Program-made: the position numbers and the translations under genes | The notes under the pieces: model-generated | The model's database searches: none | What the model saw: the letters and a program-made list of their open reading frames with translations, nothing else | What the model was told of the DNA's origin: nothing | IMG/VR virus record: IMGVR_UViG_3300029006_000029 | Strand: one strand, 5' to 3' | Origin: a virus | Taxonomy: Duplodnaviria > Heunggongvirae > Uroviricota > Caudoviricetes | DNA length: 5,219 nucleotides | In this document: in pieces, positions 1 through 5,219 of the stretch | How the letters are laid out: every line of letters begins with the position of its first letter | Position numbering within the stretch: position 1 is the stretch's first letter

Positions 1-178
1 GGTTTTTTTATGCGTAATGCACAGCCACATTCAGATTATGGTGGGGCGTGCAGGGCAGCCGAAAGGCTGGCCGGTTTCGGTAGTCACCGGTATTTCCACC
101 CCTGTACGTCTCACCACCCTTATGGTCGTGGAAAGCCTTGGTGGTGAGTTATTTAAACTGACTATCGAGGCTGCCATC

Positions 179-478
179 ATGGCTACTATCCCTGCCCTTT
201 CTCACCCTGACGTAACCATCGAAAATGGACGCGCTGTCACTACGTCTATTGCGATCGCTGAGTTCTTTGGTAAACGCCACGAACGAGTGTTGGATAAAAT
301 TCGCAATCTGGACTGTTCAGCAAAATTCACTGAGCACAATTTTGTGTCGAGCGAATATACCGACTCAACCGGTCGCAAACTCCCAATGTACCAAATCACC
401 AAAAACGGCTTCGTTTTCCTGGTGATGGGCTTCACCGGCAAAAAAGCCGCTGCATTTAAAGAATGCCTACATCGCTGA
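179..478 (+). CDS. rha: Rha-family phage regulatory protein, N-terminal part; gene interrupted by an apparent 1-nt frameshift near 464 and continued in ORF 489..737
   Basis: Track ORF 17..478, trimmed to the in-frame ATG at 179 because GAGG at 167-170 is the only start with a Shine-Dalgarno-like motif. Product from 179 (MATIPALSHPDVTIENGRAVTTSIAIAEFFGKRHERVLDKIRNL...PMYQITKNGFVFLVMGFTGKKAAAFKE) matches the conserved N-terminal Rha domain as I recall it. The frame ends at TGA 476-478 just where the Rha consensus (FKEAYIAEFNRME) would continue. Confidence 0.6.
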   Translation: MATIPALSHPDVTIENGRAVTTSIAIAEFFGKRHERVLDKIRNLDCSAKFTEHNFVSSEYTDSTGRKLPMYQITKNGFVFLVMGFTGKKAAAFKECLHR

Positions 479-488
479 GTTCGATCGC

Positions 489-737
489 ATGGAGAAAGAA
501 CTGCGCCAGAATAACGCCCCGTCTCCCGACAAAATGATTCACGGGGACGGACGTACCCTGGTTATCCGTCTCGACAAACACGGCAATATCAAATTCACTG
601 AAACCGTTCCGGACGGCGCAATGGTCTGCACCCTGGATACCTTCCAGTTTTATCTGGAGAAACAAGGCTGGACTCTTGTAAACCGGAGCGCAATTAAAAA
701 TATGACTGTGGAGCAATTACTAAAAATTCATTGTTGA
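489..737 (+). CDS. rha: Rha-family phage regulatory protein, C-terminal part (downstream fragment of the frameshifted gene)
   Basis: Track ORF 489..737 (82 aa). Its frame is open upstream to 426 and reads ...AYIAEFDRMEKELRQ... from 465, exactly continuing the Rha motif that breaks off in the 179..478 frame after FKE (455-463). One extra base around 464 separates the two frames. Stop TGA at 735-737. Confidence 0.55.
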   Translation: MEKELRQNNAPSPDKMIHGDGRTLVIRLDKHGNIKFTETVPDGAMVCTLDTFQFYLEKQGWTLVNRSAIKNMTVEQLLKIHC

Positions 738-747
738 GGACGCGATA

Positions 748-936
748 ATGGAAACGTTATTACCAAACGTTAATACGTCTGAAGGTTGTTTTGATATTGG
801 TGTTCTGCTCAGTAACCGGGAGTTTACTGAAGATGCCATTAAGATGAGAAAATATGAACCTTATCTTCTCAATGATAATTCCATACTTTCCAGAATTGCC
901 CTTCTTGAACTTGGTATTATCGGAGAACAGCAGTGA
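748..936 (+). CDS. hypothetical small protein (62 aa)
   Basis: ATG at 748 preceded by GAGGA (736-740) at about 7 nt spacing; starts 10 nt after the Rha stop, co-oriented with the operon. Sequence is visibly AT-rich. No family recognised. Confidence 0.45.
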   Translation: METLLPNVNTSEGCFDIGVLLSNREFTEDAIKMRKYEPYLLNDNSILSRIALLELGIIGEQQ

Positions 937-1121
937 CCTCAGCATTTGCACTGGTGATGACCGTTTTTCTTATAACGGGTGAGCCGCAGAATGTGATTAC
1001 CGGAATTTATGACAGTAAGTCATCCTGCATTCAGGTAAGGGACGAACAAAAAATCCCCGGTGAATGCCTCCCGTTAAAAAAAGTATCGCTGTACCTGAAT
1101 AACGAAATACCGGCTGGATAA
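933..1121 (+). CDS. hypothetical small protein with hydrophobic N-terminus (possible signal peptide or membrane anchor), 62 aa
   Basis: GTG start at 933 overlaps the upstream stop (GTGA, 933-936), a classic translational-coupling arrangement; GGAG at 922-925. N-terminus MTSAFALVMTVFLITG is hydrophobic; two Cys in the tail (SSCIQV...PGEC). An alternative start is the in-frame ATG at 957. No family recognised. Confidence 0.4.
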   Translation: MTSAFALVMTVFLITGEPQNVITGIYDSKSSCIQVRDEQKIPGECLPLKKVSLYLNNEIPAG

Positions 1122-1213
1122 CCCACCAGCCATATTAACGCCATACCAACGGATTAAAAATGCCAGCAATGGCAGGGATTCGTACAACCTTAAAATAGTA
1201 ATGAGGTTTATCA

Positions 1214-3757
1214 ATGAGCACTGATAAAGAAACTTTTGCACTATATTGCGAAGCAAAAAATGACAAGGTCAGAAAACGCCTTGGGATTAAAGGTGGTTTT
1301 TACTGGACTACAGCAAAAAAATTATCTGTTGCCATCTCCCGCTGCATTACCGCAATGGATGATAATGATTATGACGAGGACGACTTTAAAAAACCTGTTC
1401 GCGTCCATTTACCCGTTGTGAATGACCTTCCTCCAGAAGGCGTGTTTGATACTGAATTCTGCAACCGTTACGAAAAAGGCGGGGAAGATGGTATCACAAT
1501 GATATTTATAGCTCCTTCCCCTTCAGCTCAGGACAAACCTGCCAGCACTGACAATACCAGCAGCGAAGCTGTTACAGGTGTCAGCCGTGACTGCGATGAA
1601 CAAAGTGACTCTCAGACAGAGAACGCAGATAAAAGCGAATCCCCGGACAGCAACGATGACTGCCCTGAATGTGAAATCCCCGTCTCCACCCTGAGTCTTA
1701 CCCATCGCTTCCTGCACCTCTACTTCTTTGGTCAGGAGTTCGACGAGAAATACAAACATCACGCCACACCAGAACAACGCAAGGACGTGATCCGCATCGA
1801 AATGGATATGGAAGATGGAAACATACAGAGCCTGCTTACTGCAGTACGTTCGCATCCTGAGCTGGATAAGCTGACAAACCATCATCTTGGAAGACTGGCG
1901 CATTCGGTGGAAAAGGCATTCACTCACGCAACAACACGCCGTATCAGCCCGGCAGAATTCGACAAGTTCATTTCCACCTGGATGAAGACTGACTACCTTG
2001 ATCAGGGGCTGTTGACAAAAGAGTGGGCAAAGGGAAATTGCGTATCTGAAATCAATCGCACCCCGTCCGGCGCTAATGCTGGCGGAGGAATTCTTACCGA
2101 TCGCGGTGAAGGTTTTGTCCACGATGATGCGTCAGTGGAACGTGACGTTGCCGCTGGCGTTCTGGCCCGTTCAATGGACATCGATATTTACAATCCACAT
2201 CCGGCACACGCCAAACGCATTGAAGAAATCGTTTCAGAGAATAAGCCGCCCTTTTCTGTTTTTCGTGACAAATTCATCGCCATGCCTGGTCACCTGGATT
2301 ATTCCCGCGCGATAGTAGTTGCGTCCGTGAAAGAAGCACCAATTGGTATCGAGGCTACTCCCCACCGTGTTACCGAATATCTGAACAAAGTACTGACCGA
2401 AACCGATCATGCCAACCCTGATCCGGAAATCGTGGATATTGCCTGCGGTCGCTCCTCTGCCCCTATCCCGCAGCGTGTAACAAAAGAAGGAAAACAGGAT
2501 GATGAAGAAAAACCGCAGCCATCTGGCGCAATGGCAGATGAACAGGCAACGACTGAAGCAGTGGAACCGGATACAACTGAACATAATCAGGACACGCAGT
2601 CGATGGATGCTCAGCCACAGATAAATTCTGTTGATGCGAAATATCAGAAACTGCGTGCAGAACTCTATGAAGCCAGGAAAAACATTCCACCCAAAAATCC
2701 TGTCGATGCAGATAAATTACTGGCTGCTTCTCACGGAGAATTTGTTGAAGGGATTAGCGACCCGAATGATCCAAAATGGGTGAAGGGGATTGAAACCCGC
2801 GATTCGGTGAACCATAACCAGCAAGAAACGGAACAGAAAGGCCATAAAGCGGAACAACACAGTCCAAATGCGCAACAAAACGAGCCAGAAACGAAACAGC
2901 CTGAACCAGTAGCGCAACAGGAACCGGAAAAAGTCTGCACAGCCTGCGGTCAGATCGGCGGCGGCAACTGTCCTGACTGTGGCGCGGTGATGGGCGACGC
3001 AACATACCATGAGACATTCAACGAAGAAAGCCAGGATGAAGCCCGGGAAAAAGATCCGGAGGAAATGGAAAGTGCCGGACTCCCGAACAAGGAGTGCACC
3101 GAAGGCGATCAACATGCCAATGGCAATAATGAAACAGGCGAGACAGCAAATCTCTTAATTAAGGTGAACGGTCATCGTGAAATCACATCCACCAGCAGGT
3201 TGTGGCACCATCTGATGATTGACCTTGAAACAATGGGCAAAAATCCTGACGCACCAATAGCCTCAATAGGCGCTGTATTTTTCGATCCACAAACCGGAGA
3301 TATGGGACCGGAATTTAGTAAGACTATCGATCTGGAAACTGCTGGCGGAGTCATTGATCGGGACACCATTAAATGGTGGCTTAAGCAATCACGCGAAGCG
3401 CAATCTGCCATTATGACCGATGAAATCCCGTTAGATGATGCACTGTTACAATTGCGGGAATTTATCGACGAAAACTCCGGTGAATTTTATGTTCAGGTCT
3501 GGGGAAATGGAGCCAACTTCGACAACACGATTTTGCGCCGTTCATACGAACGGCAGGGGATCCCCTGCCCGTGGCGTTACTACAACGATCGCGATGTACG
3601 CACAATCGTTGAGCTGGGGAAAGCCATAGACTTCGATGCCAGAACGGCTATTCCATTCGAAGGTGAGCGCCATAATGCACTTGATGACGCCCGTTACCAG
3701 GCAAAATACGTTTCAGTTATCTGGCAAAAACTGATCCCGAGTCAGGCTGATTCTTAA
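1214..3757 (+). CDS. large phage exonuclease, RecE-like (exodeoxyribonuclease VIII-like) N-terminal and central region with a C-terminal DEDDh (DnaQ/RNase T-like) 3'-5' exonuclease domain
   Basis: 847-aa ORF; ATG 1214 with GAGG at 1203-1206. Segments such as [21 protein letters not shown]...SGANAGGG...[50 protein letters not shown] and [13 protein letters not shown] match my unverified recollection of the N-terminal region of Rac RecE. The C-terminal ~190 aa carry DEDDh motifs: MIDLETMG (D at 3221-3223, E at 3227-3229), [12 protein letters not shown] (D at 3521-3523), HNALDDARY (H at 3671-3673, D at 3686-3688). Stop TAA 3755-3757. Confidence 0.9.
3182..3754 (+). other. DEDDh-type 3'-5' exonuclease domain (C-terminal domain of the 1214..3757 ORF)
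   Basis: Exo I D-x-E (DLE in LMIDLETMG), Exo II ([13 protein letters not shown]) and Exo III H-x4-D (HNALDD) occur in canonical order and spacing within about 190 residues. Confidence 0.8.
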
Positions 3758-3768
3758 TGTTCAACTGT

Positions 3769-3800
3769 CGCCGGTTGTGACTGGTATTCTGCAACCGGCG
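3769..3800 (+). repeat. perfect 9-bp GC-rich inverted repeat (CGCCGGTTG / CAACCGGCG) with a 14-nt loop, between the exonuclease gene and xis
   Basis: Read directly: 3769-3777 CGCCGGTTG and 3792-3800 CAACCGGCG are exact reverse complements. No U-tract follows, so it is not a textbook intrinsic terminator. Confidence 0.5.
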
Positions 3801-3829
3801 CTCGTCTAATGTAAGAGATAAAGAAATCG

Positions 3830-4081
3830 ATGAGCGAAGTAATCATGATTGTCTCTCCCGGCAAATGGGTATCCGAAGAGCAGTTAATTGCGCTGAAAGG
3901 AATAAAAAAAGGTACGTTAAAAAAGGCCCGGGAAAAATCGTTTATGGAAGGAAGGGAATATAAGCATGTCGCTCATGACGGTATGCCATGGGATAACAGC
4001 CCATGCTTTTACAACCTGGAAGAAATTGATCGCTGGATTGAGCGCCAGGCATCAGCGAGACCAAGACGTCATCTTACTTGA
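3830..4081 (+). CDS. xis: excisionase-like protein (Xis), 83 aa
   Basis: Small ORF immediately upstream of and co-oriented with the integrase. Product (MSEVIMIVSPGKWVSEEQLIALKGIKKGTLKKAREKSFMEGREYKHVAHDGMPWDNSPCFYNLEEIDRWIERQ...) has the size and basic/aromatic character of phage excisionases. Alternative start ATG at 3845. Stop TGA 4079-4081. Confidence 0.75.
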   Translation: MSEVIMIVSPGKWVSEEQLIALKGIKKGTLKKAREKSFMEGREYKHVAHDGMPWDNSPCFYNLEEIDRWIERQASARPRRHLT

Positions 4082-4115
4082 CTAAAAGCCACACTAACTA
4101 ATGAGAGAAGTTGAA

Positions 4116-5219
4116 ATGAAATATCCGACAGGCGTGGAAAACCATGGAGGGAAATTACGTATCTGGTTTGTTTATAAAGGCGTAAGAGTCAGGGAAAATC
4201 TGGGGGTTCCTGACACAGCAAAAAACAGGCGCGTNNNNNNNNNNCTACGCGCCTCTGTTTGTTACGCAATAAAAACTGGTGTTTTCGACTATGCAAAACA
4301 GTTTCCCTCCTCACGCAATCTGGAAAAATTTGGTGAGGCCCGACAAGATTTAACCATAAAAGAACTGGCTGAAAAATTTCTGGCACTGAAAGAAACTGAA
4401 GTCGCAAAAACATCACTCAACACATACCGTGCCGTCATCAAAAATATCCTGAGCATAATCGGTGAAAAAAATCTTGCCTCATCGATTAATAAAGAAAAAT
4501 TACTGGAGGTTCGTAAAGAGCTACTGACTGGATACCAGATCCCCAAAAGTAACTATATTGTTACACAACCAGGGAGATCGGCTGTAACTGTAAATAATTA
4601 CATGACAAATCTTAACGCCGTGTTCCAGTTTGGTGTTGATAACGGTTACTTGGCAGATAACCCGTTTAAGGGGATCTCGCCATTAAAGGAATCAAGAACC
4701 ATTCCGGATCCTCTTTCGCGGGAGGAATTCATCCGTCTTATCGATGCGTGCAGAAATCAGCAAGCCAAAAATTTATGGTGTGTTTCTGTTTATACTGGCG
4801 TTCGCCCTGGTGAGCTGTGTGCACTTGGATGGGAGGACATAGATCTGAAAAATGGAACAATGATGATCAGGAGAAATTTAGCAAAAGACCGTTTCACGGT
4901 ACCAAAAACACAGGCGGGAACCAATCGGGTCATTCATCTTATTAAGCCAGCAATCGACGCTCTCCGGAGTCAGATGACATTAACGAGACTGAGCAAAGAG
5001 CATATCATTGATGTTCACCTCAGAGAGTATGGCAGAACAGAAAAACAAAAATGCACCTTTGTTTTTCAACCTGAAGTGTCAGCGAGAGTAAAAAATTATG
5101 GTGACCATTTTACCGTTGACTCAATAAGGCAGATGTGGGACGCAGCGATAAAACGTGCCGGACTCCGCCATCGAAAATCATATCAGTCGAGACATACTTA
5201 TGCCTGCTGGTCGCTGACA
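4116..5219 (+). CDS. int: phage integrase, tyrosine recombinase family; 3'-partial (runs off the window end), contains a 10-N run
   Basis: Hand-translated from ATG 4116 (purine-rich GAGAGAAG just upstream; another in-frame ATG at 4101). The frame stays open for 368 codons to 5219, reading through the N-run. N-terminus MKYPTGVENHGGKLRIWFVYKGVRVREN resembles Rac-type IntR as I recall it. Box I motif VYTGVRPGELCAL is present (catalytic Arg codon 4803-4805) and box II begins at SRHTYACWSL at the window edge; the catalytic Tyr lies beyond the window. Absent from the ORF track because there is no in-window stop. Confidence 0.9.
   Translation, partial: MKYPTGVENHGGKLRIWFVYKGVRVRENLGVPDTAKNRRXXXXLRASVCYAIKTGVFDYAKQFPSSRNLEKFGEARQDLTIKELAEKFLALKETEVAKTSLNTYRAVIKNILSIIGEKNLASSINKEKLLEVRKELLTGYQIPKSNYIVTQPGRSAVTVNNYMTNLNAVFQFGVDNGYLADNPFKGISPLKESRTIPDPLSREEFIRLIDACRNQQAKNLWCVSVYTGVRPGELCALGWEDIDLKNGTMMIRRNLAKDRFTVPKTQAGTNRVIHLIKPAIDALRSQMTLTRLSKEHIIDVHLREYGRTEKQKCTFVFQPEVSARVKNYGDHFTVDSIRQMWDAAIKRAGLRHRKSYQSRHTYACWSLT
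4235..4244. other. run of 10 ambiguous bases (N) - assembly gap or masked bases inside the integrase gene
   Basis: Literal nnnnnnnnnn in the sequence. The integrase frame is maintained across it (GTN codon plus three NNN codons), so the run's length is compatible with the true sequence. Confidence 0.95.

What the first reader, a model, noticed from the sequence alone, without database searches (positions are those of the whole stretch)
455..491. Rha-family gene split by a single-base frameshift
Frame A (179..478) reads ...GFTGKKAAAFKE then CLHR-stop. Frame B, open from 426, reads AYIAEFDRMEKELRQ... from nt 465. Together these reconstruct the conserved Rha motif FKE-AYIAEF, with one extra base around 464 (gaa-t-gcc). 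Either the gene is an inactivated pseudogene (prophage decay) or this is a sequencing or assembly error; the N-run elsewhere in the window suggests draft-quality sequence. There is no slippery heptamer to suggest programmed frameshifting.
Basis: partly seen in the sequence, partly recalled or inferred. Interest (0 to 1): 0.45.

Follow-up and report, generated by a model that had tools for sequence, protein, structure and literature searches.

The report
Real frameshift in prophage Rha gene
One extra T at base 464 breaks a Rha-family regulatory gene in a Qin-type E. coli prophage; the same lesion turns up in many independent gut metagenome assemblies, so it is a real inherited mutation and an ordinary pseudogene, not a sequencing error.

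Summary
Compared with intact alleles, the window has one extra T at 464 (GAA-T-GCC). Frame A (ATG179) therefore ends ...FKE-CLHR-stop at 476-478, and the rest of the protein (AYIAEFDRMEKEL...) continues in frame B to 737. Removing the T rebuilds a 185-aa protein that is 99% identical to intact E. coli Rha-family proteins.

It is a real allele. The identical insertion is in 10 metagenome contigs from several studies and assemblers, on at least 5 flanking haplotypes, and once on a recombinant allele with a very different 5' half. It is rare: none of about 228 complete E. coli genomes carrying this stretch has it.

The break lies inside the Rha domain (Pfam position 81 of 91), in a predicted long helix (residues 88-112), and separates residues that are at least 90% conserved. 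There is no recoding signal, and ATG489 has no Shine-Dalgarno sequence.

The gene is the protein-coding part of an isrK/C4 antisense-RNA module, like P1 immI and Salmonella Gifsy-1 isrK-anrP. The C4 RNA at 34-121 is intact, and its loop covaries with a site over the rha ribosome-binding site.

Verdict: an ordinary lineage-specific prophage pseudogene, of low interest.

The parts
1..9 (+). Tail (GGTTTTTTT) of the terminator of an isrK-family sRNA whose body lies upstream of the window
   Evidence: In the collinear intact locus L001, Rfam isrK RF01394 covers 4784-4860 (63.5 bits), and window base 1 corresponds to L001 4852.
34..121 (+). C4 antisense RNA gene (Rfam RF01695), intact
   Evidence: 79.3 bits against a gathering score of 45, E 5.7e-15, full model 1-87.
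75..86 (+). Loop of C4 hairpin 2 (b', UUUCGGUAGUCA), the specificity determinant
   Evidence: Its reverse complement matches the b2 site in each specificity type examined. Cognate duplexes are -12.7 to -16.8 kcal/mol and non-cognate ones -2.5 to -8.2.
159..170 (+). b2 target site (UGACUAUCGAGG), which includes the rha Shine-Dalgarno GAGG at 167-170
   Evidence: It covaries with the C4 loop. Loop:target energy is -14.4 kcal/mol against -7.6 +/- 1.8 in shuffles, reached by 1 of 1000. The anti-SD duplex for ATG179 is -5.9 kcal/mol.
179..478 (+). 5' part of rha (frame A): 95 authentic codons, then CLHR and the TGA stop at 476-478
   Evidence: Pfam Phage_pRha profile positions 1-81 of 91.
464..464 (+). 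The inserted T that causes the frameshift
   Evidence: It is the only gap against the intact allele. It is present in L002-L012 and L030. It is absent from all complete E. coli genomes that carry this stretch.
465..737 (+). 3' part of rha (frame B): residues 96-185 of the intact protein. The 82-aa ORF from ATG489 is the piece that gene callers report.
   Evidence: It matches phrog_995 positions 204-307 and phrog_25059. The 82-aa ORF is called on 16 to 20 contigs. ATG489 has no Shine-Dalgarno sequence: -2.2 kcal/mol, which is background level.
748..936 (+). dicB (cell-division inhibitor), the next gene of the operon, intact with its own Shine-Dalgarno sequence
   Evidence: Pfam DicB, E 3.7e-38, profile 1-62 of 62; anti-SD duplex -5.9 kcal/mol.

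Best explanation
A genuine, heritable one-base insertion (+T at 464) has disrupted the rha gene of a Qin-type lambdoid prophage of E. coli that integrates beside rspB.

Shown: translation from ATG179 (or from the upstream in-frame start used in public annotation) runs into TGA 476-478 after four wrong codons. The product stops inside the Rha domain, about one third of the way along a predicted long helix (residues 88-112). It lacks the conserved Y97, I98, F101 and M104 and the whole C-terminal domain (about residues 126-184).

Inferred: the remaining 82-codon ORF has no ribosome-binding site of its own. At best it is made at a low level by re-initiation 10 nt after the stop. Residues 96-103 would be missing from both pieces.

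Inferred from context: rha is the protein effector of an isrK / C4 antisense-RNA module of the same design as P1 immI (c4-icd-ant) and Gifsy-1 isrK-C4-anrP. The C4 loop pairs with a site covering the rha Shine-Dalgarno sequence and holds translation down.

The lesion therefore most likely removes the antirepressor-like output of the module, while the regulatory RNAs and the downstream dicB stay intact. The allele is rare. It has persisted long enough to sit on several flanking haplotypes and to be moved by recombination onto a different 5' half.
For: Lesion position.

The lesion is real:
- The identical insertion is in 10 contigs from ENA and JGI assemblies made with different assemblers, plus IMG/VR.
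- These lie on at least 5 flanking haplotypes, with the rha ORF itself invariant.
- It is also in Logan SRR30325485 on a mosaic allele.
- It is not in a homopolymer.

The lesion is rare:
- None of 228 complete E. coli genomes that match 430-499 has it.
- There are no hits in GTDB species representatives.
- The truncated 198-aa product is on 9 contigs, against at least 1000 for one intact allele.

The lesion is disruptive:
- The Pfam domain spans residues 21-106 and is cut at profile position 81 of 91.
- In a 48-sequence alignment (32-66% identity), K94 and F101 are invariant and E95, Y97, I98 and M104 are at least 90% conserved.
- The AlphaFold model (pLDDT 88) has a helix at 88-112 spanning the site.
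- In 10,126 family representatives the matched stretch runs to residues 101-123.
- Phage homologues share residues 1-108/115 and then diverge, so the module boundary lies after the lesion.

No rescue: there is no Shine-Dalgarno sequence at ATG489.

Module context:
- C4 RNA in the window.
- isrK and DicF upstream in the collinear locus.
- Covariation between the C4 loop and the b2 site.
- Gifsy-1 has isrK, c4-a1b1 and C4 followed by AnrP.
- The AnrP C-terminal domain weakly matches the Rha C-terminal domain (phrog_2379).
- Literature on these systems: PMC4825925 and PMC8201110.
Against: No read-level data could be inspected, so reality rests on concordance between assemblies. Some of the metagenome samples may be related, for example two from PRJEB6456 and several with neighbouring ERZ numbers.

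Loss of function is inferred from conservation and a predicted structure, not measured. A 99-aa fragment that keeps most of the winged-helix-like core could retain some DNA binding.

The antirepressor role of this Rha protein is untested. It rests on PHROG names, genomic context, and a weak C-terminal match to AnrP (BLASTP E 0.003).

Persistence of the allele on several backgrounds could also mean it is not simply neutral decay.
Confidence: 0.85

Rival explanations
1. Sequencing or assembly error: the true genome has the intact gene and the extra T is an artefact of a draft assembly.
For: The window contains a run of 10 Ns. No complete E. coli genome carries the T.
Against: The same T is present in 10 other contigs from different projects and assemblers, and in an unrelated Logan run on a different allele. 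The flanking sequence differs among carriers. The site is not a homopolymer. The N-run replaces exactly 10 bases in frame and says nothing about base accuracy elsewhere.
Confidence: 0.03
2. Programmed recoding: a +1 ribosomal frameshift, or loss of one A by transcriptional slippage on the A6 run at 440-445, restores a full-length Rha protein from the +T allele.
For: An A6 run lies 19 nt upstream of the lesion, inside the overlap of the two frames at 426-475. The allele persists on several backgrounds.
Against: More than 98% of alleles have one continuous frame, so the shift is not a conserved feature. The codon before the stop (CGC UGA) cannot re-pair in +1, and no Shine-Dalgarno-like stimulator precedes it. 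A_AAA_AAG is in register for frame B and would shift by -1, the wrong direction. Six As is short for efficient polymerase slippage. A shift at the A run would replace AAAFKE, which includes invariant K94, with PLHLKN.
Confidence: 0.02
3. A functional split gene: the truncated N-terminal fragment and a re-initiated 82-aa C-terminal fragment both act, separately or together, so the allele is an altered regulator rather than a null.
For: The stop at 476-478 and ATG489 are only 10 nt apart, which permits termination-reinitiation. The C-terminal module occurs as an exchangeable unit with other N-terminal domains, for example in AnrP and phrog_2379. The 3' ORF is unbroken in all carriers. The allele has spread to several backgrounds.
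Against: The break is 12-19 residues upstream of the natural module boundary at about 108-115, inside a conserved helix. Residues 96-103 are lost from both pieces. ATG489 has no Shine-Dalgarno sequence. Among the listed family representatives, none that runs to its own C-terminus ends before about residue 106. The carriers show no variation in the ORF, so there is no evidence of selection.
Confidence: 0.08

Closest known systems
Rha-family phage regulatory proteins (Pfam PF09669 Phage_pRha; phrog_995 / phrog_518), as annotated in E. coli Qin/Rac-type and Stx prophages
   Same: The rebuilt protein covers the whole Pfam profile at 107.9 bits. It is 87-99% identical to hundreds of E. coli proteins named 'Rha family phage regulatory protein'. 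The genomic position is also the same: between DUF1391 and dicB.
   Different: In the window the gene is interrupted by +T at 464. As encoded, it yields a 99-aa product (198 aa from the upstream start) that lacks the last 10 profile positions and the C-terminal domain.
Salmonella Gifsy-1 isrK - orf45/STnc1160 - anrP locus (Hershko-Shalev et al. 2016, PMC4825925)
   Same: The RNA layout is the same: an isrK sRNA carrying the a1/b1 sites, then a C4-family RNA, then an antirepressor-like gene. The AnrP C-terminal domain weakly resembles the Rha C-terminal domain (BLASTP E 0.003; phrog_2379 at 5.5e-9).
   Different: The AnrP N-terminal domain is ORF6N (PF10543), not Rha. In Gifsy-1 a separate orf45 is translationally coupled to anrP. 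Here the upstream frame runs straight into rha without a stop. The location also differs: next to antQ in Gifsy-1, in the early-left operon before dicB here. In this window the effector gene is broken.
Phage P1/P7 immI operon (c4 antisense RNA - icd - ant) and P4 seqA-CI-seqC immunity
   Same: The C4 RNA has a loop complementary to one site upstream and one downstream, and the downstream site covers the ribosome-binding site of the first regulated gene. The operon also carries a cell-division inhibitor: Icd in P1 (PMC11897509; PMC8201110), and DicB here or Kil in L015/L016.
   Different: The regulated protein belongs to a different family, and the host element is an integrated lambdoid prophage. 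Repression of rha by C4 is inferred here from covariation only. P4 acts through transcription termination rather than RBS occlusion.
Ordinary frameshift pseudogenes in prophages
   Same: A single-base indel, a premature stop a few codons later, a rare allele among mostly intact orthologues, and no recoding signal.
   Different: It is an isolated lesion in an otherwise intact gene block. It is also found on more than one recombinant background.

Membership tests
Rha family (Pfam PF09669 Phage_pRha) | A significant match to the family profile above the curated cut-off (29.9 bits) | tested here: met
   As encoded: 91.4 bits over profile positions 1-81 of 91. With the T removed: 107.9 bits over positions 1-91 of 91.
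Rha family (Pfam PF09669 Phage_pRha) | A complete domain in one reading frame | tested here: not met
   Profile positions 82-91 (AYIAEFDRME) are in frame B, after the extra T. It is a disrupted member of the family.
Frameshift pseudogene | An indel not divisible by three relative to intact orthologues, followed by a premature stop | tested here: met
   One gap at 464 against STEC1590; stop at 476-478.
Frameshift pseudogene | The lesion is real, meaning it is reproduced in independent data | tested here: met
   It is identical in L002-L012 and L030. Read pile-ups could not be inspected.
Frameshift pseudogene | No functional protein is made | not testable with these tools
   Inferred only, from conservation, the predicted helix at 88-112, and the lack of a Shine-Dalgarno sequence at ATG489.
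Programmed ribosomal frameshift / transcriptional slippage site | A slippery motif in the correct register, a stimulatory element, and conservation of the two-frame arrangement among homologues | tested here: not met
   There is no +1 motif at CGC-UGA. A_AAA_AAG is in register for the wrong frame. Homologues have a single frame.
Sequencing / assembly artefact | Confined to one assembly; typically in a homopolymer or at a contig end | tested here: not met
   It occurs in at least 11 other contigs, internal to those contigs, and in a non-homopolymer context.
C4 antisense-RNA (immI-type / isrK-type) control module | A C4-family RNA immediately upstream of the regulated gene | tested here: met
   RF01695 at 34-121, 79.3 bits.
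C4 antisense-RNA (immI-type / isrK-type) control module | The loop is complementary to an upstream (b1) and a downstream (b2) site, b2 covers the ribosome-binding site, and the elements covary between variants | tested here: met
   Five types appear (cognate -12.7 to -16.8, non-cognate -2.5 to -8.2 kcal/mol) and a sixth. In the sixth, a'/a2 also changes in step. b2 ends in GAGG at 167-170. b1 lies upstream of the window, inside isrK.
C4 antisense-RNA (immI-type / isrK-type) control module | The regulated protein is an antirepressor | not testable with these tools
   The only support is names of related PHROG families and a weak match of the C-terminal domain to AnrP.

The most novel reading that the evidence does not exclude
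The +T allele may be a selected loss of function rather than neutral decay. In Gifsy-1, expression of the analogous effector AnrP triggers antQ expression and growth arrest. Knocking out the rha effector while keeping isrK, C4 and dicB would remove a costly induction or toxicity route, and this could explain why the lesion has been carried by recombination onto at least two very different C4/rha 5' backgrounds. A more modest variant is that the truncated winged-helix fragment acts as a dominant-negative regulator.
Probability: 0.1. Interest if true: 0.35.

Novelty: already known. Interest (0 to 1): 0.12.

Why it matters
It matters little in itself. A frameshifted accessory regulator in a prophage is routine, and both the gene family and its RNA control module are already described.

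There are three practical points:
- The lesion should be annotated as a pseudogene, not corrected as an error and not called as two genes. Metagenome gene callers currently report a 198-aa and an 82-aa protein.
- It marks a traceable Qin-type prophage lineage in human gut E. coli.
- Carriers are natural knock-outs of the effector of an isrK/C4 module. They could be compared with intact lysogens if anyone studies what this Rha protein does.

Tried and rejected
- An exact 40-mer scan of GTDB species representatives found nothing. A scan of JGI metagenome contigs found only the contig already known as L005. The window's own source contig was not identified.
- An exact look-up of the window's 99-, 118-, 146- and 153-aa N-terminal ORFs and of the rebuilt 185-aa protein found nothing, because gene callers start upstream of the window. 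The window's 847-aa exonuclease is not on record exactly.
- The xis look-up returned only Qin-type prophages that lack the rha cassette. It was useful only for placing the element at rspB.
- Two full-text searches for a defined Rha function, or for a published link between Rha and C4 RNA, turned up nothing useful.
- I first read the annotated 'Ash' N-terminal extension as a pure artefact of translating RNA genes. I could not sustain this as stated, because that frame is open in every variant.
- I considered recurrent inactivation of rha as a general trend. I rejected it because neither +T nor the A7 variant occurs in about 228 complete genomes.
- I worked around this through saved alignments.

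Full report
WHAT IS IN THE WINDOW. The 5219-base window is the early-left arm of a Qin-type lambdoid prophage of E. coli. In order on the + strand it contains:
- the last 9 nt of an isrK-type sRNA terminator;
- a C4 antisense RNA at 34-121 (Rfam RF01695, 79.3 bits);
- the Rha-family gene (179-737, interrupted);
- dicB (748-936);
- a DUF1482 gene (933-1121);
- an 847-aa exonuclease (1214-3757);
- a DUF1233-type excisionase (3830-4081);
- a tyrosine integrase, open from 4116 to the end of the window.

In complete genomes the same gene block lies next to rspB/ynfA, the Qin attachment region. In the collinear intact locus of strain STEC1590, DicF, isrK and C4 precede rha.

CHECK OF THE OBSERVATION. 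Frame A from ATG179 reads ...GFTGKKAAAFKE, then CLHR, then TGA at 476-478. Frame B is open from 426 and reads AYIAEFDRMEKELRQ... from 465 to the stop at 735-737.

Aligned with STEC1590, the window differs across 400-520 by one gap only, the T at 464. Over the whole gene it differs at two further positions, 371 and 576.

The two ORFs are consecutive parts of one family. The N-terminal piece matches Pfam Phage_pRha positions 1-81 of 91. The rebuilt protein matches positions 1-91. The rebuilt 185-aa protein is 99% identical over its full length to intact E. coli proteins. The C-terminal piece matches positions 204-307 of the full-length family phrog_995.

REAL MUTATION OR ERROR?

The 82-aa downstream ORF is on record on about 20 contigs. 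The 10 that were fetched all have a 198-aa upstream gene ending 10 nt before it, and all carry the exact string GAATGCC. They come from:
- ENA analyses ERZ27239484 and ERZ27239370;
- ERZ1742159, ERZ1742019, ERZ1745641 and ERZ1745593;
- ERZ918702 and ERZ918590 (PRJEB6456);
- ERZ28567528;
- JGI 3300028991, which is also in IMG/VR.

These were assembled with different programs. Within 1.25 kb the carriers fall into at least five flanking haplotypes, while the rha ORF itself is invariant.

An eleventh carrier is Logan SRR30325485 (L030). It has the same T on a mosaic allele. Its C4 RNA, its target sites and the first ~70 codons of rha are strongly diverged. The 3' half is identical, except that residue 133 is E, as in intact alleles, rather than K.

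The insertion is not next to an identical base, so it is neither a homopolymer error nor an obvious slippage hotspot. The 10-N run in the integrase replaces exactly 10 bases in frame and has no bearing on base quality at 464.

I conclude that the T is a real, inherited allele of single origin that has been moved by recombination. I could not inspect reads, and some samples may be related.

HOW COMMON? Rare.
- None of the 228 complete E. coli genomes that match 430-499 has the T; all align with one gap.
- GTDB species representatives have no exact match.
- The truncated product is recorded on 9 contigs, against at least 1000 (the counter's cap) for one intact allele.

A few other lesions occur nearby in single short contigs: A6 to A7 at 440-445 in L027 and L029, a -1/-2 pair in L033, and a TAC-to-TAG change at a contig end in L032. 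These sit in a homopolymer or at a contig end, so they may be errors. The A7 variant is also absent from complete genomes. There is therefore no general trend towards inactivating this gene.

WHAT THE LESION DOES. The Rha domain covers residues 21-106.

In a 48-sequence alignment of family representatives (32-66% identity to the query), K94 and F101 are invariant, and E95, Y97, I98 and M104 are at least 90% conserved. The frameshift falls between E95 and Y97.

In phage genomes the N-terminal module is shared up to residues 108-115 and is then joined to unrelated C-terminal parts. In the representative library the matched stretch runs to residues 101-123. So the break is inside the conserved module, not at a domain junction, and I found no homologue that naturally ends at ...FKE.

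ATG489 has an anti-Shine-Dalgarno duplex of -2.2 kcal/mol, which is the window's background level. ATG179 and dicB both score -5.9. Independent translation of the 82-aa piece would therefore depend on re-initiation 10 nt after the stop.

No +1 recoding signal is present. The A_AAA_AAG run at 440-446 is in register for frame B only. dicB keeps its own Shine-Dalgarno sequence. Polarity on dicB was not assessed.

WHAT THE GENE IS PART OF. The C4 RNA has the two-hairpin structure of the family. I compared six intact loci and the carriers. Three short blocks are hypervariable and change together:
- a block upstream of the window (b1, inside isrK);
- the loop of C4 hairpin 2 (window 75-86);
- a block ending in the GAGG Shine-Dalgarno sequence of ATG179 (b2, 159-170).

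Cognate loop:b2 duplexes are -12.7 to -16.8 kcal/mol. All non-cognate combinations are -2.5 to -8.2. L030 adds a sixth type, in which the second pair (a' 91-99 with a2 128-134) also changes in step.

This is the design described for P1/P7 immI, where C4 RNA controls the antirepressor Ant (PMC8201110), and for P4 seqA-CI-seqC (quoted in PMC4825925).

Gifsy-1 has the same RNA layout: isrK overlapping an Rfam 'c4-a1b1' hit, then C4, followed by AnrP. AnrP has an ORF6N N-terminal domain instead of Rha. Its C-terminal domain weakly matches that of this protein (BLASTP E 0.003; phrog_2379 'anti-repressor' 5.5e-9).

In Gifsy-1, AnrP raises antQ expression, and antQ expression leads to growth arrest. 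By analogy, which is inference and not shown here, rha is the protein output of this module, and the +T allele removes that output while the RNAs remain.

GENE MODEL CAVEAT. Public annotation mostly starts the gene 297 nt upstream, giving 283/284 aa with a Pfam 'Ash' domain. That extension runs across both the isrK and the C4 RNA genes. It corresponds to the old 'cI gene product' ORF of P4, whose immunity factor is an RNA. Its variable sites show little third-position excess (18/15/23), unlike rha itself (41/30/87).

Some records use the short 184/185-aa form. ATG179 has the Shine-Dalgarno sequence that C4 targets.

Against this, the upstream frame is open in all eight variants, while the other two frames carry 4-8 stops, and only 0.7% of shuffles are open. 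This may reflect translation through the leader, as with orf45-anrP coupling in Gifsy-1. I leave it unresolved. It does not change the verdict on the frameshift; only the codon number of the break changes (96 or 195).

VERDICT. The 'sequencing error' alternative is rejected and the 'pseudogene' alternative is supported, with the qualification that this is an isolated, rare, recombining allele in an otherwise intact gene block, not general decay. The gene family, its RNA control module and this kind of lesion are all known. Interest is low.

Noticed in passing
window 34-121 (loop 75-86), 128-134, 159-170; related loci L001, L013-L017, L030: An intact C4 antisense RNA lies just upstream of rha. 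Its hairpin-2 loop, an upstream site (b1) and a site over the rha Shine-Dalgarno sequence (b2) covary across six specificity types. In one type the a'/a2 pair changes in step as well.
   Followed up: yes
window 1-9; L001 4490-4541 and 4784-4860: The window begins in the terminator tail of an isrK-family sRNA. In the collinear intact locus the order is DicF, isrK, C4, rha, dicB, the same RNA layout as Gifsy-1 isrK-C4-anrP (L034 34131-34329).
   Followed up: partly
L001 4733-5029, which corresponds to window bases up to 178 plus 118 nt upstream of the window: The annotated 283/284-aa 'Ash + Rha' CDS extends over the isrK and C4 RNA genes. The Pfam Ash region matches the old P4 'cI gene product' ORF. 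Even so, this frame has no stop in any of 8 variants, the other two frames have 4-8 stops, and only 0.7% of shuffles are open. This is unexplained and may reflect leader translation coupled to rha.
   Followed up: partly
L005 (ERZ1742159 NODE_5863; same contig as L026), corresponding to window 62-85: This frameshift carrier has a C4 loop of the L017 specificity type but b1/b2 sites of the window type. Loop:b2 is -5.4 kcal/mol against -16.4 for the cognate pair. It is either a natural recombinant with mismatched immunity or a chimeric low-coverage assembly.
   Followed up: partly
L030 (Logan SRR30325485), whole 933-nt contig: The same +T lesion sits on a mosaic allele whose 5' half (C4 type and the first ~70 codons of rha) is strongly diverged and whose residue 133 is E rather than K. 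The lesion is therefore older than the K133 change and has moved by recombination.
   Followed up: yes
L027, L029 (A-run corresponding to window 440-445); L033; L032: Other disruptions lie within 60 bp of the lesion in single short contigs: A6 to A7 on two backgrounds, a -1T/-2A pair that creates an in-frame TGA, and TAC to TAG at a contig end. None is found in complete genomes, so some may be sequencing errors.
   Followed up: partly
window 4235-4244: The run of 10 Ns in the integrase gene replaces exactly 10 bases (CGCTGGTGAA in E. coli strain 48) and keeps the reading frame. It looks like masking or ambiguous calls rather than a scaffold gap of unknown size.
   Followed up: yes
L015 791-856, L016 802-885, L017 803-886: Short dicB 5' fragments are annotated just upstream of the isrK-C4-rha cassette in several genomes. 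This suggests the cassette was inserted near the dicB start with a duplication. In L015 and L016 the gene after rha is kil instead of dicB.
   Followed up: no
window 1214-3757: The 847-aa 'exonuclease' combines an N-terminal Exonuc_VIII-like region with a C-terminal Rv2179c-like 3'-5' exoribonuclease domain. No protein with exactly this sequence is on record, although 847-aa versions occur in other carriers.
   Followed up: no
window about 1001-1012: A second site complementary to the C4 loop (-15.1 kcal/mol) lies inside the DUF1482 gene. It is probably a chance match in a 5-kb window.
   Followed up: no
L034 33513-34076 (Gifsy-1 STM2616 = AnrP) compared with rebuilt Rha residues 101-172: AnrP and this Rha protein seem to share a C-terminal domain (BLASTP E 0.003; phrog_2379) behind different N-terminal domains (ORF6N against Rha). 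This suggests domain shuffling among effectors controlled by C4 RNAs.
   Followed up: partly

What the first reader, a model, noticed from the sequence alone, without database searches (positions are those of the whole stretch)
748..1121. AT-rich pair of translationally coupled small ORFs, one with a hydrophobic N-terminus
Two 62-codon ORFs overlap by GTGA (933-936); each has a Shine-Dalgarno-like motif, and the region is visibly more AT-rich than the flanking Rha and exonuclease genes. The second product begins with a hydrophobic stretch (AFALVMTVFLITG) followed by a Cys pair, consistent with a small membrane-associated or exported peptide. This position in lambdoid phages often holds kil-like, host-takeover, superinfection-exclusion or anti-defence genes. 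I recognise no family for either ORF.
Basis: partly seen in the sequence, partly recalled or inferred. Interest (0 to 1): 0.4.

Follow-up and report, generated by a model that had tools for sequence, protein, structure and literature searches.

The report
Known prophage dicB–ydfD gene pair
The two small overlapping genes are a well-known prophage pair, the cell-division inhibitor DicB and a YdfD-family (DUF1482) lysis protein, found in about a thousand complete E. coli genomes in this form, so the finding is real but ordinary.

Summary
Two 62-codon ORFs (748-936, 933-1121, + strand) overlap by GTGA, and each has a Shine-Dalgarno motif 7 nt upstream. ORF2 has a hydrophobic N-terminus and two Cys. 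The region is modestly AT-rich (40.6% GC against 46.5% for the window).

The statement that no family is recognisable is wrong. ORF1 is DicB (Pfam PF05358, E 3.7e-38; NCBIfam NF049927, above its cut-off). ORF2 is a DUF1482/YdfD-family protein (PF07358, E 3.5e-15) and is identical to an NCBI-annotated protein seen on 423 contigs. The pair, its 4-nt overlap and its leader are kept in all nine loci compared, including the K-12 Qin prophage. dN/dS is below 1 (0.06-0.53) in all but one near-identical comparison.

Published work on the K-12 alleles shows:
- DicB binds MinC and blocks division.
- DicB also blocks phage DNA entry through ManYZ.
- YdfD lyses dividing cells, reportedly by inhibiting IspG, and DicB suppresses that lysis.

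The reading of ORF2 as a membrane or exported peptide is neither supported nor excluded.

This allele is 61% (DicB) and 48% (YdfD) identical to K-12, and its DicB C-terminus is acidic instead of basic. Nothing here is new in kind. Interest is low.

The parts
723..747 (+). Conserved dicB leader (aaaattcattgttgaggacgcgata). It contains the Shine-Dalgarno GAGGA at 736-740. The rha stop codon (735-737) lies inside it.
   Evidence: The leader is nearly identical in all 9 loci. Homology to K-12 Qin starts at window position 723.
748..936 (+). dicB: a 62-aa cell division inhibition protein DicB. This is the allele class with an acidic C-terminal third.
   Evidence: Pfam PF05358, E 3.7e-38, covering 1-62 of 62 profile positions. 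NCBIfam NF049927, 111 bits against a cut-off of 100. It is 61% identical to K-12 DicB and 100% identical to the dicB-annotated gene of strain UTAK-6, protein WP_000449172.1. Residues 1-14 are invariant or nearly so across the family. dN/dS is 0.06-0.53.
922..925 (+). Shine-Dalgarno GGAG for ORF2, inside the 3' end of dicB, 7 nt before the GTG start.
   Evidence: Read directly from the sequence. A GGAG or GGA motif sits at the same place in 8 of the 9 loci; L008 has cgggggg there.
933..936 (+). GTGA overlap: the ORF2 start codon overlaps the dicB stop codon (translational coupling).
   Evidence: A 4-nt overlap is present in all 9 loci: ATGA in K-12 and O157, GTGA here and in the PPompW phages.
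933..1121 (+). ydfD-family gene: a 62-aa DUF1482 protein, homologue of the Qin lysis protein YdfD.
   Evidence: Pfam PF07358, E 3.5e-15, 56 bits against a cut-off of 25. It is identical to P0001, 'DUF1482 family protein', seen on 423 contigs. It is 48% identical to K-12 YdfD. The family-invariant residues L7, V8, G16, C32 and C45 are all present. dN/dS is 0.10-0.52, apart from one near-identical pair (L001/L005, 5 differences, ratio 1.21) and one saturated pair.

Best explanation
The interval holds the dicB-ydfD module of a lambdoid (PPompW/Qin-type) E. coli prophage. The two genes are translated from one early-left transcript. ORF2 initiates at a GTG that overlaps the dicB stop codon, so its translation is coupled to that of dicB (inferred from the anatomy).

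By homology with the K-12 Qin proteins, the likely mechanisms are as follows.
- ZipA takes the DicB-MinC complex to the Z ring, where it dismantles FtsZ polymers and stops division.
- Through the same MinC-dependent route, DicB inhibits the ManYZ inner-membrane channel. This blocks DNA entry of lambda-like phages, which is superinfection exclusion.
- The ORF2 product is a YdfD-family small protein. When made without enough DicB it lyses dividing cells, reportedly by binding and inhibiting IspG. That starves the septum of undecaprenyl-phosphate-linked wall precursors.
- DicB, made first from the same mRNA, halts division and thereby masks the lysis.

Shown here: family membership, conservation of the pair, the coupling signals, purifying selection, and conservation of the DicB N-terminal determinants.

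Inferred only: that this diverged allele (61% and 48% identity to K-12) has the same partners.

The confidence given (0.85) is for the identity of the two genes and the general mode of action. Identity alone is about 0.97. The same mechanism as in K-12 is about 0.7 for DicB and about 0.5 for ORF2.
For: Family membership:
- Searches give profile matches above the curated cut-offs.
- 4283 of 5426 complete E. coli genomes have a match, and 1019 cover at least 80% of the query. These are annotated 'dicB' plus 'DUF1482 family protein'.
- K-12 Qin has dicB and 'lysis protein YdfD' in the same overlapping arrangement, followed by an exonuclease gene.

Conservation:
- the leader, the Shine-Dalgarno motif, the 62-codon dicB and the [A/G]TGA overlap are kept in 9 loci.
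- dN/dS is below 1 in all but one near-identical comparison.
- DicB residues 1-14, including L5, are conserved. These are the residues Yang et al. found essential for activity and important for MinC binding (PMC4967827).
- the family-invariant residues of ORF2 are present.

Published mechanisms:
- DicB, MinC and ManYZ: PMC6832061.
- YdfD lysis, its suppression by DicB or SulA, and IspG binding with rescue: PMC8835842.
- Co-transcription of dicB and ydfD: PMC10448788.
Against: - The DicB C-terminal third is diverged with the charge inverted: net charge -5 against +3 in K-12. Yang et al. found that residues beyond the last 8 contribute to activity.
- ORF2 has T2 in place of N2 and lacks the terminal L63. 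Changes at both positions reduced lysis by K-12 YdfD.
- The invariant Cys pair is not explained by the IspG model, since Cys mutants still bound IspG.
- The IspG mechanism rests on a single study without enzyme kinetics.
- DicF, which precedes dicB in Qin, is not in the window. It is replaced upstream by a C4/rha cassette, so regulation differs.
- No experiment exists for this allele.
Confidence: 0.85

Rival explanations
1. ORF2 is a membrane-anchored or Sec-exported small peptide. Its periplasmic, disulfide-bonded C-terminal part would act on the envelope or septal wall synthesis directly, not on cytoplasmic IspG.
For: - The N-terminal hydrophobic run AFALVMTVFLI has a Kyte-Doolittle 11-residue score of 2.81 and is followed by G-E-P.
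- The K-12 homologue reaches 2.00 over 19 residues, above the usual transmembrane threshold.
- The two Cys are invariant across the whole family, yet they are dispensable for IspG binding. This fits a structural disulfide outside the cytoplasm.
- Lysis depends on active division.
- Four of the five AlphaFold models were of low confidence.
Against: - There is no basic residue before the hydrophobic run.
- Across the family the conserved hydrophobic run is only about 7 residues, and distant members carry Q, N, S, G or C at positions 11-15.
- The 19-residue hydropathy of this allele is 1.39.
- The best AlphaFold model (pLDDT 78) makes residues 5-12 a beta-strand paired with residues 18-26 in a compact beta-beta-alpha-beta fold.
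- Lu et al. report purified YdfD binding IspG in vitro and by FRET in vivo, with rescue by ispG overexpression or HMBPP.
Confidence: 0.2
2. The pair is a decaying remnant in a defective prophage. It is recognisable by homology but no longer functional or expressed. The neighbouring rha carries a frameshift and ORF2 uses a weak GTG start.
For: - rha directly upstream has a 1-nt insertion relative to intact copies.
- ORF2 starts with GTG, whereas ATG is used in K-12 and O157.
- dicB operons are normally repressed.
Against: - Both ORFs are intact and full length.
- The identical proteins recur on hundreds of contigs.
- dN/dS within this allele class is 0.10-0.27 (window against L003 and L007).
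- The Shine-Dalgarno motifs and the overlap are intact.
- The same GTG allele occurs in inducible PPompW/Stx2a phage records.
- The rha frameshift could be a sequencing error.
Confidence: 0.05
3. The ORFs are chance open frames in AT-rich non-coding DNA.
For: ORFs of about 60 codons are common. 56 ORFs of at least 30 aa occur in the window, including a 63-aa antisense ORF at 760-951.
Against: - Profile matches reach E 3.7e-38 and 3.5e-15.
- The frames are conserved in loci diverged to dS of about 1 or more.
- dN/dS is below 1.
- Relatives at 43-45% identity occur in Klebsiella phages.
Confidence: 0.01

Closest known systems
DicB of the E. coli K-12 Qin (Kim) cryptic prophage (Pfam PF05358, NCBIfam NF049927)
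   Same: - Length of 62 aa.
- Residues 1-42 largely identical, including the invariant residues 3-14 and L5.
- The same leader and Shine-Dalgarno motif.
- The same position upstream of, and overlapping, ydfD, followed by a RecE-like exonuclease gene, xis and int.
- An all-helical prediction.
   Different: - Overall identity is 61%.
- The C-terminal 20 residues belong to a second allele class (YLLNDNSILSRIALLELGIIGEQQ against ELLNKICIVSMLARLRLMPKGCAQ), with net charge -5 against +3.
- It has E2 instead of K2.
- It lacks C45 and C60 of the K-12 protein.
- In the window it is preceded by a C4-RNA/rha cassette instead of directly by DicF.
YdfD lysis protein of Qin (Pfam DUF1482, PF07358; the family also includes YebW)
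   Same: - The same size.
- A start codon overlapping the dicB stop.
- The N-terminal S-A-F-x-L-V-x-T-V-F-L motif.
- G16-E-P, C32, EQKIPG, C45-x-P and the C-terminal EIPAG.
   Different: - Identity is 48%.
- The start codon is GTG.
- It has T2 instead of N2 and no terminal L63.
- The C-terminal part is less acidic (net -1 against -4).
- The 19-residue hydropathy is lower (1.39 against 2.00).
Lambda Kil and other prophage division inhibitors in the pL operon (functional analogues)
   Same: A small protein encoded in the early-left operon between the immunity region and the exo/xis/int genes. It blocks FtsZ-ring function with involvement of ZipA, as described in PMC4967827.
   Different: There is no sequence relationship. 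The Pfam scan of ORF1 returns only DicB. DicB acts through MinC, whereas Kil acts on FtsZ and ZipA directly.
Single-gene lysis proteins (phiX174 E, Qbeta A2, phage M Lys)
   Same: A small protein that causes lysis of growing cells by blocking the supply of wall precursors rather than by degrading the wall. This comparison is drawn in PMC8835842.
   Different: There is no homology. The reported target (IspG, in the MEP pathway) is different. The gene sits in the early region of a tailed temperate phage that has its own holin/endolysin genes elsewhere, so it is not the phage's main lysis device.

Membership tests
DicB (PF05358 / NF049927) | Full-length match to the family profile above the curated cut-off | tested here: met
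   PF05358 gives 129.5 bits against a cut-off of 27, covering 1-62 of 62 positions. NF049927 gives 111 bits against a cut-off of 100.
DicB (PF05358 / NF049927) | Conserved N-terminal segment (residues 1-14, including L5), shown to be essential for activity and important for MinC binding | tested here: met
   M1, L4, L5, P6, N7, N9, T10, S11 and G13 are invariant; E2, T3, V8, E12 and C14 are nearly invariant. All are present in the window protein. The requirement comes from PMC4967827.
DicB (PF05358 / NF049927) | Genomic context: early-left operon of a lambdoid prophage, directly followed by an overlapping ydfD and then an exonuclease gene | tested here: met
DicB (PF05358 / NF049927) | Binds MinC; ZipA-dependent division block; MinC-dependent inhibition of ManYZ | not testable with these tools
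   This needs in vivo expression or binding assays. No structure of a relative is solved.
dicBF operon (Qin-type) | DicF sRNA gene upstream of dicB | tested here: inconclusive
   There is no DicF in the window. DicF precedes dicB in L001, L003 and L005-L007. In L004, which has the window's architecture, DicF lies upstream of the IsrK/C4/rha cassette, which would be beyond the window's left end.
YdfD / DUF1482 (PF07358) | Match to the family profile above the gathering score | tested here: met
   56.1 bits against a cut-off of 25, covering 1-57 of 57 profile positions. phrog_1092 matches at E 8.4e-33.
YdfD / DUF1482 (PF07358) | Family-invariant residues: the L-V of the N-terminal hydrophobic motif, G16, and the Cys pair 13 residues apart | tested here: met
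   L7, V8, G16, C32 and C45 are invariant in a 13-member alignment reaching 34% identity, and all are present here.
YdfD / DUF1482 (PF07358) | Terminal residues reported as needed for full lysis by K-12 YdfD (N2, L63) | tested here: not met
   The window protein has T2 and ends at G62. The requirement comes from PMC8835842. This bears on equivalent function, not on family membership.
YdfD / DUF1482 (PF07358) | Lysis of dividing cells on expression; suppression by DicB or SulA; IspG binding | not testable with these tools
   Experimental only (PMC8835842).
Holin / single-pass membrane peptide or Sec signal peptide (for ORF2) | A hydrophobic segment long enough to span the membrane (about 18 or more residues), or a basic n-region plus h-region plus a small-x-small cleavage site | tested here: inconclusive
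   The uncharged run is 14 residues (S3-G16). The 19-residue Kyte-Doolittle score is 1.39, below 1.6. There is no K or R before it. The conserved hydrophobic core is only about 7 residues across the family. The best AlphaFold model shows a beta-strand, but only 1 of 5 models is confident. No dedicated signal-peptide or transmembrane predictor was available.
Known anti-phage defence systems (PADLOC) | Match to any defence-system protein model | tested here: not met
   There are no hits at E up to 0.1 for either protein.

The most novel reading that the evidence does not exclude
The allele class seen here may have diverged in partner specificity from the K-12 proteins. It comprises a DicB with an acidic, charge-inverted C-terminal helix and a YdfD-family protein with T2, no L63 and a GTG start. 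One possibility is a different septal or inner-membrane target for the DicB C-terminus. Another is that the family-invariant Cys pair of ORF2 marks a mechanism other than simple IspG binding, such as a periplasmic disulfide-bonded effector or ligation of a metal or Fe-S site. The DicB and ORF2 alleles may also be matched to each other as a toxin/antidote-like pair.
Probability: 0.12. Interest if true: 0.4.

Novelty: already known. Interest (0 to 1): 0.1.

Why it matters
It matters little as a discovery. The interval is a correctly annotated copy of a gene pair studied since the 1980s (dicB) and since 2016 (ydfD).

Its modest value is practical. It documents that E. coli prophages carry at least two allele classes of DicB C-termini and of YdfD, with recombinants between them. 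Only the K-12 alleles have been tested. The invariant Cys pair and the cellular location of YdfD-family proteins are still unexplained. Anyone testing the IspG model, or DicB-mediated phage exclusion in pathogenic E. coli, should include this widespread allele.

Tried and rejected
- Rfam scan of the window for DicF: none found. Only a C4 antisense RNA at 34-121 passed; the other two hits were far below their gathering scores.
- PDB sequence search for both proteins: nothing meaningful.
- Foldseek of both AlphaFold models against the PDB: no hit at E up to 0.001.
- The afdb50 fold library was not available.
- PADLOC: no defence-system match.
- PHROGs: both proteins fall in families labelled 'unknown function', phrog_1251 and phrog_1092.
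- Masuda et al. 2016 (PMC5975272), the original ydfD paper, is not held. Its results are cited only as reported by PMC8835842.
- A full-text search for 'DUF1482' found no paper.
- A promoter scan found no promoter-like site upstream of dicB within the window, and only one site overall against 2.3 expected. Expression is therefore assumed to come from further upstream.
- The antisense 63-aa ORF at 760-951 was considered and rejected as a chance ORF, because the substitution pattern fits the + strand frames.
- A toxin-antitoxin reading was considered. DicB masks YdfD lysis indirectly by stopping division, and SulA does the same, so it is not a dedicated antitoxin.

Full report
**Observation.** The window has two 62-codon ORFs on the + strand, 748-936 (ATG) and 933-1121 (GTG). 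The GTG start of the second overlaps the TGA stop of the first, as GTGA at 933-936.
- GAGGA at 736-740 lies 7 nt before the first start. GGAG at 922-925 lies 7 nt before the second.
- The second product begins MTSAFALVMTVFLITG and has exactly two cysteines, C32 and C45.
- GC content is 37.0% for ORF1 and 44.4% for ORF2, giving 40.6% for the pair. rha upstream is 47.4%, the exonuclease gene downstream 48.7% and the whole window 46.5%.
- 7.9% of equal-sized windows are as AT-rich, so the compositional dip is real but modest. It is due mostly to ORF1.

**Identity.** ORF1 is DicB.
- It matches Pfam PF05358 over the whole 62-position profile (E 3.7e-38). It passes the NCBIfam cut-off for 'cell division inhibition protein DicB' (111 bits against 100).

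ORF2 is a DUF1482 protein, the family of the Qin lysis protein YdfD.
- It matches PF07358 at E 3.5e-15 (56 bits against a cut-off of 25).
- Its exact sequence is a RefSeq-annotated 'DUF1482 family protein' seen on 423 contigs.

At the DNA level:
- 4283 of 5426 complete E. coli genomes match part of the interval, and 1019 match at least 80% of it. These are annotated dicB plus DUF1482.
- PPompW prophages and Stx2a-converting phage records carry it at 97.5% identity.

In K-12 the Qin prophage has dicB and 'lysis protein YdfD' in the same overlapping arrangement, followed by an exonuclease pseudogene. The window proteins are 61% (DicB) and 48% (YdfD) identical to the K-12 ones.

**Coding signal and conservation.** I compared nine loci: the window, K-12, O157:H7, other E. 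coli strains and several phages.
- The leader aaaattcattgttgaggacgcgataATG, the 62-codon dicB, the 4-nt [A/G]TGA overlap and a 62-67-codon downstream ORF are always present.
- Pairwise Nei-Gojobori dN/dS is 0.06-0.53 for dicB. For the ydfD-family gene it is 0.10-0.52, apart from one near-identical pair with only 5 differences and one saturated pair. Synonymous divergence reaches 1 or more.
Neither is met.

An exhaustive profile search finds only 53 cluster representatives of the DUF1482 family among 1.84 billion proteins. Relatives occur in Klebsiella and Citrobacter temperate phages at 31-45% identity. In one Klebsiella phage the gene overlaps small ORFs that are not DicB. The family is therefore not obligately paired with DicB.

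**Mechanism, from the literature on the K-12 alleles.**
- DicB binds MinC. The complex needs ZipA to reach the Z ring and blocks division (PMC4967827; PMC6832061).
[quoted passage not shown] It inhibits mannose transport as well. Both effects require the MinC interaction.
- The N-terminus of DicB is essential. L5 cannot be mutated, and residues 1-14 matter for MinC binding. The last eight residues are dispensable.
- YdfD lyses cells within hours of induction.
- Co-expression of dicB or sulA prevents that lysis.
- YdfD binds IspG.
- ispG overexpression or HMBPP rescues the cells (PMC8835842).
- dicB and ydfD are co-transcribed (PMC10448788).

**How the window allele compares.** In the window DicB, residues 1-14 including L5 are the family consensus. 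That supports the same MinC-directed action.
- The C-terminal third belongs to a second allele class. The hydrophobic positions are kept (LLN..I.S..A.L.L) but the charge is inverted: net -5 against +3 for the whole protein.
- Recombinants between the two classes exist, for example P0169.

The window ORF2 keeps every family-invariant residue: L7, V8, G16, C32 and C45. It has T2 instead of N2 and lacks L63. Changes at both positions weakened lysis by K-12 YdfD. Equivalence of function is therefore probable for DicB and less certain for ORF2.

**Is ORF2 a membrane or exported peptide?**

Evidence for:
- The hydrophobic N-terminus.
- The invariant Cys pair, which Lu et al. found dispensable for IspG binding. 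The IspG model therefore does not explain it.

Evidence against:
- There is no basic n-region.
- The uncharged run is only 14 residues, and the 19-residue hydropathy is 1.39.
- Only about 7 hydrophobic residues are conserved across the family, with polar or Cys residues at positions 11-15 in distant members.
- The best AlphaFold model (pLDDT 78) makes residues 5-12 a beta-strand in a small beta-beta-alpha-beta fold. The other four models scored about 50, so this is tentative.

I leave this as a minority rival.

**Structure searches.** DicB is predicted to be all-helical (pLDDT 73). Neither model nor sequence resembles any solved structure.

**Context.** Upstream, the window does not carry DicF.
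- Instead it has a C4-type antisense RNA at 34-121 (79 bits against a gathering score of 45) and a Rha-family antirepressor-like gene.
- In L004, which has the same architecture, the order is DicF, a 28-codon dicB fragment, IsrK, C4, rha, dicB, DUF1482, exonuclease.
- The cassette, homologous to the Gifsy-1 isrK-orf45-anrP locus (PMC4825925), therefore sits between DicF and dicB. This arrangement occurs in 35 complete genomes.

**Verdict.** The finding is real and correctly described. It is an already known, well-annotated gene pair. The claim of no recognisable family is wrong. Interest is low.

Noticed in passing
window 34-121 (+), target 159-173: There is a C4-type antisense RNA (Rfam RF01695, 79.3 bits against a gathering score of 45). 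Its second loop region (72-86) is complementary, with G-U pairs allowed, over 15 nt to 159-173. That stretch covers the Shine-Dalgarno motif of rha, whose ATG is at 179. This resembles P1 c4 control of icd-ant.
   Followed up: partly
window 10-147 (+); L004 1735-1923: A 45-aa ORF overlaps the C4-like RNA. In L004 an IsrK sRNA sits immediately upstream. Together with rha this looks like the Gifsy-1 isrK-orf45-anrP locus (PMC4825925), here placed just before dicB. The window starts just after IsrK.
   Followed up: partly
window 464 (rha, 179-737): The Rha-family gene is split into two ORFs (17-478 and 489-737) by one extra T at position 464, relative to the intact gene in strain STEC435 (L008). 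This is either a pseudogene or a sequencing error.
   Followed up: yes
L004 1570-1653: RefSeq annotates a 28-codon dicB fragment between DicF and the IsrK/C4/rha cassette. This suggests the cassette inserted at, and duplicated, the 5' end of dicB.
   Followed up: no
window 1161-1174: The hairpin TGCCA-GCAA-TGGCA has a GNRA-type loop. It lies within a block (1158-1180) that is nearly invariant in six loci whose flanks have diverged (one substitution in the hairpin in L006), between the ydfD-family gene and the exonuclease gene. The 1100-1213 RNA folds with a z-score of -3.5. Its function is unknown.
   Followed up: partly
window 1112-1131: The inverted repeat GGCTGG-N8-CCAGCC spans the ORF2 stop codon. 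It is present in loci of this allele class but not in the K-12 class. On the minus strand it scores as terminator-like.
   Followed up: no
window 1214-3757: The 847-aa 'exonuclease' combines the N-terminal roughly 600 residues of RecE/ExoVIII (NF007259 positions 1-602 of 877, below its cut-off) with a C-terminal Rv2179c-like 3'-5' exonuclease domain (PF16473, E 1.4e-67). That domain takes the place of the RecE nuclease domain.
   Followed up: no
window 4235-4244: A run of 10 N lies inside the integrase ORF, which starts near 4117 and runs off the window end. It is an assembly gap or masking.
   Followed up: no
window 748-936 against L001 3026-3214; P0169: DicB proteins fall into two C-terminal allele classes with opposite charge, net -5 here and +3 in K-12. 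Recombinants occur, such as P0169, which has a window-type N-terminal part and a K-12-type C-terminus.
   Followed up: partly
L009 2254-2692 (Klebsiella phage ST16-OXA48phi5.1): A DUF1482 gene sits in the same place, between cI and exoVIII. It overlaps two small upstream ORFs (46 and 37 aa) that do not match DicB. These might be unrelated analogues of a division inhibitor.
   Followed up: partly

What the first reader, a model, noticed from the sequence alone, without database searches (positions are those of the whole stretch)
1214..3757. RecE-like scaffold fused to a DEDDh 3'-5' exonuclease instead of the canonical RecE nuclease
The last ~190 residues carry the three DEDDh motifs in order (DLE in MIDLETMG; FD in [12 protein letters not shown]; H-x4-D in HNALDD), which define the DnaQ/RNase T/oligoribonuclease superfamily of 3'-5' exonucleases. 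The first ~420 residues resemble, from my unverified memory, the N-terminal region of Rac RecE. Canonical RecE has a lambda-exonuclease-like PD-(D/E)XK 5'-3' nuclease domain, so this ORF looks like a domain swap that inverts the expected polarity. A 3'-5' enzyme would not produce the 3' overhangs used by RecT-type annealing, so its role may differ, for example end processing or, speculatively, RNA or signalling-nucleotide degradation or anti-defence.
Basis: partly seen in the sequence, partly recalled or inferred. Interest (0 to 1): 0.7.

Follow-up and report, generated by a model that had tools for sequence, protein, structure and literature searches.

The report
Prophage RecE-scaffold 3'-5' exonuclease fusion
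This is a real but very common E. coli prophage gene in which the N-terminal two-thirds of the RecE recombination nuclease is joined to a DexA/DnaQ-type 3'-5' exonuclease instead of RecE's own 5'-3' nuclease; databases already list it, but nobody has tested what the full-length protein does.

Summary
ORF 1214-3757 (847 aa) has a full-length PF16473 (Rv2179c/DexA-like) DEDDh domain at residues 665-837, with catalytic D670, E672, D770, H820 and D825. Residues 58-649 are 56% identical to K-12 RecE residues 50-591. Similarity stops about 15 residues before RecE's PD-(D/E)XK domain.

The novelty claim largely fails. The DEDDh domain DNA is in 4043 of 5426 complete E. coli genomes, against 1730 for the canonical RecE nuclease domain. 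RefSeq names the gene "exonuclease" or "3'-5' exonuclease". A 2025 paper already notes DnaQ-type nucleases next to int in lambdoid phages.

The gene is the last early-left gene (dicB, ydfD, exo, xis, int) of a lambdoid prophage with no RecT, annealase or Gam. The closest solved structure is phage T4 DexA, a 3'-5' DNA exonuclease. The only characterised E. coli relative, EcD (the "HREX" anti-T4 nuclease), is a standalone P2-like-prophage protein. It is 38% identical, and its reported 5hmC-recognition residues are not conserved here.

Most likely this is a Mg-dependent 3'-5' DNA-end exonuclease tethered to a RecE-type scaffold of unknown function. It is not a RecET-type recombinase. Its biological role is untested.

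The parts
1214..3757 (+). Whole ORF, 847 aa: RecE-type scaffold fused to a DEDDh exonuclease
   Evidence: ORF list; Pfam, NCBIfam and PHROG scans
1214..2695 (+). Module A (residues 1-494): RecE-type N-terminal region. It includes the PF06630 match (residues 57-196), a confidently modelled helical domain (residues ~151-281) and the conserved scaffold core (residues ~260-420, nt 1991-2473).
   Evidence: PF06630 47 bits against a cutoff of 25; 50% amino-acid identity to K-12 RecE, dN/dS 0.45; pLDDT 74-89 only for residues 151-281; core conserved in 66 representatives with no PDB homologue. The Qin-type genes have a different, distantly related YdfE-type module here.
2696..3160 (+). Module B (residues 495-649): middle region shared by Rac RecE, this protein and the Qin-type 823-aa exonucleases. 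It is acidic and low-complexity, with a CxxC-x7-CxxC knuckle at residues 575-589 (nt 2936-2980).
   Evidence: Alignments; C575, C578, C586 and C589 invariant in 18 homologues; dN/dS 0.22-0.25
3161..3205 (+). Swap junction and linker (residues 650-664). Similarity to recE ends at ~3159. A Chi site lies on the opposite strand at 3189-3196.
   Evidence: blastn boundaries; Chi search; the same Chi is conserved in phage HannyBb
3206..3757 (+). Module C (residues 665-847): DEDDh 3'-5' exonuclease domain of the DexA/Rv2179c family. Catalytic codons: D670 (3221-3223), E672 (3227-3229), D770 (3521-3523), H820 (3671-3673), D825 (3686-3688).
   Evidence: PF16473 E=1.4e-67; invariant residues; model and fold search; dN/dS 0.10-0.14
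748..1121 (+). Upstream operon partners: dicB (748-936) and the ydfD-like DUF1482 gene (933-1121)
   Evidence: Pfam PF05358 and PF07358; same order
3830..4081 (+). Excisionase (DUF1233) directly downstream. There is no recT between the exonuclease and xis.
   Evidence: Pfam PF06806; no + strand terminator-like site between the exonuclease and xis
4113..5219 (+). Integrase gene. It runs off the window end and contains a 10-base N-run at 4235-4244.
   Evidence: Translation; annotations of matching phages

Best explanation
The ORF encodes a modular 'beads-on-a-string' protein made by the early-left (pL-type) operon of a lambdoid prophage that has no recombination module of its own. Residues 1-649 are the RecE-family scaffold, whose function is unknown even in RecE. 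It comprises a PF06630 region, a helical domain, a conserved core, a zinc-knuckle-like CxxC pair and acidic linkers. Residues 665-847 are an intact DEDDh exonuclease of the DexA/Rv2179c family, which uses two-metal catalysis and 3'-to-5' polarity. I infer that the protein removes nucleotides from 3' ends, most probably of DNA, during phage lytic development after induction, when it is co-transcribed with dicB, ydfD, xis and int. It does not act as a RecE/RecT-type 5'-3' resection-and-annealing machine. The scaffold is a nuclease-independent module that evolution has joined to either a 5'-3' PD-(D/E)XK nuclease or a 3'-5' DEDDh nuclease. Shown: the domain identities, the catalytic residues, the fold, the swap junction, purifying selection, the operon context, the absence of an annealase and the prevalence. 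Inferred: polarity and metal dependence (from family membership), DNA rather than RNA as the substrate, and the timing and role in the phage life cycle. My confidence is about 0.9 for the enzyme class, about 0.6 for DNA as the substrate and about 0.3 for any specific biological role. The overall figure given is for the statement as a whole.
For: Domain identity. Catalytic residues and fold. T4 DexA, a 3'-5' DNA exonuclease, is both the only sequence-detectable PDB relative and the best fold match, and it is itself a PF16473 member. The characterised E. coli homologue EcD digests DNA. All modules are under purifying selection, the nuclease domain most strongly (dN/dS 0.10-0.14), and the gene is intact in functional phages such as HannyBb, Tritos and mEp460. 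Context is constant (dicB, ydfD, exo, xis, int) with no recT, annealase or Gam. A standalone Salmonella version sits in the same slot before xis and int. Among 50%-identity representatives the scaffold is paired with DEDDh (14), with PD-(D/E)XK (at least 19) or with no recognisable nuclease. The last group matches the 'RecE-2' proteins and the DnaQ-type nucleases near int noted by Zheng et al. 2025.
Against: No activity has been measured for this protein or any full-length fusion. The Pfam family is named after an exoribonuclease (Rv2179c), and DEDDh enzymes often accept both RNA and DNA, so DNA as the substrate is only an inference. The scaffold model is poor (mean pLDDT 40.6) and has no structural homologue, so nothing shows that it binds DNA ends. 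Expression timing is inferred from operon position alone. 3'-5' exonucleases generally inhibit rather than promote homologous recombination (Zheng et al. quoting Lovett 2011), so the benefit to the phage is unclear.
Confidence: 0.55

Rival explanations
1. HREX-type defence: like E. coli EcD, the nuclease domain selectively digests 5hmC-modified DNA of incoming T-even phages, so the prophage protects its host.
For: EcD is a homologue that starts at the position equivalent to M668. On a plasmid it digested T4 DNA and protected E. coli. The gene is prophage-borne and present in about 75% of E. coli genomes.
Against: EcD is only 38% identical and is a standalone gene of a P2-like prophage found in 26 of 5426 genomes. 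The two residues the paper found necessary for 5hmC-DNA cleavage (DexA W152 and D169; W and E in EcD) are Y789 and K803/A804 here. The gene lies at the distal end of the repressor-controlled early-left operon with no convincing promoter of its own (one weak site against 5.1 expected by chance). There are no PADLOC hits.
Confidence: 0.15
2. RNA or oligonucleotide exonuclease: as the Pfam and NCBI names suggest (3'-5' exoribonuclease, Rv2179c-like), it trims RNA 3' ends or degrades short linear oligonucleotides, for RNA turnover or to interfere with host nucleotide signalling.
For: PF16473 is named for the M. tuberculosis exoribonuclease Rv2179c. Fold neighbours after DexA are RNase T, oligoribonuclease and REXO2. 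PGAP names many copies '3'-5' exoribonuclease'.
Against: The nearest relatives with measured activity, DexA and EcD, are DNases. The domain replaces a DNA exonuclease on a scaffold otherwise known only from a DNA recombination enzyme. RNase T itself also cuts DNA, as the many RNase T-DNA co-crystal structures show. Cyclic signalling nucleotides have no free 3' end for a DEDDh exonuclease to attack (general knowledge).
Confidence: 0.15
3. It is a genuine RecE (exodeoxyribonuclease VIII), as some records annotate it: a 5'-3' dsDNA exonuclease working with an annealase.
For: Several phage and GenBank records call it exodeoxyribonuclease VIII. Residues 1-649 match the RecE equivalog model.
Against: The score of 859 is below the equivalog cutoff of 1269, because model positions 603-877, the nuclease domain, are unmatched. 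There is no PF12684/PD-(D/E)XK domain and no recT neighbour. The part of RecE that suffices for recombination, residues 564-866, is mostly the part that is missing.
Confidence: 0.02
4. It is a decaying mosaic relic with no current function.
For: Disrupted copies exist: the K-12 ydfE pseudogene cut by IS2E, a frameshifted copy in L011 and IS3-interrupted copies.
Against: dN/dS is 0.10-0.25 across modules. The catalytic residues are invariant. The 814-847 aa ORFs are intact in thousands of genomes and in plaque-forming phages.
Confidence: 0.03

Closest known systems
Rac prophage RecE (exonuclease VIII), E. coli K-12 b1350
   Same: Residues 58-649 are 56% identical to RecE 50-591. The PF06630 region, the conserved core and the CxxC...CxxC knuckle are shared. 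Both are late genes of a lambdoid early-left operon.
   Different: The C-terminal PD-(D/E)XK 5'-3' nuclease (PF12684, RecE 615-850) is replaced by a DEDDh domain. There is no recT, ralR or rcbA downstream. The protein scores below the RecE equivalog cutoff.
Phage T4 DexA (exonuclease A; PDB 8KEL/8KEN)
   Same: Same Pfam family (PF16473), same DEDDh catalytic residues, best fold match (TM 0.74) and the only PDB hit by sequence.
   Different: About 26% identity. DexA is a 227-aa standalone protein with extra loops. DexA residues W152, D169 and S87 correspond to Y789, A804/K803 and P739 here.
E. coli EcD, the 'HREX' nuclease (GenBank HAK9828821.1; RefSeq WP_016236094.1 type)
   Same: A DEDDh domain of the same family, prophage-encoded in E. 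coli, starting at the position equivalent to M668.
   Different: 38% identity. It is a standalone ~190-aa gene in the early operon of a P2-like prophage. It keeps W and E at the reported 5hmC-recognition positions, and this protein does not. It is rare, with the forward primer site in 26 of 5426 genomes.
Qin-type 823-aa 'exonuclease' (e.g. WP_000048342.1; the K-12 ydfE pseudogene is its truncated N-terminus)
   Same: Same operon slot (dicB, ydfD, exo, xis, int). Modules B and C are 76-98% identical.
   Different: Its N-terminal ~470 residues are the YdfE-type variant, only distantly related through the ~150-residue core.
DnaQ-type nucleases and 'RecE-2' proteins of lambdoid early-left operons (Zheng, Casjens, Davidson, Amundsen and Smith, Genome Res 2025, PMC12315714)
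   Same: [quoted passage not shown] This matches the position and the family found here.
   Different: In the text I could read, the paper does not describe the fusion of the two or analyse it further. Its supplementary tables were not available.
M. tuberculosis Rv2179c (namesake of PF16473)
   Same: Same Pfam family and DEDDh chemistry.
   Different: It is a standalone bacterial exoribonuclease. It was not among the top 50 fold matches. No direct comparison was made here.

Membership tests
RecE / exodeoxyribonuclease VIII (NCBIfam NF007259 equivalog) | Whole-protein score at or above the curated cutoff (1269 bits) | tested here: not met
   859 bits; only model positions 1-602 of 877 are matched
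RecE / exodeoxyribonuclease VIII (NCBIfam NF007259 equivalog) | C-terminal PD-(D/E)XK nuclease domain (PF12684; RecE 606-866) | tested here: not met
   No PF12684 hit here, whereas K-12 RecE has it at 615-850. BLASTP similarity ends at RecE residue 591.
RecE / exodeoxyribonuclease VIII (NCBIfam NF007259 equivalog) | N-terminal Exonuc_VIII region (PF06630) | tested here: met
   47 bits against a cutoff of 25, residues 57-196
RecE / exodeoxyribonuclease VIII (NCBIfam NF007259 equivalog) | Adjacent recT annealase partner | tested here: not met
   xis follows directly. There is no recT in related loci or in phage HannyBb, whereas recT accompanies canonical recE.
RecE / exodeoxyribonuclease VIII (NCBIfam NF007259 equivalog) | 5'-3' dsDNA exonuclease activity | not testable with these tools
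   Needs biochemistry
PF16473 Rv2179c-like / DexA DEDDh 3'-5' exonucleases | Pfam gathering score reached, with full-length domain coverage | tested here: met
   227 bits against 27; profile positions 1-177 of 177
PF16473 Rv2179c-like / DexA DEDDh 3'-5' exonucleases | The five DEDDh catalytic residues in order | tested here: met
   D670, E672, D770, H820 and D825; conserved in 27 homologues and aligned to DexA D7, E9, D119, H186 and D191
PF16473 Rv2179c-like / DexA DEDDh 3'-5' exonucleases | RNase H-like DnaQ fold | tested here: met
   Model pLDDT 87. Best PDB matches are DexA, RNase T, DnaQ and Orn.
PF16473 Rv2179c-like / DexA DEDDh 3'-5' exonucleases | Mg-dependent 3'-5' exonuclease activity, and the substrate (DNA or RNA) | not testable with these tools
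   Needs biochemistry
HREX / EcD-type 5hmC-DNA-specific defence exonuclease (Kang et al. 2025) | Trp equivalent to DexA W152 (required for 5hmC-DNA cleavage) | tested here: not met
   Y789 here, W in EcD and DexA
HREX / EcD-type 5hmC-DNA-specific defence exonuclease (Kang et al. 2025) | Acidic residue equivalent to DexA D169 | tested here: inconclusive
   K803 in the pairwise alignment with EcD and A804 by MAFFT with DexA. This is a loop region, and D806 and D808 lie nearby.
HREX / EcD-type 5hmC-DNA-specific defence exonuclease (Kang et al. 2025) | Loss of the tetramer contact (DexA D90 replaced, A78 in EcD) | tested here: inconclusive
   D742 aligns with D90 and A743 is adjacent. S87 corresponds to P739.
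HREX / EcD-type 5hmC-DNA-specific defence exonuclease (Kang et al. 2025) | Protection against T4 and selective digestion of 5hmC DNA | not testable with these tools
   Needs phage assays and biochemistry
'No Rec module, high Chi' lambdoid phages (Zheng et al. 2025) | No annealase, SSB, Exo/RecE or anti-RecBCD gene in the early-left operon | tested here: met
   Window, L003, L004 and the complete phage HannyBb: only genes of unknown function, dicB, ydfD and this exonuclease. The window itself does not reach the repressor gene.
'No Rec module, high Chi' lambdoid phages (Zheng et al. 2025) | Abundant Chi in the active orientation (typically 8 or more) | tested here: inconclusive
   HannyBb has 5 top-strand and 2 bottom-strand Chi against 1.65 +/- 1.28 expected. 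The window has 2 against 0.17. This is an enrichment but is below the paper's typical count.

The most novel reading that the evidence does not exclude
The RecE-family scaffold is a nuclease-agnostic module that targets DNA ends. In lambdoid phages that lack their own recombination module and rely on host RecBCD plus Chi, it carries a 3'-5' exonuclease whose job is to trim 3'-tailed phage DNA ends to the blunt form that RecBCD can load on. That would make it a phage-encoded accessory of the host RecBCD/Chi pathway rather than a replacement for it. If so, the long-unexplained RecE N-terminal region would have a definable function shared by both nuclease types.
Probability: 0.1. Interest if true: 0.65.

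Novelty: already known. Interest (0 to 1): 0.33.

Why it matters
As a discovery it matters little. The gene is catalogued in thousands of genomes and is correctly labelled a 3'-5' exonuclease by RefSeq, although some phage records still mislabel it exodeoxyribonuclease VIII.

Three points are still useful. First, in E. coli the RecE-like scaffold is joined to a 3'-5' DEDDh nuclease more often than to RecE's own nuclease, and then never with RecT. Annotations of 'RecE/ExoVIII' should therefore not be read as evidence of a RecET recombination system. Second, the same scaffold is joined to nucleases of opposite polarity, or to none. [quoted passage not shown] Third, the published HREX/EcD anti-T4 claim should not be extended to this much commoner prophage protein without testing, because the reported specificity residues differ.

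Tried and rejected
(1) I guessed that K-12 YdfE was the N-terminus of this protein. BLASTP shows no similarity. YdfE is the N-terminus of the Qin-type variant, which shares only modules B and C with this protein.

(2) I took the ~180-aa E. coli proteins (e.g. P0074) for standalone genes. At least P0074 is a piece of a frameshifted fusion gene, and many others are fragments cut at contig ends. True standalone forms do exist in Salmonella (P0112) and in P2-like prophages (EcD).

(3) The structure prediction of the scaffold (residues 1-660) was poor: mean pLDDT 40.6 from a shallow alignment. It was not used for a fold search.

(4) A profile of the conserved scaffold core searched against PDB sequences gave only chance-level hits, best E = 0.18.

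(5) PADLOC defence models gave no hits.

(6) To recover EcD I tried a gapped primer pattern on genome contigs. Two attempts had syntax errors and the third found nothing. The 20-mer alone gave one chance hit in an Acetatifactor MAG. BLAST of the concatenated primers against E. coli genomes succeeded.

(7) Literature searches with 'RecE' as a word start were swamped by 'recent' and 'receptor'. Searches for 'PF16473' and 'ydfE' gave nothing functional. One search was rejected for syntax.

(8) The supplementary tables of Zheng et al. 2025, which might list this gene type by phage, were not available.

(9) The promoter scan gave one weak site just upstream of the gene (1169-1196), fewer than expected by chance, so I make no claim of an independent promoter.
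Full report

Yes. The ORF listing gives one ORF at 1214..3757 on the + strand, 847 aa. Pfam places a complete PF16473 domain ('3'-5' exoribonuclease Rv2179c-like') at residues 665-837, covering profile positions 1-177 of 177, with E=1.4e-67 and 227 bits against a gathering score of 27. The generic RNase_T model PF00929 hits only weakly.

In an alignment of 27 homologues at 58-88% identity, the catalytic Asp, Glu, His and Asp are invariant and D770 is nearly so. An AlphaFold2 model of residues 650-847 is confident (pLDDT 87.2, pTM 0.84). Its best matches among solved structures are phage T4 DexA (8KEL, E=1e-11, TM 0.74), then RNase T, DnaQ domains, oligoribonuclease and REXO2. Among predicted viral structures it matches many phage 'exonuclease/DexA/3'-5' exoribonuclease' proteins.

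**2. Is the N-terminus RecE-like?**

BLASTP against K-12 RecE (fetched) gives 56% identity over residues 58-649, matching RecE 50-591, and no similarity after that. The NCBIfam RecE equivalog aligns residues 1-649 to model positions 1-602 of 877. The score of 859 bits is below the 1269 cutoff because the nuclease part of the model is unmatched. K-12 RecE has PF06630 plus PF12684 (PDDEXK-like, 615-850), while this protein has PF06630 plus PF16473.

At the DNA level, similarity to recE stops at window ~3159 (codon 649). That is 15 codons before the DEDDh domain here, and 15 residues before the crystallised RecE nuclease domain begins. [quoted passage not shown] The protein is therefore a domain swap located in the linker.

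**3. Anatomy: a three-module mosaic**

The 823-aa 'exonuclease' at the Qin prophage site and in O157:H7 shares residues ~495-847 with the window protein (76-98% identity) but has a different N-terminus. The K-12 pseudogene ydfE, cut by IS2E, is the start of that variant. My initial guess that YdfE matched this protein's N-terminus was wrong.

The modules are:
- **Module A** (residues 1-494): either RecE-type or YdfE-type. The two are distantly related through a ~150-residue core.
- **Module B** (residues 495-649): shared with RecE. It is acidic and low-complexity, with an invariant CxxC-x7-CxxC motif.
- **Module C**: either PD-(D/E)XK or DEDDh.

A search of 1.84 billion representatives with residues 1-650 found only 220 relatives, so the scaffold family is narrow. 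Among the long representatives, 14 carry the DEDDh domain, at least 19 carry a PD-(D/E)XK domain, and others carry no recognisable nuclease. All modules are under purifying selection: dN/dS is 0.10-0.14 for C, 0.22-0.25 for B and 0.17-0.45 for A.

The scaffold could not be modelled well (mean pLDDT 40.6; only residues ~151-281 are confident, as a helical domain). A profile of its conserved core has no homologue among PDB sequences.

**4. Context**

The window is the left end of a lambdoid early-left operon. It contains a C4 antisense RNA and remnants of a Rha-type antirepressor, then dicB (748-936), a ydfD-like gene (933-1121), the exonuclease, an excisionase (3830-4081) and an integrase that runs off the end. 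The same order is found in E. coli chromosomes and in plaque-forming phages such as HannyBb, Tritos and mEp460.

None of these loci has recT, another annealase or a Gam-type RecBCD inhibitor. By contrast, Rac has recE-recT-ralR-rcbA-xisR-intR, and every canonical recE hit had recT beside it. No terminator-like site separates the exonuclease from xis on the + strand, and there is no convincing promoter of its own. A true standalone 189-aa version in Salmonella sits in the same slot, just before xis and int.

**5. How common and how well known is it?**

The DEDDh-domain DNA (window 3206-3757) is found at 80% coverage or more in 4043 of 5426 complete E. coli genomes, mostly at 95-99% identity and with up to 7 copies per genome. 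The canonical RecE nuclease-domain DNA is found in 1730. All 120 best database clusters for the full-length protein have the architecture PF06630+PF16473, with lengths of 814-852 aa. Single sequences are seen on up to 989 contigs, named 'exonuclease', '3'-5' exoribonuclease' or, less accurately, 'exodeoxyribonuclease VIII'. PHROGs 607, 2082 and 20376 cover it.

Zheng et al. (Genome Res 2025) report DnaQ-like 3'-5' nucleases in lambdoid phages. [quoted passage not shown] They leave the roles of both open. I found no paper that describes the fusion itself or tests the full-length protein.

**6. Nearest functional data**

T4 DexA is a 3'-5' DNA exonuclease and is itself a PF16473 member. Kang et al. 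(NAR 2025, PMC12153337) showed that an E. coli homologue, EcD, digests 5hmC DNA and, when carried on a plasmid, protects against T4. They named this 'HREX'.

I recovered the EcD gene from the published primers. It is a standalone gene in the early operon of a P2-like prophage, and the forward primer site occurs in 26 of 5426 genomes. Its product has the A78 quoted in the paper and is only 38% identical to the domain here.

The two residues shown to be needed for cleavage of 5hmC DNA are DexA W152 and D169, which are W and E in EcD. Here they correspond to Y789 and K803/A804. The HREX specificity therefore cannot be transferred to this protein.

**7. Most likely mechanism**

Family membership, intact catalytic residues and strong purifying selection make a two-metal 3'-5' exonuclease near certain. 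DNA is the more likely substrate for two reasons: the nearest characterised relatives are DNases, and the domain replaces a DNA exonuclease on a scaffold known only from a DNA-end enzyme. This remains an inference.

Operon position suggests the gene is expressed after induction along with xis and int. Because there is no annealase and the polarity is the opposite of RecE's, it is not a RecET-like single-strand-annealing system. The phages that carry it fit the 'no Rec module' class, which is thought to rely on host RecBCD and Chi. HannyBb has 7 Chi sites against 1.65 expected, and the window has 2 against 0.17.

One speculative role is blunting 3'-tailed ends so that RecBCD can load. I put this at about 10%.

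**8. Verdict**

The novelty claim is largely refuted, because this is the commoner, already catalogued form. Some interest remains. The full-length protein is uncharacterised, 'RecE/ExoVIII' labels on it are misleading, and the pairing of one scaffold with two nucleases of opposite polarity gives a way to study the unknown RecE N-terminal region.

Noticed in passing
window 34-121 (+), with ORFs 17-478 and 489-737: A C4 antisense RNA (Rfam RF01695, 79 bits against a gathering score of 45) lies at the 5' end. ORF 17-478 reads straight across it, so its Pfam 'Ash' hit at residues 5-64 is probably translation of the RNA gene. The ORF then carries only the N-terminal Rha domain. The next ORF (489-737, in a different frame) matches only the C-terminal ends of antirepressor PHROGs. 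Together they look like a degraded antirepressor of a P1 immI-like module. Similarity to the related phages starts only at window 723.
   Followed up: partly
window 4235-4244: A run of 10 N inside the integrase gene. The gene starts at about 4113 and runs off the window end.
   Followed up: no
window 1123-1130 (-) and 3189-3196 (-): Two Chi sites (GCTGGTGG), against 0.17 expected; 2 of 200 shuffles reach this count. The second lies in the 45-nt linker between the end of recE homology (~3159) and the start of the DEDDh domain (3206), which is at the swap junction. It is conserved in phage HannyBb (L016 position 26330, top strand).
   Followed up: partly
L015:5989-6570 (NZ_CP075852.1): The published 'bacterial' defence nuclease EcD (HREX) is encoded in the early operon of a P2-like prophage, between small genes of unknown function and a ParE-like toxin, Dam methylase and replication endonuclease. 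The paper does not mention a prophage. RefSeq starts the protein 4 codons upstream (MNHL...). The published reverse primer differs from this genome by a 1-base indel.
   Followed up: yes
L005:4079-4999 (K-12 ydfE, b1577): The K-12 pseudogene ydfE is the N-terminal part of the Qin-type 823-aa DEDDh exonuclease, truncated by IS2E. Intact copies sit at the same chromosomal site (next to rspB) in other strains, for example L002:5080-7551.
   Followed up: yes
L011:737-3127, and many 'partial' hits: Many database entries that look like short standalone '3'-5' exoribonuclease' proteins of E. coli are fragments of the fusion gene. They were cut at contig ends (the gene is multi-copy) or by frameshifts. 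P0074 is the last piece of a gene split over frames 2, 1 and 2.
   Followed up: yes
window 1991-2473 (residues 260-420): The scaffold core is the best-conserved part shared by the RecE-type and YdfE-type N-termini. Its motifs are RTxSGxxAGGGxxTDR, FDIY, PGxLDYSRA and LTETDHxxP, found in 66 representatives at 31-92% identity. It has no Pfam family of its own, no PDB homologue by profile search and a low-confidence AlphaFold model. It is an uncharacterised domain.
   Followed up: partly
L007:4743-6570: In Salmonella prophages the standalone DEDDh exonuclease is preceded by a 369-aa DndB-like (PF14072) gene in place of the RecE scaffold.
   Followed up: no

What the first reader, a model, noticed from the sequence alone, without database searches (positions are those of the whole stretch)
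2936..2980. Cys4 zinc-ribbon-like motif inside the linker of the exonuclease
Residues 575-589 read [15 protein letters not shown], i.e. CxxC-x7-CxxC, the spacing of a small zinc ribbon or knuckle. It sits between the RecE-like region and the DEDDh domain within otherwise acidic, probably disordered sequence. A second isolated CxxC (CPEC, nt 1661-1672) lies in the N-terminal acidic stretch. A metal-binding knuckle here could mediate nucleic-acid or protein contacts.
Basis: seen in the sequence. Interest (0 to 1): 0.4.

Follow-up and report, generated by a model that had tools for sequence, protein, structure and literature searches.

The report
Portable Cys4 zinc-knuckle module in phage exonuclease
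The four-cysteine motif is real and strongly conserved: it is a ~30-residue, probably zinc-binding mini-domain that is also present in the classic E. coli RecE recombination nuclease and has been shuffled onto unrelated phage DNA enzymes such as Dam methylases, which gives a first handle on the unexplained non-catalytic part of RecE.

Summary
In detail: nt 2936-2980 encode [15 protein letters not shown], residues 575-589 of an 847-aa ORF (1214-3757, +). This ORF joins a RecE N-terminal region to an Rv2179c-like DEDDh exonuclease.

Chance gives such a paired CxxC in about 8e-4 of composition-matched shuffles.

All four Cys are kept in 120/120 full-length homologues and 113/115 covering fragments. 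A distant RecE relative keeps the module at 79% identity although its folded core is only 30% identical. Another differs by 15 synonymous codon changes against 4 amino-acid changes.

The conserved unit is longer than reported: V-CxxCG-xxGGGx-CPDCG-[AP]VMGDATY-xE[TM]F.

- It is present in K-12 Rac RecE (C517-C531), upstream of the nuclease domain.
- It is absent from most other RecE-family proteins.
- It forms the C-terminal tail of prophage Dam methyltransferases across Enterobacterales (hhalign 99.6%, E 1.5e-23).
- It also occurs in a small Mu-like phage protein and an Aeromonas phage protein.

No Pfam, NCBIfam or PHROG model covers it separately.

AlphaFold2 was low-confidence, so the metal geometry remains untested. 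The module has no Lys or Arg, so a protein-contact adaptor is likelier than DNA binding. The second CxxC (CPEC) is not conserved.

The parts
1214..3757 (+). 847-aa chimeric exonuclease ORF. It consists of a RecE/ExoVIII N-terminal region, an acidic linker and an Rv2179c-like DEDDh 3'-5' exonuclease domain.
   Evidence: ORF list. Pfam PF06630 and PF16473. NCBIfam NF007259 positions 1-602 of 877 only. aa 58-649 align to K-12 RecE aa 50-591 at 56% identity, after which similarity ends. The DNA is 97% identical to E. coli prophage genes annotated 'exonuclease' or '3'-5' exonuclease'.
1214..2479 (+). Folded RecE-type N-terminal region (aa 1-422), of unknown function. It is interrupted by a disordered acidic insert at aa 101-149.
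   Evidence: AF2 pLDDT is mostly 85-95 for aa 1-100 and 150-420, and below 50 for aa 101-149. It is 30% identical to the distant relative P0297 over aa 147-421.
1661..1672 (+). Isolated CPEC (aa 150-153). It is not conserved and is not part of the module.
   Evidence: Translation. Present in 27/121 aligned sequences; in the other 94, C150 is a gap and C153 is Met. Absent from K-12 RecE.
2480..3193 (+). Acidic, low-complexity, predicted-disordered linker (aa 423-660) that carries two conserved islands.
   Evidence: pLDDT below 50 over aa 423-472 and 524-680. pI 4.5, 21% D+E, 41% Q/N/P/S/T/G.
2705..2791 (+). Linker island 1, [29 protein letters not shown] (aa 498-526). It is conserved in RecE-family linkers whether or not they carry the Cys4 module.
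   Evidence: Nearly invariant columns in A1. Present in P0245, P0246, P0252, P0254 and P0256, which lack the Cys4 module, and in P0380.
2936..2980 (+). The reported Cys4 core: two knuckles, CTACG and CPDCG, joined by a Gly-rich turn (C575, C578, C586, C589).
   Evidence: Synonymous TGC/TGT variation occurs at all four Cys codons.
2933..3019 (+). The full conserved module (aa 574-602): V[28 protein letters not shown].
   Evidence: Invariant C, C, G, C, P, D, C, V, G, T, Y across nine diverse RecE-type modules. 23/29 identical to P0297, whose folded core is only 30% identical. hhalign against Dam tails gives 99.6%, E 1.5e-23, over 33 columns. Against L013, 21/25 aa are identical with 15 synonymous codon differences.
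3206..3724 (+). Rv2179c-like DEDDh 3'-5' exonuclease domain (aa 665-837). It replaces the PD-(D/E)XK nuclease of RecE.
   Evidence: PF16473 E 1.4e-67. PDB 8kel 'Exodeoxyribonuclease' E 8e-6. The DEDDh residues read directly from the sequence are D670, E672, D770, H820 and D825 (inference from the family motifs).

Best explanation
The motif is the core of a ~30-residue autonomous mini-domain. Two rubredoxin/zinc-ribbon-type knuckles (CxxCG and CPDCG) are joined by a GGG turn. They most likely chelate one structural Zn2+ through four thiolates. A short conserved segment (VMGDATYxE[TM]F) follows and is presented from the knuckle.

The mini-domain is not part of either nuclease active site. It is a portable cassette that temperate phages of Enterobacterales, and at least one Aeromonas phage, have attached to different early-region DNA enzymes:
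- RecE-type PD-(D/E)XK exonucleases, including K-12 Rac RecE;
- DEDDh exonuclease fusions such as this one;
- Dam methyltransferases, as a C-terminal tail;
- a small Mu-like early protein.

The carriers share no catalytic chemistry and no common phage-encoded neighbour. The module is uncharged to acidic. It most likely works as a zinc-stabilised docking knob that tethers its carrier to a common partner, probably a host protein at replicating or recombining DNA.

Shown: sequence, conservation, purifying selection, shuffling between carriers, and absence of a curated family.

Inferred: zinc binding, the fold, and the adaptor role. The partner is unknown.
For: - **Conservation.** The four Cys are invariant in 120/120 full-length homologues and 113/115 covering fragments, while neighbouring columns vary.
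- **Selection acts on the protein.** Synonymous codon variation occurs at every Cys, Gly, Pro, Asp and Thr position that is invariant as amino acid. The window versus Pseudocitrobacter L013 shows 21/25 aa identical with 15 synonymous against 4 non-synonymous codon differences.
- **Island of conservation.** The module is 79% identical to P0297, the folded core is 30% identical, and the linker flanks cannot be aligned.
- **Knuckle signatures.** CxxCG and CPxCG are present. All weak Pfam, NCBIfam and PDB hits are zinc ribbons or rubredoxin-like knuckles, including TFIIB, DZR, Zn_ribbon_3, RadA and RpoE''.
- **Portability.** The same module is found in K-12 RecE at C517-C531. It is found with PD-(D/E)XK, with DEDDh, with an alternative N-terminus and with no nuclease at all. 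It forms the C-terminal tail of 82-101 of 120 Dam homologues, with hhalign 99.6%, E 1.5e-23. It occurs in a 92-aa protein of a Mu-like phage and, in variant form, in a 299-aa Aeromonas phage protein.
- **Independent cross-hits.** Dam tails, the Mu-like protein and the Aeromonas protein hit the RecE model NF007259 only at positions 522-565, and the exonuclease PHROG 20376 only at positions 252-289.
- **Optional within the family.** Only 8 of 84 long RecE-N-terminal representatives carry it.
- **Charge.** The module has no Lys or Arg, and the flanks have pI 4.3-4.7.
Against: - There are no metal data.
- AF2 did not fold the module confidently. pLDDT was 52 for the 41-aa construct. In the full-length model it was about 40-50, only slightly above the ~28 of the flanks.
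- Foldseek on the 41-aa model gave nothing significant.
- No zinc-ribbon Pfam model reaches its gathering score.
- The 7-residue spacer is shorter than in most characterised zinc ribbons.
- Rare natural variants lack one Cys: P0044 C3->Y, P0073 C3->G, P0491 C4->Y, and P0321/P0376 with a degenerate first knuckle.
- Most RecE relatives do without the module.
- The adaptor role and host partner are pure inference. No partner was identified.
Confidence: 0.6

Rival explanations
1. The module is a nucleic-acid-binding zinc finger. It grips a DNA end or ssDNA and helps load the attached enzyme, as zinc ribbons do in primase, topoisomerase I or RadA.
For: Every carrier is a DNA enzyme or an early-region phage protein. 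Weak sequence similarity includes the RadA N-terminal zinc finger and transcription-factor zinc ribbons.
Against: The window module has no Lys or Arg, and its flanks are strongly acidic. The RecE-type consensus has no basic residue, and Dam tails have a single Arg. The conserved post-knuckle segment is hydrophobic/aromatic followed by acidic residues, which suits a protein contact.
Confidence: 0.15
2. The four Cys bind iron (a rubredoxin-type Fe(Cys)4 centre) or act as a redox or zinc-release switch. This would regulate the enzyme during prophage induction rather than serve as a purely structural zinc site.
For: CxxCG plus CPxCG are exactly the rubredoxin knuckle signatures (direct reading, established knowledge). 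Weak hits to rubrerythrin-like and rubredoxin-like models were found. Many Dam tails carry a fifth or sixth Cys, as in CCPDCGPC.
Against: The module lacks the ~29-residue spacer and aromatic core of rubredoxins. None of the carriers has a redox partner or function. In non-redox proteins such knuckles almost always bind Zn (established knowledge of zinc-ribbon folds).
Confidence: 0.1
3. The module is an oligomerisation element. Knuckles from two chains share a metal, like the Rad50 zinc hook, and so bridge two enzyme molecules and hence two DNA ends.
For: Full-length RecE specifically enhances linear-linear (end-to-end) recombination, and the N-terminal part has no known role (PMC11611040 and PMC11610958). 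Bridging two ends would fit that phenotype.
Against: Four Cys within 15 residues of one chain, joined by a Gly turn, satisfy one metal intramolecularly. The module also sits on Dam and on a 92-aa protein, where end-bridging has no obvious role. There is no flanking coiled coil.
Confidence: 0.08
4. It is not a metal site. The conservation would then reflect a linear peptide motif, a DNA-level element such as a recombination junction for mosaic exchange, or a recent common origin.
For: AF2 gives no confident fold. The module sits in the middle of a cassette (aa ~495-650) that is exchanged between different N- and C-terminal domains.
Against: Many synonymous differences accompany an unchanged peptide, which excludes a DNA-level constraint. 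The four Cys are the most invariant positions in two carrier families whose cores are only 54-68% identical (Dam) or 30% identical (RecE). The chance probability of the pattern is about 8e-4.
Confidence: 0.07

Closest known systems
Exonuclease VIII / RecE of the E. coli K-12 Rac prophage (b1350, 866 aa)
   Same: It carries the same module, [28 protein letters not shown], at C517/C520/C528/C531, in the same acidic linker and preceded by the same island 1. Window aa 58-649 align to RecE aa 50-591 at 56% identity. Reviews describe this part of RecE as having unknown or unclear function.
   Different: RecE ends in a PD-(D/E)XK 5'-3' exonuclease (nuclease fragment 564-866; PDB 3H4R) and is followed by recT. 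The window protein ends in a DEDDh 3'-5' exonuclease and is followed directly by xis/int. The module lies upstream of the 564-866 nuclease fragment named in the review.
Zinc-ribbon / rubredoxin-like zinc-knuckle domains (e.g. Pfam Zn_ribbon_3 PF13248, Zn_Ribbon_1 PF13240, DZR PF12773, TFIIB Zn_Ribbon_TF PF08271; RadA N-terminal C4 finger)
   Same: It has two CxxC knuckles with the CPxCG signature and a hydrophobic residue before the first and after the last knuckle. The only database similarities found are to these families.
   Different: All scores are below the gathering thresholds (best 20.9 bits against a cut-off of 27). The spacer is only 7 residues and is Gly-rich. A conserved 13-residue C-terminal extension (VMGDATYxE[TM]F) has no counterpart. 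The fold and metal are not verified.
C-terminal tails of prophage Dam (D12 class N6-adenine) methyltransferases of Enterobacterales (e.g. Enterobacter phage phiT5282H Dam, Trabulsiella guamensis P0387)
   Same: The module is homologous: consensus KVCxGCGRAGGGxCPDCGPxMGDATYxEM. hhalign against the RecE-type module gives 99.6%, E 1.5e-23.
   Different: Here it is C-terminal rather than internal. It is followed by about 15 residues that usually end in an acidic stretch plus Phe (68/120). It often carries extra Cys. The carrier is a methyltransferase.
Lambdoid Rec-module DnaQ-like 3'-5' nucleases (Genome Res 2025, PMC12315714)
   Same: That paper reports that lambdoid recombination modules can encode DnaQ-like (DEDD) 3'-5' nucleases, and describes RecE-related proteins that lack a nuclease domain. 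This matches the architectures seen here.
   Different: The parts of the paper I read do not mention the Cys4 module, zinc, or the shared linker cassette. The only 'zinc' occurrences are in a reference title.

Membership tests
Cys4 zinc ribbon / zinc knuckle | Two CxxC pairs close in sequence, with the knuckle signatures CxxCG and CPxCG | tested here: met
   CTACG...CPDCG at aa 575-590. The same signatures occur in all RecE-type and Dam-type copies.
Cys4 zinc ribbon / zinc knuckle | All four ligand Cys conserved across homologues | tested here: met
   120/120 full-length homologues and 113/115 fragments. Invariant in A2 and A4. The rare exceptions are few-member clusters (1-3 sequences), one of them frameshifted.
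Cys4 zinc ribbon / zinc knuckle | Score above the curated threshold of a zinc-ribbon profile | tested here: not met
   The best Pfam hits are YhfH at 20.9 bits (cut-off 27), Zn_Ribbon_TF at 20.2 (29) and DZR at 16.5 (27.3). Best PDB profile hit E 0.028.
Cys4 zinc ribbon / zinc knuckle | A fold that brings the four thiolates within metal-binding distance | tested here: inconclusive
   AF2 pLDDT was 52 for the 41-aa construct, with isolated beta-bridges at residues 9, 16, 21 and 25, and about 40-50 in the full-length model. No coordinates were returned, so distances could not be measured. Foldseek was not significant.
Cys4 zinc ribbon / zinc knuckle | Stoichiometric Zn2+ binding | not testable with these tools
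   Needs ICP-MS, a PAR assay or Co2+ titration on protein or peptide.
RecE / exodeoxyribonuclease VIII (NCBIfam NF007259, Pfam PF06630 plus a PD-(D/E)XK nuclease) | RecE-type N-terminal region | tested here: met
   PF06630 scores 47 bits (cut-off 25). NF007259 positions 1-602 match with E 3e-258.
RecE / exodeoxyribonuclease VIII (NCBIfam NF007259, Pfam PF06630 plus a PD-(D/E)XK nuclease) | C-terminal PD-(D/E)XK 5'-3' exonuclease domain, and a full-length score above the equivalog cut-off | tested here: not met
   NF007259 scores 859 against a cut-off of 1269, and model positions 603-877 are unmatched. No similarity to RecE after aa 591. The C-terminus is PF16473 instead.
Rv2179c-like DEDDh 3'-5' exonuclease (PF16473) | Profile match above threshold, with DEDDh catalytic residues | tested here: met
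   227 bits (cut-off 27), aa 665-837 matching profile positions 1-177 of 177. D670, E672, D770, H820 and D825 read from the sequence.
Rubredoxin (Fe(Cys)4 electron carrier) | Knuckles separated by about 29 residues that form a three-stranded sheet with an aromatic core | tested here: not met
   The spacer is 7 residues (6-8 in variants) and Gly-rich.
Rad50-type zinc hook | A single CxxC per chain at the apex of an antiparallel coiled coil | tested here: not met
   There are two CxxC per chain, and no helices are predicted between aa 507 and 660.

The most novel reading that the evidence does not exclude
The module is a previously unrecognised, horizontally shuffled zinc-knuckle adaptor. Through it, temperate phages (lambdoid, P2-like, Mu-like and Aeromonas phages) would dock quite different early enzymes onto one and the same host target at replicating or broken DNA. 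The enzymes are RecE, DnaQ-like exonuclease fusions, Dam methylase and a small Mu-like early protein. Candidate targets include SSB, the clamp or the replisome. In RecE this docking would be part of what makes the full-length protein superior for linear-linear recombination.
Probability: 0.25. Interest if true: 0.65.

Novelty: new member of a known kind. Interest (0 to 1): 0.5.

Why it matters
RecE/RecT is a workhorse of recombineering. Full-length RecE is needed for efficient linear-linear recombination (direct cloning). Even so, two 2023 reviews state that the function of its ~600-residue non-catalytic part is unknown or unclear.

A strictly conserved, probably zinc-binding knob in that region gives a small, mutable, testable target. 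It is shared with DEDDh exonuclease fusions, phage Dam methylases and other early proteins. Useful experiments include Cys-to-Ser mutants, deletion and transplantation of the module, and using it as a pull-down bait.

The module's DNA is present in 4,736 of 5,426 complete E. coli genomes, about 10,000 copies in total. No separate model exists for it in Pfam, NCBIfam or PHROGs. Annotation would therefore also benefit.

If the carriers share a partner, that would reveal a common recruitment route used by several families of temperate phage.

Tried and rejected
- **AF2 on the 41-aa module with a 41-sequence alignment.** pLDDT 52 and pTM 0.21, so uninformative.
- **AF2 on the full protein with a 122-sequence alignment.** The N-terminal region folded well. 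The module stayed at pLDDT about 40-50. The DEDDh domain was also poorly modelled because few rows of that alignment covered it.
- **Coordinates.** Model files are not exposed to scripts, so Cys-Cys distances could not be measured.
- **Foldseek of the small model against the PDB.** The best E-value was 8 (RNA polymerase subunit P/Rpb12-type chains), which is not evidence.
- **Pfam, NCBIfam and PDB profile searches with the module alone.** These gave only sub-threshold zinc-ribbon hits.
- **YdaE.** This is the annotated 'zinc-binding protein' next to racC-recE in K-12. I checked it as a possible homologue, but it has a different Cys pattern and is unrelated.
- **Literature searches** for RecE plus zinc, and for a Dam zinc-ribbon tail, found nothing relevant. 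The first search was spoiled because 'RecE' matched 'receptor'.
- **The GTDB species scan** used only the peptide pattern [NHK]CPDC[GS][APS]V[MT]. Its narrow result (Escherichia, Shigella, Pseudocitrobacter, Trabulsiella) therefore understates the distribution, because most Dam tails have other residues before CPDC. One hit, in a Ruminiclostridium MAG, is an ordinary double zinc ribbon and was discarded.
- **Codon table.** The segments were selected with a regex that required the Cys, so Cys invariance in that table is circular.
- **CPEC as a second metal ligand pair.** Rejected because it is not conserved.
Full report
**What is in the window.** The window is the early-left end of an Escherichia lambdoid prophage. 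In order it carries a Rha-family regulator, dicB, a DUF1482 gene, one large ORF (1214-3757, +, 847 aa), an excisionase (3830-4081) and the start of an integrase. The large ORF is 97% identical in DNA to genes annotated 'exonuclease' or '3'-5' exonuclease' in E. coli chromosomes.

It is a chimera.
- The N-terminal ~650 residues match RecE/exonuclease VIII. PF06630 matches, and NCBIfam NF007259 matches at positions 1-602 of 877 with E 3e-258, which is below the equivalog cut-off.
- The C-terminus is an Rv2179c-like DEDDh 3'-5' exonuclease (PF16473, E 1.4e-67, aa 665-837).
- Against K-12 RecE, aa 58-649 align with RecE 50-591 at 56% identity. Similarity then stops, exactly where the PD-(D/E)XK nuclease of RecE begins.

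**The observation.** nt 2936-2980 translate to [15 protein letters not shown], residues 575-589. nt 1661-1672 translate to CPEC. With 14 Cys in 847 residues, a CxxC-x(2-20)-CxxC pair arises in 8.4e-4 of 200,000 random placements, and the x7 spacing in 5.5e-5.

The surrounding region (aa 423-660) is acidic, with pI 4.5 and 21% D+E. AlphaFold2 predicts it to be disordered, with pLDDT below 50 over aa 423-472 and 524-680.

**Conservation among close homologues.**
- In 120 full-length homologues (77-97% identical), all four Cys are invariant, while nearby columns hold up to six residue types.
- Of 120 fragment hits to the linker, 115 cover the site and 113 keep all four Cys. The two exceptions (C3->Y, and C3->G in a frameshifted sequence) are few-member clusters.

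**Conservation at long range.** This is the more telling evidence.
- Representatives P0297 and P0380, and the Pseudocitrobacter locus L013, have linkers that cannot be aligned with the window. They still keep V-C-T-G-C-G-A-[VI]-G-G-G-H-C-P-D-C-G-A-V-[MT]-G-D-A-T-Y.
- Pairwise, the window protein and P0297 are 30% identical over the folded N-terminal core but 23/29 (79%) identical over the module.
- At the DNA level, the window and L013 modules share 21/25 residues with 15 synonymous and only 4 non-synonymous codon differences.
- Every position that is invariant as amino acid (Cys, Gly, Pro, Asp, Thr) shows synonymous codon variation among 56 distinct DNA versions. That set was selected with a Cys-requiring regex, so it is used here only for codon usage.

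The constraint therefore acts on the peptide, not on the DNA. The conserved unit is also longer than reported: aa 574-602, V[28 protein letters not shown].

The second CxxC (CPEC) is not conserved. It is present in 27 of 121 aligned sequences and absent from K-12 RecE. One stray CxxC is expected in about 20% of shuffles.

**The module is in canonical RecE but is not a general RecE feature.** K-12 Rac RecE carries [28 protein letters not shown] at C517/C520/C528/C531. That lies upstream of the nuclease fragment (residues 564-866). [quoted passage not shown] That review never mentions zinc or cysteine. [quoted passage not shown]

Among 84 long representatives of the RecE N-terminal family (50% identity clusters), only 8 carry the module. 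Others, such as P0245, P0252, P0254 and P0256, keep a different linker island ([20 protein letters not shown], window aa 498-526). Between that island and their PD-(D/E)XK domain they have only acidic filler. The module is therefore an optional insert.

**The module moves between carriers.** Within Escherichia-type prophages the linker cassette containing the module is combined in several ways:
- RecE N-terminus plus PD-(D/E)XK;
- RecE N-terminus plus DEDDh, as in the window;
- an unrelated N-terminus plus DEDDh (P0257-type, the commonest form in IMG/VR samples);
- RecE N-terminus with no nuclease at all (P0259).

The Trabulsiella hit from the species scan turned out to be a Dam (D12 class) methyltransferase whose last 40 residues are the module. 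I searched with that Dam.
- 101 of its 120 best homologues end in a CxxC...CxxC tail, and 82 of them have the canonical CxxC-x7-CxxCG form. They come from Klebsiella, Enterobacter, Citrobacter, Serratia, Pectobacterium, Dickeya, Pantoea, Yersinia, Salmonella, E. coli and others.
- The tail consensus is KVCxGCGRAGGGxCPDCGPxMGDATYxEM.
- A profile-profile comparison of RecE-type modules with Dam tails gives 99.6% probability, E 1.5e-23, over 33 columns.

Independent confirmation comes from curated models. Dam tails hit the RecE model NF007259 only at positions 526-552, and the exonuclease PHROG 20376 only at positions 256-282.

Two further carriers turned up.
- A 92-aa protein in a Mu-like phage lies just downstream of the MuA- and MuB-like genes and upstream of DUF3164 and GemA.
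- A 299-aa hypothetical protein of Aeromonas phages 13/14AhydR10PP has a variant first knuckle: [31 protein letters not shown].

In the P2-like Enterobacter phage phiT5282H, the tailed dam lies one small ORF upstream of the replication nickase gene. The DNA encoding the module is present in 4,736 of 5,426 complete E. coli genomes, 9,970 copies in all.

**What it most likely is.** CxxCG and CPxCG are the classic paired knuckles of rubredoxin-like zinc ribbons (established knowledge of zinc-finger fold groups). The only similarities found in Pfam, NCBIfam and PDB sequences are to zinc ribbons: TFIIB, DZR, Zn_ribbon_3, RadA, RpoE'', a VapC6 zinc ribbon and small archaeal zinc-finger proteins. All are below threshold, as expected for a 25-residue element.

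Four features make a structural Zn(Cys)4 site the best reading (my estimate about 0.75):
- four invariant thiols within 15 residues;
- a Gly-rich turn between the knuckles;
- a hydrophobic residue before the first knuckle;
- purifying selection across carriers.

- AF2 gave pLDDT 52 for the isolated module and 40-50 in the full-length model, a small bump over the ~28 of the flanks.
- No coordinates were available.
- Foldseek found nothing significant.

This is inconclusive rather than negative. The alignments were shallow and AF2 models no metal.

**How it probably works.** The following points bear on mechanism.
- The carriers have unrelated chemistry: 5'-3' PD-(D/E)XK, 3'-5' DEDDh, N6-adenine methylation, and no enzyme at all.
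- The module sits in a disordered linker or at a free C-terminus.
- Most RecE relatives lack it.

So it is not catalytic.

- It has no Lys or Arg and its surroundings are acidic, which argues against direct DNA binding.
- The segment following the knuckles (VMGDATYxE[TM]F, then acidic residues) is hydrophobic and aromatic.

I therefore favour a zinc-stabilised docking knob that tethers its carrier to a common partner. The carriers come from lambdoid, P2-like, Mu-like and Aeromonas phages, and I saw no shared phage-encoded neighbour. The partner is therefore more likely a host protein. That step is inference only, and I found no candidate.

The rivals are given in the rival-explanations section with their tests. 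They are a DNA-binding finger, an iron or redox centre, an intermolecular zinc hook, and no metal site at all.

**Comparison with what is known, and novelty.** As a kind of thing, a Cys4 zinc knuckle or ribbon is ordinary. As a family, this module has no separate model in Pfam-A, NCBIfam or PHROGs. It is not mentioned in the RecE reviews or the lambdoid Rec-module survey that I could read. Its sharing between RecE-type exonucleases and phage Dam methyltransferases did not appear in any paper I found.

The window protein itself is not a RecE equivalog, because it lacks the PD-(D/E)XK domain. It is a RecE-N::DEDDh fusion, in line with the recently noted DnaQ-like nucleases of lambdoid Rec modules. 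I rate the module a new member of a known kind. Its interest is moderate because it sits in a long-unexplained part of a widely used recombineering enzyme and offers direct experiments.

Noticed in passing
window 1214-3757 and 3830-4081: The RecE N-terminal region is fused to a DEDDh 3'-5' exonuclease in place of the PD-(D/E)XK 5'-3' nuclease. The gene is followed directly by xis and int, and there is no recT-like annealase gene in the window. This differs from Rac, where recT follows recE. A 3'-5' exonuclease without a partner annealase is an odd 'recombination module'.
   Followed up: partly
window 2705-2791 (aa 498-526): There is a second conserved island in the linker, [29 protein letters not shown]. 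It is more widespread than the Cys4 module. It is kept in RecE-family proteins that lack the module (P0245, P0246, P0252, P0254, P0256) and falls partly on an AF2 helix (aa 499-506). It may be another short interaction motif.
   Followed up: partly
P0387-P0506 (Dam homologues); L014 3125-4123; L218 2149-3120: The prophage Dam tails that carry the module usually continue for about 15 residues and end in an acidic stretch plus a terminal aromatic residue (..GAFDDLEAF, ..ETQEPF, ..ENPIPL). 68 of 120 end in Phe. This is reminiscent of the SSB C-terminal tip DDDIPF. Some tails have extra Cys (CCPDCGPC), and some have an entirely different Cys-rich tail.
   Followed up: partly
P0244 (703 aa representative), residues ~515-530: This is an in-frame RecE::RecT fusion. 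The RecE sequence runs up to CNACGQTGGD, in the middle of the module, and then continues directly into internal RecT sequence. The second knuckle, the whole nuclease domain and the RecT N-terminus are deleted.
   Followed up: no
P0246 (775 aa representative), residues ~530-775: This RecE-N-terminal relative keeps island 1 but lacks both the Cys4 module and any recognisable nuclease. Its C-terminal half is a different domain that I did not identify.
   Followed up: no
window 4235-4244: A run of 10 ambiguous bases (N) lies downstream of the excisionase, inside what should be the integrase gene. It shows up as XXXX in an antisense ORF translation.
   Followed up: no
window 2963-2971: The Gly-Gly-Gly turn is encoded by GGC GGC GGC. 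Homologues vary here in residue (GGD, SGG, GDG), and some Dam tails have a spacer one residue shorter (x6). This is consistent with slippage-prone triplet repeats generating variation in spacer length.
   Followed up: no
window 1514-1660 (aa 101-149): A disordered acidic Ser/Asp/Glu-rich insert interrupts the folded N-terminal region (pLDDT 27-38). It is an indel hotspot: 94 of 121 aligned sequences have a gap at the two Cys positions checked here (C127, C150), the latter being the start of CPEC.
   Followed up: partly

What the first reader, a model, noticed from the sequence alone, without database searches (positions are those of the whole stretch)
3758..4115. No annealase (RecT/Bet/Erf-type) gene between the exonuclease and xis-int
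In Rac-like and lambda-like early-left operons the exonuclease is normally followed by its single-strand annealing partner before xis-int. Here the exonuclease stop (3757) is only 72 bp from the xis start (3830), and that spacer holds just an inverted repeat. The upstream genes in the window (Rha and two 62-aa ORFs) do not look like annealases. This fits the exonuclease not being part of a classical two-component recombination pair.
Basis: partly seen in the sequence, partly recalled or inferred. Interest (0 to 1): 0.5.

Follow-up and report, generated by a model that had tools for sequence, protein, structure and literature searches.

The report
Prophage exonuclease that needs no annealase
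The missing annealase is real but ordinary: this prophage's "exonuclease" keeps the front part of RecE but carries a different, 3'-to-5' nuclease domain, and phages with this version never encode an annealase and appear to rely on the host's recombination system instead.

Summary
The 847-aa exonuclease ORF ends at 3757. An excisionase gene (Pfam DUF1233) starts at 3830. The 72-bp spacer holds only a 9-bp inverted repeat (3769-3777 / 3792-3800). The upstream genes are a Rha-family regulator, DicB and YdfD/DUF1482, not annealases.

The window is the intact equivalent of the E. coli K-12 Qin prophage segment dicB-ydfD-ydfE-intQ. The exonuclease is homologous to RecE over aa 58-649. It then carries a DEDDh (DnaQ/T4 DexA-like, Pfam PF16473) 3'-5' exonuclease domain in place of RecE's PD-(D/E)XK 5'-3' domain.

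Across 95 related loci the C-terminal domain predicted the annealase without exception:
- DEDDh domain: 27 of 27 loci with no annealase.
- PD-(D/E)XK domain: 52 of 52 with recT immediately downstream.
- No nuclease domain: 13 of 13 followed by gam-bet-exo.

DEDDh-type loci are rich in Chi sites. That matches the published class of lambdoid phages with no recombination module that use host RecBCD (Bobay 2013; Zheng 2025). The domain occurs in about 74% of complete E. coli genomes.

The enzyme's actual role has not been tested.

The parts
748..936 (+). dicB, a cell-division inhibitor.
   Evidence: Pfam PF05358 DicB, E = 3.7e-38, full length. It occupies the same position as dicB in K-12 Qin.
933..1121 (+). 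ydfD homologue (DUF1482). It is the second 62-aa ORF and is not an annealase.
   Evidence: Pfam PF07358, E = 3.5e-15. K-12 ydfD, annotated 'lysis protein', sits in the same place.
1214..3757 (+). 847-aa YdfE-type exonuclease: a RecE-like N-terminal region fused to a DEDDh 3'-5' exonuclease domain.
   Evidence: Pfam PF06630 (aa 57-196) plus PF16473 (aa 665-837). Close relatives carry PF27430 YdfE_N and PF27432 YdfE_C. PGAP names relatives 'exonuclease' or '3'-5' exonuclease'.
1385..3160 (+). Region homologous to the non-catalytic N-terminal part of Rac RecE (aa 58-649). It includes a CxxC...CxxC motif at aa 575-589 (nt 2936-2980).
   Evidence: BLASTP against K-12 RecE aa 50-591: 56% identity, E = 0. 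Homology stops where the RecE nuclease domain begins. It is 73% identical to the 682-aa nuclease-less protein of Shigella phage 75/02 Stx. The cysteines are invariant in alignment A1.
3206..3724 (+). DEDDh (DnaQ/DexA/Rv2179c-like) 3'-5' exonuclease domain. The motif residues D670, E672, D770, H820 and D825 are all present.
   Evidence: PF16473, E = 1.4e-67. PDB 8KEL/8KEN (227-aa 'Exodeoxyribonuclease', taken to be the T4 DexA of PMC12153337), E = 3.5e-7. Motifs DLE, NFDN and HNALDD located, and dN/dS of 0.12-0.27 against 20 homologues.
3769..3800 (+). Hairpin directly after the exonuclease stop codon (9-bp stem, 14-nt loop, no U-tract). It belongs to the 3' end of the DEDDh cassette.
   Evidence: Inverted repeat I3 and RNA fold. 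The motif TAATGTTCAAC followed by a hairpin occurs in 27/27 DEDDh loci and 0/68 others. The stem sequence varies while pairing is kept, for example CGCCGGTTG/CAACCGGCG against CGCCAGTTG/CAACTGGCG, and the CGCCGCTAAC/GTTAGCGGCG type.
3830..4081 (+). Excisionase gene (xis, DUF1233 type).
   Evidence: Pfam PF06806, E = 1.6e-31. Identical protein in phage mEp460.
4116..5219 (+). Tyrosine integrase, running off the window end, with a 10-N assembly gap at 4235-4244.
   Evidence: Pfam PF12167 Arm-DNA-bind_2 and PF00589. The 94%-identical integrase of E. coli strain 48 lies next to rspB, the Qin attachment locus.
1123..1130 (-). Chi site (GCTGGTGG), on the strand opposite to the operon.
   Evidence: the DNA search found 2 Chi sites in the window against 0.17 expected.
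3189..3196 (-). Chi site (GCTGGTGG) at the start of the DEDDh-domain coding region.
   Evidence: The same site is present in mEp460 at L002 27009-27016.

Best explanation

Shown:
- The 'exonuclease' is a full-length YdfE. It shares about 600 N-terminal residues with RecE.
- At the linker before the catalytic domain it carries a self-contained DEDDh 3'-5' exonuclease cassette plus a 3' hairpin, where Rac carries the PD-(D/E)XK 5'-3' nuclease domain plus recT.
- No annealase gene is present here, and none is present in any DEDDh-type relative examined.

Inferred:
- A 3'-5' exonuclease removes the 3' single-stranded tails that RecT/Bet/Erf-type annealases act on. It therefore cannot be the resection partner of an annealase, and none is encoded.
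- Phages of this type have no recombination module of their own. They obtain recombination-dependent replication from host RecBCD/RecA, which is why their genomes are enriched in correctly oriented Chi sites.
- The enzyme most likely works on DNA 3' ends during lytic growth. It may trim 3' overhangs to the blunt ends that RecBCD loads on, or degrade competing DNA, as the T4 homologue DexA does. The conserved RecE-like N-terminal region may target or regulate the nuclease.
For: Domain architecture:
- Pfam PF06630 plus PF16473, with no DUF3799/PD-(D/E)XK domain. Rac RecE has PF06630 plus DUF3799.
- Homology to RecE ends at aa 649 of the window protein and aa 591 of RecE.
- The catalytic DEDDh residues are intact and dN/dS is 0.12-0.27.
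- The nearest solved structure is T4 DexA.

Class rule:
- 27/27 DEDDh loci have no RecT/Bet/Erf.
- 52/52 PD-(D/E)XK loci have recT abutting.
- 13/13 nuclease-less loci have gam-bet-exo downstream.

Cassette swap: L011 and L012 are 97.7% identical through dicB-ydfD-N-terminal region up to position 11193 in both, then diverge into DEDDh plus hairpin versus PD-(D/E)XK plus recT.

Searches for a hidden annealase:
- None in the complete prophage of E. coli strain 48, with a PHROGs scan of its unnamed genes.
- None in 10 loci with precomputed Pfam hits reaching back to Q/RusA.
- None in the complete phage mEp460.
- No Gam homologue in any DEDDh locus.

Chi sites:
- mEp460 has 9, against 1.4 expected.
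- The window has 2, against 0.17 expected.
- In de-duplicated upstream regions the density is 0.273/kb (37 of 46 on the strand opposite the exo gene). The RecT class has 0.116/kb and the Bet class 0.035/kb.

Literature:
- Half of lambdoid genomes lack recombinases and these over-represent Chi (PMC3784561).
- 22% of enterobacterial lambdoids have no Rec module, and DnaQ-type nuclease genes near int are not Rec-module members (PMC12315714).
Against: - The exact protein is not in the contig index, so absence upstream is inferred from relatives that are 92-99% identical only in parts.
- No biochemical data exist for YdfE. Its polarity, its substrate (DNA or RNA; the Pfam family is named after an exoribonuclease) and any link to RecBCD are all inferred.
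- The Chi enrichment is only about 2.4-fold over RecT-type loci, and the loci are not phylogenetically independent.
- Annealase families other than RecT/Bet/Erf were excluded only by Pfam and PHROGs annotation, not by fold.
- The operon is expected to be repressed in a lysogen, so a role for the enzyme in the lysogen is uncertain.
Confidence: 0.75

Rival explanations
1. The exonuclease is not connected with recombination. It is a phage-carried defence or host-takeover nuclease. By analogy with the E. coli DexA homologue 'EcD', it would degrade hydroxymethylcytosine-modified DNA of superinfecting T-even phages, or host DNA. That would explain why it needs no annealase.
For: The DEDDh domain is a sequence homologue of T4 DexA. 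PMC12153337 reports that an E. coli DexA homologue (HAK9828821.1) cuts 5hmC DNA and protects against T4. The domain also occurs as a stand-alone 183-190-aa gene at the same position, just upstream of xis-int, in other no-Rec-module prophages.
Against: EcD could not be matched to this subfamily. Its accession was not found in 10 clusters, and no retrieved homologue has Ala at position 78. DexA W152 aligns with Tyr here. The gene lies in an operon expected to be repressed in lysogens, and no significant own promoter was found. The fusion to a RecE-like N-terminal region points to DNA-end transactions.
Confidence: 0.15
2. An annealase exists but is unrecognised. It would be either a novel single-strand annealing protein among the small or hypothetical early genes, or an annealing activity within the 650-aa N-terminal region of the exonuclease.
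For: Several early-left ORFs in relatives have no Pfam or PHROG function. The RecE N-terminal region has no known function. Its only confidently modelled domain (aa 145-290, pLDDT 85) has no structural relative.
Against: No unknown gene is shared by all DEDDh loci between the repressor gene and the exonuclease gene. The window's small ORFs are DicB and YdfD. The N-terminal region is predicted to be helical or disordered with almost no beta-strand, unlike Rad52/RecT/Erf folds, and gave no annealase match. The same N-terminal region co-occurs with RecT or Bet in the other classes, so it does not replace them.
Confidence: 0.05
3. The arrangement is decay: a Rac-like recE-recT module in a defective prophage lost recT, and the nuclease domain, by deletion or rearrangement.
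For: The K-12 Qin copy (ydfE) is a pseudogene truncated by IS2. The window itself has a frameshifted rha gene. Some genomes have copies split by IS elements.
Against: The ORF is intact, with catalytic residues conserved and dN/dS of 0.12-0.27. The same architecture is found in 4042 of 5426 E. coli genomes and in complete phage genomes such as mEp460, Tritos and vB_EcoS-640R1. The junction is a clean domain replacement, not a deletion scar.
Confidence: 0.03
4. The exonuclease does take part in recombination, using an annealase supplied in trans by another resident prophage (for example Rac RecT or a lambda-type Bet) or by host RecA/RecFOR.
For: E. coli genomes commonly carry several lambdoid prophages of different classes. 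There are up to 7 DEDDh copies per genome, and RecT- and Bet-type loci are abundant.
Against: A 3'-5' polarity is the wrong one for producing annealase substrates (established enzymology of DEDDh nucleases; not tested here). A viable phage cannot depend on a co-resident prophage. The Chi enrichment points to RecBCD rather than to an annealase.
Confidence: 0.07

Closest known systems
E. coli K-12 Qin cryptic prophage dicB-ydfD-ydfE-intQ segment (ydfE pseudogene)
   Same: Same gene order and the same chromosomal neighbourhood (rspB side) in the closest complete relative. DicB and YdfD are homologous. ydfE is the N-terminal fragment of the same gene.
   Different: In K-12, ydfE is cut by IS2E, and xis and the DEDDh domain are missing. 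Here the gene is full length (847 aa) with xis and int present. The window has C4 RNA plus rha where K-12 has ydfABC-dicF.
Rac prophage RecE/RecT (exonuclease VIII plus annealase)
   Same: About 590 residues of N-terminal region are homologous (56% identity overall, and visibly higher in the C-terminal half of that region). [quoted passage not shown]
   Different: RecE's catalytic domain is a PD-(D/E)XK (DUF3799) 5'-3' nuclease and is followed by recT. Here the domain is a DEDDh 3'-5' nuclease and xis follows directly.
T4 DexA (exonuclease A; PDB 8KEL/8KEN) and its E. coli homologue EcD (PMC12153337)
   Same: Same DEDDh family by sequence (E = 3.5e-7), with the same catalytic motifs.
   Different: DexA and EcD are stand-alone proteins of about 190-230 aa. 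Here the domain is fused to a 650-aa RecE-like region. The 5hmC-recognition residues are not clearly conserved (W152 aligns with Tyr). Any relation to EcD itself is unresolved.
'No Rec module / Chi-rich' lambdoid phages (LLS functional type, Zheng et al. 2025, PMC12315714; 'Rec-' lambdoids, Bobay et al. 2013, PMC3784561)
   Same: No annealase, no anti-RecBCD gene, over-represented Chi sites, and a DnaQ-type nuclease gene next to int that is not part of a Rec module.
   Different: LLS has a yfbR-yfdQ-yfdP-type early-left operon. This one has dicB-ydfD, and its DnaQ-type domain is fused to a RecE-like N-terminal region. RecBCD dependence has not been tested for this phage type.
'RecE-2' nuclease-less RecE relatives (for example Shigella phage 75/02 Stx, 682 aa)
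   Same: 73% identity over aa 1-604, and the same position in the operon.
   Different: These have no nuclease domain and are followed by gam-bet-exo (lambda Red type) before xis-int.

Membership tests
RecE/RecT two-component recombinase (Rac type) | PD-(D/E)XK (Pfam DUF3799) 5'-3' exonuclease domain at the C-terminus | tested here: not met
   There is no DUF3799 hit. The C-terminus is PF16473. BLASTP homology to RecE stops at RecE aa 591. RecE itself scores DUF3799 at E = 4e-28.
RecE/RecT two-component recombinase (Rac type) | RecT-family annealase gene adjacent to the exonuclease gene | tested here: not met
   xis starts 72 bp after the stop codon. tblastn with three RecT seeds, Bet and Erf found nothing in the window or in 26 other DEDDh loci.
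RecE/RecT two-component recombinase (Rac type) | RecE N-terminal region (Pfam PF06630 Exonuc_VIII) | tested here: met
   PF06630 E = 3.7e-12 at aa 57-196. Identity to RecE is 56% over 593 aligned columns.
DEDDh / DnaQ-like 3'-5' exonucleases (Pfam PF16473, Rv2179c/DexA-like) | Profile match over the whole domain | tested here: met
   PF16473 E = 1.4e-67, profile positions 1-177 of 177. PDB DexA E = 3.5e-7.
DEDDh / DnaQ-like 3'-5' exonucleases (Pfam PF16473, Rv2179c/DexA-like) | Catalytic residues: D-x-E, D, and H-x4-D | tested here: met
   D670/E672 (DLE), D770 (NFDN) and H820/D825 (HNALDD) are all present. Nearly all lie in columns invariant across 21 homologues (D825 sits in a variable column).
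DEDDh / DnaQ-like 3'-5' exonucleases (Pfam PF16473, Rv2179c/DexA-like) | 3'-5' exonuclease activity, and substrate (DNA or RNA) | not testable with these tools
   Needs enzyme assays. Only homology supports it.
YdfE family (Qin-type prophage exonuclease) | Synteny dicB-ydfD-ydfE-(xis)-int and the YdfE_N/YdfE_C domains | tested here: met
   Synteny with K-12 Qin and with E. coli strain 48. PF27430 and PF27432 are recorded on 823-aa relatives that share the identical DicB. Those two models are not in the local Pfam copy, so they could not be scored on the window protein itself.
'No Rec module, Chi-rich' lambdoid phages (Bobay 2013; Zheng 2025) | No annealase and no anti-RecBCD gene in the phage | tested here: met
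   Met for the window's 5.2 kb and for relatives.
'No Rec module, Chi-rich' lambdoid phages (Bobay 2013; Zheng 2025) | Over-representation of Chi (GCTGGTGG) with a strand bias | tested here: met
   mEp460 has 9 against 1.4 expected, with 7 on the top strand. The window has 2 against 0.17 expected. DEDDh loci have 0.273/kb, against 0.116/kb and 0.035/kb in the other classes.
'No Rec module, Chi-rich' lambdoid phages (Bobay 2013; Zheng 2025) | Growth aided by host RecBCD | not testable with these tools
   Needs plating or burst assays on recB/recC hosts.
HREX / EcD-type anti-phage exonuclease (PMC12153337) | DexA homologue with 5hmC-recognition residues (DexA W152, D169) and loss of the tetramer residue D90 | tested here: inconclusive
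   It is homologous to DexA. In the HMMER alignment W152 aligns with Tyr and D90 aligns with Asp. The D169 region was not aligned. The EcD sequence could not be retrieved.

The most novel reading that the evidence does not exclude
The roughly 600-aa RecE N-terminal region may be an autonomous, exchangeable platform for DNA-end transactions. Lambdoid phages combine it with one of three alternative outputs:
- a 5'-3' PD-(D/E)XK nuclease plus RecT;
- no nuclease of its own, next to Gam-Bet-Exo;
- a 3'-5' DEDDh nuclease with no annealase.

In the third form the enzyme would be a phage-encoded helper of the host RecBCD-Chi pathway. It would trim 3' overhangs on phage DNA ends so that RecBCD can load. 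That would make it a previously unrecognised type of phage recombination function, rather than a stray nuclease.
Probability: 0.15. Interest if true: 0.55.

Novelty: already known. Interest (0 to 1): 0.2.

Why it matters
The result mainly clarifies annotation. Genes of this family are still often labelled 'exodeoxyribonuclease VIII' or 'RecE family', which wrongly implies a RecET recombination module. The C-terminal domain type (DEDDh, PD-(D/E)XK or none) is a simple and, in this sample, perfect predictor of whether a lambdoid prophage carries its own annealase. By extension it predicts whether the prophage can drive relaxed, annealase-mediated mosaicism or depends on host RecBCD and Chi. The protein is present in about three quarters of complete E. 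coli genomes and has never been characterised biochemically, so its real role is a modest open question.

Tried and rejected
- Exact-sequence look-up of the 847-aa protein, to recover the source contig: not on record. The upstream region of the actual source therefore could not be read.
- Literature search 'Rv2179c + prophage': 0 papers.
- Literature search on the RecE N-terminal region: swamped by 'receptor' hits.
- Supplementary tables of PMC12315714: not held.
- Attempt to identify the experimentally tested EcD (HAK9828821.1) among stand-alone E. coli homologues: the accession was not listed in 10 clusters, and none of 10 sequences has Ala78.
- AlphaFold2 of aa 1-649: mean pLDDT 40, unusable.
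- Intrinsic terminator or promoter in the exo-xis spacer: none found.
- Rfam hit for the spacer: none.
- MAFFT alignment of the spacer hairpins does not put the two stem types in register, so no formal covariation count was made.
- Considered and rejected: recT lost by deletion (the junction is a clean domain swap), and the small ORFs as divergent annealases (they are DicB and YdfD).

Full report
**1. What is in the window**

Six-frame ORF listing and Pfam scanning give one co-directional gene string on the + strand:
- a Rha-family regulator, split into ORFs 17-478 and 489-737;
- dicB (748-936; PF05358, E = 3.7e-38);
- a ydfD homologue (933-1121; DUF1482);
- an 847-aa 'exonuclease' (1214-3757);
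- a DUF1233 excisionase (3830-4081);
- a tyrosine integrase, from 4116 to the end of the window.

The stop-to-start distance of 72 bp is exact. So is the inverted repeat in the spacer, 3769-3777 / 3792-3800 (9 bp, perfect). No ORF in the window matches an annealase family.

**2. Which element this is**

The window matches thousands of E. coli chromosomes. The best full-length match is 92% identical, in E. coli strain 48. There the same string ends at the rspB side of the chromosome. That is the Qin prophage locus of K-12, where the order is dicA-ydfABC-dicF-dicB-ydfD-ydfE(pseudogene, cut by IS2E)-intQ-rspB. The window is thus an intact version of the Qin left end, and the 'exonuclease' is a full-length YdfE. 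Viable phages carry the same exo-xis-int arrangement, for example mEp460. The phage search also hit Tritos, HannyBb and vB_EcoS-640R1.

**3. What the exonuclease is**

Pfam finds the RecE N-terminal family PF06630 (aa 57-196) and, at aa 665-837, PF16473, the 'Rv2179c-like 3'-5' exoribonuclease' DEDDh domain (E = 1.4e-67).

BLASTP against Rac RecE aligns aa 58-649 with RecE aa 50-591 (56% identity). Nothing aligns beyond that point, which is where RecE's catalytic PD-(D/E)XK domain (Pfam DUF3799) begins.

The DEDDh signature residues are present: D670/E672, D770 and H820/D825. The domain is under purifying selection, with dN/dS of 0.12-0.27 against 20 homologues.

The only solved relatives found by sequence are PDB 8KEL and 8KEN. 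These are a 227-aa 'Exodeoxyribonuclease', which I take to be the T4 DexA of PMC12153337. The enzyme is therefore a RecE-like N-terminal region fused to a DnaQ/DexA-type 3'-5' nuclease. It is not an exonuclease VIII.

**4. Does the annealase go with the nuclease type?**

I fetched 80 IMG/VR loci that share the RecE-like N-terminal region. I added 10 loci that share the identical DicB and reference loci from Rac, lambda, P22, mEp460 and Shigella phage 75/02 Stx. All were classified by tblastn with domain and annealase seeds. Pfam was used on the cases BLAST left ambiguous. The partition has no exceptions:

| C-terminal domain | Loci | What follows |
|---|---|---|
| DEDDh | 27 of 27 | no RecT, Bet or Erf within up to 10 kb on either side |
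| PD-(D/E)XK (two divergent subtypes) | 52 of 52 | a RecT-family gene immediately downstream |
| No nuclease domain | 13 of 13 | gam-bet-exo of the lambda Red type |

Three further loci are cut by contig ends.

One pair shows the exchange directly. L011 and L012 are 97.7% identical at the DNA level through dicB, ydfD and the N-terminal region, up to position 11193 in both. They then diverge into DEDDh plus hairpin versus PD-(D/E)XK plus recT.

In all 27 DEDDh loci the next gene is an excisionase starting 52-72 bp after the stop codon. At least five unrelated xis/int modules are used.

**5. Could an annealase be hidden elsewhere?**

- PGAP annotation of the complete strain-48 prophage names no annealase from int back to the lysis genes.
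- Precomputed Pfam hits for every gene of 10 further loci, back to Q/RusA, show no RecT, Erf, Rad52, AAA_24 or Gam families.
- PHROGs scans of the unnamed early genes of mEp460 and of strain 48 return replication, regulatory, HNH and unknown families only.
- No unknown gene is common to all DEDDh loci.
- The N-terminal region of the exonuclease was modelled. The whole region is mostly low-confidence. A confident helical domain at aa 145-290 (pLDDT 85) has no structural relatives. Nothing resembles the beta-rich annealase folds. This is weak negative evidence.

The limitation is that the window's own upstream DNA could not be recovered.

**6. How such a phage recombines**

Two papers describe this situation.
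- Bobay et al. 2013 (PMC3784561) found that half of 275 lambdoid genomes lack recombinases and that these over-represent Chi.
- Zheng et al. 2025 (PMC12315714) found that 22% of enterobacterial lambdoids have no Rec module, are Chi-rich and, for phage LLS, grow better with RecBCD. They also noted sporadic DnaQ-type nuclease genes 'very near int' that they do not count as Rec-module genes, and nuclease-less 'RecE-2' proteins.

I tested the Chi prediction:
- mEp460 has 9 Chi sites against 1.4 expected, 7 of them on the top strand.
- The window has 2 against 0.17 expected.
- In de-duplicated regions upstream of the exonuclease gene, DEDDh loci have 0.273 Chi/kb, and every one of the 17 distinct regions has at least one. 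37 of the 46 sites lie on the strand opposite to the exonuclease gene.
- RecT-type loci have 0.116/kb and Bet-type loci 0.035/kb. Random expectation is about 0.03/kb.

This fits the 'no Rec module, use the host' class. The loci are related to one another, and the contrast with RecT-type loci is only about 2.4-fold.

**7. Mechanism**

Shown: the domain swap, the absence of an annealase and of Gam, the Chi enrichment, and the conservation of the catalytic residues.

Inferred from the established enzymology of DEDDh nucleases and of annealase pathways: a 3'-5' exonuclease destroys the 3' tails that annealases need rather than creating them. It is therefore not a resection partner, and the phage relies on RecBCD/RecA.

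The enzyme's own role is open. My preferred reading is processing of DNA 3' ends during lytic growth, for example blunting ends so that RecBCD can load.

A defence or scavenging role like that of DexA/EcD (PMC12153337) is the main rival. Stand-alone 183-190-aa versions of the domain sit at the same place, just upstream of xis-int, in ST64B/LLS-like Salmonella prophages and in some E. coli prophages. So the domain works without the RecE-like region.

**8. The spacer hairpin**

Every DEDDh locus has TAATGTTCAAC followed by a GC-rich hairpin directly after the stop codon, and no locus of the other classes has it (27/27 against 0/68).

The stem sequences differ while keeping their pairing:
- CGCCGGTTG/CAACCGGCG;
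- CGCCAGTTG/CAACTGGCG;
- CGCCGCTAAC/GTTAGCGGCG;
- CGCCGCCCAC/GTGGCGGCG.

There is no U-tract and no terminator call. The single-sequence fold is not exceptional (z = -1.8). It probably marks the 3' boundary of the DEDDh cassette. It may act as an RNA stability or processing element before xis-int, but this is untested.

**9. Verdict**

The case is ordinary:
- The gene family is annotated (PGAP 'exonuclease' or '3'-5' exonuclease'; Pfam YdfE_N, YdfE_C and PF16473).
- The domain is present in 4042 of 5426 complete E. coli genomes, with up to 7 copies per genome.
- Annealase-less lambdoids, including DnaQ-type nucleases next to int, are described in the literature.

The only mildly new element is the exceptionless three-way link between C-terminal domain type and annealase content among RecE-N-terminal proteins. 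Interest is low (0.2). Novelty: already known.

Noticed in passing
window 34-121 (+): There is a strong match to the C4 antisense RNA family (Rfam RF01695, 79.3 bits against a gathering score of 45) just upstream of the Rha/anti-repressor-like gene. This suggests a P1 immI-like RNA-controlled anti-repressor module in the early-left operon, at the place where K-12 Qin has ydfABC-dicF. The long ORF 17-478 and its Pfam 'Phage_ASH' hit (aa 5-64) overlap the RNA and are probably not coding there. The likely rha start is the ATG at 179.
   Followed up: partly
window 464 (ORFs 17-478 and 489-737): The Rha-family gene is split by a 1-nt insertion (an extra T at 464) relative to E. coli strain 48, where it is a single 284-aa CDS. 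This is either a real pseudogene or a sequencing error in a draft assembly.
   Followed up: yes
window 4235-4244: A run of 10 N lies inside the integrase gene. It is an assembly gap and shows that the window comes from a draft or scaffolded sequence.
   Followed up: no
window 1111-1132 and 3189-3196: Two Chi sites (GCTGGTGG on the - strand) occur in 5.2 kb, against 0.17 expected. The first lies inside a hairpin just after the ydfD stop codon.
   Followed up: partly
L011 and L012 (IMG/VR), junction at 11193 in both: These two prophages are 97.7% identical through dicB-ydfD and the RecE-like N-terminal region. They switch at the same nucleotide to DEDDh plus hairpin in one and PD-(D/E)XK plus recT in the other. 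This is a clean example of an intragenic module exchange at a domain linker.
   Followed up: yes
L003 (Shigella phage 75/02 Stx) 6001-9810, and 13 IMG/VR loci: A 682-aa RecE-N-terminal protein with no nuclease domain sits directly upstream of gam-bet-exo. In the record bet is annotated 'RecT' and the 682-aa protein 'exodeoxyribonuclease VIII'; both labels are misleading.
   Followed up: partly
[not shown]
   Followed up: yes
L099/L100 (Salmonella) 5001-5570; L101 (E. coli) 2576-3127: Stand-alone 183-189-aa versions of the same DEDDh domain (58-70% identical) are also encoded immediately upstream of xis-int. In Salmonella the gene lies after a yfdP-yfdQ-type early-left operon and a dATP/dGTP pyrophosphohydrolase-like gene. 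The position next to xis-int is conserved independently of the RecE-like fusion.
   Followed up: partly
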